Part shown: in pieces, positions 1-64,000 of the stretch | How the letters are laid out: the number at the start of each line of letters is the position of its first letter | How positions within the stretch are numbered: the first letter of the stretch is position 1 | Source: Planctomycetaceae bacterium | Lineage (GTDB): Bacteria > Planctomycetota > Planctomycetia > Planctomycetales > Planctomycetaceae | NCBI GenBank assembly: GCA_044235005.1 | Contig: JBIIIF010000003.1 | Location: 5,792 to 69,791 of the forward strand | Length of the DNA: 64,000 bases | Direction of reading: 5' to 3' | Notes under the pieces: model-generated | Told to the model about the DNA's origin: nothing | Database searches by the model: none | The model's input: the letters and a program-made list of their open reading frames with translations, nothing else | Position numbers and translations under genes: made by a program

Positions 1-87
1 ATGCACGAAGGACGCATCACTGGTGAGCTGACCAGAGAGCAGCTATCCGAAGAATCGGTGATGCACCTGGCCACGGGGCATAATTAG
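1..87 (+). CDS. ABC transporter ATP-binding protein, C-terminal fragment (gene begins upstream of the window)
   Basis: Frame 1 is open from base 1 and stops at TAG 85-87 (HEGRITGELTREQLSEESVMHLATGH*). This resembles the C-terminal tail of sugar-type ABC ATPases, and a matching permease gene follows 100 nt downstream. Only 28 codons are visible. Confidence 0.45.
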   Translation: MHEGRITGELTREQLSEESVMHLATGHN

Positions 88-187
88 CCCGCAAACAACC
101 GGCCCCACGGGTTTAATCGGGTTGTTGATTTAGTCGTGTATTGAGCGTTTCGTTTAACGGCGAGCCGCAGGCGTAGGCGAAAATGAA

Positions 188-1744
188 ATGGTGGCGTACT
201 CGGAGGGCTGGCGCCCTGCCGCTCGCCTGGAACTGACTGAAAAGTGCAGGGTAAAGATGAAGGGTAAAGTGCTGGGAATTTTTGGTGTGTTGGTCGTGCT
301 CTGCACGTGCCTCGCTTTTGCTACGTCCGATCCGTGGTGGAATTTAGGAACGTCCAAATTCCTTCAACCGGGCAATATCCAGAACCTGCTCAATCGTTTG
401 TCGTTGTTTGGCATCCTGGGAATTGGTGTCGCGTTTGTGATCATCACCAGCGGTATTGATCTTTCGATTGGTTCAACAGTTTGCCTTTGTGGTGTCCTGC
501 TGTCGATTCTGCTGAAGGTTGATTATCAGCCGTTAGAGCCGATTTCTGTGAGTCAGATTGTTGCCTCAGAGAGATTGATCATTGCGGATGTTACGGCCGG
601 CGAACTAACACCGGGAACGACCTTTCGATATACCGGTGGAGTTGGCTCAGGGCTGCTGCTCACAACGGAATCATCAACCATCGCTGATGGTTCTCTTCAG
701 ATCAGGATCAAAGAGAATCTGACTCGCAATGAAAAGGATGGTCGACTGGTCGTTGCAGCTCCAGTGACTCGGATTGAAGCCGGGGATGTGGTCGTTGCAG
801 AAGTCGACTCTGGCTTGAACGTCGAGGTCGGCGATCAACTTCAACTGGTCAAAGCTGATGGGGCTGTGACAACTCAGAAGGTTTCGAGCATTGAGACAGC
901 AGGGACAGTGAAGCGTTTGACACTGGCCAAAGACCCCGGAGAAAAATATCGATCTGATGCCTTCGCAATTGTGCTGCATCGACACCAAAGAACGTCTATT
1001 CCCGTTGCGATTCTGATTGTGCTGCTGGTGGCGACGGTGCTGGGGTTGGTCCATGGTCTGCTGGTGACAAAAGTCAAGCTGCAGCCGTTCGTTGTTACGC
1101 TCTGTGCATTGCTGATTTATCGTGGTGTTTCACGATGGTTGACGAATGATAATCCGGCGGGATTCGGTGAACTTCAGGAAGTTCTGGGACCTGTGGCCTC
1201 GGGCCGTGTTGGGCTGTTGTTTCGTGGGCAGGAAATGGTCTTTGGCATTCCCATACCCTTCTTTCTACTGACGGCGATTGGTGTTGTAGCGTCCGTGTTC
1301 CTCGGCCGAACCATCTGGGGACGATACCTTCTGGCATTGGGACGCAATGAGGAGGCGGCTCGATTCAGCGGCATCAATACCGGCCGGATTACACTGATGG
1401 CCTATGTGATCTGCACGGTTCTCGCAGCGCTGGGCGGTATGCTGTTTGCGCTGGATTCAACGTCGGTGTCGCCATCGAGTTTTGGAAACTCTTATGAGTT
1501 GTACGCCATCGCTGCGGCCGTATTGGGAGGCTGTAGTCTACGTGGCGGTGAAGGTTCAATTCTGGGTGTTGTGATTGGGACAGCGGTCATGCAGGTTCTG
1601 AACAACCTGATTACGCTGCTGAAACTTCCGCAGCAGCACGAGACGACAATCATCGGGGCTGTGATTCTGATTGGCGTGATCGCCGATGAAATCGTGCGTC
1701 GAACGGCCGCAAGACGCAGGCTGAAACAAAGCATCAGCGGCTAA
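188..1744 (+). CDS. ABC transporter permease (RbsC/AraH-type, BPD_transp_2) with a ~160-aa inserted extramembrane domain
   Basis: 518-aa ORF. Motifs GIDLSIGS, KLQPFVVTLCALLIYRG, ALGRNEEAARFSGINTGR and GGCSLRGGEGSILGVVIG are typical of ribose/arabinose-type permeases. ATG 257 (MKGKVLGIFGVLVV...) is an equally plausible start. Residues ~111-270 (nt 518-997) have no counterpart in canonical ~320-aa members. Confidence 0.8.
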   Translation: MVAYSEGWRPAARLELTEKCRVKMKGKVLGIFGVLVVLCTCLAFATSDPWWNLGTSKFLQPGNIQNLLNRLSLFGILGIGVAFVIITSGIDLSIGSTVCLCGVLLSILLKVDYQPLEPISVSQIVASERLIIADVTAGELTPGTTFRYTGGVGSGLLLTTESSTIADGSLQIRIKENLTRNEKDGRLVVAAPVTRIEAGDVVVAEVDSGLNVEVGDQLQLVKADGAVTTQKVSSIETAGTVKRLTLAKDPGEKYRSDAFAIVLHRHQRTSIPVAILIVLLVATVLGLVHGLLVTKVKLQPFVVTLCALLIYRGVSRWLTNDNPAGFGELQEVLGPVASGRVGLLFRGQEMVFGIPIPFFLLTAIGVVASVFLGRTIWGRYLLALGRNEEAARFSGINTGRITLMAYVICTVLAALGGMLFALDSTSVSPSSFGNSYELYAIAAAVLGGCSLRGGEGSILGVVIGTAVMQVLNNLITLLKLPQQHETTIIGAVILIGVIADEIVRRTAARRRLKQSISG

Positions 1745-1852
1745 GGTGATGAGGCTGAAACAGATCCGGTTCGACGCACCGCGACTTTTTCATTAAGCTT
1801 CGCCCCTGAATTTGAATCACTCGCATCATGTTTTGAACTGTAATCGCAGCCA

Positions 1853-4800
1853 ATGACCACAGAACTTCCAAAAGCCTACGAACCAGCCGCCGCACAGACT
1901 CGCTGGGTTGAACACTGGCTCAACAAGGGATATTGCAACGCCGAACCCACTCCGGGCAAAGAGCAGCACACCATCATGATCCCGCTGCCGAACGTGACCG
2001 GAGCCCTGCACATGGGGCACTGTCTGAACGGCACAATTCAGGACTTGCTGACTCGCTGGCGACGTATGCAGGGGCGAGCCGCTCTGTGGATGCCGGGCAC
2101 GGACCATGCGGGCATCGCGACTCAGGCGGTCGTTGAACGTCGGATGCTGGAAGAGGAAAAACTGACACGCCACGATATCGGTCGTGATGCTCTGGTCGAA
2201 CGCATCTGGAAGTGGAAGAATGAGTACGAGGGACGCATTCTGAATCAGCTCAAGCAGATCGGTTCGAGTTGTGATTGGCGTCGAGTGCGTTTTACGCTGG
2301 ATGAAGTCTGCAGCAAGGCCGTTCGTCGGACATTCTTCAAGATGTTCAGTGACGGACTGATCTACCGAGGCAAGCGATTGGTGAACTGGGACACCTATCT
2401 TCAGACAGCTGTTGCGGACGATGAAGTTTACACGGACGACATCGCCGGGCATTTCTGGACGATGAATTATCCGGTTGTCGATGATTCCGGAAAACCAACC
2501 GGCACACGTATCTCGTTTTCAACCACTCGCCCCGAAACGATGCTCGGCGATACTGCTGTTTGCGTTCATCCGACGGACGAACGCTACACCGACCTTGTTG
2601 GTAAGCATGTGATGATTCCGGCCAACGGTCGCATTATACCGATTGTCGCTGATGCTTTGCTGGCGGATAAGACATTGGGTACCGGTGCGGTGAAGGTGAC
2701 TCCTGCGCATGATCCCAATGACTATGCCTGCTGGTCCCGCAACAAGGACAAGATGGGCGAGCCGATCAACATCCTGAATTCGGATGGTACGATCAATGAA
2801 AACGGCGGCGAGTACCAGGGTCTGGATCGTTACGAAGCTCGCAAACGAGTGGTTGCGAAGATGGATTCGCTGGGACATCTGGAAAAGGTCGAAGACCGCA
2901 TTATCCCGATGAAATACAGCGACCGCAGCAAGACGCCGGTTGAGCCGTTTTTGAGCGATCAATGGTTCGTGAAGATGGACACGCTGGCGCAGAATGCGAT
3001 TGACGCTGTTGAAGATGGCAGAGTGCGTTTCTTCCCGCAGCGTTATGCCAAGACATATCTCGACTGGCTGGGTGAGAAACGCGACTGGTGTATTAGTCGG
3101 CAGTTGTGGTGGGGGCATCGGATTCCGATTTGGAGCCGAGTCATTTCTCGGCATGAAGATCCCAATACCGCGATCCACGGGGCTGCGTTTACCCTGTCCG
3201 GAGCGATCGTTCCGTCCCCGGTACCGACTGACGGGCAATATTCTGACTGGGCGTTCGAAGAAAAGCCGCTGCAAAACGGCATTCAAACCGAAGAGCCTGT
3301 CTGCCAGCTATTCCTCAACGATTCACCCGTCGAAGGGCTTGCTTTCACGCGTCTCATTTCACCCGACGGAAGCCACGAACGAATTCTTGTTTGTGTTGCG
3401 CCTGGATATCCTGAATTAGAAGACAGGCTGACAAAAGGAGGTTTTTCACAGGATGAAGACGTCCTCGACACGTGGTTCAGTTCCGCATTGTGGCCCCACG
3501 CCACGCTCGGCTGGCCGGATCGGGAACATAATCCACCCATGGTGCAGACCGCTGACGCGGCATCTGAAATTTCAAATTTGAAATCTCAAACTCTCGCAGG
3601 GACAAACGAAGTACTCGATTTCTTCTACCCCGGTTCTGTTCTTGTCACCTCCCGCGACATCATCACGCTGTGGGTTGCCAGAATGGTGCTCACGGGGTTG
3701 TACAACATGGGCGACGTGCCGTTTAAGCACGTCTACATTCATCCGAAGATTCTGGATGGACTTGGCCAGACCATGTCCAAGTCCAAAGGCAACGGCGTTG
3801 ATCCGCTGGAGCTGATTGAGAAGTACGGCACAGACGCGATCCGCTTTACGATCTCATCGCTCGCCGGGGAAACTCAGGACGTGCGTTTGCCGGTTGGCTA
3901 TGAGTGTCCTCATTGCGAAGCCATCACTCCGCAAACGAAGGAACATCAGGAAATGCGTCCGATGGGCGGAGCAACTCCGTCCCTGAAGTGCGCGAAGTGC
4001 AAGAAATCGTTTCAGTTCCCAAGTCCGTGGTTTACACCTGACGAAGGAGCTCCGGTGGCTCGTATCGTCAGCGAACGCTTCGAATACGGTCGCAACTTCT
4101 GCAACAAGTTGTGGAACGCGTGTCGTTTTGCGTTCATGAATCTGGAAGGCTATACAGCCGGCCCGGTGAAGGAATCGGACCTGCAGGTGGAAGACCGCTG
4201 GGTGCTCAGCCGACTCGCGACAACGGTTCGCGAAGTTACCACGATGCTGGATCGCTACCAGTTTGATCAGGCAACTCGAGCGGTTCGCGAGTTTACCTGG
4301 AACGAATTCTGTGACTGGTATCTCGAAATGCTGAAGCCTCGCTTCCGCAACGAGGCTGCTCGTCCTGTTGCTCAGCGATGTCTGGTCGTTGTCGTTGATA
4401 CGTTGCTGCGGTTGTTGCATCCGTTTGCTCCATTCATCACCGAAGAGCTATGGCACTTGTTTGCTCAGTTCGCGCCGGTGCGACCGACGGGAATTGCCAT
4501 CGGTGACAGCGTGTTTGGTGAGTCTGTGCCGGCTTCGGAAAGCGTCATGGTCGCAAAGTGGCCGGAGATGCCGCTCCATGCCATAGATGAATCTTTGGAG
4601 AAGCGTTTCGAGCGACTCCAGGAAACGATCATTGCGGTTCGTAACGTGCGATCTGTTTACGGGATTTCTCCTGGAGCCCCGCTGAAACTGTTCATGCGAT
4701 GTGCACCGGACGTGGCGGAGCAATTGAAGGCTGTGGCCGGGCAATTTGACTTCCTCTCGAAGACGATGCTCGAAGCCGCTGGCCTGGATGTCACTGCTCC

Positions 4801-5065
4801 GGAAGGCTCCGTCAGTTTCTCGTTACCTGATGCCGACGGTTATATTCCGGTTGGAGATTCGATCGATCGTGACGCTGTTCGCAAGAACAAGGAAAAGGAA
4901 GCTGAAAAGCTTCGAGGATTCATCGCCAGTGCGGACAAGAAGCTGCAGAATGAAGGCTTTATGGCGAAAGCCCCGGCGGACGTTGTCGAAGGCATTCGAG
5001 CAACAAAGGCCGAGCAGGAAGCTCAACTGGCCAGTATTGAACGCATCATTCGAGAACTGTCGTAG
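1853..5065 (+). CDS. valS: valine--tRNA ligase
   Basis: 1070-aa ORF with the class Ia HIGH motif (PNVTGALHMGH), KMSKS motif (TMSKSKGNG), editing-domain signature TTRPETMLGDTAV, DTWFSSALWP and a C-terminal coiled coil (KEKEAEKLRGF...). Confidence 0.97.
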   Translation: MTTELPKAYEPAAAQTRWVEHWLNKGYCNAEPTPGKEQHTIMIPLPNVTGALHMGHCLNGTIQDLLTRWRRMQGRAALWMPGTDHAGIATQAVVERRMLEEEKLTRHDIGRDALVERIWKWKNEYEGRILNQLKQIGSSCDWRRVRFTLDEVCSKAVRRTFFKMFSDGLIYRGKRLVNWDTYLQTAVADDEVYTDDIAGHFWTMNYPVVDDSGKPTGTRISFSTTRPETMLGDTAVCVHPTDERYTDLVGKHVMIPANGRIIPIVADALLADKTLGTGAVKVTPAHDPNDYACWSRNKDKMGEPINILNSDGTINENGGEYQGLDRYEARKRVVAKMDSLGHLEKVEDRIIPMKYSDRSKTPVEPFLSDQWFVKMDTLAQNAIDAVEDGRVRFFPQRYAKTYLDWLGEKRDWCISRQLWWGHRIPIWSRVISRHEDPNTAIHGAAFTLSGAIVPSPVPTDGQYSDWAFEEKPLQNGIQTEEPVCQLFLNDSPVEGLAFTRLISPDGSHERILVCVAPGYPELEDRLTKGGFSQDEDVLDTWFSSALWPHATLGWPDREHNPPMVQTADAASEISNLKSQTLAGTNEVLDFFYPGSVLVTSRDIITLWVARMVLTGLYNMGDVPFKHVYIHPKILDGLGQTMSKSKGNGVDPLELIEKYGTDAIRFTISSLAGETQDVRLPVGYECPHCEAITPQTKEHQEMRPMGGATPSLKCAKCKKSFQFPSPWFTPDEGAPVARIVSERFEYGRNFCNKLWNACRFAFMNLEGYTAGPVKESDLQVEDRWVLSRLATTVREVTTMLDRYQFDQATRAVREFTWNEFCDWYLEMLKPRFRNEAARPVAQRCLVVVVDTLLRLLHPFAPFITEELWHLFAQFAPVRPTGIAIGDSVFGESVPASESVMVAKWPEMPLHAIDESLEKRFERLQETIIAVRNVRSVYGISPGAPLKLFMRCAPDVAEQLKAVAGQFDFLSKTMLEAAGLDVTAPEGSVSFSLPDADGYIPVGDSIDRDAVRKNKEKEAEKLRGFIASADKKLQNEGFMAKAPADVVEGIRATKAEQEAQLASIERIIRELS

Positions 5066-5217
5066 GTTCAATGATCGCGTTCAGATTCTCGCCCGGATTT
5101 CCCGTCGTGACACGAAACGGACTCTGCGATTACCATGCGTTTGATGTGCCGCGGTTGGCGACATTAACGCGGTGTTTCAGGTGTCTGCAAGTTATTTAGC
5201 CCACTACCAAGTGACCC

Positions 5218-6351
5218 ATGCAAGACCTTGTGCGACAGGAAATCTTTCAGGCCTGTAAGACTGTCATTGTCAAGATCGGCACGAACGTGCTGACGACGGA
5301 GAATGATCGGCTTGATCTGGTTCGTATTCAGTGTATCGCAGATCAGATTCATCGCATTCAGGAAACTGGCCGGCGAGTCGTGCTGGTCTCCAGCGGAGCT
5401 GTTGGTGCGGGGATTGGGATTCTGGGGCTCAATCGACGTCCCGATTCGCTGCCCGAGCTTCAGGCGGCGGCGGCGATTGGTCAGCCATCTTTGATGAGGA
5501 CGTGGGACGATGCCATGCTGCGCAGCGGGCATCGGACGGCTCAGTTGTTGTTGACGGGGAATGACTTTCGAAATCGTCAGCGATACCTGAATGTTCGCAA
5601 TACAATTCGCACGCTGTTTGATTTCAATGTCATTCCGATTGTCAATGAGAACGATACCGTCAGCATCAAAGAGATTGCTGTTGGCGACAACGATCAGTTG
5701 GCATCCATGCTGGCCACGTTGCTGCCGGAACCGCTGCTGGTCATCTTGTCGGGAATTGCCGGGCTTTATGATGGCCCACCATCCAATCCTGCCAGCAAAG
5801 TTGTGTCCCTCGTTGAGAAGCCTGATGAGTCTTTGTTGAAGCTGGTGGCGGCCGAGCAGAGCACTCGCGGTCGCGGCGGAATGGGTTCGAAGCTGAAAGC
5901 GATTCTGGCAGCGACCGGAATGGGTGAAACCGTCATTCTTGCCAGCGGTCGCAGCGACACGGTACTGGACGATATTCGGAACGGCGTTTCCACGGGCACT
6001 CTTTTCCTGGCCAAGGGCGAAGCTGTTCCGTCATGGAAGCGATGGATTGGATTTGGAGCACCTCCGGCTGGCGTGCTGGTGCTGGATGAAGGTGCGACAA
6101 AGGCGGTACGTGAGTCCGGGCGTTCGTTGCTGGCCGTGGGCATTACCGATGTTCAGGGCGAGTTTGAATCCGGATCTTTGGTCGGGCTGCGGACAAAAGA
6201 TGGCACCGACATCGCGCGAGGGCTGGCGAATTATTCTTCAGACGAGATTCGTCGTATTCAGGGCCGCCGCTCTGATCAGATCGCGGCTGCGTTGGGTCAT
6301 GTTCCGTATGGAGAAGTCATTCATCGTGACAATCTGGCGCTGTTGACCTGA
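5218..6351 (+). CDS. proB: glutamate 5-kinase (with C-terminal PUA domain)
   Basis: 377 aa. Amino-acid-kinase motifs VVKIGTNVLT, VLVSSGAVGAG and NENDTVS...GDNDQLA, followed by a PUA-like C-terminus (VLVLDEGATKAV...GEVIHRDNL). Confidence 0.95.
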   Translation: MQDLVRQEIFQACKTVIVKIGTNVLTTENDRLDLVRIQCIADQIHRIQETGRRVVLVSSGAVGAGIGILGLNRRPDSLPELQAAAAIGQPSLMRTWDDAMLRSGHRTAQLLLTGNDFRNRQRYLNVRNTIRTLFDFNVIPIVNENDTVSIKEIAVGDNDQLASMLATLLPEPLLVILSGIAGLYDGPPSNPASKVVSLVEKPDESLLKLVAAEQSTRGRGGMGSKLKAILAATGMGETVILASGRSDTVLDDIRNGVSTGTLFLAKGEAVPSWKRWIGFGAPPAGVLVLDEGATKAVRESGRSLLAVGITDVQGEFESGSLVGLRTKDGTDIARGLANYSSDEIRRIQGRRSDQIAAALGHVPYGEVIHRDNLALLT

Positions 6352-6417
6352 CAGCCATGGACGCGGATAAGGACTCGTGACGTTTATTGCGTGAGCGGCC
6401 ACAATGGATTCAATGAT

Positions 6418-6480
6418 CTGAATGATTGATCCCGCGAACACTCGACCTCAATTGATGCCGCCCGAAATCGAATGGCAGCC
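6418..6480 (+). repeat. dispersed intergenic repeat, copy A
   Basis: ctgaatgattgatcccgcgaacactcgacctcaattgatgccgcccgaaatcgaatggcagcc. By hand alignment 46 of 62 positions are identical to copy B at 20159-20220. It shares the GCGAACA ... GCCGCCCGAA core with copies at 30258, 38168(-) and 45185(-). Confidence 0.75.
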
Positions 6481-6503
6481 GGTTCATTAACGGCGCAACA
6501 AAA

Positions 6504-6545
6504 ACAGGGCACATTTCTGTACCCTGTCTTATTATATTTTTTTGA
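6504..6545. terminator. bidirectional intrinsic terminator between convergent proB and LRR genes
   Basis: Hairpin acagggcaca/tgtaccctgt (one mismatch) with loop tttc. On the + strand a T-rich tract follows after a short gap. On the - strand the run ctgtttttg follows directly after the stem. Confidence 0.5.
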
Positions 6546-6561
6546 TATTGATCAGGATTGA

Positions 6562-7809
6562 TCAGTATTCACCACTGCTGGTTCTGATTTTGCATTCGGG
6601 CAGTTTTTCTTTCAAAGCCAAAGCTCCGGCCTGTCCGCAGTTTGTATCGTTTACGTCCAGAAAACGAAGTTTCTTTAACCCGATCAGTGCTGCGAGTCCT
6701 CGGTCGGAGATGTTTCGATTGCTACCCAGATGTAGTTCTTCGATGTTTTTGAGTCCTTTAAAGAACTCCACCATCCCGACATCCGTCACGGCGTTGGACC
6801 CGGCATTCAGGATTCGAAGTTTGGGGAACGAACCGAACACATCGGCCGATTTGTGTTCAACCAGACCGGCAGCGTAGACGTTAAGGGACTCCAGTGAGTC
6901 CATGCCCTTGATGGCTTGAAACCCTTCGAGTCCAAACGGTGTTTGGCCGACGGACAAGGTTTTCAGATTTGCTCTTGAAGCACCTTTCCATGCGATCCCG
7001 GGAATGTTGTTGAAGTCGACACTAAGATGTTCGAGCGTCTTGATCTTGAGTATTTCGGGGATAACGGCTCCGGTGATCTGAGTTTTTTCCAGTCGAAGTT
7101 CCTGCAGCGGTAGGTTATGCAACATTAAGACTAACTGATCATTTGCGGCTGTCGAACTCAGCTTCAGAATAGACAACTCCGGCATCTGGCTGAGGCTGGT
7201 TCCCGCTGCCTGAGTAATCACGGTTCCACTGAGATCCAGCGTTTTGAGATGTGGGATTGCAGTGAGTTTTGCAACGACAGCGTCATCGGTTTTTGTGGAT
7301 GAAAGCGTTAGTTCGTTCAGAGACTGGATACTTCCAATGGCCGAAAGATTCTCAGGTGTCAAATCGATGCTTGTAAGCGTCAGTGACGTGAGGTTCTTTA
7401 GGGCTGCAAGCTGAGCCAGACCGGTGTTGGAGACATGTCTGTTGCCTGTGAGGTCGATTTTCTGAATGCTCAGCCCCGCTTCGGGAGTGACACTGAGTTG
7501 AGTCAAATCAGCGTCTGTAATCTCGTAGGGTGGAAGCTTTTGAAATCTTGCAACGATTTCGGCTGGGGTGGGACCGATAACCGGGGCTGGTGTAGCGGCG
7601 ACCGGTGGCATCGTTTGTGGAGTGGCGTTTGCGGGGGCGGCTGGCGGTGTCGAAGCGGTTGTTGAGCCGGAAACCTCCGACTTCGCTTCATTGACCGCTT
7701 TCTTGACTTCTTCACAACCAGAAAACGGAATCAGAAGACACGACATTAGTGATAGGAACAGACGCCTCAGGCGAAGGCTGTCGGAGCCTGACTCAGGGAC
7801 TTTTACCAT
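6562..7809 (-). CDS. leucine-rich-repeat lipoprotein
   Basis: The ORF extends to 7848, but ATG 7809 is preceded by GGAG. It gives a signal peptide ending in the lipobox FSGC. An Ala/Pro/Thr-rich linker is followed by 10 or more tandem ~24-aa LRR units (L..L.L..T.I...). Confidence 0.8.
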   Translation of the reverse strand: MVKVPESGSDSLRLRRLFLSLMSCLLIPFSGCEEVKKAVNEAKSEVSGSTTASTPPAAPANATPQTMPPVAATPAPVIGPTPAEIVARFQKLPPYEITDADLTQLSVTPEAGLSIQKIDLTGNRHVSNTGLAQLAALKNLTSLTLTSIDLTPENLSAIGSIQSLNELTLSSTKTDDAVVAKLTAIPHLKTLDLSGTVITQAAGTSLSQMPELSILKLSSTAANDQLVLMLHNLPLQELRLEKTQITGAVIPEILKIKTLEHLSVDFNNIPGIAWKGASRANLKTLSVGQTPFGLEGFQAIKGMDSLESLNVYAAGLVEHKSADVFGSFPKLRILNAGSNAVTDVGMVEFFKGLKNIEELHLGSNRNISDRGLAALIGLKKLRFLDVNDTNCGQAGALALKEKLPECKIRTSSGEY

Positions 7810-8154
7810 AAATAAACTCCAGTAAGACTGAAAAAAGGCCATTAACATCTTGCTTCAGGAGCAAACCAGATGCCAGTCATCAACCTCAGAAACCTGTCAA
7901 AAGAGTTTTCATCGTTTGTTGCCTTCGGGAAAAGGGGTCGCGGGGCCGATTGAGATCGCTCGTTGCCTTCGGATGATTCGTCTCCTGGTGCGGTAAGTGT
8001 CAATAATCAGGGCTGTTGTGTGAACCCCGTTGAGTTGTCAAGATGTGCCGGGAAGTTGAAATCGGTTAGAGATAGTCTCGTCGGAAGATGAGTTTGTATT
8101 GACTGTCTTCCGGGAAACGTAAGTTGTGATTAGTCGAACTGAGGAAGAGAACTC

Positions 8155-9288
8155 GTGAGCGAAACCTGGATAGCAGATCGGATGCATCGAATTGATGCAT
8201 CGGGAATTCGAAAGGTGTTTGATCTCGCTGCAACGATGAAGCGGCCCGTGAATCTCAGCATTGGCCAGCCGCATTTTGATACGCCCCAGCCAATCAAGGA
8301 CGCTTTGTGTAAGGCCGTTCAGGATGGGAAGAATGCCTACAGCCAGACGCAGGGTATTGCTCCGTTGCTGACGGTGCTGCAGAAGGATGTTGATGATCGT
8401 TACCATCATCCGGATCGGAAGATTTTCGTAACCTCCGGCACCAGCGGCGCTTTGATGCTGGCATTGTGTACGCTGATTAATCCGGGTGATGAGGTAATCA
8501 TTTTCGATCCGTGGTTTGTAATGTACCGGCATCTGACCACTTTGGCTGGCGGGACCGTGGTTCAGGTTTCGACGTACCCTGATTTCCGGATTCGGATCGA
8601 GGATGTTCGCAAGGCGATTACCCCGCGGACGAAGATCATCCTCTTCAACAGCCCCGCTAATCCGACGGGTGCCGTTGCTTCGAAGGAGGAAGTCCAGGCC
8701 TTGGCAGAACTTGCTGCTGAGAAGAACATAGCATTGATCAGCGACGAGATTTACCGGGTGTTCTGCTACGACGAACCATTCCACAGTCCTGCGGAATGGA
8801 ATGACCGGACGATTGTGATTGATGGATTCAGCAAATCTCATTCAATGACCGGGTTGCGGCTCGGTTACATTCATGGGCCGCAGTATTTGATTCAGCAGAT
8901 GATGAAACTGCAGCAGTTTACATTCGTCTGTGCTCCTCATCCGGTTCAGTGGGCCGGAGTGACAGCATGGGAGTTGGACCTGCAGCACAACGTGGACGAT
9001 TACCGTCGCAAACGAGACCTGCTGGTTGGACTGCTGAAGGAAGATTTTGACATTTCTGGCGGTCAAGGAGCATTCTATTTGTTTCTCAAAGCTCCCTGGG
9101 GGACCGGTACGGAGTTCGTATCTGAAGCGATTCGCAACAATCTGCTGATCATTCCCGGAAACGTGTTCAGTCCGTCCGACACACATTTTCGCGTTTCGTT
9201 TGCCGCAGAAGACGATCTGATTCGGGAAGGAGCCGAGATTCTTTGTCGTTTGGCCAGAAATCCTCCGGTAGGGTTTCGCCGGACTTGA
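8155..9288 (+). CDS. pyridoxal-phosphate-dependent aminotransferase, class I/II
   Basis: 377 aa with a GTG start. Motifs IDASGIRKVFDL, LSIGQPHFDTP and NSPANPTG, and the PLP-lysine motif SKSHSMTGLRLGY. Confidence 0.9.
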   Translation: MSETWIADRMHRIDASGIRKVFDLAATMKRPVNLSIGQPHFDTPQPIKDALCKAVQDGKNAYSQTQGIAPLLTVLQKDVDDRYHHPDRKIFVTSGTSGALMLALCTLINPGDEVIIFDPWFVMYRHLTTLAGGTVVQVSTYPDFRIRIEDVRKAITPRTKIILFNSPANPTGAVASKEEVQALAELAAEKNIALISDEIYRVFCYDEPFHSPAEWNDRTIVIDGFSKSHSMTGLRLGYIHGPQYLIQQMMKLQQFTFVCAPHPVQWAGVTAWELDLQHNVDDYRRKRDLLVGLLKEDFDISGGQGAFYLFLKAPWGTGTEFVSEAIRNNLLIIPGNVFSPSDTHFRVSFAAEDDLIREGAEILCRLARNPPVGFRRT

Positions 9289-9498
9289 GATTCTCAGGCT
9301 TCCCGCGGCATGTGTTTTGCGGTGATTTTCTTGCACTCTGTGCAGAATCCCTGCATGATGTGTGTTGTGCCGGGAGAATTCTGAACATTTTGGTGTCCTT
9401 CGGATCTCTCCATTGTCAGCCAGTCTTTGTCAGATCTGGCGTTTTATTCAGGCTTATTCGGTTCTGAAGGCACTGGCCAGTAAGGGAGGTATTTTGCT

Positions 9499-10596
9499 AT
9501 GCAAAAAGTACGTACACGCGCACGCGGGTTTACTCTGATTGAGTTGCTGGTGGTGATTGCCATCATTGCGATTCTGGTGGCGATTCTCCTTCCGGCGGTC
9601 CAGCGAGCTCGCGAAGCAGCGAATCGCTCGCGGTGTTTGAATAACATCAAGCAGATGATTCTGGGGATGCACAATTATCACGACTCCCATGGTGTATTTC
9701 CGCCTGGGGTGATCTCGAATCGGTATCCCGCCAATGCAGACCTTAACCAGAACGGTCTGCGAACGGTGGATCCCTTCGAGGGGACGGAACTGAGCCGAAA
9801 CCTTGCTCTGCATGGAACAAGCTGGGCTTTGCATTTGTTGCCTTACATCGAGCAGGACAATGTCTATCAGATGTGGCGTCCCTACTTTAACGTGATTAAC
9901 AATGCGGAGCGCGGGAACAATGACTTAGCGTGGAACAACGCTGGTTACGCCCCCGCAACTTTTGACATTCCTGCGTTCTACTGTCCGTCCAGAAGAAACA
10001 GCATGAATCGCAAAACAGATTTTGGCCACAACATCTACATCGATTCAGTATCGGTCAGCAGAGTTTCAACTGGTCCAATCGGGACCGGCGGAATTGACTA
10101 TGCGGGCTGTGCTGGTTCAGGAATCGTTTTTGCGCCGACTGCCGGTCGTCCGGCCTACGATCTGACGACAGATCAGGTCGCTTTTCAGAACACGCTGCAG
10201 CGATCGTTGCTTAACAACTTCAATCAGTTGAGTGGCAACCAGGGGATTTTCACAGTCAACAGTGCTGTGCGAATGGGAGACATCAAAGACGGGACAACCC
10301 AGACTATCATGTTTGCTGAAGCCGAGCGATTCTTCCCGTGGAAAGGTGCCATCGCACGAGGACCGCTCCAGGTTGCCTACGACGGTTGGGCATGGGGAGG
10401 AGCGGCGACTCTTGTCTCCACGCTGGATGGGCCGAACAAGATGCTGAATTTTCAGTTCGCGGGATCATCGCATGGCGACATTTGCATGGTTGGTTTGGCT
10501 GACGGGTCTGCTCGTCCTGTGACGCAATCGATCGGCCTGAACGTCTGGCAGTCCCTGGGAAATATGTCCGGCGGAATCACTGTTCAGAGCTTCTGA
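9499..10596 (+). CDS. DUF1559 / H-X9-DG protein with prepilin-type N-terminal methylation motif
   Basis: Strong RBS AAGGGAGG. N-terminus [28 protein letters not shown]-terminal [12 protein letters not shown] fits H-X9-DG exactly. Confidence 0.9.
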
Positions 10597-10634
10597 TAGC
10601 GGGTTTTGGCCCTCAATGGAATCATTGATCCCGA

Positions 10635-10672
10635 CGCCAGGATGATGAATTCTCGTCATCCTGGCGTTTTTT
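10635..10672 (+). terminator. intrinsic terminator after the DUF1559 gene
   Basis: Perfect 11-bp stem cgccaggatga/tcatcctggcg with a 10-nt loop, followed by TTTTTT. Confidence 0.8.
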
Positions 10673-10794
10673 CTGCGCGGGATCTGGAATGAGAGGCCAT
10701 CGATGCCGTTAATATGAGCAGATTGAGGACTTCAATTCGATTGAACCAGCGTTTCTGCTGGTTACTGATATCCCGTTGACCGAGCGCCACTTCT

Positions 10795-11736
10795 ATGACC
10801 ATTCGATATACATGCACTGGTTGTGAATCGGTGTTGAAGATCAAGGATGAGAAAGCTGGCACGAAGGGTAAGTGCCCCAAATGCAAGGCCGAGTTTCTGG
10901 TCCCGCAGCCGGAGGTTGAAGAGTCTGCTGAAGCTGGAGCTTCATCGGTGGACGAGCCCATTGATGAGCCGGTTGATTCTGTTGATATGCCCATCGAGTT
11001 GACTCCGGAAGTGCCGGAGTCTGACAGCTTTGATCCGTTGTCGGTACTTGGAGCATCAACCGGTCCTGCCGGTTCTCGATCATCTCGCAGTGAAACGTCG
11101 GAACGCAAGACGTCGATGGCGGAGATGATGAGGGATTTTGACGCGGCCAAGAAGGGTAAAGAAAAGAAGGCGGCTGCCGAAACAGTCCGCACGTCGGCGA
11201 TAGCTGCGTCTGCTCTTGAGACAGCGGGAACGGCGGCTGATGCACTGTCTCGCGCCTACCAGCAGAAGCGTGATTCCGCATCGGCACCATCGAAATCGGC
11301 CAGGGACGTGAAGGCTCAGGAAGAGCGAGCCTTATTCATGGAGTTCATTACACGTCGTGCACTGCCGGGATTGTTGTTGGTCGGTGGGTTGCTCTACGGT
11401 TATTTCTATTGGATGAATCATGAGCCCTGGACAGGTCCAGAGCTGTTTGAAGTGACCGGACAGGTCTCAACGGGTGGAGCACCTGCGGCCGGGATCCAGG
11501 TTCTCTTTGAACCAATCTCAAGCGGTTTGGATGACAAACGCACGGCAGTCTGGGCTACCACCGATCCCGGCGGGAATTTTCGGTTGATGTATGATGCTTC
11601 GCACTTCGGGTGTCCTGCCGGCGATTACAATATCGGCTTCGCGGGAGTAACAGGGCAACCATTAAATCGTGCCGAGGGAGCGTTGAAGTTGACGGTCAAG
11701 GCGAATGAGCCGAATGAATTCAAGATTACCTTGTGA
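10795..11736 (+). CDS. zinc-ribbon membrane protein with C-terminal carboxypeptidase-regulatory-like domain
   Basis: 313 aa. N-terminal CTGC...CPKC zinc ribbon, an acidic/Ser-rich linker, one TM helix (LPGLLLVGGLLYGYFYW), then a beta-sandwich-like tail (GQVSTGGAPAAGIQVLFEP...TTDPGGNFRL). Confidence 0.7.
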   Translation: MTIRYTCTGCESVLKIKDEKAGTKGKCPKCKAEFLVPQPEVEESAEAGASSVDEPIDEPVDSVDMPIELTPEVPESDSFDPLSVLGASTGPAGSRSSRSETSERKTSMAEMMRDFDAAKKGKEKKAAAETVRTSAIAASALETAGTAADALSRAYQQKRDSASAPSKSARDVKAQEERALFMEFITRRALPGLLLVGGLLYGYFYWMNHEPWTGPELFEVTGQVSTGGAPAAGIQVLFEPISSGLDDKRTAVWATTDPGGNFRLMYDASHFGCPAGDYNIGFAGVTGQPLNRAEGALKLTVKANEPNEFKITL

Positions 11737-11871
11737 CACTCTTCCGTATTTGGTGTCGGATACAGGTTGGTTGTGAGCAGATCGCCATAAATTGAAGCGT
11801 GCGTGTTCACTGTGGTCTGCGGTTTAGCTCGGGTATGAGCCCTCTTTTCTCGACAGAGTATTGTTTCAGTT

Positions 11872-12516
11872 ATGACATCAGTCACCATCATTGATTATGG
11901 AATGGGAAACCTTCGCAGCGTGCAGAAGGCGTTCGAACGCATCGGCCAGTCTGCTCATGTGACTTCAGACGTTGCTGAGATTGCTGCTGCAGAAAGTCTG
12001 GTCCTGCCGGGTGTGGGGGCATTTCGAGATGCCATCAGTGCCATACGGAGGAATGATCTGACAGGTGTGATTCGTGATCATATCGCCGCAGATCGGCCAT
12101 TTCTTGGCATCTGTCTTGGGATGCAGTTGCTCCTGAATGTGTCTTTTGAAGATGGTGAGCATGAAGGCCTTGGAATTATCCCCGGTACTGTGCAGAAGTT
12201 TGATCTTCCGGCCGAATATAAGATTCCTCACATGGGCTGGAACCAACTGACTCTCAATGGGATGACTCAGCATGGGCTTCTCAACGAACTGGGAGCAGAG
12301 CCGTGGTTCTATTTTGTTCACAGCTATCATGTGGTTCCGAGCGAACAATCGTGGATTGCCGCCACAACGGATTATGGTCGTCCGTTTGTTTCCGTCGTTG
12401 CGAAAAGCAACGTGATGGCGACTCAGTTCCATCCGGAGAAGAGTCAGTCCTGTGGGATGCAGTTGTTGCGAAACTTTGTTTCCATTGGAAAGTCGGCCGT
12501 TTGTTCTGCCCAATAA
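11872..12516 (+). CDS. hisH: imidazole glycerol phosphate synthase, glutamine amidotransferase subunit
   Basis: 214 aa. IIDYGMGNLRSV, PGVGAF, catalytic GICLGMQLL, VHSYH and QFHPEKS. Confidence 0.95.
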   Translation: MTSVTIIDYGMGNLRSVQKAFERIGQSAHVTSDVAEIAAAESLVLPGVGAFRDAISAIRRNDLTGVIRDHIAADRPFLGICLGMQLLLNVSFEDGEHEGLGIIPGTVQKFDLPAEYKIPHMGWNQLTLNGMTQHGLLNELGAEPWFYFVHSYHVVPSEQSWIAATTDYGRPFVSVVAKSNVMATQFHPEKSQSCGMQLLRNFVSIGKSAVCSAQ

Positions 12517-12650
12517 TCTGCCGCCTGATGGTGCTCTGACTTTGATGAGTTGGAGTGCGTCTGACGTATGTGTCAGCCGACCAATGTCTGAGCCGAATTC
12601 TCTTATAGAGTTCAGCTTTCGTGTTTTGAGATTCCTAACAAGCTAAAAAC

Positions 12651-13394
12651 ATGCTTCAGCTACTTCCGGCCATTGATCTGCTTGACGGCAAATGTGTCCG
12701 TCTTCGTCAGGGAAACTACAACGACAGCACGGTCTTTTCTGATGACCCGGTTGAGATGGCATTACGTTGGCGAGATGAAGGAGCGGAGCGACTGCATCTG
12801 GTTGATCTGGACGGTGCAAAGGCCGGGCGTCCCGTGAATCAGAATGTTGTCAGACGTATTGCGGAGGCAACCGGTTTGCCCTGTCAGTTGGGTGGCGGAA
12901 TTCGGAACGAGGACAACATCCGGCTGACGATTGAAGAGGCTGGAGTCGATCGCGTCATCGTCGGAACCAAAGCGCTGCGAGAACCGGATTGGTTCGCCCA
13001 GATGTGTGCGAAGTTTCCTCATCGCCTGGCTCTCGGGCTTGATGCTCGTGATTCGATGGTTGCGACCGACGGATGGCTGGAAGTTTCACAGGTCTCCGTA
13101 ACGCAGCTCGCTCAGCGATTTCTTGGAGTTCCGCTGGCGGCCGTGATCTACACAAACATCGCGAACGACGGCATGATGCAGGGCATCGATCAGCAGACGC
13201 TTGACGATTTTGTGCGGCTGGCTGAGATGGGGCTTCCCGTGATTGCCTCCGGGGGTGTGACGACGATGGACGACATTGCCGCGCTCAAGAAGATCAACGC
13301 CGAGCAGCCAAATCTGATTGGTGCGATCACTGGTCGTGCCATTTATGAGGGTACCATCCGAGTACGAGAAACCATTGAGTTCCTTCGAAGTTAG
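12651..13394 (+). CDS. hisA: ProFAR isomerase
   Basis: 247 aa. [37 protein letters not shown] and ITGRAIYEG. Confidence 0.95.
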
Positions 13395-13465
13395 GCTGAT
13401 ATTCTTCGGCATCTCCGCGAGAATTAAGGCCATCGTGTTTTGGTCATGAGGTTCATCCTGCAGGA

Positions 13466-14281
13466 GTGGATGCGATGAAGACCGGATTCCTGACCCTTGA
13501 TGCTATCGAAGCGTTTGATCGCGATGGCTTTCTTGTTGTCGACAGCCTGCTGAGTCCGGAGGAGACTGAGTTACTCGGTGCCATAGCACGGCAGGATCAT
13601 GCTCTTGCCGCTGCAAAGACGTCTCGCGCGGACGGAGAGGGTGGCTCAGTCGATCTGGTTGTTGAGAACGAGCTTCCAGCCGATGCGATCTATTCAGCGA
13701 TCGTTCAGGCGGAGCCATTGGTAACGGCGATGGAAGCTTTGCTCGGGGATGAGGTCTACCATTACCATCACAAGATGATATTGAAAGAGCCGCGGGTTGG
13801 CGGTGCGTGGACGTGGCATCAGGATTATGGTTACTGGTACAACAACGGTTGCCTGTTTCCTGACATGGCCAGTTGCATGTTTGCTGTTGATAAAGCCACG
13901 AAGGAAAACGGTTGTTTGCAGGTCCTTCGTGGATCACATCGCATGGGACGCATTGACCATGTGAAGCGAGGCGATCAGACCGGGGCTGATATGGAACGCG
14001 TTGATGCCGCACTGGCTCGCATGGAGCTGGTTCATGTCGAGATGAATCCTGGCACTGCGGTTCTGTTTCATGGTAACACGCTGCATCGTTCAGACCAAAA
14101 TCTCAGTGAGAATCCTCGCTGGGCCTTTATCTGTTGCTACAACGCTCGGGGCAATGATCCCTACAAAGACGGACGGCACCCGCATTATTCCGCATTACAC
14201 CGAGTTGGTGCGGAAGAAATCGCCGTTGTTGGACGTCGACATTTGCAGCGAATTACTGAGGGCGTTCGATCTATCAGGTAA
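13466..14281 (+). CDS. phytanoyl-CoA dioxygenase (PhyH) family Fe(II)/2-oxoglutarate oxygenase
   Basis: 271 aa. FDRDGFLVV, the HxD triad in WTWHQDYGYW, and the distal His in LFHGNTLHRS. Start is GTG 13466 or ATG 13475. Confidence 0.85.
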   Translation: MDAMKTGFLTLDAIEAFDRDGFLVVDSLLSPEETELLGAIARQDHALAAAKTSRADGEGGSVDLVVENELPADAIYSAIVQAEPLVTAMEALLGDEVYHYHHKMILKEPRVGGAWTWHQDYGYWYNNGCLFPDMASCMFAVDKATKENGCLQVLRGSHRMGRIDHVKRGDQTGADMERVDAALARMELVHVEMNPGTAVLFHGNTLHRSDQNLSENPRWAFICCYNARGNDPYKDGRHPHYSALHRVGAEEIAVVGRRHLQRITEGVRSIR

Positions 14282-14357
14282 GTGCACGGTGACTTAGGTC
14301 TGTCGGAGACGATTCGTTTCTGGAGTTTGGCCTGTGGTCTGTGATGTGACTGGCTAA

Positions 14358-15386
14358 GTGCAGATGTCAACACTTTCCGAACGGCTGAAGCATCTGGGAC
14401 TTGAGTGCGGTTTCGCGCAGGTTGGTATTGCCCCCGCGGTGAGTCCAACCGGGTTTCATCGGCTCCTGGACTGGGTGAATCGTGGCCAGAACGCGGACAT
14501 GCAGTGGGTCGATCGACGCCTGGACGCCTATCAGCATCCTGATGGGGTGATGTCCGGAACACGCAGCGTGATCATGGCGGCGATGAATTACTACGACGGC
14601 AAACAGGCCACGGATGGGCCGAGAGTGGCTCGCTATGCATCGGGATCCGCCGATTATCATGATGTGCTCAAGCCACTGCTGAAGCGACTTGTTGCGTTGC
14701 TGCGAGCAGAGTTTCCTCAGTCTCGCAACCGAATTGTTATTGATACCGCTCCATTGTTAGAACGCGATTTTGGTCGCCTGGCCGGGCTTGGGTGGTTTGG
14801 CAAGAACACCATGTTGATCAGTCGGTCGATTGGAAGTTGGTTCTTCCTGGGGGCGATCCTGACTGATGTTGAACTGAGCTATGATGAGCCGCTTGAGCAA
14901 ACGTTTTGCGGAAGTTGTACGCGATGTCTGGATGCTTGTCCGACGGATGCTTTTCCTGAGCCGGGAGTATTGGATGCTCGCCGGTGTATCAGTTATCTGA
15001 CAATCGAACATCGCCACGCCGGAATCCCGGAAGAGTTCAGAAGCGGTCTGGGTCCGTGGTTGTTTGGTTGTGATGTGTGTCAGGATGTTTGTCCATGGAA
15101 CCGCTTCGCACCTGACGAAACGTTGCCTGAGTTTCAGCAGAAGTGGAACTTGAGTGCCGTCGAATGCAGGGCGTTACTGCGAATGACCGAAGAAGAATTT
15201 CACGACCGATTCCTCGGATCCCCGTTGTTGCGTTCCGGGCGAACGGGGCTGCTTCGAAATGCTGCGATTGTGCTGGCCAATCTTCGGGATCATGATTCGA
15301 GGCCAGAGCTGGAAGCGTTGTTGCAGGAGAGCGAAGAGATCCTCCGCGAGACCGGATCGTGGGCGCTTCGACAGCTTGATGTCTGA
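14358..15386 (+). CDS. queG: epoxyqueuosine reductase
   Basis: 342 aa. Two 4Fe-4S motifs (CGSCTRCLDACP and CDVCQDVCPWN), CISYLTIEH, and a C-terminal HEAT-like tail. Confidence 0.93.
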   Translation: MQMSTLSERLKHLGLECGFAQVGIAPAVSPTGFHRLLDWVNRGQNADMQWVDRRLDAYQHPDGVMSGTRSVIMAAMNYYDGKQATDGPRVARYASGSADYHDVLKPLLKRLVALLRAEFPQSRNRIVIDTAPLLERDFGRLAGLGWFGKNTMLISRSIGSWFFLGAILTDVELSYDEPLEQTFCGSCTRCLDACPTDAFPEPGVLDARRCISYLTIEHRHAGIPEEFRSGLGPWLFGCDVCQDVCPWNRFAPDETLPEFQQKWNLSAVECRALLRMTEEEFHDRFLGSPLLRSGRTGLLRNAAIVLANLRDHDSRPELEALLQESEEILRETGSWALRQLDV

Positions 15387-15606
15387 GCCGCCATGACGCA
15401 ATCGTCCGGCGTCGACGAGAAATTCATGCAAATCGCTGTTTTTATGCGGTGGCCCAGTGCATAGGGCCACAGGAAATCGGGAGGAAATGTCTGGGGTGTA
15501 ATTGTTTGTTTTTGACTAGTGCTGTAAATTGACTACTACCCGGGTGCTTCTGTGGTATCAGGGGTAGTGAGTTAAATCCCGCCGCCGTTTAGTTTGTCGG
15601 TGCTTT

Positions 15607-17889
15607 ATGAGCAATCCGCCGAAGAGTCAGACTCCGGAGCAATTTGCTGCGGCCTTGCGAGTTCGAGCGGAAGAAGCTGTCGCCGCTTCTGTTCATCATG
15701 CATCGCTCTCACAACAGTATTTGACGCTTGCACAAAAGTTCTCTGCACTGGCCGAGCAGGCCGCTGGAAATCTGTCTGCGGTCACGTTGTCTGTGCAGCA
15801 ACTGGAACGAGAAGCTGCGACAGGTATGCCGGCCGGACCGATAGGAGTTGAGCAGCAGATCGTTTCAGCACAAAATGCCGGGCGTGGCAATGCCGTTATT
15901 GCAGGTCCTCATTTCGGTTGTTCAGCCAATGCGGCTTCCGTGAGTCCTGCCGCTTCCGCGATGAATGCGAATTCAATCGCTGACGAAAGTTCTGCGGGGG
16001 GCAGTGCAAAGCCGCAATTCTATTCTCCGCCAGCGAGGCTTGCGGCCGTCGGTTCGGTTATTGAAGCAACTTCCGACACCAGTCAGGTTTCGAACGTCTC
16101 CGGCGAAAGCAAAGGAGATCCAGCATCGATAAACCGTAAAACTGCTGATGGTTTGCAGTCACCAACCGGGAGGAAGAGTGCTTCAGGGAAACGACGTGCT
16201 CGAATATCGCTGCGGAGGATTATTGATCGAGCAAGGTTAGTCGCGCTGGAGCAGGCTGAGCGAGTCCGGGTCAGGGCTCGAAAATCGGATTTGAAGCCGA
16301 AGATGCGAACGACTACGGAGGAATTGAAGCAGGAGTTCAAAAGGAGTCGTCGCCCCGCGGCGATCAGTACTGCCCTGACAGCGCTGGCGATGTTTCTGTT
16401 GACGCTGGCAAGGCTTGAGATCGTTGAAGAAGTGACTTTGCCTCCGCTGGTGGCAGGGTTCTCTGAGGCGATTGAGCCCGTCGAAGAATCGTTACCGATC
16501 GAGCCACCTGCTGAAGAAACAGGAGAGCAGTTTGAGCAACCCATCGAAGAGCCGCCGGAAGAAATGGTCGAGGAGCCAGAACCGGAACCTGAGCCCGTTC
16601 CCGAGCCGCCGCCTGAACCAATGCCAATGCCTGCTGTTGAAACGGAGATGGCAGAGGCAGAGTTGCCCGAGACGCCGGAGGGAACGATTGCTGCGGGGCC
16701 GAGTAGTGCCGAAGGAGCAACTTCGTCGACTGTTGATCATCGCAGTGATGCCGGTCGGAGGCTTATGGTGGAGAAATACGGTGGTTCCGCTGCAAGTGAA
16801 TCTGCCGTGGGGCATGCTCTGGAGTGGCTTGCGGCGAGACAACGAGCGAACGGCACATGGGACTTTATTGATGTGGGTCCCTGTCGAAATCCCGGGACAG
16901 TTAATAATCCGATAGGCGGAACCGCCTACGCATTGTTGCCCTTTCTTGCGGCCGGACAGACGCACAAAGACGGGCAGTATCGCAAGTCGGTTTTAGCAGG
17001 GCTGGAGTTTTTGACATCCATCGGCGTGAATGCGCCGGCGGGCTATGACCTGCGAGGGGTCATCAACAAGGCCGATGATGACGAAGACCCCAATTACGCT
17101 TACTACGTTCATGGGGCTGCGACTCTGGCTTTGTGTGAAGCCTACGGAATGACCAAAGATCGTAAGTTGAAGCCCTATGCCGAAGGCGCTGTCCAGTTTC
17201 TTGTCAACTCCCAGGACCCTCGCGGAGGAGGCTGGCGTTACAATCCGCAGCAGCCAGGATCGACATCAGCGACGGCAATTCAGGTGATGGCACTAAAAGC
17301 GGGAGAGAAGGCTGGTATCAAAGTGCCCGACGTTACCTGGAAAGGAGTCACCTATTACCTTGATAGTGTGGCACTGGATGGTGAAGGGCGATATGGATAC
17401 GAAATACAGAAGAAGTCTTACGGGATTCCCGCAACTTCGATGGCATTGCTGAGCCGTATGTATCTTGGAAAGAGTCGTGATGACAACGACCTTCGCGCAG
17501 GCGTTGCGCTGATCGACAAGCGTGGTCCTTATGACAATCTTTACTACAACTATTTCGCCACTCAGGTGATTAAGAATTGGGGTGGAGTCGAGTGGGATCG
17601 CTGGAACGGGCGATTGCGAGATGACTTGATCGCCTGGCAGGGCGTCGATGGCGACGAAAAGGGCAGTTGGGCTCCTCGCGATCGTGATGACTACAGCAAG
17701 GCAGGTGGAAGATTGCTGACCACATGTCTTGCGACGCTGACTCTGGAAGTCTACTACCGCTATAAACCGTTGTTGCCAGAACCGGCAGAAGCCGGAGGTT
17801 CTGAAGCCGCGTCCGGCTTAGCGCCTTCTCCGAACGCATCTGAGTCGGCATCGCCTGATTCGGGTAAAGACATTAATGACTCAAAGTAG
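15607..17889 (+). CDS. membrane-anchored prenyltransferase/squalene-oxidase-repeat (alpha/alpha-toroid) protein
   Basis: 760 aa. Coiled, low-complexity N-terminus, one TM helix (AISTALTALAMFLLTLARL) and a Pro/Glu-rich linker (EEPEPEPEPVPEPPPEPMPMP). Then terpene-cyclase-like repeats (ALEWLAARQRANGTWDF, AVQFLVNSQDPRGGGWRY, LIAWQGVDGDEKGSWAP). Confidence 0.8.
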   Translation: MSNPPKSQTPEQFAAALRVRAEEAVAASVHHASLSQQYLTLAQKFSALAEQAAGNLSAVTLSVQQLEREAATGMPAGPIGVEQQIVSAQNAGRGNAVIAGPHFGCSANAASVSPAASAMNANSIADESSAGGSAKPQFYSPPARLAAVGSVIEATSDTSQVSNVSGESKGDPASINRKTADGLQSPTGRKSASGKRRARISLRRIIDRARLVALEQAERVRVRARKSDLKPKMRTTTEELKQEFKRSRRPAAISTALTALAMFLLTLARLEIVEEVTLPPLVAGFSEAIEPVEESLPIEPPAEETGEQFEQPIEEPPEEMVEEPEPEPEPVPEPPPEPMPMPAVETEMAEAELPETPEGTIAAGPSSAEGATSSTVDHRSDAGRRLMVEKYGGSAASESAVGHALEWLAARQRANGTWDFIDVGPCRNPGTVNNPIGGTAYALLPFLAAGQTHKDGQYRKSVLAGLEFLTSIGVNAPAGYDLRGVINKADDDEDPNYAYYVHGAATLALCEAYGMTKDRKLKPYAEGAVQFLVNSQDPRGGGWRYNPQQPGSTSATAIQVMALKAGEKAGIKVPDVTWKGVTYYLDSVALDGEGRYGYEIQKKSYGIPATSMALLSRMYLGKSRDDNDLRAGVALIDKRGPYDNLYYNYFATQVIKNWGGVEWDRWNGRLRDDLIAWQGVDGDEKGSWAPRDRDDYSKAGGRLLTTCLATLTLEVYYRYKPLLPEPAEAGGSEAASGLAPSPNASESASPDSGKDINDSK

Positions 17890-17965
17890 CTTTGCGTCGG
17901 CTGAATTCTATGATTCGCATCTGTCTGAGTGGCGTGGTTAAGATTCTGAGAACGCCTGGTGAAGA

Positions 17966-19096
17966 ATGAACAGTCAGTCCGTTGTGCGAAATGGAGACGA
18001 CCTGAGAAATTCCACATCACGATTGCAGTCGCTTGATGCTCTGCGTGGATTTGACATGTTCTGGATTGCCGGTGGGGATGCGCTGGCGACAAATTTTTTT
18101 GGTCGATTCGATTCGCCAGCAGCCATTCGAATCAAGTCTCAATTCGAACATGTGGAGTGGGAGGGATTCCGATTCTACGATCTGATTTTCCCACTCTTCA
18201 TGTTTCTGGTGGGATGTGTGATTCCATTTTCACTGGAGAAGTTTCGGGGCGATCCCAGGTCCGCTTATGGCCGGATCTTCCGCCGGACTGTTGCGCTTTT
18301 TGTGTTGGGTTTAATCTGCAACGGCCTTTTGAAGTTCGACTTCGGCAATCTTCGATATGCGGGAGTCCTGCAGAGAATCGCTCTTTGTTATGGCATCACA
18401 GCAGTGCTGTTCTTGACTTTCAGAGTCCGTGGACAGATTGTTGTGGCGGCTGCAATTCTGCTGGGCTACTGGGGGCTGCTGGCTTTCGTTCCCGTGCCCG
18501 GAGGAGTTGCCGGAGACTATTCAAAGGAGGGCAATCTTGCGGGTTACCTGGATCGAAGTTGGCTGCCCGGAAAAATCATGGAGCAGTATTACGGCTACGG
18601 AGACAACGAAGGAATTCTGTCCACGGTACCAGCGATCGTCACTGTGATGCTGGGAGTTTTCGCCGGGCTCTGGCTGAAGAGCTCTCGACCGGATTGGGCG
18701 AAAACCGGAGGGCTATTTCTCTGCGGGGTATCGTTCGTTGTTCTTGGTACGTTGTGGGGGAGAAGTTTTCCAGTCATCAAAAACCTCTGGACGAGTTCTT
18801 TCGTGCTGGTCGCGGGAGGCTGGAGTCTGTTGTTGCTCTGTGTCTTTTACACAATCATAGATGTCGTTCGATGGCAGAAGTGGTCATTCTTCTGGACCGT
18901 AATTGGCATGAACGCCATTGTGATGTACGTCGCGCCGCGGTTCATCGATTTCGACAGGATGGCAGCATTTTTCTTAACGGGCGTTGCACGGTTGAGTGGC
19001 AGTGGAGGCGATTTTCTGCTCGAAGCGGGAAGCATGGGGGCTAAATGGCTTTTTCTGTACTATCTGTTTCGCAACCGAGTTTTTCTCAGGCTTTGA
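17966..19096 (+). CDS. DUF5009 / heparan-alpha-glucosaminide N-acetyltransferase-like membrane acyltransferase
   Basis: 376 aa. N-terminal RLQSLDALRGFDMFWI motif followed by about 10 hydrophobic helices. Confidence 0.8.
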   Translation: MNSQSVVRNGDDLRNSTSRLQSLDALRGFDMFWIAGGDALATNFFGRFDSPAAIRIKSQFEHVEWEGFRFYDLIFPLFMFLVGCVIPFSLEKFRGDPRSAYGRIFRRTVALFVLGLICNGLLKFDFGNLRYAGVLQRIALCYGITAVLFLTFRVRGQIVVAAAILLGYWGLLAFVPVPGGVAGDYSKEGNLAGYLDRSWLPGKIMEQYYGYGDNEGILSTVPAIVTVMLGVFAGLWLKSSRPDWAKTGGLFLCGVSFVVLGTLWGRSFPVIKNLWTSSFVLVAGGWSLLLLCVFYTIIDVVRWQKWSFFWTVIGMNAIVMYVAPRFIDFDRMAAFFLTGVARLSGSGGDFLLEAGSMGAKWLFLYYLFRNRVFLRL

Positions 19097-19121
19097 AGTT
19101 GTCCTGCCATCGTTTTGTCTG

Positions 19122-19994
19122 TCAGCAGAATTCTGATGTTTGCGACATCTCAGCAAAGAGTCTCGCACGAAGTTCGTTGGCTGTGATTCCGCGTTCTCGC
19201 AGGGATCGCAGGCTTTCCGCATCGTCCCGTTTGGCCAGGCGTTTGCCGTTGTGATCGCAGATGAGTTGATGATGATGGTATTCGGGAGTCGGCAGGCCCA
19301 GCAGTGACTGCAGAACTCTTTGGATATGAGTCGCACTGAAGAGATCCATTCCGCGTGTCACAAGAGTCACACCCTGAAGTGCATCGTCGTGAACGACTGC
19401 CAGATGATAGCTCGATCCAATATCCTTTCGGATTAGAACGATATCCCCGAAGATTTCCGGTCGGGCCGTTTGCCAGCCTTTTGTGAGATCTCTCCATTTC
19501 AGTTCAGAGCCTGTGATCCGTACGGCCTTTTCGAGATTCAGTCTGAGTGCAAATGGCTGTCCTGCGGCGATGCGGTCATCACGTTCTGAGGGAGAGAGGT
19601 GTTTACAAGTTCCTGGATAAATGGGGCCATCGGGGCCATGTGGCGCGGCGGCGGCGGCGTTGATTTCCTGCTGGATGTCTTTGCGCGTGCAGAAGCAGGG
19701 GTAGAGCAGATCCTGTTGTTGCAGGGAATCAGCCGCCGCAGCGAAATCTGATAAGTGAACGGACTGCCGGCGGACTGGCAGTTTCCAGGTGATTTCCAGC
19801 CAAGTGAGATCCTCCTGAAGTGCCGTCTCGAATTCTGGTCGACATCGGGTGAAGTCGAGGTCTTCGATTCGGAGGATAAGCTGTCCTTTCGATCTCCGGG
19901 CGGATTCGTAGGCGAATAAGGCTGAGAATGCGTGGCCGGTGTGGAGCAGGCCTGTCGGACTGGGGGCGAATCTGGTTACAACGGGTACGATCAT
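19122..19994 (-). CDS. gluQ: tRNA glutamyl-Q(34) synthetase
   Basis: 290 aa truncated GluRS catalytic core. RFAPSPTGLLHTGH (HIGH), LRIEDLD, Zn-site cysteines (PCFCTRKD ... YPGTCKH), and no anticodon-binding domain. Confidence 0.92.
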   Translation of the reverse strand: MIVPVVTRFAPSPTGLLHTGHAFSALFAYESARRSKGQLILRIEDLDFTRCRPEFETALQEDLTWLEITWKLPVRRQSVHLSDFAAAADSLQQQDLLYPCFCTRKDIQQEINAAAAAPHGPDGPIYPGTCKHLSPSERDDRIAAGQPFALRLNLEKAVRITGSELKWRDLTKGWQTARPEIFGDIVLIRKDIGSSYHLAVVHDDALQGVTLVTRGMDLFSATHIQRVLQSLLGLPTPEYHHHQLICDHNGKRLAKRDDAESLRSLRERGITANELRARLFAEMSQTSEFC

Positions 19995-20158
19995 GATTTT
20001 TTGCTGGCGACGGGATTGCCCGGGTCATCAAGGAGAGATTGGGCAAGAAATCTCCCGGGACGGGCAGGGCATTAAGGGTAGGCAGGGGCCAGGGGGCGAA
20101 TCTCTCAGTTGTTCGAGGTCGAAGAGTATTCTTTACGCGGGCGGGTTAAGGTCGTTAT

Positions 20159-20220
20159 CTGAGTGATAGAACCCGCGAACACTCGGCCTCAATTTTTGCT
20201 GCCAGAAGAATAGCGGCACT
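20159..20220 (+). repeat. dispersed intergenic repeat, copy B (gluQ/carA divergent region)
   Basis: ctgagtgatagaacccgcgaacactcggcctcaatttttgctgccagaagaatagcggcact. 46/62 identical to copy A by hand alignment. Confidence 0.75.
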
Positions 20221-20351
20221 ACGAAATTTGCGAAACTCAGGGTCCGGTCGGTCGACTGCTTTATGCTCCCGTCATCCCTTGGTAGATTTCACAAACAAAC
20301 GTGTTTTTCAACTGCGGTCATTCTACGCGCGGACCCTGGGAGAATTTTGGC

Positions 20352-21491
20352 ATGGCAAGTCGTCCGGCAAAGCTGGTACTCGCGAACGGGAAAATCTATA
20401 CCGGAACCGCCTTTGGTGCAGACGGCGAAGTGCACGGGGAAGTTGTGTTCAATACGAGCATGACCGGGTATCAGGAGATTTTGACGGATCCTTCTTACAA
20501 CGGTCAGATCGTCACGATGACCTATCCGTTGATTGGAAACTACGGAGTCAATCAGGAGGACGTTGAAAGTAAGGGCTTGTTCCTGAAGGGTTTCATCGTC
20601 AAAGAGTTGTGTGAGATCCCCAGCAACTATCGATCATCGGAATCCCTGGACAGTTATCTGAAGCGGAACGGCATCGTCGGCATTCAGGGGATTGACACGC
20701 GTTCGTTGGTTCGTCAGATTCGAACTCAGGGCGCCATGAAGGGGGTTTTGTCCACTGTTGATCTGGATGAAGCTTCTTTGTTAAAGAAAGTTCAGGAGGC
20801 ACCCGGCCTGGTAGGGCGCGACCTGGTTCAGGAAGTGATGCCACAGGAGTCATGTGGGTGGGACGTTCCGCTTACTGAACTGGGCAGGCCTTCGGATTAT
20901 GTTTCTGGTGCTGAACGAACGGACGGTCCGCACGTCGTTGCAATCGATTACGGGATGAAGTGGAATATTGCTCGTTATCTTCGCGACGTGGGATGTCGAG
21001 TGACCGTGGTGCCGGGGACGGCAACGACCGAGCAGGTTCTGGCTCTTAATCCGGATGGAGTGTTTTTGTCGAATGGTCCTGGAGATCCGGAGCCATTGAC
21101 TTACGCAATTGAGACCATTCAGGGCCTGCTGGGTAAGAAGCCTGTGTTTGGGATTTGTCTTGGGCTGCAATTGTTGGGGCTGGCCTTTGGAGGCAAAACG
21201 TACAAACTTCGGTTTGGGCATCGCGGAGCGAATCAGCCGGTCTTGAACCGCCGATCCGGAAAAGTAGAAATTACATCACAGAATCATGGCTTTGCAGTCG
21301 ATGCAGCCACTCTGCCGGATGATGTTGAAGTGACACATATCAATCTCAATGACCAGACGGTTGAGGGGATTCGGCACAAAGTTTATCCCGCTTTTGGTGT
21401 CCAGTATCATCCAGAGGCGGCCGCCGGGCCTCACGACAGTCATTATCTGTTCACTGAGTTTCTGGAGATGATGCAGGGCACTCCTGTCTGA
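20352..21491 (+). CDS. carA: carbamoyl-phosphate synthase small (glutaminase) subunit
   Basis: The ORF opens at 20301, but ATG 20352 gives the canonical N-terminus MASRPAKLVLANGKIYTG. GATase triad motifs are GICLGLQLL, HGFAV and QYHPEA. Confidence 0.95.
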   Translation: MASRPAKLVLANGKIYTGTAFGADGEVHGEVVFNTSMTGYQEILTDPSYNGQIVTMTYPLIGNYGVNQEDVESKGLFLKGFIVKELCEIPSNYRSSESLDSYLKRNGIVGIQGIDTRSLVRQIRTQGAMKGVLSTVDLDEASLLKKVQEAPGLVGRDLVQEVMPQESCGWDVPLTELGRPSDYVSGAERTDGPHVVAIDYGMKWNIARYLRDVGCRVTVVPGTATTEQVLALNPDGVFLSNGPGDPEPLTYAIETIQGLLGKKPVFGICLGLQLLGLAFGGKTYKLRFGHRGANQPVLNRRSGKVEITSQNHGFAVDAATLPDDVEVTHINLNDQTVEGIRHKVYPAFGVQYHPEAAAGPHDSHYLFTEFLEMMQGTPV

Positions 21492-21590
21492 TTTTTCGAA
21501 TCGTGCCACTGTTGCTGATAGCTCCGGCTCAAGATCAGCACGGGGCAGGCAAATTGTTAACCCACTTATTTGATCCTAAAGGTTTCTGAA

Positions 21591-22058
21591 ATGGCACTCG
21601 AGCGAACTCTGATACTTGTCAAGCCGGATGGTGTGCAGCGACGTCTGATCGGACGAATTGTTTCGCGAATTGAAGACAAGGGTCTGAGCATCATTGGCAT
21701 GAAAATGTTGCAGGTCACTCCGGAACTTAGCAAGCAGCACTACGCTGAACATGTCGCCAAGCCGTTTTACAAGGATCTGGAAGCCTTTATCACATCGGGC
21801 CCGGTTGTTGCTATGGTTGTTGAGGGGCCAGAAGCCATCACGGTCATGAGAACGCTGATGGGCAAGACGAATGCCCGTGAATCAGCTCCGGGGACGATTC
21901 GTGGTGATCTGGGGACGAGTCGCCAGATGAATCTGATCCATGGCAGCGATGGTCCGGATGCCGCGGGCCGAGAGATCGCGACCTACTTTCGACCAGAAGA
22001 GATCGTGTCAGCTCCAAATGCTTTGACGGCACATTTGTGGGCCAAGGAAGAGGAATAA
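21591..22058 (+). CDS. ndk: nucleoside-diphosphate kinase
   Basis: ATG 21591 gives MALERTLILVKPDG. The active-site histidine lies in NLIHGSD. The ORF track starts 21 nt upstream. Confidence 0.96.
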   Translation: MALERTLILVKPDGVQRRLIGRIVSRIEDKGLSIIGMKMLQVTPELSKQHYAEHVAKPFYKDLEAFITSGPVVAMVVEGPEAITVMRTLMGKTNARESAPGTIRGDLGTSRQMNLIHGSDGPDAAGREIATYFRPEEIVSAPNALTAHLWAKEEE

Positions 22059-22139
22059 TCGACAGATTGTGGTGCTGGCCTCCATGCCTTGTCGGCGTGA
22101 TGTTAGCTCGGTTCCGTCCGCAGATGTTGCGATCCATGA

Positions 22140-22169
22140 GCCTGCCCTGATCCGGGGCGGGCTTTTTTT
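22140..22169 (+). terminator. intrinsic terminator after ndk
   Basis: gcctgccc tgatcc ggggcgggc followed by TTTTTTT. Confidence 0.7.
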
Positions 22170-22424
22170 ACGCCCGGTGATCTGTGTTCAGTCGGGCACG
22201 ATGCAGAAAGTCATCAGATTTGTGTGTTTCGGTCAGGAATGATGCCGCAGGGCAACACGTCGTTGAGTTCTGAATGATCGGCATGCTGTTGATATCCGTC
22301 ATGTTCGTACGGATGGAGGGATTTCTCTGATTGTCACGGCCGGAACTTGGCATGGTGTGGCAGATTTCGACCTACAGATCACATGGTGGTTTCTGTTTTC
22401 CTGGGTCTTGTCAGAGTTTTTCCC

Positions 22425-22871
22425 GTGAAAAAGATCAATACAACTCTGCAAAGCGAAGTTTCCTCTCAACGCGTAAGTACGCGTAGTGGCCGGAGGCGAA
22501 GCGGCGCTGCGGTTCTCGAAATGGCGATTTCTCTGCCACTGTTGATAACGCTCGTTTTTGGTGCCATGGAAATGGCTAATGCTGTTTTTTTGCGGCAGTC
22601 CATGAACATGGCAGCATATGAAGCTGCCAAGGTTATTACTCGTCCGGGAACGAACGAGGCGTTGGCTCGAACCCGATGTCAGGAGATCATGACCGTTCGT
22701 AAGGTCAGTACATATACACTGACGTTCTCTCCAACGGTGACGACCGCAACGCCGCGAGGAACTCAGGTGACAGTAACTTTGTCTGCGCCCGCGTCGAATC
22801 TGTCTTATGGTCCTATGCAGTTCATGACCGGAAGAACTCTTACCACAACGGTGGTGATGGTTCGGCTGTAG
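22425..22871 (+). CDS. TadE-like Flp-pilus minor pilin/pseudopilin
   Basis: TadE-type N-terminus GAAVLEMAISLPLLITLVFGAMEMANAV. GTG 22425 gives a 148-aa protein of typical size. The ORF is open from 22347. Confidence 0.75.
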   Translation: MKKINTTLQSEVSSQRVSTRSGRRRSGAAVLEMAISLPLLITLVFGAMEMANAVFLRQSMNMAAYEAAKVITRPGTNEALARTRCQEIMTVRKVSTYTLTFSPTVTTATPRGTQVTVTLSAPASNLSYGPMQFMTGRTLTTTVVMVRL

Positions 22872-22939
22872 CGCAAGTTTGAAGTTCGCGGCGGCTGCGT
22901 GAGTCCGTCGAATGTGAGCTGTGATGAAAGGGTTGGGGT

Positions 22940-24160
22940 ATGAAACAATTGCTTCGATTGCAGTGTCGCACTGATCATCAGCGCACTGGGGCGGCCCATG
23001 TACTGATTGCCGCGATGTTATTCACCTTTGTGCTGGTGGCGGCCATGACCGTCGACTTTGCCTACATGCAGCTCATTCGAACAGAGTTGCGTACCGCTAC
23101 GGATGCCGCTGCAAAGGCCGGTGCCGAAGCGCTGGCCAGAACACAGGATGGAAATTCAGCGAGGGCTGCGGCTGTTCAGTACGCCGGGCTCAACAAAGTT
23201 GGCGGTCGCACTTATGCGATCAGTACAAGTGACGTGACGCTCGGCCGGGTGACCGGGCAGGCGAACGGAACGTGGACGTTCGCCGCGAATGCCACGCCAT
23301 TTAACTCTGTTCGAGTGAATGCGAAGATTGGTAACGGCGGAGTGACGCCAGCCATGAACATGTTCTTCGCCCCTTCACTGGGGCATGCCCCTTTTGCTAC
23401 ATCGGCTCAGGCAACTGCTGGCCAGCAGGAAGTGGAGGTTTGTTTGTGTATCGACCGCTCTGGTTCAATGATGTTTGACATGTCTGGTAACGACTGGTCG
23501 TATCCATCGCCAAATCCTCTGTTGTATTCATCGGGTTACTATCCTAATTCCATGTACCGCAATTACTGTTCGCCACCGCAGACAACAGCGAGCCGGTGGG
23601 CTGTGATGCGAAGTGCGGTCAATATTTTCCTCGACGAAGCAGGTCAATTCCAGTATCCACCCCGCACTGCACTGGTAACGTGGAGCAGTGCAATGTCATT
23701 GCCATACCATCCGTACACGAATTACACGCTGGTTGATACAGACTACAATCTGCCGGCAGCCGGTTCTTTCGTCTGGTCAACGAATCGAACGGCTATCGAG
23801 AACGTTATTGCGACTCGTTCCAACAGTGCGATTGGTGGAGGCACGACTCTTTCGGCTGGCCTTGATCGGGCTGTGTCCGTGCTGACGGGGGCGAATGGTC
23901 GTGCTCTTTCCAACAAGGTCATCATTCTGTTAACTGACGGTCAGTGGAATGCTGGGCGAGATCCGGTGCTTGCGGCACAGGACGCGGCTGCAGCCGGGAT
24001 TACGGTTCACTGTGTCAGTATGCTGACATCGACCCAGGCGACTTTGACACAGGTGGCAGCGATCACTGGAGGTCAGTATTACGCGACACAGAATGCTGCT
24101 CAATTGCAGCAGGCGTTTCGTGATCTGGCGAAACAGCTTCCAATCGTGTTGACTGACTGA
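22940..24160 (+). CDS. TadG-like pilus-associated protein with C-terminal von Willebrand A domain
   Basis: 406 aa. N-terminal TadG-like hydrophobic segment (GAAHVLIAAMLFTFVLVAAMTVDFAYMQL) and a vWA MIDAS motif (CLCIDRSGSM ... LLTDGQWN). Confidence 0.85.
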   Translation: MKQLLRLQCRTDHQRTGAAHVLIAAMLFTFVLVAAMTVDFAYMQLIRTELRTATDAAAKAGAEALARTQDGNSARAAAVQYAGLNKVGGRTYAISTSDVTLGRVTGQANGTWTFAANATPFNSVRVNAKIGNGGVTPAMNMFFAPSLGHAPFATSAQATAGQQEVEVCLCIDRSGSMMFDMSGNDWSYPSPNPLLYSSGYYPNSMYRNYCSPPQTTASRWAVMRSAVNIFLDEAGQFQYPPRTALVTWSSAMSLPYHPYTNYTLVDTDYNLPAAGSFVWSTNRTAIENVIATRSNSAIGGGTTLSAGLDRAVSVLTGANGRALSNKVIILLTDGQWNAGRDPVLAAQDAAAAGITVHCVSMLTSTQATLTQVAAITGGQYYATQNAAQLQQAFRDLAKQLPIVLTD

Positions 24161-24169
24161 TTTCGCGAA

Positions 24170-24598
24170 TTGATTACTCAAGAGATGAACATGATGAACG
24201 TTAGAAACAAGACTCGGTTTTCTCCTCGCGTGGGCACTAGTCGCAGGGGAGCGCTTACTGTTGAATTTGCGATCGCAGCACCTCTGATCTTCCTGCTGTT
24301 CCTGGGAGGATTGGAGTTGACGGCTCTGAATTTTGCTCGTCAGACGGCAGGAAATGCCTCCTATGAGGCGGCTCGCAGGCTGATCATTCCCGGGGGAACG
24401 GTCGCTCAGGCCCAGGCGGAAGGATTACGCCAGATGAACATGGTTGGTCTGGGAACGGGTGCGAGTTGCACTGTCGTTAATGCCGCGACGACAGCGACTG
24501 CGACAGTGTCAGTCCCCGCCACCAACGTTTCATGGGGCTTAATGCGGTTTTGTGCTGGTTACAACATCACGCAGAAATGCACCCTCACTAAGGAATGA
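24170..24598 (+). CDS. TadE-like Flp-pilus minor pilin/pseudopilin
   Basis: 142 aa. RRGALTVEFAIAAPLIFLLFLGGLELTALNF. Start is TTG 24170 or ATG 24185. Confidence 0.8.
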   Translation: MITQEMNMMNVRNKTRFSPRVGTSRRGALTVEFAIAAPLIFLLFLGGLELTALNFARQTAGNASYEAARRLIIPGGTVAQAQAEGLRQMNMVGLGTGASCTVVNAATTATATVSVPATNVSWGLMRFCAGYNITQKCTLTKE

Positions 24599-24631
24599 CC
24601 TTTTTGTGAGTATTCGAGGATTGAACGACGA

Positions 24632-24702
24632 GGCCAGCCGGAATTTGTCTGACAGCAATCAGACAGATTCAGGCTGGCCATTCCTGTTTAGGGCCTTTTT
24701 TT
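24632..24702 (+). terminator. long imperfect hairpin plus T-run after the tad minor-pilin genes
   Basis: ggccagcc gga atttgtctga cagcaa tcagacagat tca ggctggcc (about 21 bp, imperfect), then gggccTTTTTTT at 24691-24702. Confidence 0.5.
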
Positions 24703-24953
24703 GGGACACTCTCGCCTGTCGATTCGGGCTGAAAGTCGGGAAAACGTTGACAACACAGGCGTGTGGCGACCAATAGTCCTGTTTATCGTGCTGACTCTCC
24801 GGATTGCGCTGCCGATTGGAAGATGTCAAAGTTACGGGTTTCTCTTTGTCGAAAGAACGGCAGCGATCGTGATTTGAATGAATTGCCAGGGATTGCTATT
24901 CTTCGCCCCTTCCGAAGTGGCATTCAAGTTCGAAGTCCGGAGATTATTGGCTC

Positions 24954-25043
24954 ATGGGTACGAAGAAGACGGGCAAAGGTCGACGAAAAATTGGTCGCAA
25001 GAAGCGCCGTATGCGCGCCAAAATTCGACACCGCAAGGGCTAG
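24954..25043 (+). CDS. 29-aa highly basic peptide, probable bS22-like (AURKAIP1/COX24-type) small ribosomal protein
   Basis: ATG 24954 has GGAG 13 nt upstream. Translation is MGTKKTGKGRRKIGRKKRRMRAKIRHRKG* (18 of 29 residues K/R), with TAG at 25041-25043. A clean intrinsic terminator starts 16 nt later. It is too short for the supplied ORF track. Confidence 0.55.
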   Translation: MGTKKTGKGRRKIGRKKRRMRAKIRHRKG

Positions 25044-25058
25044 TCTTTGGCGGTCGCC

Positions 25059-25091
25059 CCGTTTTCGGCATGTTGCAGAAAACGGTTTTTC
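25059..25091 (+). terminator. intrinsic terminator after the 29-codon ORF
   Basis: Perfect 8-bp stem ccgttttc/gaaaacgg with an 11-nt loop, followed by TTTTTCT. Confidence 0.7.
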
Positions 25092-25504
25092 TGTGGCAAA
25101 TGGTCGCTGTAGCCGGAAGTAAAAACTCCGCGTTTTTTCGTTGCGCCAGTGTGTAGTTTTACTCCTGTGGTGCTTCCCGTGTTTATTGAGAGCGATGCTC
25201 CGCGGGGTCGAAGAAGGCAGCTCCGTGGCCTGATGCCGCAGGTTGCATCTTCACATTATCGTGTCGTGCAAATCTCTCTGATTGGATGTGCCGTTTGCGT
25301 TTGAACGCGACTGCTCAAACTGCGTCTCATTCGTGGTTTTAGAGGCAGTGCAACGCGTGAATACAGCGACATCGCCGTTTCAATCATTTGGATGGCGCGA
25401 AGCCGACGAGCTGATTGTTATCCAACAGGCACACGTCAATCATTGATCACCTCGCAGCTCAACTGGGCTGCAAGGCATGGTCTGCGAACTGTGAGGGATC
25501 GGGC

Positions 25505-26023
25505 TCAGAGTTCCAGGCCGAACGTCAGTTTGCAGGGCAGGTTTACAGGTTCAGTCCTGCTGAAGTATGACACGCGAGCATTCAACGTTTTCGCGTCTGT
25601 TGCGATTTGCCATGACTTCGAATAAGTCATGTTCTCTCCGAATCCAAAGCTTCCAGAACCGCTCTCACTACTCTCGATGATCTCGCCTTTGTCATCCAGA
25701 AATTCGACTTTCTGAATCGTATCGAGTGGTTTCGACCCACTGAGTCCGAATGACTGCTTGAACGGGTCCCCGAATGCTGGGGCAATTTGACCTACGCTCA
25801 GTTCGACTGGGCCGATCTTCACTTTGATGCCCTCTGCCAATTTCAGATTCACATCGACGGTTTTCAAGTCGGCTCCTGCGATGAGAACAAAAGTACCGTC
25901 GATCCGGAGGCTGTTCGTCGACCTCGCTGGGAGCTCAGCGCTGCGAAGAGTAATTGTGCCTTCTGACGGTTTGTCATTAACCGTCATTCGAAAATCTCTG
26001 TCGAAGAATTCCTCCAGTGGCAA
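25505..26023 (-). CDS. hypothetical protein
   Basis: 172-aa ORF (TTG 26023, or ATG 25987 giving MTVNDKPSEG...). An in-frame TGA lies just upstream, so it cannot be extended. No signal peptide or recognisable motif. The coding call rests on length and composition only. Confidence 0.45.
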   Translation of the reverse strand: MPLEEFFDRDFRMTVNDKPSEGTITLRSAELPARSTNSLRIDGTFVLIAGADLKTVDVNLKLAEGIKVKIGPVELSVGQIAPAFGDPFKQSFGLSGSKPLDTIQKVEFLDDKGEIIESSESGSGSFGFGENMTYSKSWQIATDAKTLNARVSYFSRTEPVNLPCKLTFGLEL

Positions 26024-26269
26024 CTCATCTTCATTTGTCGTCAGAGTTGTCCTGCTGTTATGGCCACCGTTCCCGCACCTTCCGGATCAGAATCGACTCT
26101 GGCGGTTCGGCATTAGCTGGAACGTCACAAAGCCGGAGATGCAGCGGCCTGGCAGGGGCTCCTTGATATCTCCATGCGTCGACTACGTTTAGTCACGTCG
26201 AATTTTGAGCGACATTCCGGCCGTTCGTAACGTTGAAGAGACAGACGACCTGTTCCAGAACTCGGTCGT

Positions 26270-28364
26270 GTGACTGTGGAATTATCTCTCCAGCCATCAG
26301 CCGGAAACGAAGAAAATCGTGCAGCAGGAATCCCTGTTTCTCCGGAAGATCTCTGCGCGGAAACTCCGGAACTGTTGCAGGAGTTGAAATGGACTATCCG
26401 TGCTCTGGAGGCTGTTGAATCGCGGTTTGGCGTGATCTCAACTCAGCAAGAGCAGCCGTCTACAGCCGAAGGTTCGTCCCTCGAGGTTGAGCGGTCCGAT
26501 ACGGTTCTTGTTTCCTCAGAGTACAGGATTGAGGAACTGCATGCCTCCGGAGGTCCTGGGAGCGTTTACGTCGCGATTGATCCTGTGCTGAATCGTAAAG
26601 TCGCGATTAAATTTCCTCGATGGAAAAATCTGACTTCTGAGCAGGCAGGCAGATTTGAACGGGAAGCGAGAGTCACCGGTCGGCTTGATCATCCAGGGAT
26701 AGTTCCCGTTCATGCACTCAAGTCTGATCGAACAAATCATCCTTGTTGCGTGATGCGTTTTGTTGATGGGAAAACGTTACAGGCGAGGATTCAATTTCTG
26801 CATTCTGCAGCCCCGAAGGCAAAGACAGCTTCTTTCTTTGAGTCGCACGAATTTCGACAGCTTCTACGGAACCTGGTAACTGTTTGCAATATCGTTGCCT
26901 ACGCTCACGAGCAGGGAGTGATTCATCGCGATATCAAACCGGCTAATATCATTCTGGAGCCATTCGGCGAAGTGCTGTTGCTGGACCGGGGATGGCAAAG
27001 GTCTTCAGCGAAACCTCGGACGATCCTGCAGCGGTCGCAGCAGAGGCCGCGAAAAACACTCAATTTGAAACACATGACGGACAGGTTCTTGGGACGCTGG
27101 CGTTTGCCAGCCCCGAACAACTGCTCGGGCACACAGACGACGTGACTGTTGTTTCAGATGTTTATGCCCCTGGTGCGACACTGTTTGCATTGCTGACAGG
27201 ATCTTATTCCATCGGTAAGAGTGCGTTTCACGAGCATCTGAATCGGCTGAAGCAGGGACAAAGGTTTTCGGCGCACGAAGTGAATCCTGCCATCCCTGTG
27301 GCACTGGAGGCAATCTGTTGCCGTGCGATGGAGATTCGTCCAGCAGATCGTTACGGCTCGCCCATTTTGCTGGCTGAGGACATCGAGCGATTTCTCGCAG
27401 GAGAGTCTGTCAGTGTCTGTCGTGATTCGACGTTCGTCAGGCGTGGACGCTGCATTCGTCGCCGGCCGGGACTGGCTGCTGCTTCGGCGACAGGAGTGCT
27501 GATCGCTTCATTAGCGGGAGCTGCGGGATCGGTCGTCCTGGGCCAGAAGAATCAGGAACTTCAGTCAAACAATGAGAAGCTTGAATTGGCGATGGAGGAT
27601 TCTCGATCCGCTAATGTTCGGACTCTCCAGGCTTTACGCACACTGGTTGACGATATCGTCGCGGAAAAGTTGGGAGATCAGACGGAGCTGACGGATTCTG
27701 ATCGTGAGTTTCTGCGGAAGATTCTGCAGCAGTACGAAACATTCGCCAGTATGAAAGGCGATTCGATCGAGAGTCGTGTGATACGCGCGGAAGGTCTGCA
27801 GCAGAGTGGCACAATTCTTCTGCAACTGGCCGCTTCGCTCCTTGACGTCAGTCTTTCCATGCAGAACTTTGGAGAACTGGCAGCAGCCGAGCAGGCCGCG
27901 AATAAGGGCCTTGCTGTGCCAGCACCTGTTCTCGGCAAAGGGGCAGGGGCGTCTGATTCTGTTGCCTGGGAGGCCTATGCGAACTCCAGCAACTGCTCGG
28001 TGGCATTCAGATTGCCGAAGGGCGAATGGAGGAGGCTCTTGCTTCTTTTGGACCGTCGAAGGATGTTTTCGAGAAACGACGAGCCTCCAATTCCGAATCG
28101 CACGAGACACAGGCCGGACTCGCGGAATCCTACAGGGCGATGAAGTGATGCGTGTCAGCAACTGGGTGATATTGCCGGACAGGAAGACTATTCGCATCAG
28201 GCTCTGGAACTGTATCTGTCTTCCTGAAGCCTTTTGTTCTGAAACGGATCAGAGCCTCGGCTGAGTATGGTGAGCTTTGCAAACATCGGGATTTGTCCGG
28301 ACTTGTTGATCAGCTTGATCCCGCGAAACTGCCCGTGGAAGCTCCAGCAGGACCAACCCAATGA
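26270..28364 (+). pseudogene. Ser/Thr protein kinase with TM segment and TPR-like C-terminus, disrupted by at least 4 frameshifts
   Basis: The kinase core (VAIKF, HRDIKPANIIL) runs in frame 2 to ...VLLLDRG. It continues in frame 1 as MAKVF...GTLAFASPEQ (ORFs 26270..27145 and 26992..28143 overlap). The C-terminal TPR-like text then hops frames near 27980, 28146 and 28225 before TGA 28362-28364. Confidence 0.75.
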
Positions 28365-28366
28365 AA

Positions 28367-28409
28367 AGACCCCGTTCAGGATTCTCTGAAACGGGGTCTG
28401 AGATTTTTC
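28367..28409. terminator. bidirectional intrinsic terminator between the kinase pseudogene and the convergent propeller gene
   Basis: agaccccgtt ... aacggggtct 10-bp stem, with T-runs on both strands (gagaTTTTT on +, tcTTTT on -). Confidence 0.7.
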
Positions 28410-28427
28410 AGTAAGGGTACCGACAAT

Positions 28428-30092
28428 TTATTTCGAAGGTTCGCTTTTTGCGCCTTCTCTGATGGCGTAGATTCGATTGCGGTTGGCGATGAACATGGTG
28501 TCATTGGCAACGACAGGAGTCGTATACACAGATGATCCCATGTTGATTTCTTCGCCCAGTTTTTCCATCTCAGCCGACAGCTTAAAGATGGCGATGTCAC
28601 CGTCTTCGTCGCCAATGTAAACCCGATCTTCGACGATCAGGGGAGAGGCCCAGGATGCTGCGAACATATCGTAGGTCCAGTGAGGCTCACCAGTCTTTGC
28701 ATTCAGGCAATGAAACAGTCCGCTGAAGTCGGCTACGAACAGCAGGTCGTTCTTAATGGCAACTGTGCCGCAGGTCCTGTGCATTGTGCTTTCAAAGACC
28801 GAAGTGTCGGTGCCCGTGTAGTGCCAGACTGCAGCCGAGTTCGGGTTTTCACGTTCAAAGTCACCGGCCTTGTCGTCCAGGGCCTGCAGTCGCTTATGAA
28901 CGATCGGGGTTTTCGGGTCCTTGGAATTATAGACCAGGGTTGGACTCACATCGCCGCGTTTCTTCGGGTCGATGCACCAGAGGTGTCCCTGACCTTCGCC
29001 GTGTTCCGGGTCTTCACCAACGCCGATATAAACGAATCCGTCATAGACGACGGGCGTAGCAATCAGATGGTTTCGAGTGGCCCGACCGCCAAGCAGATAG
29101 ATTGATTCCTTAGGATTGCAGTCAAACTTCCACAGCATCTCCGCATTGCCATTCTTACCTTCTGCGGCAAAGCTGTAGAGGTAACCATCCCCCGCGGCAA
29201 ACAAAACCTGAGCAACTCCGTCGAAGACTCCAAAGGCTGGTGAAGACCACTGTCCATGCAGAACATTTGCGCCGGGAGAGTTGTCGGTCCATAGAACCTT
29301 GCCGGATTCGCGATTCACGCAGAGAAAGCTGGGAGCATCTTCTTCCGGAATCGTAATGTGTCCCTCGTCAACACCGTTTGCTGTGATGACAAACAACAAC
29401 TCACCAACACATGTGACCGAGCAACTGCACATGTTGTGCTGAGAAACCTTCAGGTCTTTCATCATATCAAGAGACCAGACTACGTCGGCTTCATCCTTTT
29501 CCTGAGCTTTCTCATCGGTCACAGGCCCATCGTTTTCTCCATCACGGAATCCTTCTGTATCAAGGCAAACCACATGTCCGCGGCTGCTCACATACCATGC
29601 ACGGTCACCCTCAACGTAAGGAGAGCAGCAGATTCCCTGATGAGGCCAGTCATTAACACGACCGGTAGAAAGCTTTTCATTGGAGTGCTGCCAAAGAAAC
29701 TCACCAGACTTTTCATCAATGCAGATCAGGCAACCGAGGTCGATCGAGCTTGGGTAACGCTTGATGTAGCCGTTGCCGTTATTCGTTCCGATGAAGACCT
29801 TGCCATTTGCGACGACAGGATTACCGTAGGTTTCTGATCCGAGTGGCATTGACCACACAATGTTTTCGCCGGTGCTGACATCCCATGTCGTTGGAATATT
29901 TTTGCCTTCCGGAGTATTGTTGCGGGAGTAGCTGCCGCCCCACTGCGGCCAGTCCTTTGGTCCCACCTTCATCTTCGCAATCTTGCTGAGAGCTGTTTCA
30001 GTGGGGTTCTCTCCCGATACGGCAGTGTTCTGTGCTGCTGCCGCCACTGTCAGACACAGCGCGACGTTTAGGCAGATTCTGAATTTCAACAT
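28428..30092 (-). CDS. secreted PQQ-like/BamB-type beta-propeller repeat protein
   Basis: 554 aa. Signal peptide MLKFRICLNVALCLTVAAAAQN, WPQWGG, and repeated blade motifs (pVv.nGkVfiG, W......s.sSP...). Confidence 0.88.
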   Translation of the reverse strand: MLKFRICLNVALCLTVAAAAQNTAVSGENPTETALSKIAKMKVGPKDWPQWGGSYSRNNTPEGKNIPTTWDVSTGENIVWSMPLGSETYGNPVVANGKVFIGTNNGNGYIKRYPSSIDLGCLICIDEKSGEFLWQHSNEKLSTGRVNDWPHQGICCSPYVEGDRAWYVSSRGHVVCLDTEGFRDGENDGPVTDEKAQEKDEADVVWSLDMMKDLKVSQHNMCSCSVTCVGELLFVITANGVDEGHITIPEEDAPSFLCVNRESGKVLWTDNSPGANVLHGQWSSPAFGVFDGVAQVLFAAGDGYLYSFAAEGKNGNAEMLWKFDCNPKESIYLLGGRATRNHLIATPVVYDGFVYIGVGEDPEHGEGQGHLWCIDPKKRGDVSPTLVYNSKDPKTPIVHKRLQALDDKAGDFERENPNSAAVWHYTGTDTSVFESTMHRTCGTVAIKNDLLFVADFSGLFHCLNAKTGEPHWTYDMFAASWASPLIVEDRVYIGDEDGDIAIFKLSAEMEKLGEEINMGSSVYTTPVVANDTMFIANRNRIYAIREGAKSEPSK

Positions 30093-30257
30093 GGAACGGT
30101 TCCTTGGGGATTGAAGTAAGAATCAGGCGAGTCGAAGTCTGGTCACGAATGCGATGTTCGCTTTTCCGGAAGACTTGCGTCGCCAGTTGCAGAGCTTTAT
30201 TCGTCTGCAACGAGTTTTAGTCAACTTATTCTTTGAGCTGCCTCGATCGCGGCTGAC

Positions 30258-30317
30258 TTCGAAAGGTATTCTGCGAACAGCCAGCCTCAGTCTATGCCGC
30301 CCGAAGAACAGCAATTA
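30258..30317 (+). repeat. dispersed intergenic repeat, copy G
   Basis: aaggtattctgcgaacagccagcctcagtctatgccgcccgaagaacagcaatta. The right half is near-identical to copy C. Its last 3 nt are the stop codon (complement) of the 727-aa propeller gene. Confidence 0.7.
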
Positions 30318-32498
30318 CTTGTTCGAAATGACCTGAACATTATCGACGAAGAATTCTGCATCCGTTGCGTTACCAAAGAGCCCTGGACTTCCACTCAGAT
30401 TCGGAGTTGCATCGGCTGCTTCAATTTGCCACTCTGCGGGCTCTTTTTCGTCGCGTCGCCAGACTTTGCCACGCAGTATAACTTTGCCATCCTTTGTTTC
30501 ACTTTGAAATTTCATCGTGTACCAGGTGTCGGCCGACCACTGCATGTCGATCGTTTTGGCAAATCGAAGCTCAAGTCGTGCAACCCACGATCGAATCTGA
30601 AGCCGCTGCGAACCCTGCATGTCCAGAGTGTAGCGTTGATTGATCAAGCCGAGGTCAGGAAGACGACCGTTCTTTTCGGTGGCTTTGAAGTCGGCCTGGA
30701 TCGTGTAATCGTGCAGATTTGTTCGGCCCATCCACGACTGACTACGAGTTCCCTTTGGAATTGTGCTGATCTTGACCAGACCTTTTTCTCCATCCAATGG
30801 TGCTGGTTTATGGCGATAATCGGCACCAATCCAGGTTGCTGGGACTTTGTCGTCAGAGAAATCGAACTTCCATGGAAGCGGCGGGACGACTCGAATTCGT
30901 GCCGTGGCTGTTAATTCACCGGACTTTGCTGTCAGAACGACCGCTGAATGACCAGAGGCCGGGGCCGTGTAGGATCCGTCCTTTGAGACAGTTCCTCCGC
31001 CTTCGGCTGTAATCACGGCATCCTTCACCAGTTGCACGAACTGGCCACTCTTATTGTATCCTTTGACCTGCGGGCTGACTTTCTCGCCGACCCCAATCAA
31101 CAGTTCAACTGGCGTGAGCAGAATCTGAGAGACCTTCTTGTCGCTGGCTGCGGGGGCTTCGTCTGCCAGTTTTGAACGCGTCGGTTTTGTCATGGATGCA
31201 TCAGGTTTTCCAATGCAGTACAGAGCCTCAATCGAAGGGAGAAAGATTCGTCCATTAGAAACGACCGGGGAGCCAAAGACTTCTTCGCCCTGACCGAGTC
31301 GAGCTTCGCTAACGACGTCCACGCCTTTTTCACTTGGCTTAAGAACGTAGAACCGTCCGGTGTTTTCTGCGACATAGATCTTGCCATCGGCCACCATTGG
31401 GCTGCCGAACATGATACGGCCAAGTTTCTTCTGGCCCACAAGTTCACCGGTTTTTGCATTCACAATGACCAGTGTGGCACCGTCTTCGATGTAATACACG
31501 CGGTCACCAAGTTTGACTGCACAATTTCGGCCGACAGCTCGTTTAGGGATCTTCCACAGAAGTTTGTCTTCTGTAATTTCCCCTTCGACGTTTCCGTCAA
31601 AGGCAAAGATCGCACCCAAAGTCGTAGTGTCGCTGGCGTTTTGCTCCGCATGCCCACAGTAGACGATTCCGTTTTCGTCAATGAGTGCGCTGGTGTTCAG
31701 ACCACGAGTGGATGCCTGGTACTTCCAGATCGTTTTTCCGGTACGGGGCTGGATCGCGTAAAACGCTCCATCACCGGCACCAACGACCATTGCAGCCTGA
31801 CCTTTGAACGTCGTAAGAACAGGAGTGCTGTAGGTGGTGTCTTCCGGACGCAGTTTTGTGCTCTTGAGCCACTGAGCGACTCCCGTTTTCTTGTCGAATG
31901 CCACGAAGCGATGAGCAGGAACAGCGGTTTCTCCCCAGCCCGTCATGACTCCGCTGATTACGACCAGATCCTCAAACACAACTGGAAAGTTGGTTCGACC
32001 GCCGTAAGTGGACAGCATCCCGTATTCTTCGCTCATGGAGTGTTCCCAGAGCACTTTTCCGGTCTTGCCATCCAGACACTGGAATACACAACCAAGTCCC
32101 AGCACGAAAACGGTGTCACTTGCAGGATCGGCAACAACACTTGACCAGCCAACACGCTCGGCTGGCGCGTCTGACAGATAAATGTTGTGAATGCTTTCCC
32201 AGATTAACTCACCTGTTTTTGCATCGAGGCAAACTGTCTTCTCACCCTCTTTCTCCGTCTCAGGGAAAGCACGACAGACAAGATAAACACGATCGTTCAT
32301 CACCACTGGTGAGGACCGGCTGGCAAATTCTTCTTTCCGCCACAGGAGGTTTTCGCCTTTGGGAGACCATTTGTCCGGCAGGTTGGTCTCCAACGACTGG
32401 CCATCATGATGAGGCCCGCGCCAGTGTGGCCAGTCCTCAGCCAGTGCTGCAGCACTGACCGCGTAGATGCCAAGAATTGTCAGGAATGAGGTTTTCAT
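30315..32498 (-). CDS. secreted PQQ-like beta-propeller protein with Ig-like (Big_2-type) and DUF1080/concanavalin-like C-terminal domains
   Basis: 727 aa. Signal peptide MKTSFLTILGIYAVSAAALA, WPHWRGP, propeller blades, then an Ig-like segment (LLTPVELLIGVGEKVSPQVKGYN...) and a lectin-like tail (...GSPGLFGNATDAEFFVDNVQV). The RBS GAGAGGG sits in the 18-nt gap after the MarR gene. Confidence 0.88.
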   Translation of the reverse strand: MKTSFLTILGIYAVSAAALAEDWPHWRGPHHDGQSLETNLPDKWSPKGENLLWRKEEFASRSSPVVMNDRVYLVCRAFPETEKEGEKTVCLDAKTGELIWESIHNIYLSDAPAERVGWSSVVADPASDTVFVLGLGCVFQCLDGKTGKVLWEHSMSEEYGMLSTYGGRTNFPVVFEDLVVISGVMTGWGETAVPAHRFVAFDKKTGVAQWLKSTKLRPEDTTYSTPVLTTFKGQAAMVVGAGDGAFYAIQPRTGKTIWKYQASTRGLNTSALIDENGIVYCGHAEQNASDTTTLGAIFAFDGNVEGEITEDKLLWKIPKRAVGRNCAVKLGDRVYYIEDGATLVIVNAKTGELVGQKKLGRIMFGSPMVADGKIYVAENTGRFYVLKPSEKGVDVVSEARLGQGEEVFGSPVVSNGRIFLPSIEALYCIGKPDASMTKPTRSKLADEAPAASDKKVSQILLTPVELLIGVGEKVSPQVKGYNKSGQFVQLVKDAVITAEGGGTVSKDGSYTAPASGHSAVVLTAKSGELTATARIRVVPPLPWKFDFSDDKVPATWIGADYRHKPAPLDGEKGLVKISTIPKGTRSQSWMGRTNLHDYTIQADFKATEKNGRLPDLGLINQRYTLDMQGSQRLQIRSWVARLELRFAKTIDMQWSADTWYTMKFQSETKDGKVILRGKVWRRDEKEPAEWQIEAADATPNLSGSPGLFGNATDAEFFVDNVQVISNK

Positions 32499-32516
32499 GG
32501 TGTTCGCCCTCTCGTG

Positions 32517-33008
32517 TTATTCGTCCAGCCAGTCACAACTGGCATCTTCATGAGGTTCACGAATCCGTTTCAGCAGCGTGATGAGATCCTGCTGTTCGGA
32601 ACGACTTAAGTGTCCAAGTTGCCGTTCGTGCATTTCTCGAACCGTCTTTGACATTTCATCCAGGAGCGCGAGGCCCTGTGGTGTGATAGCGATCTCAACA
32701 ACTCGGCGGTTTTCACTACGCCGTTCACGGACGATCAATTGACGCTGCTCCAGACGATCGAGCATTCTTGTTGTATCCGGCCCGCGGGAGATCAACCGCT
32801 TGCCAAGTGCCAACGTTTGCATCGAAGCCGGGTGTACAGACCTTAGTAAGCGAAGTGCATTGTATTGCTGAGCGGACAACTGGTAGTTGCCAAACAGTTC
32901 GTCTTCCAGAGCCTTCAGGCAGTCGTAGGTTCTCCAGAGGTTCAGGAAGGCTTCCTGCTCCGGGGAATCAAATCGCTTTCCACTCTTCGGCTTGGTTGAC
33001 GATGTCAT
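32517..33008 (-). CDS. MarR-family transcriptional regulator
   Basis: 163 aa. Winged-helix text LSAQQYNALRLL ... LGKRLISRGPDTTRMLDRLEQRQLIVRERRSENRRVVEIAITPQG. Confidence 0.9.
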   Translation of the reverse strand: MTSSTKPKSGKRFDSPEQEAFLNLWRTYDCLKALEDELFGNYQLSAQQYNALRLLRSVHPASMQTLALGKRLISRGPDTTRMLDRLEQRQLIVRERRSENRRVVEIAITPQGLALLDEMSKTVREMHERQLGHLSRSEQQDLITLLKRIREPHEDASCDWLDE

Positions 33009-33035
33009 GGGGAAAGCATGGACGTTTCGACGACA

Positions 33036-33049
33036 CTTGTCAAGACAAG
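33036..33049. promoter_or_regulatory. candidate MarR operator (perfect 6-2-6 palindrome)
   Basis: CTTGTCaaGACAAG lies 28-41 nt upstream of the MarR start codon. MarR regulators typically bind short palindromes overlapping their own promoters. Confidence 0.35.
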
Positions 33050-33061
33050 CGTCCGCGCATG

Positions 33062-33083
33062 AAAAAACGGCATCCCTGCCGTT
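33062..33083 (-). terminator. intrinsic terminator after the Cys-rich protein gene
   Basis: On the minus strand: aacggca ggga tgccgtt followed by TTTTTT. Confidence 0.65.
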
Positions 33084-33249
33084 TCAAAGATAAACCACTG
33101 GTTCATTCGAGTAGAAATCGAGTCCGCAGGGCTCCCGGTCCCCGTTTCGGAAGTCATTCTTAAACTCTGCTCGCCACCATCCAGAACCCTGGTCCAATCA
33201 AAGAGCTGGAGATCTGCAAGTTATGAACCATGAGACTACTCCAGCCAAA

Positions 33250-33714
33250 TTACTTGGCTGGTGCAGCTTCTGCAGCTGGTGCTGGTGCTGGTGCTGGTGC
33301 TGGTGCTGGTGCTGCTGGTGCTGCTTCGGCTGGTGGTGCAGGTGCATCAACAGCCGCTGGAGCTGCTGCTGGAGCAGCGGCCGGTGCGGCTGTTGCACAG
33401 CCACCGCTTGCACAACCAGTGCTGGCGCCGCATGCTGAACCGCAGTTGTCGCCACATGATGAGCCACAGCTAGGAGCTGCTTCGCAGCAAGTTGGAGCTG
33501 GAGCACAGCAAGAAGGGGCTGGTTCGCAGCATGATGGAGCTGGTTCGCAGCAGGTTGGCTCTGGCTTGCAGTGCTTGACGCGGACTGGCTTGCACTTCTG
33601 CACTTTGCATTTAACTGGCTTGCACTTGGCAGGCTTGCAGCAGCTTCGACCGGCTTCTGCAGTATTGGTGAGCAGCAATGCTGCCAACGCGAGGACGAGA
33701 CCGAATGTTCGCAT
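33250..33714 (-). CDS. secreted cysteine-rich, Ala/Pro-rich low-complexity protein
   Basis: ATG 33714 (RBS AAGGGG) gives the signal peptide MRTFGLVLALAALLLTNTAEA. It is followed by KCKPVKCKVQKCKPV, CCEPAPSCCEPAPSCCAPAPTCCEAAPSC, a CG-rich stretch and a (PA)n tail. The gene has its own terminator downstream. The ORF is open to GTG 33738. Confidence 0.6.
   Translation of the reverse strand: MRTFGLVLALAALLLTNTAEAGRSCCKPAKCKPVKCKVQKCKPVRVKHCKPEPTCCEPAPSCCEPAPSCCAPAPTCCEAAPSCGSSCGDNCGSACGASTGCASGGCATAAPAAAPAAAPAAVDAPAPPAEAAPAAPAPAPAPAPAPAAEAAPAK
33275..33310. repeat. hexanucleotide tandem repeat (GCTGGT)x6
   Basis: Six perfect copies. They encode the PAPAPAPAPAPA tract of the Cys-rich protein on the minus strand. 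Confidence 0.9.
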
Positions 33715-33868
33715 GGTAAAACCCCTTGTTCTCTTCACGGCTGTGTTTCAGCCAGTTGGCCTGTGCAAGGTTCTGGAAAACACTTCCAAACCCTGTTGAC
33801 CACTCAAAACTCCGGTGCACGCTATCTTGACTGACCGGAATCTGTCAAACAACCTGCCTAATTTTCCA

Positions 33869-34294
33869 TCATTCGGCCCTGTTGTCCGAGGTGAGACCGA
33901 CCAAATCCTCGGGAATTCGCTGAACCTCGCCCGCTTCGTTGACGCACGCAATGACGGAGTTCGCTTCTGCGAGCAATTCTTCGCCCCGACAGAGTCTGTA
34001 CGAATGTTCCAGTTTTGCTGGGGTGACTCGGGCAATTTCCGTGTGCAAAGTCAGCAAGTCGTCGTATCGCGCAGGTCGACGGTACCTAACGTCGATCCGG
34101 GCGACGACAAAGTAAAGCTTGAGTTCTTCCATCCGCCGATAGCTGCCCCCCTGTGCTCGAAACAGTTCCGTCCTTCCGACTTCGAAATAGCAGAGATAGT
34201 TCGAGTGATGCAGGAATCCCATAGCGTCCGTCTCGTTGTAGCGGACGCGAATCTCGGTAGAGTGCTTAGTGATCATGGTTAGGGAAGACGTCAT
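33869..34294 (-). CDS. acyl-CoA thioesterase, YbgC/4HBT hot-dog family
   Basis: 141 aa. IRVRYNETDAMGFLHHSNYLCYFEVGRTELFR is the family signature region. Confidence 0.85.
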   Translation of the reverse strand: MTSSLTMITKHSTEIRVRYNETDAMGFLHHSNYLCYFEVGRTELFRAQGGSYRRMEELKLYFVVARIDVRYRRPARYDDLLTLHTEIARVTPAKLEHSYRLCRGEELLAEANSVIACVNEAGEVQRIPEDLVGLTSDNRAE

Positions 34295-34344
34295 GGTTTG
34301 GGAGTTGGGTCCACGAAAAACGAACGGAAGCAGGTTCTTCTTTT

Positions 34345-34746
34345 ATGTTGGCGGCATCAAGTGATTTGGCAGAGTTTCATCGTCGCGACCCGCAGTCGCT
34401 GATTTTTGTCTACGGTTCTCTCAAACGTGGTTATGCCCTACATCATCTTCTTGAGGGGCAGGCCTTTCGTGGTCCTGCGACGACGTGTCCGCTCTACCGT
34501 ATTTTTGATCTGGGATCATATCCGGGTCTCGTAGACTGGCCAGAAGGATTTGCGGTGCAGGGCGAGTTGTATGAGGTGGATGCGGAGTGCCTCAAAAGGC
34601 TTGATGAAGCGGAGGGTGTCGACGAAGGTCTGTATGCTCGCCGAGTCATCAAGCTGCAGCCTCCCTTTGACATTGTTGAGACGGTTGCCTGGTTCTGGCT
34701 CAACAAAGTTGGCGGACTACGGGACTGTGGGACGAGCTGGCCCTAA
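34345..34746 (+). CDS. gamma-glutamylcyclotransferase (AIG2/GGACT-like) family protein
   Basis: 133 aa. IFVYGSLKRGYALHHLL ... GELYEV ... LDEAEG. Confidence 0.85.
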   Translation: MLAASSDLAEFHRRDPQSLIFVYGSLKRGYALHHLLEGQAFRGPATTCPLYRIFDLGSYPGLVDWPEGFAVQGELYEVDAECLKRLDEAEGVDEGLYARRVIKLQPPFDIVETVAWFWLNKVGGLRDCGTSWP

Positions 34747-34797
34747 ATTGTTGGGGCTGATTTTTGCGAGTCGATTTTCGATGCTGCCGGAGGTTGC

Positions 34798-35700
34798 TTG
34801 AGACTCAACACTGCTGACATTCTCTCCGCTCGCGGACCTCGGAACGCCGTGAATGTGTTTCGCCCCTACCATTTTCTGGTGGAGAATGAGTTTTCGCGTC
34901 ATGGTCGTGTGGAGAGTGTTGCCACGATTTTTCTTACAAATCGCGAGTGTCCGTTTCACTGTCTGATGTGCGATCTGTGGAAGAACACGACGGAGCAGGC
35001 TACTCCAGAAGGGGCGATTCCGGAACAGATTGATTTTGCCCTGCAACAGTTGCCGATCGCTCAGCACATCAAGCTCTATAACAGCGGAAATTTCTTTGAT
35101 CCGAAAGCGATCCCGCGCGCGGACTGGGCTGGAATTGCCAACCGGGTTCGACGCTTTGCCACGGTCATCGTGGAAAATCATCCCTCCTTATGCAATGACC
35201 GATGCGGTGAGTTTCAGCAGTTGTGCGAGACCCAAATGGAAGTGGCTCTGGGGCTGGAGACTTCGCACCCACAAACGCTCGCCCTGCTCAACAAACAAAT
35301 GACGGTGGATGATTTTGCTCGTGCCTGTGAATCGCTTCTTAAACAGAGCGTTCTGATTCGAGCTTTTGTTTTGTTGAAGCCACCGGAGACATCGGAAGAG
35401 CAGGGGATTGAGCGGGCTATCAACTCAATACGCTTTGCGTTCGAGTGTGGAGTCGATTGCTGTGCCGTGATTCCCGTGAGAACCGGCAACGGAATTATGG
35501 AGCAACTGGCTTCGACCGGGCTGTTCTCACCGCCACGTTTGTCTTCGCTGGAGATCGTGCTGCGAGAAGCCTTGTCGTGGAAACGTGGCCGTGTATTTGC
35601 TGATTTGTGGGATGCCGCACAGTTTGCAGATTCTGTCGACACGGCCGCGTTGCAGATCTCAAGACTTGAGCAAATGAATCTGACACAATCCGTTACCTGA
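34798..35700 (+). CDS. radical SAM protein
   Basis: 300 aa with a TTG start. CX3CX2C cluster motif in TNRECPFHCLMCDLW and a TIM-barrel-like remainder. Confidence 0.8.
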   Translation: MRLNTADILSARGPRNAVNVFRPYHFLVENEFSRHGRVESVATIFLTNRECPFHCLMCDLWKNTTEQATPEGAIPEQIDFALQQLPIAQHIKLYNSGNFFDPKAIPRADWAGIANRVRRFATVIVENHPSLCNDRCGEFQQLCETQMEVALGLETSHPQTLALLNKQMTVDDFARACESLLKQSVLIRAFVLLKPPETSEEQGIERAINSIRFAFECGVDCCAVIPVRTGNGIMEQLASTGLFSPPRLSSLEIVLREALSWKRGRVFADLWDAAQFADSVDTAALQISRLEQMNLTQSVT

Positions 35701-35748
35701 AAATTGTGGTGCTGCTTCCACCTTATCCATCTCATTGACAGATCCGTC

Positions 35749-37323
35749 ATGCCTGTACTTTCTCCCGATGCTTTAGTTCTCGGTTCCGGATTTGGCGGGA
35801 GTCTGCTGGCCTTGATATTGGCTCGAGCGGGAAAGTCGGTGGTCATGGTTGATCGCAGCCGGCATCCTCGATTCGCAATCGGCGAATCATCGACGCCGCT
35901 GGCGGATCGCACGCTGGCTCAGATGGCTGATCGATATCAACTTCCTGAGTTACACCCGTTGTGTCATTGGGGGTCATGGAAACGTGAGTATCCCGATCTT
36001 CTGTGCGGCAAGAAACGAGGATTTACCTATTTCGATCAGACCAGTGCCGACGACGTTTCGATTGAGAACTTCGACGACCGCCGCCTGCTGGTTTCGGCCA
36101 GTATCAACGACGAGTATTCAGATACTCACTGGCTCCGCAGCGATATCGACCAGTTCATATTCCGGCTGGCGAATGCTGCTGGCGTCGTGACATTTCAGAA
36201 TTGCATTTATCAATTGGAAGCGGAGGGTGATGAATGGATTCTGAAGGTTTCTTCCAGCGATGAACCGGCCTTGTCGAATGCTTCCATGCGTGTGGAAACG
36301 TTGGAGTCATCCGGAGCGTATGTCGTCAAGTCGCCGTTCGTTGTCGATGCGACGGGATCCTCAAAGGGAATACTGAGTACGCTCGGGATTGCCGATCAAA
36401 CGGCATCGCTTAAAACTCATTCGCGATCATTGTTCGCTCACTTTGAAGCGGCCACAAATTGTGAGCAGTTGTTGAAAGATAGCCAGATTAACGTCGCGGC
36501 GTTTCCCTATCACTGCGATGATGCGGCCGTTCATCAGGTTTGCCCGGACGGATGGATGTGGCAGTTGCGATACGACGACGACACTCTCAGCGCGGGGTTT
36601 ATGATTGATGAACGACCGAGTGCTCAGCGTGTACGACGCTCATTTTCGACTCCTCAGGAAGAATGGGAATGGCGGATTCGGAGAGCACCGTTTCTGGCTC
36701 GCCAGTTCAGGAATGCAAGTATTGTTCGGCCGGATTCAGGCCTCCAGCAGACTTCTCGAATTCAGCGACTGACTTCTCAGGCGGCAGGTTTGAACTGGGC
36801 TGCGATTACAAACACAGCCGGGTTTATTGATCCTCTGCACAGCACCGGGATTGCTCATACGTTGTTCAGCGTTTCGCGATTGGCTGAGATTCTGCTGATG
36901 TCGGGCAATGCTGCAGACCGTGCGGTTCGACTGCGGAAGTATTCTGATTCGTTGATCGAGGAGATTCGGTGCGTCGATGAGTTAGTTGAAGGCTGCTATG
37001 AAGCAATCCCGTCGTTTCGCCTATGGTGTCTGTGGGGAATGCTCTATTTTGCCGCAGCAACCAGTATGGAGCAGTCTCTGGACGGAGCCTCGGGAGGCAC
37101 GAGTTTTCTGCGAGCCAACGATCCTGATTTCAGAGGCATGTTGAAAGAAGCCAGAGATCGACTTGCCGTCGCACGCCACGCTGGTACGGCTGATCGAATA
37201 ACTTCCGAGAAGGCGTTTGAGTCATGGTTGTGCTCTGCAGTGGCTCCCTGGAATCAGGTTGGGTTGTTTGATCCGACCTGCAACGGGCTGTATTCAAGGA
37301 CTGCAGCTCCAGCCCGAGACTAA
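35749..37323 (+). CDS. FAD-dependent oxidoreductase (tryptophan-halogenase / geranylgeranyl-reductase-like fold)
   Basis: ATG 35749 gives MPVLSPDALVLGSGFGGSLLALILARAGKSVVMVDR (a GxGxxG Rossmann motif). Also RFAIGESSTP and GWMWQLRY. The ORF is open from TTG 35704, 4 nt after the radical SAM stop. Confidence 0.85.
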   Translation: MPVLSPDALVLGSGFGGSLLALILARAGKSVVMVDRSRHPRFAIGESSTPLADRTLAQMADRYQLPELHPLCHWGSWKREYPDLLCGKKRGFTYFDQTSADDVSIENFDDRRLLVSASINDEYSDTHWLRSDIDQFIFRLANAAGVVTFQNCIYQLEAEGDEWILKVSSSDEPALSNASMRVETLESSGAYVVKSPFVVDATGSSKGILSTLGIADQTASLKTHSRSLFAHFEAATNCEQLLKDSQINVAAFPYHCDDAAVHQVCPDGWMWQLRYDDDTLSAGFMIDERPSAQRVRRSFSTPQEEWEWRIRRAPFLARQFRNASIVRPDSGLQQTSRIQRLTSQAAGLNWAAITNTAGFIDPLHSTGIAHTLFSVSRLAEILLMSGNAADRAVRLRKYSDSLIEEIRCVDELVEGCYEAIPSFRLWCLWGMLYFAAATSMEQSLDGASGGTSFLRANDPDFRGMLKEARDRLAVARHAGTADRITSEKAFESWLCSAVAPWNQVGLFDPTCNGLYSRTAAPARD

Positions 37324-37372
37324 CCGGCCGTTGGGTTAATCAGCCGGAACGCGTTGGCGTCCGGTTCTTTGC

Positions 37373-38167
37373 TCACCCATCAATCAGCCACGTCCTTCCG
37401 AAGTACCAGACCGTCAGAACGACCCCGATACAGATCACCACACGGCGAATGATCTTCTTGTCGAGCTTGCGAGCCCATGAGGCACCCAGCCAGCCGCCGA
37501 GCATCGCTGAAGCGATCATCGGAATGGCTAACGCCCAGTTGACTTTACCTGTGCCGACAAACACAACGACAGACACACCATTGATCAGTCCGGCCAGTAC
37601 GGTCTTGAGACCATTGACATGATGAATGTTGCCGAGATTTAGCAGACTGAGCGAACTCAGCATCAGGATCCCGATACCTGCTCCAAAGTATCCGCCGTAG
37701 ATTCCAATAACCAATTGCAGAACGAAAACCAGCCATTGTGAACGCTGACTGCGGCCTGCCAATGAGGATTCCGCCGGAGCTTTCGGGGTCAGGCGAGGTT
37801 GCAAAATGAAGAGCAGCGTCGCCAGAGCGATCAGCCATGGGACCAGGGCCTTGAACGAAGACTCCGGAGCCAGCACAACGATCGTTGAACCGGCAATACC
37901 TCCCAGAATACTGGGGATGGCGAGCCAGCGAACCCAGTCCCACATCTGGTTCAGTTCGCGTCGATAACCCCACGATCCCGAAAATGCGCCGGGGCAAAGA
38001 GCGACAGTGTTTGTCGCGTTAGCGATGATTGCAGCTCCGGGAGCGTTGCCCAGCGCCCACATCAATGCCGGAAAAGTGACCAATGTGCCTCCGCCGGCGA
38101 CGGAATTGATCGCTCCGCCGATGGCCGCCGCCGGGCACAGTATGAGATAGGTCTGCCAGAGTTCCAT
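37373..38167 (-). CDS. sulfite exporter TauE/SafE family membrane protein
   Basis: 264 aa, 7-8 hydrophobic helices, Gly-rich motifs (SVAGGGTLVTFPAL, GGYFGAGIGILML). Confidence 0.9.
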   Translation of the reverse strand: MELWQTYLILCPAAAIGGAINSVAGGGTLVTFPALMWALGNAPGAAIIANATNTVALCPGAFSGSWGYRRELNQMWDWVRWLAIPSILGGIAGSTIVVLAPESSFKALVPWLIALATLLFILQPRLTPKAPAESSLAGRSQRSQWLVFVLQLVIGIYGGYFGAGIGILMLSSLSLLNLGNIHHVNGLKTVLAGLINGVSVVVFVGTGKVNWALAIPMIASAMLGGWLGASWARKLDKKIIRRVVICIGVVLTVWYFGRTWLIDG

Positions 38168-38230
38168 GGACGCAATCTATTCTTCGGGCGGCAAAACTGG
38201 GGCTTGGTGTTCGCGGAATCGATCATTTAG
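38168..38230 (-). repeat. dispersed intergenic repeat, copy C (abuts the TauE start codon)
   Basis: Minus strand reads ctaaatgatcgattccgcgaacaccaagccccagttttgccgcccgaagaatagattgcgtcc, followed directly by ATG of the TauE/SafE gene. Confidence 0.75.
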
Positions 38231-39118
38231 ACCATGACCTCAATCGTGGCTAAGCACAGAATAGTTCAGCAGACGATGCATCGCAAATCGCAGTGACAGG
38301 CTTCGTTGAGCTCGATGGTGTCACCGCAGACGGTTGCCAAAGTAGGTTCGCTCTGGCGAGTCTTTATGCCACAACCAACGGATGTGTCGGGGATCAATCG
38401 TAACTGGCCCTGAAGGTGCCTTCCTACGCAGGTTGCATTGGAGCCGTTGCGATGAAAACTCGCGACCACTGTCGCGGCTTCTTGTTGAAAAATCTGTCGT
38501 CGTTTCGAATGCGTATTCCGACAGCTGTTTACGGCGGCGAGTAACCTTGCGAAATTGGCCTTCTGACCGCGTGAGCATACCGGACCGGAGCAGGGCAAGG
38601 GGGCTTCTGTTTTGGCAAAGATCGTGACGACCGTTGCTATCAAAAAAGTCTGTTGTCATCGACGTGAGTCCACTTGCTGACACTTCCACGGAGTGGGATT
38701 ATGCTGCAGGCACAAGAAGCCTCAGTGATGACTTTTTTTTGATGCCGAGGTTCTCTGAAACTTGAACGTGCAAACATGAGTTTCTTGTTGCTTCGCGACG
38801 CAGCCGATGCAGGCTGTGCCACCCAGCGGAGAAGCGGAGTGCGATCAGGGGTACTTGGTCAAAAAGGAGACGTGTTCTGCGAACGTTCGCACACAGTGTG
38901 CTTTATCAGCCAGATGTGAGTCGTCCGGCACGTTAAGTTTCCACCACTGATGCTGCTCATTCGCCGCTTTTTCTGCAGAATTGCGTCGGGTGTCTCAGTC
39001 TGTGGGATCTGCGTGCCACGGATTGATTTTTGCTGCTCTTCAGAGTGGTCGCAGTTCAATAGAGGCATCCGTCAATAAGGTGACTCCTTTTCATCATCTG
39101 CAATCCGGGGAGACAGCA

Positions 39119-39829
39119 ATGCCACGTGTCCTGATCTGGGACTTTCCGACGCGAATCTTTCACTGGTTGCTCACAATTGGCTTCTTCGTTTCGGCAACCA
39201 TCTCGCTTGCTGCGGATGACGACGGTCCCTTGTTTTCGGTACACATGATCATCGGAATCATGCTGGGAGTGCTGGTTCTTCTGCGAATCGTTTGGGGTTT
39301 CGTTGGGACGCGATATGCTCGGTTCAGTTCGTTTCTGATTAGCCCGCAGTCTCTGTTGAGGTATCTCTTCGGGGCAATGAATGGTTCGGCGACTCGATCC
39401 ATCGGGCATAATGCAGGGTCAAGCTATGGCATCTTCACAATGCCTGGGCTCGTGCTGATGACGGGCGTCACAGGATTGATGATCTCCAATGGGAATGAAG
39501 CGGCTGAAGAACTGCATGAGGTCGCGTCATATTTGCTGATGGCTGTTGTCGCCGTCCACATCGTCGGTGTAGTATGGTATTCGTTTCGACATAAAGAGAA
39601 CATCACGTTCAGCATGCTGACGGGCCACAAAGAGGCGTCCGCTGATGAAGCGATTCGCTCCAGTCACCCGAAACTCGGAATCGTCTTTTTGGTGTTGATC
39701 AGCCTCCTGACCGTGCAACTGTTCCAGAACTATGACAGGGCAGCCGCGACAACCACATTTCCCGGACTGGGAATCACGATTCCTCTTGGAGGATCTGAAG
39801 GCTCCGAAGGTGGGGGCGATGATGATTGA
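39119..39829 (+). CDS. cytochrome b561 / Ni-Fe-hydrogenase-type b cytochrome family membrane protein
   Basis: ATG 39119 (RBS GGGGAG) gives MPRVLIWDFPTRIFHWLLTIGFF. Four helices carry conserved His residues (FHW, VHMIIG, ELHEV, VHIVG). The ORF track opens at 38981. Confidence 0.85.
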   Translation: MPRVLIWDFPTRIFHWLLTIGFFVSATISLAADDDGPLFSVHMIIGIMLGVLVLLRIVWGFVGTRYARFSSFLISPQSLLRYLFGAMNGSATRSIGHNAGSSYGIFTMPGLVLMTGVTGLMISNGNEAAEELHEVASYLLMAVVAVHIVGVVWYSFRHKENITFSMLTGHKEASADEAIRSSHPKLGIVFLVLISLLTVQLFQNYDRAAATTTFPGLGITIPLGGSEGSEGGGDDD

Positions 39830-39854
39830 GCAGTCATGGCTTGAATAATGTCTC

Positions 39855-41120
39855 ATGGTCGATGAGCGAGAAAAACTAATGGCGACATTGCCGATCTTTG
39901 AAGACCTGGGCATTTCGCTTCTGCTGGGATTACTGGTCGGCTTGCAGCGACAGCACGTCCTTGCGCCGCTGGGAGGTATCCGCACATTTCCTCTTGTCAC
40001 GGTTTTCGGCACCGTCTGCGCACTTTTGGCCGGGACATTCGGTGGCTGGGTTGTTGGTGCTGGACTTGTGGGTGTCGTTGCGACTGCAATCTCCGGACGA
40101 GTGACACAACAGGATCGCGGCGATGATCATACTGGGCTCACGACAGCGGTGGCTATGCCGCTGATGTACGCTGTCGGAGCCTACCTTGTGAATGGCGACT
40201 GGTCCGTTGCCGTGGCTGTTGGCGGAACCGTTGCCGTCCTTCTGGAAATGAAGCTTGAGCTGCACGGAATTGTCGCGAAACTGGGCGATGCAGACATCAA
40301 GGCCATTATGCAGTTCGTGTTGATCTCATTCATCATCCTGCCGGTGCTGCCAAATCAGAATTACGGCTGGTACGACGTCCTGAATCCGCGTGAGATATGG
40401 TGGATGGTCGTTCTCGTTGTCGGCATGAGTCTGGGCGGTTACATCGTCTGGAAGTTCTTTGGCCAGCACGCTGGCAATGTTCTGGGAGGCATCCTCGGCG
40501 GTACAATTTCCAGCACAGCCACAACCGTGAGTTTCGCCAGGCGTTCCCGGCTGGCACCTTCCTCCGTGCGAGCCGCTTCCGCAGTGATCATGATTTCTAC
40601 CACTGTCAGCCTGGTTCGTGTTGCCATCGAAATGGCCGTAGTTGGACAGGACGCCATGCGGAAGGCCGTTGTGCCAATGGCGGTACTGATTCTGAGCGGA
40701 TTGCTGCTTTGCCTTGGGGAGTGGTTTGGATCGCGGAAAGAAACCGAAGCCGTTTCCCAACAAACGAATCCCACCGAGCTGAAATCAGCCCTCATTTTCG
40801 GAACGCTCTACGCGATCATCCTGTTCGCCGTCGCCGCGGCAAAAATCCACTTCGAAAGAACCGGTCTGTTCGTAGTCGCCGGGCTCTCCGGGCTGACGGA
40901 TATGGACGCGATCACTCTGTCAACGTCTCGCATGGTATCAGCTGGCAGGCTCACGGCTGACACTGGCTGGAAAGTGATCGTCTCCGCCGTGATGGCAAAC
41001 CTGATCTTCAAAGCTGCAATCGTTGCCATGCTCGGACATCGGAAGCTGTTTGTTCGAGTCGCCATTCTGTTCGGAATTCTGGTCATCGTCGGTGGTGTTC
41101 TGATCGCAGTCCTTCCGTGA
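39855..41120 (+). CDS. MgtC/SapB family plus DUF4010 membrane protein
   Basis: 421 aa (alternative ATG 39879: MATLPIFEDLGISLLLGLLVGLQRQ). MgtC-like N-terminal helices followed by a DUF4010-type polytopic C-terminus. Confidence 0.85.
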   Translation: MVDEREKLMATLPIFEDLGISLLLGLLVGLQRQHVLAPLGGIRTFPLVTVFGTVCALLAGTFGGWVVGAGLVGVVATAISGRVTQQDRGDDHTGLTTAVAMPLMYAVGAYLVNGDWSVAVAVGGTVAVLLEMKLELHGIVAKLGDADIKAIMQFVLISFIILPVLPNQNYGWYDVLNPREIWWMVVLVVGMSLGGYIVWKFFGQHAGNVLGGILGGTISSTATTVSFARRSRLAPSSVRAASAVIMISTTVSLVRVAIEMAVVGQDAMRKAVVPMAVLILSGLLLCLGEWFGSRKETEAVSQQTNPTELKSALIFGTLYAIILFAVAAAKIHFERTGLFVVAGLSGLTDMDAITLSTSRMVSAGRLTADTGWKVIVSAVMANLIFKAAIVAMLGHRKLFVRVAILFGILVIVGGVLIAVLP

Positions 41121-41451
41121 GGCGTGGACTGAAGACTCCCGCATTGCTGAATTTTCACCAGCTGTTGGGGTTTTGCCAGAGTAACCATGTACGCGGCGAA
41201 CACCGATCCAAATTAAAGCGTTCGCGACGGCACGACCGGAGTCAGACAACAAGGTGTTGACGTAGTGCCAGTCTGATTCATGTCCCCCGCAACTCGATGA
41301 TCCAAGCTGCTCCGGTCACATCGCCCGGAGTTGAGAAGAATGCGGTTAATCGTAAAGAATCTATCATGGGACAATCGGGTTTATGTCAAGTAAACTGCTC
41401 CGCCATGTCTTCATTCTGCTCGGTAACTTCCGTGAATCACTGAGGAGGCGA

Positions 41452-42735
41452 TCACTTGCTTCCGATTGCATACAGAGTTTTGCTCGATCGGATGAACAGC
41501 GTTCCGTCAGCCAAAGCAGGTGTTGACCAGAATCGAACATTTTCAGACACAGGCAATACATTTTTTTCGACCACATCGAGCGTTCGACCGGACTGCATTA
41601 CGAACGTCTGCCCACTGGCGTCGAGACAATAGATCTTTCCTTGATTCGACCACGGCGAAGCCCAGAATTCCCCCGCTTCCGGAATACGGCCCTGCGTCAC
41701 CAGGACACCCGTTGCTGCATCCACGATCTTGGCCTTGCCGCCTCGTCCCTCGAGCAGATAAATCATTCCGTCAACGATCAATGGTGATGCTCGGTTCGGG
41801 CCAAATTCGCCCGTGTTCCATGCCACCAGAGACGCTGGATCACCACTGCGAGCCGACGACAATTGTTCGTCGGTACCACTTTTGATCGCATAGAAACTGG
41901 TGCCGCCACGACCGCTGCGTCCCACCACCAGCAAATCGCCGCTGGCTGTTGGTGTCGCGTTGAGTCCGCCGTTGCCAATGTCGACCTGCCACAGCAAGTT
42001 GCCTGTGTTGGGATCATACGATCTTACCTTTGCGCCGCCGGTGACGAGTTCTTTGCGATGACTGTTTTCCCAGATGATCGCCGATCCCCAGTTGGACCGC
42101 TCATCGCGAGCTTGACGCCAGACTTCATCGCCGGTGCTGATATCGATCGCGACGACAAAGGAAGCCTCTTCGTTGTCGACCTGAACGAAGACTTTACCAT
42201 CAAGGATGGTTGGCGAACTGGATGTTCCCCAATCCTGAGCCATCGGATGAAGTCCCAGATCTTTCTTCCAGATCATTGTTCCGTCGAGGTCGTAGCAGAA
42301 CATTCCCATCATGCCGAAGTAGGCGACGACATACTTCCCATCACTGACCGGCGTTTCAGATGCATAGGTGTTGTCCCGATGAGTCTCAAGGCGAGGCTTG
42401 CCTTCGAGAGCCGTTTTTGTCCACAGCACTTTTCCGGTTTTCGAGTCCAGACACAGAACCTCCCAGCGATAATCGCTCGTCGGGTTTTGCGGTCCTTCGG
42501 TCACCGCCGTCGTCACAAAGAGTTTGTCGCCGATCACGATCGGGCTGGACCAGCCAGCGCCAGGGATGTCCGTTTGCCACAGCACGTTTTCATTCTCGCT
42601 CCAACTGGTGGGTGCATTCGTGTCATTGGTCACACCGTTGGCATTCGGCCCACGGAACTGTCGCCAGTCCGCCGCTCCACTGGCCGACGGAAAGAGGATG
42701 AAGATCAAATACAGAGCAATTCCTGAGCGAAGCAT
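41452..42735 (-). CDS. secreted PQQ-like/BamB-type beta-propeller repeat protein
   Basis: ATG 42735 gives the signal peptide MLRSGIALYLIFILFPSASGAADWRQFRGPNANG. The longer track ORF (to 42948) would overlap the upstream gene. Repeated blade motifs throughout. Confidence 0.88.
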   Translation of the reverse strand: MLRSGIALYLIFILFPSASGAADWRQFRGPNANGVTNDTNAPTSWSENENVLWQTDIPGAGWSSPIVIGDKLFVTTAVTEGPQNPTSDYRWEVLCLDSKTGKVLWTKTALEGKPRLETHRDNTYASETPVSDGKYVVAYFGMMGMFCYDLDGTMIWKKDLGLHPMAQDWGTSSSPTILDGKVFVQVDNEEASFVVAIDISTGDEVWRQARDERSNWGSAIIWENSHRKELVTGGAKVRSYDPNTGNLLWQVDIGNGGLNATPTASGDLLVVGRSGRGGTSFYAIKSGTDEQLSSARSGDPASLVAWNTGEFGPNRASPLIVDGMIYLLEGRGGKAKIVDAATGVLVTQGRIPEAGEFWASPWSNQGKIYCLDASGQTFVMQSGRTLDVVEKNVLPVSENVRFWSTPALADGTLFIRSSKTLYAIGSK

Positions 42736-42859
42736 GCGAACTTCCTGACACAAGATCCGAATTCGATCTGACGTTGATCTTTTCAGATCGGTATGGAATC
42801 GGGTTTGGGAGTGATCATCATAACCGGCCGGCCGGAAGATTGCATGACCGGGCGTGACG

Positions 42860-43822
42860 TTATGCTTCGGAAGAGATCCACTTGTAGCCACGAGCCGCGT
42901 TCTTTGAACAGAACTTTTCGGTCGCCTCGTCGCCTCGTTCAGCCGCATATTCCATTACGATTCTCTGCAGCGTTTCGTAGTCTGCGGCATTCTCGGAAAC
43001 CGGCCAGTTGCTCCCGTAGATGACTCGATCATCGCCAAAGGCATTCCACACGACGTCAATATAGGGCTTGTAAAAGCTCATCTCTGCAGGAGCCTTTTGT
43101 CCATCACGTGATGCTCCTTCGACCAGTGCCGAAATCTTGCAGAACACATTGGCGTGCTTCGCCGCTGCCTCGATTCCAGCTTTCCAGTCGGCAGGTGGAG
43201 GATCGGCCGTAATGCGCACATTACCGATATGGTTCTGCACGATTCTGAGTTTGGGAAGTTTTTCAGCCAGCCTGGCCACGATGCCTGGAGTATCCGGGCC
43301 TCCGTTCACATCCAATGACAGATCATGATCAATCATCTTTTTGAGATCATCCAGTGATGAAGAGTTCAACAGGTCAGTCACTGTTTTCGAAGAAACCCGA
43401 ATGCCACGGAACAGAGGATTTCTGGCGAAGCGATCAAGGTGTCCGGCGAACTCATCTGTCCCCGGCATCAGGTTTCCGACGATGCCAACGATGAACGGAT
43501 CGTCTTTGGCGAGGTCCAATAACCAGGCGTTGTCTTCAACCAGAGGGCTGGCTTCAACGATCACGGTGCCAGTAATCCTGCGATACTGTTTCAATTCCCG
43601 CAAATGTTGTGGAAGTACCGTTCGATACAGTGATGAACCGGGAGATGGCCATGGAACCCCTTCTGGACGCGTCGGGTCATAAAAATGAGTATGGCAGTCT
43701 ATGATCTCCAGTTCCCTGGGTTGATCCACTGAGTTTGCGTCGGCACCATTCATTGACGCGGCAGCAACGACGCTCAGGCTGGTACCAAGAAATGTTCGTC
43801 GAGGAAACATGGGACCTGGCAT
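42860..43822 (-). CDS. amidohydrolase-2 family metal-dependent hydrolase with Tat-like signal
   Basis: 320 aa. N-terminus FPRRTFLGTSLSVVAAAS, metal-binding DCHTHFYDP, and a TIM-barrel hydrolase body. Confidence 0.88.
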   Translation of the reverse strand: MPGPMFPRRTFLGTSLSVVAAASMNGADANSVDQPRELEIIDCHTHFYDPTRPEGVPWPSPGSSLYRTVLPQHLRELKQYRRITGTVIVEASPLVEDNAWLLDLAKDDPFIVGIVGNLMPGTDEFAGHLDRFARNPLFRGIRVSSKTVTDLLNSSSLDDLKKMIDHDLSLDVNGGPDTPGIVARLAEKLPKLRIVQNHIGNVRITADPPPADWKAGIEAAAKHANVFCKISALVEGASRDGQKAPAEMSFYKPYIDVVWNAFGDDRVIYGSNWPVSENAADYETLQRIVMEYAAERGDEATEKFCSKNAARGYKWISSEA

Positions 43823-43859
43823 GGCATATCTTTCGGTAGAGAGGCTAATGCTCTGTCGG

Positions 43860-43940
43860 GCTCAGAAAAGGGGTCAGGAACCAATAGCCAAATGGCCGAA
43901 GGGTGCTGCGCACTATTGGTTCCTGACCCCTTTTCTGAGC
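43860..43940. repeat. 81-bp perfect inverted repeat (28-bp arms, 25-nt loop)
   Basis: gctcagaaaaggggtcaggaaccaatag (43860-43887) is the exact reverse complement of ctattggttcctgaccccttttctgagc (43913-43940). The loop is ccaaatggccgaagggtgctgcgca. Confidence 0.9.
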
Positions 43941-44100
43941 ACTGTACTCAAAGCGGAGTTGTAGCCAATTCTTGCGAAATGCGGAGCCATCAGGCTTAGA
44001 AGCACTAACAACACCGGGACAGGCACCCTGCGGTTGTTGTTTCTTCCAGCGTTTTCCGAGATGGCCTGAAGCCAGTCCCGGTTTTGTCAGGCGTTCTTGC

Positions 44101-44892
44101 TCACTGCATCAGGATGCATTTCAGCTCGGCCGCAGCGACGGCGTCCTTGAGAATTCCGGAATGTGTAGCTTTGACAAGTCTCTCGGTGCTGACATCGGGG
44201 CGATGAGCACTAACAATCGGAACGACACCGTCGCCAATCAATCCATCTGGCGACTGATAGCCCGTGCCGATGATGGAATGCGTGACGACCATGTCAGAAT
44301 ATCTCAGAGCGTTTGAGGATCTGATGATTGGGTTTCCGGGGATCAGGTGATCGAGACTGGTTGGCGGTGTTGGCCCCGGATTTCGAAAGAGTCCCGGGTT
44401 GCCTCGAATCAGTCTGCGATACTCGACTAGTGTGCGGTCAGGAATATTGATCAGCAATCGTCCCAGTCGGCCCAATGGTTGTTGCGTCCAGTCTGAACCC
44501 TGGTGTGGTGTGGCCATGTAGACAACTCGTTTCACATGAGGCACAGGTTGAAACAGAAATGCGGAAACCGTCTCATCCGGAATCGGGCCTGTGTTGATCG
44601 CCTCATTTAATGGGACGTCGGAGATTGCTCGCCAAAGTTTATCATCGCTGTAACTCACTTGAAGCTTTGCCAGCAGACCTCCCATGCTGTGGCCTACCAG
44701 CACCATTTGATCAAGTGCAATATCGCTCTGCGCGGGATCAACCACCGCTCGAGTTGTCAGAATCTCCCGTCGAAGGTCGGCTGCTGTTCTGAGATAAGAG
44801 ACACCGGTCGGATACTGATAGACCCAGATTTGGTATCTGGAGGCAATCACCGGATCTGCGTTGAAGTGATCCACCATCTCCTGCCATGTCAA
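44101..44892 (-). CDS. alpha/beta hydrolase (PGAP1/DUF676-like esterase-lipase); the true N-terminus probably extends to about 45144
   Basis: Nucleophile elbow VLVGHSMGG. The track ORF starts at TTG 44892, but the frame stays open upstream. There it encodes IPLILIHGL (oxyanion region) and a lipoprotein signal QKRNQLLLAIFLLIGVSGC, with no ATG/GTG/TTG. Confidence 0.85.
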   Translation of the reverse strand: MTWQEMVDHFNADPVIASRYQIWVYQYPTGVSYLRTAADLRREILTTRAVVDPAQSDIALDQMVLVGHSMGGLLAKLQVSYSDDKLWRAISDVPLNEAINTGPIPDETVSAFLFQPVPHVKRVVYMATPHQGSDWTQQPLGRLGRLLINIPDRTLVEYRRLIRGNPGLFRNPGPTPPTSLDHLIPGNPIIRSSNALRYSDMVVTHSIIGTGYQSPDGLIGDGVVPIVSAHRPDVSTERLVKATHSGILKDAVAAAELKCILMQ

Positions 44893-45184
44893 CGCATCGG
44901 ACGCGAGTCCGTGGATGAGGATCAGCGGAATTCGACCGGGCTGATAAGTTTGAAGCAGGAAAAGTCCAGACGCATTAAACTGTGACGGGTTTCGAAAGGC
45001 TGTCCAGTATTCTCTGCCCGGTGGCAGGACGCGGCCATCTAAAGTGCGCGCGGCCTGGAACGCGGGCGGCAGCGACGGCTGAACGCAGCCACTGACACCA
45101 ATCAGCAGGAATATGGCCAGCAGGAGCTGGTTTCTTTTTTGCGTCCTTGCGAAAACGGCAGCCCCCTCCGATCAATGCTCTGCA

Positions 45185-45237
45185 CTGATTTATTCTTCGC
45201 GGCCAGGATTAAGGCTGGTTTCTGGCGGCATCCCGTG
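45185..45237 (-). repeat. dispersed intergenic repeat, diverged copy H
   Basis: Minus strand reads cacgggatgccgccagaaaccagccttaatcctggccgcgaagaataaatcag. It is roughly two-thirds identical to copy C by hand alignment, with the same block order, and lies about 40 nt upstream of the hydrolase lipoprotein reading frame. Confidence 0.5.
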
Positions 45238-45542
45238 AACGCCGGGCCTCATTTCATACCGTGCGGAGATATAGTCAAAGCGATCATTCATCCGGGCACT
45301 TTATTCGAAATGGGCAATTTCAGAGAAGTTGAGTTTACGATTATGCGGATCCGGGCGTCGCAACGACCGAAGATCTGCGTTTCAACTGCTCAGCGAGAGC
45401 GCTATCCATGTTTGGCACAGCATGGAATCATGGTAAGCGATAAATCCTGATTAAGGGGGCAGCCTTGACGTAACTGCTTCCCGGGTAAGGCTTCAAGCCA
45501 ATTTGCCGGAAGTCGGAAATCCATTGGGTTCTGAAGCTGGCG

Positions 45543-54450: not shown

Positions 54451-56028
54451 TCAGTTTGGATTCAGTTCCTTGCCGTTTGCATCTTCGCAGCGAAATGTCA
54501 TGTGTTCGAGACAAACATCTGACTTTGCCACGATCACGATTTCCACTTCGTTCTCTTCTTCAATCCTGATCAGTTCCTTGCGCTTGCGGTTGTTCAGATA
54601 GTTCCCGACGCGATCGTGAACCTCGATCTGAATCTTCGCAACGTTTTCCTGAGTGGACGCTGACATCACCAGCCGCATGACTTCGATTGAGAGGCTTTCC
54701 GCCGTCTTTACCTGACCAACGCCATTACAGGCCGGACAGTTTTCGTAGACACTGCGGCGCAAAGAAGGTCGAATTCGCTGACGAGTCATCTCGATCAATC
54801 CAAACGGACTGATCCGGAGTACTCGTGTTCTTGCTCGGTCTCGCATGACTGCGTCACGCAGAGCTCGCTCGACTCCACGACGATGACGTTCTTCACGCAT
54901 GTCGATGAAGTCATTCACGATGACTCCACCGAGGTCACGCAGACGGATCTGGCGAGCAATCGCATTCGCCGCTTTGAGGTTCATCTGATACGCGCTCTTT
55001 TCGGCGTCGTTGTCAGCTCTGAAGCTTCCACTGTTGACGTCGATGGCAACGAGAGCTTCTGTCTGATCGATTACAAGTGATCCTCCGCCTGGGAGAGGCA
55101 CATGGCGATCCTGAATGCGGGCGATCTCTTCTTCAATTCCGTACTGATTGAAGAGCGGTTCGCTGCCTTCGTAACGCTGCACGCGATTCACGTGAGCCGG
55201 CATGACAATCTTCATGAACTCTCTGGCACGCTCGAAAGCACCGTCTTCGTCGATCAGAACAGAGTCGATTTCATTGTTATAGATATCTCGGATCGTACGA
55301 ATGATCATGTCACTCTCTTCGTACAGTCCGGCGGGTGCGGGAGTATTCTTCAGGCGTTTGACGATTGTCTCCCACAACCGCAGCAGATAGTTCAGGTCGC
55401 GTCGGAGATCCGCCTCTTCGCGGTCGATACCGGCTGTGCGGATGATGAAGCCAAGGCCATTGGGCGGCTGGATGGCTTTCATTGTCTGGCGAAGTTGACG
55501 GCGAGTTTTCTCGTCATCAATTTTGCGGCTAACGCCAACTCGCTGCAGTCCTGGCATCAAAACCAGATATCGCCCGGGGATTGAGATGTACGTGGAAAGA
55601 GTTGGACCTTTGTTTCCAATTCCCTCTTTGATCACCTGAACCAGAACTTCACTGCCACGCTGAAAGACACGCTGGATCGGCGGCTTGTTGCGAGCATTAC
55701 GTTCGTTCAGATGCTTTGGAGGCCGACCACCGCGACCGCCTTCGCGATCATCTTCCTCTTCCGGCTCGTCCTTCACGAGGTGCTTGTAATACTGGTACTC
55801 TACGTCGCTGATGTGCAGAAAGCCGTTTCGACCAACACCGAAGTCGACAAACGCGGCCTGAATGCTGGGCTCAATATTGACGATCTTGCCCTTGTAGATA
55901 TTGCCGACGTAGTTTTCTGCACTGCTGCGTTCGACGTACAACTCCTCCAGAATCCCATCTTCCACGATGGCAATTCGGCTTTCCTCCGGCTGGAGGACAT
56001 TAATCAGCATTTCTTTTTTCATTGTCAC
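54451..56028 (-). CDS. rng: Rne/Rng-family ribonuclease (RNase G-sized)
   Basis: 525 aa. S1 domain (NIYKGKIVNIEPSIQAAFVDFG), catalytic core (VIDQTEALVAIDVNSG), Zn-link CPACNGVG, and no long C-terminal scaffold. Start is GTG 56028 or ATG 56022. Confidence 0.92.
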   Translation of the reverse strand: MTMKKEMLINVLQPEESRIAIVEDGILEELYVERSSAENYVGNIYKGKIVNIEPSIQAAFVDFGVGRNGFLHISDVEYQYYKHLVKDEPEEEDDREGGRGGRPPKHLNERNARNKPPIQRVFQRGSEVLVQVIKEGIGNKGPTLSTYISIPGRYLVLMPGLQRVGVSRKIDDEKTRRQLRQTMKAIQPPNGLGFIIRTAGIDREEADLRRDLNYLLRLWETIVKRLKNTPAPAGLYEESDMIIRTIRDIYNNEIDSVLIDEDGAFERAREFMKIVMPAHVNRVQRYEGSEPLFNQYGIEEEIARIQDRHVPLPGGGSLVIDQTEALVAIDVNSGSFRADNDAEKSAYQMNLKAANAIARQIRLRDLGGVIVNDFIDMREERHRRGVERALRDAVMRDRARTRVLRISPFGLIEMTRQRIRPSLRRSVYENCPACNGVGQVKTAESLSIEVMRLVMSASTQENVAKIQIEVHDRVGNYLNNRKRKELIRIEEENEVEIVIVAKSDVCLEHMTFRCEDANGKELNPN

Positions 56029-56588
56029 AACTTTCGTTCTTACGAACGATCAGTCTGCATCATGGCCGGTTCCTTCTTCCGAATCGCAGCAACGTCCTGA
56101 AAGCGAATTCGAAGCATGTCCCCATTGAGAGAATTTCCGACGGGAAATCGCATGATGCGAGGTCGGTCCTGTTCAATCCGTGAGCCGCAAAGCGGAACAG
56201 AGGCAGCGGGCGTTAATCGCGGGCCGCACGACATGGTTCGTAAAGTGCTTATGAGTGCGTTTGTGGTCGGAAGCGTCCGGAACGGAGGGTTCAAAGCGGG
56301 CGACATCACAGCGCGATCAAATCCCGGACGGGAGTTTGTCGTTCGCATTGTCGTGGCCGGTTTGGACTGGTTCATGACGCGATGATCATTTCATTCGCCG
56401 GTTCAACCCGGCATTCCGTTTCTTCATGGTTGAGCGAACGTCGCCCGACACGAATATTCATCAATTTGATTTGGCAATATTGTTGGCGACCTGCAGAGGA
56501 CTGTTGCTCTTTTCGCTGACAGCCGTCTGACTGGTCGAAGACAAATCGCCAGAATGTTCCTTGCCGCCGAGACAGGCCCGGCGGAAAA

Positions 56589-58349
56589 TCAAAAGCCAAC
56601 TTCATCAACAAGATCAGGGCACAGTCTTGATAACTCGCCCTGCAAATAGTGTTCAACGTCGCGAGCCAGATCCAGCGAACACGCATGCTGCGAGATTCGT
56701 TCGGCTTCTGTGATGGACAGGTTTCTGACGACCTCCTTCAGTCGAGGAATCGCCTGAGGCGTTGCACTCAGACTTCTCAAACCCATGCCCAGCAGCAGCG
56801 GAATGAACCGCGGATCAGAACTCATTTGTCCGCAGACCGTCACGGGTTTTCCGTGTTTTTCCGCGGCGCGAAGCACCATCTGGATGAGTCGCAGGATTGA
56901 CGGGTCGCCTGAACGATACAGGTGCGCCACCGTCGGATCCGAACGATCACATGCGAGAGTGTATTGAATCAAATCGTTTGTACCAATCGAGAAGAAGTCG
57001 ACTTCTCTCGCGAATTCTTCCGCCAGAATCACGGCGGAAGGGACCTCAACCATCATTCCGATGGGCACATTTCGCTGAAAAGGGATCCCTTCGTCCTCCA
57101 AATCCTCCATGACGTCCATCAAAATCATCTTCGCCTGCCGAAATTCCAGCAGTGTGGCCACCAGCGGAAACATGATTCGAACATTGCCATGAACCGAAGC
57201 TCGCAGGATGGCCCGCAATTGCCTTTTAAACATCTGCGTGTTTCGCAGGCTCAGGCGAATACTCCGCAATCCCAGCATCGGGTTCGCGCTTTCGGCAAAC
57301 TGATCAGCCATTAGTTGCGGGACTTTGTCAGCACCGATGTCCAGTGTTCTGATGACGACCGGAAGATCTCCACAGGCCTCGACCACTCGACAGTAAGCTT
57401 CATAGTGGTCTGATTCTGACGGTTCGCGGTTTCCGCTGAGAAACAAGAATTCGGTTCGGTACAGTCCGACACCATCCGCTCCGCGTTTGATGCACTGTCG
57501 AACTTCTTCCGGAAACTCGATATTGCCACAGATTGTGACGCGTTGGCCATCCTGTGTTTCAGATGGCAATGAGCCCATTTCGCCAAGTCGATCACGAACA
57601 CGCTGACTGCGTGCCTGTGAATGCTGAACTCTGGCAAGCGTTTCGTCGTCAGGATCAATGATCACACGGCCATGATCGCCGTCCAGAATAACGGATTCTC
57701 CCCCGGAGATTTCCGCAAGACATCGCCCCAGTCCGACTATCGCCGGAATCTCCAGAGCACCTGCCAGGATCGCCGTATGACTGGTGTGACCACCCACTTC
57801 GGTGGCAAAGCCAAGGACGTACTTTGTGTTGAGAGTTGCAGTTTCTCCTGGCGTCAGGTCATGTGCCAGAATGATGACTGGTTCTGTCAGATTGCTGAGC
57901 TCTTCCCGACTTTCGCCCAGAAGTTTACGCAGAAGTCGTTTCTCCAGATCGAAGATATCGAGAGCACGCTCCGACAGATAACGGTCACCCATTTTTTGAA
58001 GTTGTTCGGCGTAACTGCGCAATACTCGGCTGACAGCGAATTCGGGGGAGCGACACTGGTCACGAATCAGCGACTCAACTTCGCGAATCAGCCGCGGGTC
58101 CTGCGCCATCTGTAAGTGTGCAGAAAAAATTGCGCCGTACTGAGCACCAAGCTGCGAAGAGACCAGTTGCTCATTGCCTTTGATGTCTTTGCAAACCAGG
58201 TCCAGCGCAACATGGAATCGCTGGAGTTCAGCTTCGATGGCATCTTTGCTGACAAATTTTCGCGGAATGCGGAAGTTCTCGGAGCCCAGCACTAAGGCTG
58301 GGCCAGAAACCATTCCTGGCGAAACCGCAATTCCCGAGAAAACCTTCAT
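56589..58349 (-). CDS. ptsI: phosphoenolpyruvate--protein phosphotransferase (PTS enzyme I, no GAF domain)
   Basis: 586 aa. Phospho-histidine motif GGHTSHTAILA, PEP-utiliser TIM barrel (GLYRTEFLF, FFSIGTNDLIQY). Confidence 0.95.
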   Translation of the reverse strand: MKVFSGIAVSPGMVSGPALVLGSENFRIPRKFVSKDAIEAELQRFHVALDLVCKDIKGNEQLVSSQLGAQYGAIFSAHLQMAQDPRLIREVESLIRDQCRSPEFAVSRVLRSYAEQLQKMGDRYLSERALDIFDLEKRLLRKLLGESREELSNLTEPVIILAHDLTPGETATLNTKYVLGFATEVGGHTSHTAILAGALEIPAIVGLGRCLAEISGGESVILDGDHGRVIIDPDDETLARVQHSQARSQRVRDRLGEMGSLPSETQDGQRVTICGNIEFPEEVRQCIKRGADGVGLYRTEFLFLSGNREPSESDHYEAYCRVVEACGDLPVVIRTLDIGADKVPQLMADQFAESANPMLGLRSIRLSLRNTQMFKRQLRAILRASVHGNVRIMFPLVATLLEFRQAKMILMDVMEDLEDEGIPFQRNVPIGMMVEVPSAVILAEEFAREVDFFSIGTNDLIQYTLACDRSDPTVAHLYRSGDPSILRLIQMVLRAAEKHGKPVTVCGQMSSDPRFIPLLLGMGLRSLSATPQAIPRLKEVVRNLSITEAERISQHACSLDLARDVEHYLQGELSRLCPDLVDEVGF

Positions 58350-58460
58350 TGGCGCTGGCGAGTCTTTTCTGAGAGCCGTGACACAAGCGGACGACGTTCA
58401 GCAGGTAGTCTAGGCCCGGGAAACTCGCAGGACAATCAACCACACCTCGGCTTAGCCACT

Positions 58461-58757
58461 TCAGCGGTGATCAGTGCCCGGAACGACAAAGCCGTCTTCG
58501 AACAGGCGACAGACCGCGTCGGCTGCGGCCTCTGCATCCGTCCCGGCCACCTCCATGTTCAGGATTGCACCACTGGGAACAGCCATGAGCATCAGATCAA
58601 ACGCAGATTTTGCATCGGCTCGATGACCGTCAAAGAAGAGAGAGATTGACGAGGAATATGTCGTGGCGCAACGCACCAGCAGGGTGATCGGACGCAGGTG
58701 CAGACCATCCTCCGGGGTAACTTTGACCTGTCGTCGGACGACGTCCTCCGATTGCAT
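58461..58757 (-). CDS. ptsH: HPr-family phosphocarrier protein
   Basis: ATG 58757 has GGAGG 8 nt upstream. It gives a 98-aa protein with the His15 motif GLHLRP and a Ser46-type motif AKSAFDLM. The track ORF (to 58853) adds an unlikely 32-aa extension. Confidence 0.88.
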   Translation of the reverse strand: MQSEDVVRRQVKVTPEDGLHLRPITLLVRCATTYSSSISLFFDGHRADAKSAFDLMLMAVPSGAILNMEVAGTDAEAAADAVCRLFEDGFVVPGTDHR

Positions 58758-58853
58758 AGTAAATTCCTCCGACGGGCGTGGCAGTTTCTGAACTGACTTC
58801 ACGCCCATGAACCCGACCTGAACTACGTGCATGCGATTCAGGGCAGACTCCAA

Positions 58854-59330
<477 letters not shown>

Positions 59331-59591
59331 TGCAACTCTCTCAACTTAGCAAGCAGGCGAAACCAGAAAATGGCCGCCAGAAAAAGGCACTTCGGCTTCT
59401 GCTGACAGTTCGAACCCGACCTGCGCAGAACAGTAAATGATCTAATGAGGCATTGTGCCCACACGCATCAGGAGGCTAAAGACGCTGACTTCCTTTGAAC
59501 ATCACCGAATTCTTCCTCGGCCGATCGACTTCGCCGCGCGAAAACGGAACACAGTTCAAATGAGCAGCAATTGGTTTCTACCTGGTAACGA

Positions 59592-59936
59592 TTATGTGGC
59601 AGGGTCGTCCATTTTTGTTGGCATGTCTTTAATCGAGGGTTGATGCTTATGGTCTCGATGTTTCTCTTTGTACTTGTGAACCTGATGTTCCATCTTGTGA
59701 AGGCATTTATCGAATGTTGCACCCGCGTCTTCGCCTTCAACATGGGCTACAATGGTGTGGAAACCATCGATTTCAACCAGCATTTCCACGTCAACTCTCG
59801 GGCCTTCAAACTCCAGAGTCACATCGATTTCGCTGACCGTGTTCAGGTAGCGAACAAGTTTCTCTGATTTTTGAGTAATGTGCTCTCGTAGTTCCGGTCG
59901 GATACTGCCGTGTCGACAGGTGATAGCAACCTGCAT
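59592..59936 (-). CDS. hpf: ribosome hibernation promoting factor / RaiA family
   Basis: 114 aa. MQVAITCRHGSIRPELREHITQKSEKL...DKCLHKMEHQVHKYKEK is the sigma-54-modulation-protein fold signature. Confidence 0.92.
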   Translation of the reverse strand: MQVAITCRHGSIRPELREHITQKSEKLVRYLNTVSEIDVTLEFEGPRVDVEMLVEIDGFHTIVAHVEGEDAGATFDKCLHKMEHQVHKYKEKHRDHKHQPSIKDMPTKMDDPAT

Positions 59937-60535
59937 TCCAGATTTCCTTCAATTCAGTGAAACGTTCGATAGGTCTATCGAAGGTGGGGAATCCCCGAAT
60001 TTTCCAATCAGGCTTCGCCGCTGATGCCTGTTCGTAAGGCAATCATAACACCGCGAATGGCTGAGAGGGGGCGATTCTAGAAGGAAGAGCCAGACAGGAA
60101 AAGCGGTTCGTTGGGGTTCTTCGGCCGAAGAATCAAAGTTCAGAGTCAAAACCCTGGAATCCTGACGCCGTCGAAGGATCGCATGTCCAGTCAAAGTGGT
60201 TCAGTTCCGGCAACGCGGCACATCCAGACTCAAAAAGGTCAGAGAGACCGCTGATTCGGATCTCTCTGCGTCAAAGCGACCTTGGGCGAGGATTCCCCGG
60301 GGTGCTGAACACGCTCATCGAGACATGATGCGGAGTATCCGCTTCAGTATTTTGACGCGTGTCCTGAGAGGCTGTTGAATTAATGGCTTATCACAACCCG
60401 ATACGTGAGTGAGGGATAAAAGTAGGTGCGTTTTCAACAACAATCCCTCGCTGACGCAGCGGGTCAGGGTTAAATCAACAGGCTGCCAAAAACACAAACG
60501 TCAGATCTGAGGACTGCTGATCGCATCGATGCTGA

Positions 60536-63500
60536 TTAAGCCTGAGGTGAGGGAACACTTGTGCTGATGGTTGTTGTCCCCGGCTTTCCACGGCTGAACA
60601 TTCTTGAGATGGCCTCTTTCGCATCCATGACGAGACTGAACCCTGCCGGGATCAGCACGAGCGTAAAGAATGTCGAGACGATCATTCCGCCAAGGACCAC
60701 GGCTCCAAGTCCCTGATAGAGCTCGCTGCCGGCACCGACGCTCCACACCCAGGCACCGTCCGCCCATATTGGAAGCGGCACGACCAACGGGAACATTCCA
60801 AGCACCGTCGACAGAGTGCTCATCAGGATCGGTCGCATACGAGTTCGAACTGTCTCACACACTGCGTCGACCGAATTCATTCCTTCTTCTCGCATATAGT
60901 TGAGACCCTGGTGAACGATCAAAATCGCGTTGTTAACAACCGTACCAATCAGGATTACAAAGCCCAGCATAGTGAGCATGTCAAGTGGCTGGAAGACAAA
61001 CTGATTCATGATCTTGAGGCCACCAAGACCTCCTACAAGAGCCAATGCAACGCTGATCATGACCACCAGAGGATACAGGAACGACTCAAACAACGCTGCC
61101 ATCAAAAGATAGGTCAACAGCAGAGCGAGCAACAGATTCCACTTGAGGTCGTACCATGTATCCGCCAGCTTGTCAGCGGTACCAGCCAGCCGAACCTGAT
61201 ACGCACCACTCTGGAATCGCGGAGACTGCATCAGCACCTGACGAACTTTTTCGTCAACAGTTTTCATCGCCGTTTCGAGAGGGACTCCCGGAGCCGGCTT
61301 AAGCTGAATTGTGATGGACCGCGATCGTTCGATATGGTTAACCTGTTCCGGACCGCGGCTCAACACGACATCGGCCACAGATGACAGTCGAACCGTTTCT
61401 CCGGAGGGCGTTCGAATCGGCAGATTTTCGATGTCATGCGAATGGCTCGCATAGTCTGCATCGCCACAGATCACGAGATCGATTCGACGGCCCTCATGCC
61501 AATAATCTCCCGCAAATGCTCCATCGACGAGAGCATTCACGCCATAGCCGAGTGATTGCGAGGTGACTCCCAGCTCAGCAGCTTTTTCCAGTTTCGGAAT
61601 GATGTGAAGTTCAGGACTTGAAAGATCAAGCCCCGGGATCGGACGCAGTTGATTGCCTTTGTGCATAGGGAACTCGGCCATGCAGAGTCCAAATGCTTTC
61701 TGCGCTTCTTCAACGAGGCCCTCCAGATCCGGACCGGTAATATCAATGTCGATGGTTCGTCCACCGCTCAGCCCGCTGTCAAACAAGCTGGACTGACTGA
61801 CGATAGGAATGACTCCAGGCTGTGACCCTGCCGCTTTGGCAAGGATCGGAATCAATTCGGCCGCGCGAAGTTCGTCAACGGCTTTGGCTCCGAGAAACAA
61901 CATGCGACCTCGAGCGACAAAGAAGAAGTCATTAATTCGCGGCGAACCTGGTGGCGCGTCCTCAGCCCAATACGGTGTCAGTTGTCGCTCGATGCCTTCA
62001 CCCAGTTCGATCATTTTGTCGATGTTGTAGCCCGGTGGCGGCAGCAGGATCGCGATAATCAGATTGCGATTTCCTGTGGGCAGATATTCCGTATCTGGCC
62101 ATAACAGAATACTGCTCCAGACTGATCCCAGGCAGAACAACACGACAACCAGCAGTCGCCAGAACCAACTGCCACGAGCCGACATCATCCTGCGCATCGC
62201 GCCGGCGAATAGTTCATTCATCCAGTGGCTGACTCGAACAAGTCCGAACAGTCCGGAGAAGCCATAGCTGGTATCATATTCCAGGCTGGCAGATTTCTGA
62301 TTCTTCAGGAGCCAGCAGGCCGCCGCAGGAATCACGGTGACACTCACCAGCATTGAAATACCCACGGAGCATGCAATTGCAATCGAGATGTCTCTAAAGA
62401 GTTGTCCGGCCTGACCCTCGACAAAGATCACCGGAACGAACACCACGATCATCGCCAATGTGGCTGCAAGCACCGCTCCCCAGACTTCCTGGGTCCCCTG
62501 CAATGCGGCTTCGCGAGGTGACTTGCCCATCTGAAAGTGTCGATAAATGTTTTCGAGCACTGTGATGGCATTGTCGGCCACCATGCCCACCGCGAACGCC
62601 ATCCCGGCAAGGCTGATAACGTTGATGCTTCGTCCGAAAATCTTCACGAACATAAACGTCGCGATCACGCTGATCGGAATCGACAAGCCAATGATGATTA
62701 CCGAACGCACGCTCTTCAGAAACAGCAGCAGGATCAGGACCGCGAGCGCTCCGCCGGAATAAACATTGCTTTCAACGAGGGCCGTTGCCGAATCCAGGTA
62801 CAAGGTCTGATCGTAGACCTGTTCCATATACAGGCCCTTGGTAGCCAGAATTCCAAGGTTCAGTTCCTCGCAGGCAATACGGAGGTTGTTACCGTAGATT
62901 CGAGTGCACTCACCGAGCTCAAGCAGAGTGATCTCCCCGTCTTTGTTCAGGTCCAGATCCTCGCGCGGCGGCCCCATGACTTGTTTGATGTTTGTATTCG
63001 GGGCCTGCTGAGCATTCACGGCCAGGGCATTGAGACCCATCTGACGCACGACACCGTCAGGTTTCTTGTACGCAACGCCAACGGTTGCCACATCACGAAC
63101 TCGCACAGGTGAATTGTCACGGTTAACGATAATCGTGTCTTCGACCTGTTCGGGCGTCTGGAATTGTCCGAGTGTTCGAACGACATTCCGCTGCCGACCT
63201 TCGGGAATATCCCCGGCTGAGGTATTCTGGTTTTGTGCAATCAACGCCGTGCGGAGCTGATCGATGGTCACGCCAAAAGCTGCCAATCGAGTTGGATTCA
63301 CTTCAACGCGGAACTCCTGTTCCTGGCCGCCGAACACATTCCCGTTGGCAACGCCCGGGACTCGCTCGAAGACTGCTTCAATGTACTCTTCGGCAAACTT
63401 TCGCATGAACGCGGGATTGTTGCGGCCCATCGTGAAAGTCTTCAGTACAGGATACTGATCGGCCAACAGATTCAGCTTGGGTAGATTGATTGGCTTCGTG

Positions 63501-64000
63501 CCCTCCATCAACGGGGCCAGCGGTTCCTTCAACGCGGGATCCTGAGCGATCAGGTTGTTGAGATCTTCGCGAGTGGGCGGGATAGGCTTCAGAATAAACC
63601 AGGCAATCGCGTTGACATTTGCATTGACTGTTGAAATCACCGGCTCTCGAGCATCGTCCGGATAATTGGGAACCTGATTGAGCTTCTCGGCGACTCTCGC
63701 ACGAGCATCGGCGATATCGGTTCCGACTGCGAAACGCATGGTGATGGTTCCCATCGAGTCCGAGCTTTCGCTTTTAAACTCGTCCATTCCCTCCACGCTC
63801 TTAAGCTGTTCTTCCTGCTCATCAATGATCTCACGTTCCACCTCCTGAGCGCTGGCACCAGGCCAGAGTGTCGTAATCGTCAGCTCTGGTTCGGTAACGT
63901 CCGGCGTCAGCTGGACCGGCGTTGCGAGATACGCGATGACACCAAACAGAAGCGACAGAATCACTCCGACGGTGAGTTTCACCGGGTTCTCGATGGAGAA
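60536..64000 (-). CDS. RND efflux transporter permease (AcrB/HAE family); N-terminus lies beyond the window end
   Basis: The reading frame is open to base 64000 (...SIENPVKLTVGVILSLLFG...). There are 12-TM RND signatures and two large periplasmic loops. More than 1150 aa are visible. Confidence 0.93.
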   Translation of the reverse strand, partial: FSIENPVKLTVGVILSLLFGVIAYLATPVQLTPDVTEPELTITTLWPGASAQEVEREIIDEQEEQLKSVEGMDEFKSESSDSMGTITMRFAVGTDIADARARVAEKLNQVPNYPDDAREPVISTVNANVNAIAWFILKPIPPTREDLNNLIAQDPALKEPLAPLMEGTKPINLPKLNLLADQYPVLKTFTMGRNNPAFMRKFAEEYIEAVFERVPGVANGNVFGGQEQEFRVEVNPTRLAAFGVTIDQLRTALIAQNQNTSAGDIPEGRQRNVVRTLGQFQTPEQVEDTIIVNRDNSPVRVRDVATVGVAYKKPDGVVRQMGLNALAVNAQQAPNTNIKQVMGPPREDLDLNKDGEITLLELGECTRIYGNNLRIACEELNLGILATKGLYMEQVYDQTLYLDSATALVESNVYSGGALAVLILLLFLKSVRSVIIIGLSIPISVIATFMFVKIFGRSINVISLAGMAFAVGMVADNAITVLENIYRHFQMGKSPREAALQGTQEVWGAVLAATLAMIVVFVPVIFVEGQAGQLFRDISIAIACSVGISMLVSVTVIPAAACWLLKNQKSASLEYDTSYGFSGLFGLVRVSHWMNELFAGAMRRMMSARGSWFWRLLVVVLFCLGSVWSSILLWPDTEYLPTGNRNLIIAILLPPPGYNIDKMIELGEGIERQLTPYWAEDAPPGSPRINDFFFVARGRMLFLGAKAVDELRAAELIPILAKAAGSQPGVIPIVSQSSLFDSGLSGGRTIDIDITGPDLEGLVEEAQKAFGLCMAEFPMHKGNQLRPIPGLDLSSPELHIIPKLEKAAELGVTSQSLGYGVNALVDGAFAGDYWHEGRRIDLVICGDADYASHSHDIENLPIRTPSGETVRLSSVADVVLSRGPEQVNHIERSRSITIQLKPAPGVPLETAMKTVDEKVRQVLMQSPRFQSGAYQVRLAGTADKLADTWYDLKWNLLLALLLTYLLMAALFESFLYPLVVMISVALALVGGLGGLKIMNQFVFQPLDMLTMLGFVILIGTVVNNAILIVHQGLNYMREEGMNSVDAVCETVRTRMRPILMSTLSTVLGMFPLVVPLPIWADGAWVWSVGAGSELYQGLGAVVLGGMIVSTFFTLVLIPAGFSLVMDAKEAISRMFSRGKPGTTTISTSVPSPQA

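Follow-up and report, generated by a model that had tools for sequence, protein, structure and literature searches.

In the ribosome, the mini-proteins bS22, mS38 and eL41 are lodged in a pocket formed by 16S h44/h45 and 23S H68-H70. For bS22, the pocket in the 70S particle involves 16S h2/h27/h44/h45 and 23S H68-H70, and eL41, a 25-residue helix of eukaryotes and archaea, sits in the same intersubunit pocket. The bS22 proteins of Bacteroidota and Borrelia used here as the compared set were Fjoh_1533 (7JIL chain 5), the P. gingivalis protein (9I5V chain 10) and B. burgdorferi bb0822 (8FMW chain V). Fjo bS22 has 30 aa and a pI of 12.7 (PMC7797042), and Lys and Arg make up 61% of Bbu bS22 (PMC10618245), the paper from which both the Fjo and the Bbu bS22 sequences were taken. 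According to that paper Bbu bS22 had escaped mass spectrometry, as trypsin destroys such a peptide. A literature search for a planctomycete ribosome structure found none.

The window analysed here is a stretch of 64,000 nucleotides from a Planctomycetaceae bacterium (GCA_044235005.1, contig JBIIIF010000003.1, positions 5,792 to 69,791 of the forward strand). A sequence-only reading of this window had singled out a hyper-basic ORF of 29 codons on the plus strand, with its own ribosome-binding site and terminator, and had taken it for a bS22-type ribosomal peptide. The ORF was present exactly as described. Its coding status, distribution and relation to bS22 and other ribosomal mini-proteins are reported below, and the features of the locus are collected in table 1.

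The 29-codon gene and its signals

The open frame begins with an ATG, which is also its first possible start, and ends with TAG. Its product contains 8 Lys and 8 Arg among 29 residues and has a pI of approximately 12.0 and a mass of 3477 Da (approx. 3.48 kDa), or 3346 Da once Met is removed. The ORF falls below the length cutoff of the ORF track and is without database annotation. It had been described as lying alone in a region of about 900 bp, and 906 bp were measured between the end of a TadE-like ORF at 24598 and the end of a minus-strand ORF at 25505. In the AF2 model (mean pLDDT 80), residues 8-28 form a helix and residues 1-7 are predicted to be flexible; according to helical-wheel angles on this predicted helix, I13, M20 and I24 share one face.

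Table 1. Features of the locus (positions are those of the window).
Feature	Positions	Strand	Basis or remark
Near-perfect hairpin of ~21 bp, GGCCAGCC...GGCTGGCC, followed by a T-run	24632..24702	+	sequence reading; putative function
-35-like hexamer TTGAAT	24874..24879	+	upstream alignment of 22 genus orthologs; TTTGA core invariant
Extended -10-like element TG-C-TATTCT (TGCTATTCT)	24894..24902	+	17 nt past the -35; TGnTAT conserved in genus
Shine-Dalgarno sequence GGAGA (GGAG 24939-24942)	24939..24943	+	10-11 nt ahead of the ATG
CDS of the 29-residue peptide MGTKKTGKGRRKIGRKKRRMRAKIRHRKG (ATG 24954 to TAG 25043)	24954..25043	+	ORF reading, purifying selection, AF2 model
Peptide sequence with a putative place in the ribosome pocket, GRRKIGRKKRRMRAKIRHRK			
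Terminator-like hairpin, 8-bp stem, 11-nt loop, TTTTTCT	25059..25092	+	strength uncertain

For the promoter analysis, the 260 nt upstream of the gene were aligned for 22 genus members. Conservation was limited to the last ~85 nt and included TTTGA(A/T), a 17-nt spacer and TGnTAT(T/C)CT, the promoter-like element TTGAAT/TGcTATTCT being kept in 22/22. The hexamer TTGAAT matches the -35 consensus at 4/6 positions, for which reason it is not flagged by a consensus scan. A different promoter had been put forward in the sequence-only reading, namely TTGACA at 24747 with AATAGT 19 nt downstream; both motifs are present, but conservation of their region stops at the three closest genomes, so that this candidate is not the conserved promoter. 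The GGAG proposed as ribosome-binding site is real, and its spacing to the ATG, previously given as 13 nt and thus approximately right, was measured as 11 nt. GGAGA is invariant in the genus, and GGAG, GGAGG or AGGAG was located 7-13 nt upstream of the start in all other families and in a second class (see below).

Downstream of the gene, the stem arms CCGTTTTC (25059-25066) and GAAAACGG (25078-25085) are followed by the T-run at 25086-25092. The 8-bp stem, the T-run and a start at the 16th nt past the stop had all been read correctly, but the structure is not a textbook terminator. RNAfold favoured a rival hairpin in which the T-run is paired with an A-run (fold z-score against shuffles only -1.75), and the consensus scan of the locus called neither a promoter nor a terminator; the stem at 25059-25085 is passed over by the scan because its loop is longer than 8 nt. 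In view of the competing fold, the z-score and the missing call, the terminator is regarded as plausible but weak. In most orthologs a hairpin of some sort that ends in a T-rich tail is present, but its sequence is unrelated and its distance varies. For the hairpin at 24632-24702, Rfam returned only a sub-threshold miRNA-like hairpin; this element is likely to be the terminator of the upstream TadE/vWA (tad/vWA) operon and would mark the 5' boundary of the mini-gene unit. No relevant family was found in the Rfam search of the locus.

Neighbouring genes differed from family to family, with no linkage to translation genes, and the gene is therefore considered to stand alone, as do the bS22 and bL37 mini-protein genes of Msm (PMC10618245 supplement). 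With its own conserved promoter and ribosome-binding site and its changing neighbours, the locus agrees with the idea that a hyper-basic mini-protein is encoded here by a genuine gene with an organisation of its own. Transcription is predicted to start near 24909, and the locus would form a monocistronic unit in which a promoter of the sigma-70 type, with its extended -10, precedes a 5' UTR of ~45 nt, the Shine-Dalgarno sequence, the 29 codons and, as terminator, a weak hairpin.

Further along the plus strand of the window, a Ser/Thr protein kinase appears to be split over the overlapping frames 26270-27145 and 26992-28143 (26270-28143 in all). The split falls close to the part of the kinase domain that is equivalent to DFG and is attributed either to a frameshift in the gene or to faulty assembly.

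Distribution and codon-level conservation

In a six-frame search of related genomes, the peptide was carried by 40 of 41 Planctomycetia, with one strong match each. It was found in 16/16 genera and 9/9 families sampled within the class and in all genomes of its own family (24/24). Strong matches were restricted to Planctomycetia in a phylum-wide sample. When 185,579 species genomes were scanned, 76 loci were confirmed, and their labels are almost all Planctomycetaceae, Pirellulales, Pirellulaceae, Fuerstiella, Planctomicrobium, Blastopirellula or Thermogutta. Four loci with a Planctomycetia-type peptide come from MAGs named Chitinophaga, Chitinophagaceae and Candidatus Kuenenia; their upstream sequence is that seen in Planctomycetaceae, which suggests that these are mislabelled or contaminated bins.

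A weak match in a second class pointed to a short form of the peptide: it proved to be an ORF of 26 residues preceded by a Shine-Dalgarno sequence of its own. This form has 25-26 residues and was found in 18/61 genomes of that class, distributed over five families. It follows the pattern M[PAG]KPRRRRK[IV]GSKKR.[AM][RK]WK.R[HN].., for example MPKPRRRRKIGSKKRHAKWKARHH.Q and variants. Comparison of the short and the 29-residue forms by column permutation gave z = 6.8, and on this score the two are clearly homologous.

In the public databases searched, no name for the peptide was found. An exact look-up in a collection of 15 billion proteins returned a single unnamed JGI copy of a variant, and 242 significant matches were obtained when 1.84 billion representatives were scanned with HMMER. 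Among the 150 of these that were listed, nearly all were over-extended ORFs of 40-142 aa in which the conserved 29 residues form the C-terminus, and none formed a bridge to other phyla. As judged from these entries, the over-extension is a systematic annotation artefact of gene calls lengthened upstream to clear a length threshold.

Codon-level conservation was analysed in 23 species of the genus. Variable sites at codon positions 1, 2 and 3 numbered 7, 3 and 26 over the 29 codons, and dN was 0.035 and dS 1.79 (saturated), corresponding to a dN/dS of ~0.02. All 23 distinct genus-level orthologs are 90 nt long, and the site of the stop is fixed, with TAA, TAG and TGA all in use there. Across Planctomycetia, 17/29 positions are invariant; single positions at which Lys is distinguished from Arg, together with G7, G9, G14, I24 and H26, are near-invariant over the whole class. 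The start codons ATG, GTG and TTG interchange between lineages, always with a GGAG-type Shine-Dalgarno sequence 7-13 nt upstream. The expectation that the micro-ORF would be conserved in relatives with variation at synonymous sites was thus borne out (40/41 genomes, dN/dS 0.02). The conservation is, by these measures, far above chance, and the locus is certainly to be read as a genuine protein-coding gene under strong purifying selection. Such constraint on a peptide rich in Lys and Arg is typical of ribosomal proteins embedded in rRNA.

Relation to bS22 and assessment of function

The resemblance to bS22 that had been pointed out, in length, MG start, K/R content, C-terminal RHRK and helix, is real (29 aa, 16 K/R, pI 12.0, predicted helix 8-28), but these traits are not family-specific and any K/R-rich 30-mer could show them. 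Searches with the bS22/AURKAIP1 models NF047430 and PF08213 COX24_C gave no match to the peptide at E<=10 and missed the locus in a six-frame search of the genome; the control, Msm bS22, scored 62.6 and 46.2 bits in these searches. Neither the peptide nor the locus was matched by the bTHX models TIGR04560 and PF17070, for which the control Thermus THX scored 54.7-64.9 bits. PDB searches with the family profile and with the single sequence returned zero chains. Flavobacterium bS22 retrieved 7JIL_5, 9I5V_10 and 8FMW_V from the PDB, and Fjo and Bbu bS22 retrieved each other and the P. gingivalis chain. NCBIfam and Pfam also miss Fjo and Bbu bS22, which have been proven by cryo-EM; the HMM negatives alone therefore say little, and a protein of this kind is not excluded by them.

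Composition-matched nulls were used because such peptides are of low complexity. Profiles were compared by our own profile-profile Smith-Waterman test with column permutation as the null. In this test the peptide family gave z 1.5-1.7 against COX24-type bS22 and z 0.4-0.6 against Fjo/Bbu bS22, and the positive control, COX24-type against Fjo/Bbu bS22, gave z 5.35 (p < 0.001). Pairwise shuffles against Fjo, Bbu and Msm bS22 gave p 0.1-0.3. Hints of a relation were limited to two: hhalign placed columns 17-28 on columns 17-28 of Planctomycetota COX24-type bS22 (P 0.003, probability only 10.6%), and one COX24-type sequence could be aligned without gaps at z = 4.1, uncorrected for the 11 comparisons made. 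Proven bS22 types pass the permutation test, in which the peptide remains at chance level. Its homology to bS22 is thus not demonstrated, and its assignment to that family, which had been the central proposal, was not supported by the model searches, the PDB searches or permutation.

COX24-type bS22 was found in 8/151 Planctomycetota genomes, and the peptide in 0 of these 8. The two never occurred in the same genome among ~210 Planctomycetota genomes. This counts as weak evidence and may simply reflect phylogeny, since related genomes are not independent of one another and most of the Planctomycetota sampled carry neither type. No carrier of the peptide was seen with COX24-type or Fjo-type bS22, and a search of the second class with a Fjo-type bS22 profile gave no match. 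The sampled carriers have one copy of the peptide and neither of these bS22 types alongside it, the weight of this finding being limited by shared ancestry.

Eight lineages outside Planctomycetia encode COX24_C-type bS22 of 22-32 residues that score higher than the Pfam cut-off and in some cases begin with GTG (for example G048:C86:61519-61602 and G097:C123:2307-2396), and bS22 proper therefore exists in Planctomycetota. By the profile test (z = 5.35), these sequences are a link between the actinobacterial/mS38 type and the Bacteroidota/Borrelia type.

The reading that we prefer, with a probability of about 0.5, is that the peptide acts as an rRNA-embedded ribosomal mini-protein of the bS22/eL41 kind. 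It is favoured because of the size, charge, predicted helix and positional conservation of the peptide, its single-copy stand-alone gene and the lack of co-occurrence with the COX24 type. The product would consist of a short Gly-rich N-terminal tail and one predicted helix of 21 residues, on which I13, M20 and I24 would form a narrow hydrophobic ridge amid Lys and Arg. The peptide would be buried in rRNA and would neutralise phosphate charge as do bS22, mS38 and eL41. We infer ribosome binding, the binding site and the transcript boundaries of the gene; relative to bS22, the peptide may be either a homolog too diverged to be detected or an analog.

We consider it possible, at clearly lower odds, that the product is a nucleic-acid-binding peptide outside the ribosome, either a polycation associated with RNA or the nucleoid or part of some other RNP, which would share only its composition with ribosomal mini-proteins. 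Its similarity to each ribosomal family tested was at chance level, the tests run gave no tie to the ribosome, and the gene shows no linkage to genes of translation. Codon usage was not clearly of the highly expressed type: in this genome it was nearer to the genomic background than to the EF-Tu/ribosomal-protein set (P = 0.012, high-expression model), and the ortholog mean was like that of rpmG. Against a non-ribosomal polycation, the near-invariance of the K-versus-R positions and of G7, G9, G14, I24 and H26 points to a binding partner that is fixed and specific, not to generic charge, and to our knowledge the characterised bacterial peptides of similar size, charge and depth of conservation are all ribosomal (bS22, bTHX, bL37, bL36, bL34).

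A further alternative concerns bL34. This genome, whose completeness by marker genes is 100%, gave no credible match in a Pfam Ribosomal_L34 search, and L34 was likewise not detected in nine other Planctomycetia genomes sampled, as against 116/151 Planctomycetota genomes in which it was found. A Planctomycetota-specific L34 profile matched nothing either, and neither it nor the Pfam model touched the locus. The genome has rpmJ (C24:6450-6563) and no detectable rpmH, and upstream of rnpA (C489:11774-12079) there is neither rpmH nor a small basic ORF. Weak 'L34' matches in Planctomycetia were inspected and found to be spurious, among them a sub-threshold match in the own family that is located inside a restriction-modification gene. 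These results agree with a published note, the loss of L34 in Planctomycetes being already on record (bioRxiv 10.1101/2021.01.31.429008). In the second class, the peptide was carried by 5/5 genomes without L34 and by 13/56 with it, L34 being absent in 0/43 non-carriers (Fisher p = 0.0014, uncorrected for relatedness).

The peptide could accordingly be imagined as a large-subunit protein, or one at another site than that of bS22, which tolerates or compensates the loss of bL34 as a non-orthologous partner or replacement; this we regard as improbable. The correlation is built on few related lineages, and ~24 peptide-less genomes elsewhere in the phylum are also without detectable L34 (0/4 in one family, for instance). 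Intact L34 stands alongside the peptide in 13/18 carriers of the second class, from which it follows that the peptide is not an L34 ortholog and predates the loss. The profile test of the peptide family against L34 gave z 0.6-1.5. A truncated or derived bL34 was ruled out by the co-occurrence in the second class and the missing L34 core, GF..R..T..GR. Equally doubtful is the more specific version in which the peptide would found a Planctomycetota-specific ribosomal family unrelated to bS22, THX and L34, whose acquisition would have allowed the otherwise near-universal bL34 to disappear, with one loss in the Planctomycetia ancestor and further losses in several of the second-class lineages that carry the peptide.

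A frame this short, below the ORF-track cutoff and without annotation, might be suspected of making no functional protein and of being either a regulatory leader peptide or a fortuitous frame in DNA that is untranslated or encodes an RNA, but this is effectively refuted by the codon-level record (dN/dS 0.02 with saturated synonymous change), and it is opposed as well by Shine-Dalgarno, start and stop positions kept across two classes, by the lack of a conserved downstream gene for a leader to regulate and by the absence of an Rfam match.

If the peptide is ribosomal, as we prefer, every ribosome of Planctomycetia holds a component that is unlisted by annotation pipelines, by Pfam/NCBIfam models and in solved structures, and which gene callers record almost only as wrongly extended ORFs. 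It would then be the fourth sequence type of hyper-basic peptides that plug rRNA pockets, after bS22/mS38, eL41 and THX. The finding bears on the spread and age of such mini-proteins and on how a bacterial class manages without the buried bL34, and the 29-position profile from this analysis allows the gene to be annotated in two classes.

Comparison with described ribosomal mini-proteins

The families compared share different traits with the peptide. bL34 (PF00468) is likewise very basic and buried in rRNA, and it is absent from exactly the class in which the peptide is universal; it differs in its length of 41-54 residues and in its invariant core, which the peptide lacks. bTHX (TIGR04560/PF17070) binds rRNA in the 30S head and is similar in its 26 residues, its MGKG start and a RRGKI-like run, but pairwise comparison gave z 0.0-0.6 and the bTHX signature GD.RT..GK...G.YG..RP is missing from the peptide. 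eL41 is a single hyper-basic helix of similar length to the helix predicted here, and a MRAK.R..R run is, we presume, common to both; eL41 belongs to another domain of life and is without the Gly-rich tail.

With the actinobacterial bS22/mS38 type (NF047430, PF08213) the peptide shares the MGS/MGT start and the length of ~30 residues, and its hydrophobic positions 20 and 24 and its RH at 25-26 are in register with Planctomycetota COX24-type peptides, whereas the N-terminal half of the actinobacterial type, SV[IL]KKRRKKMNKHK, has no counterpart in it. Compared with bS22 of Bacteroidota and Borrelia, the sequence relation is not significant (z 0.4-0.6, p 0.2-0.3 for Fjo/Bbu bS22). The Gly-rich tail MG(T/S/V)KK(T/S)GKG and the GRRK[IVL]G motif of the peptide family are absent from these proteins, and their THK/KHK motif is absent from the peptide. 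Common to both are 28-31 residues with ~60% K/R, a helical form (predicted for the peptide) and a C-terminal R-H-[KR]-K, as well as a single small stand-alone gene that is often unannotated, sometimes starts with GTG and is invisible to Pfam and NCBIfam.
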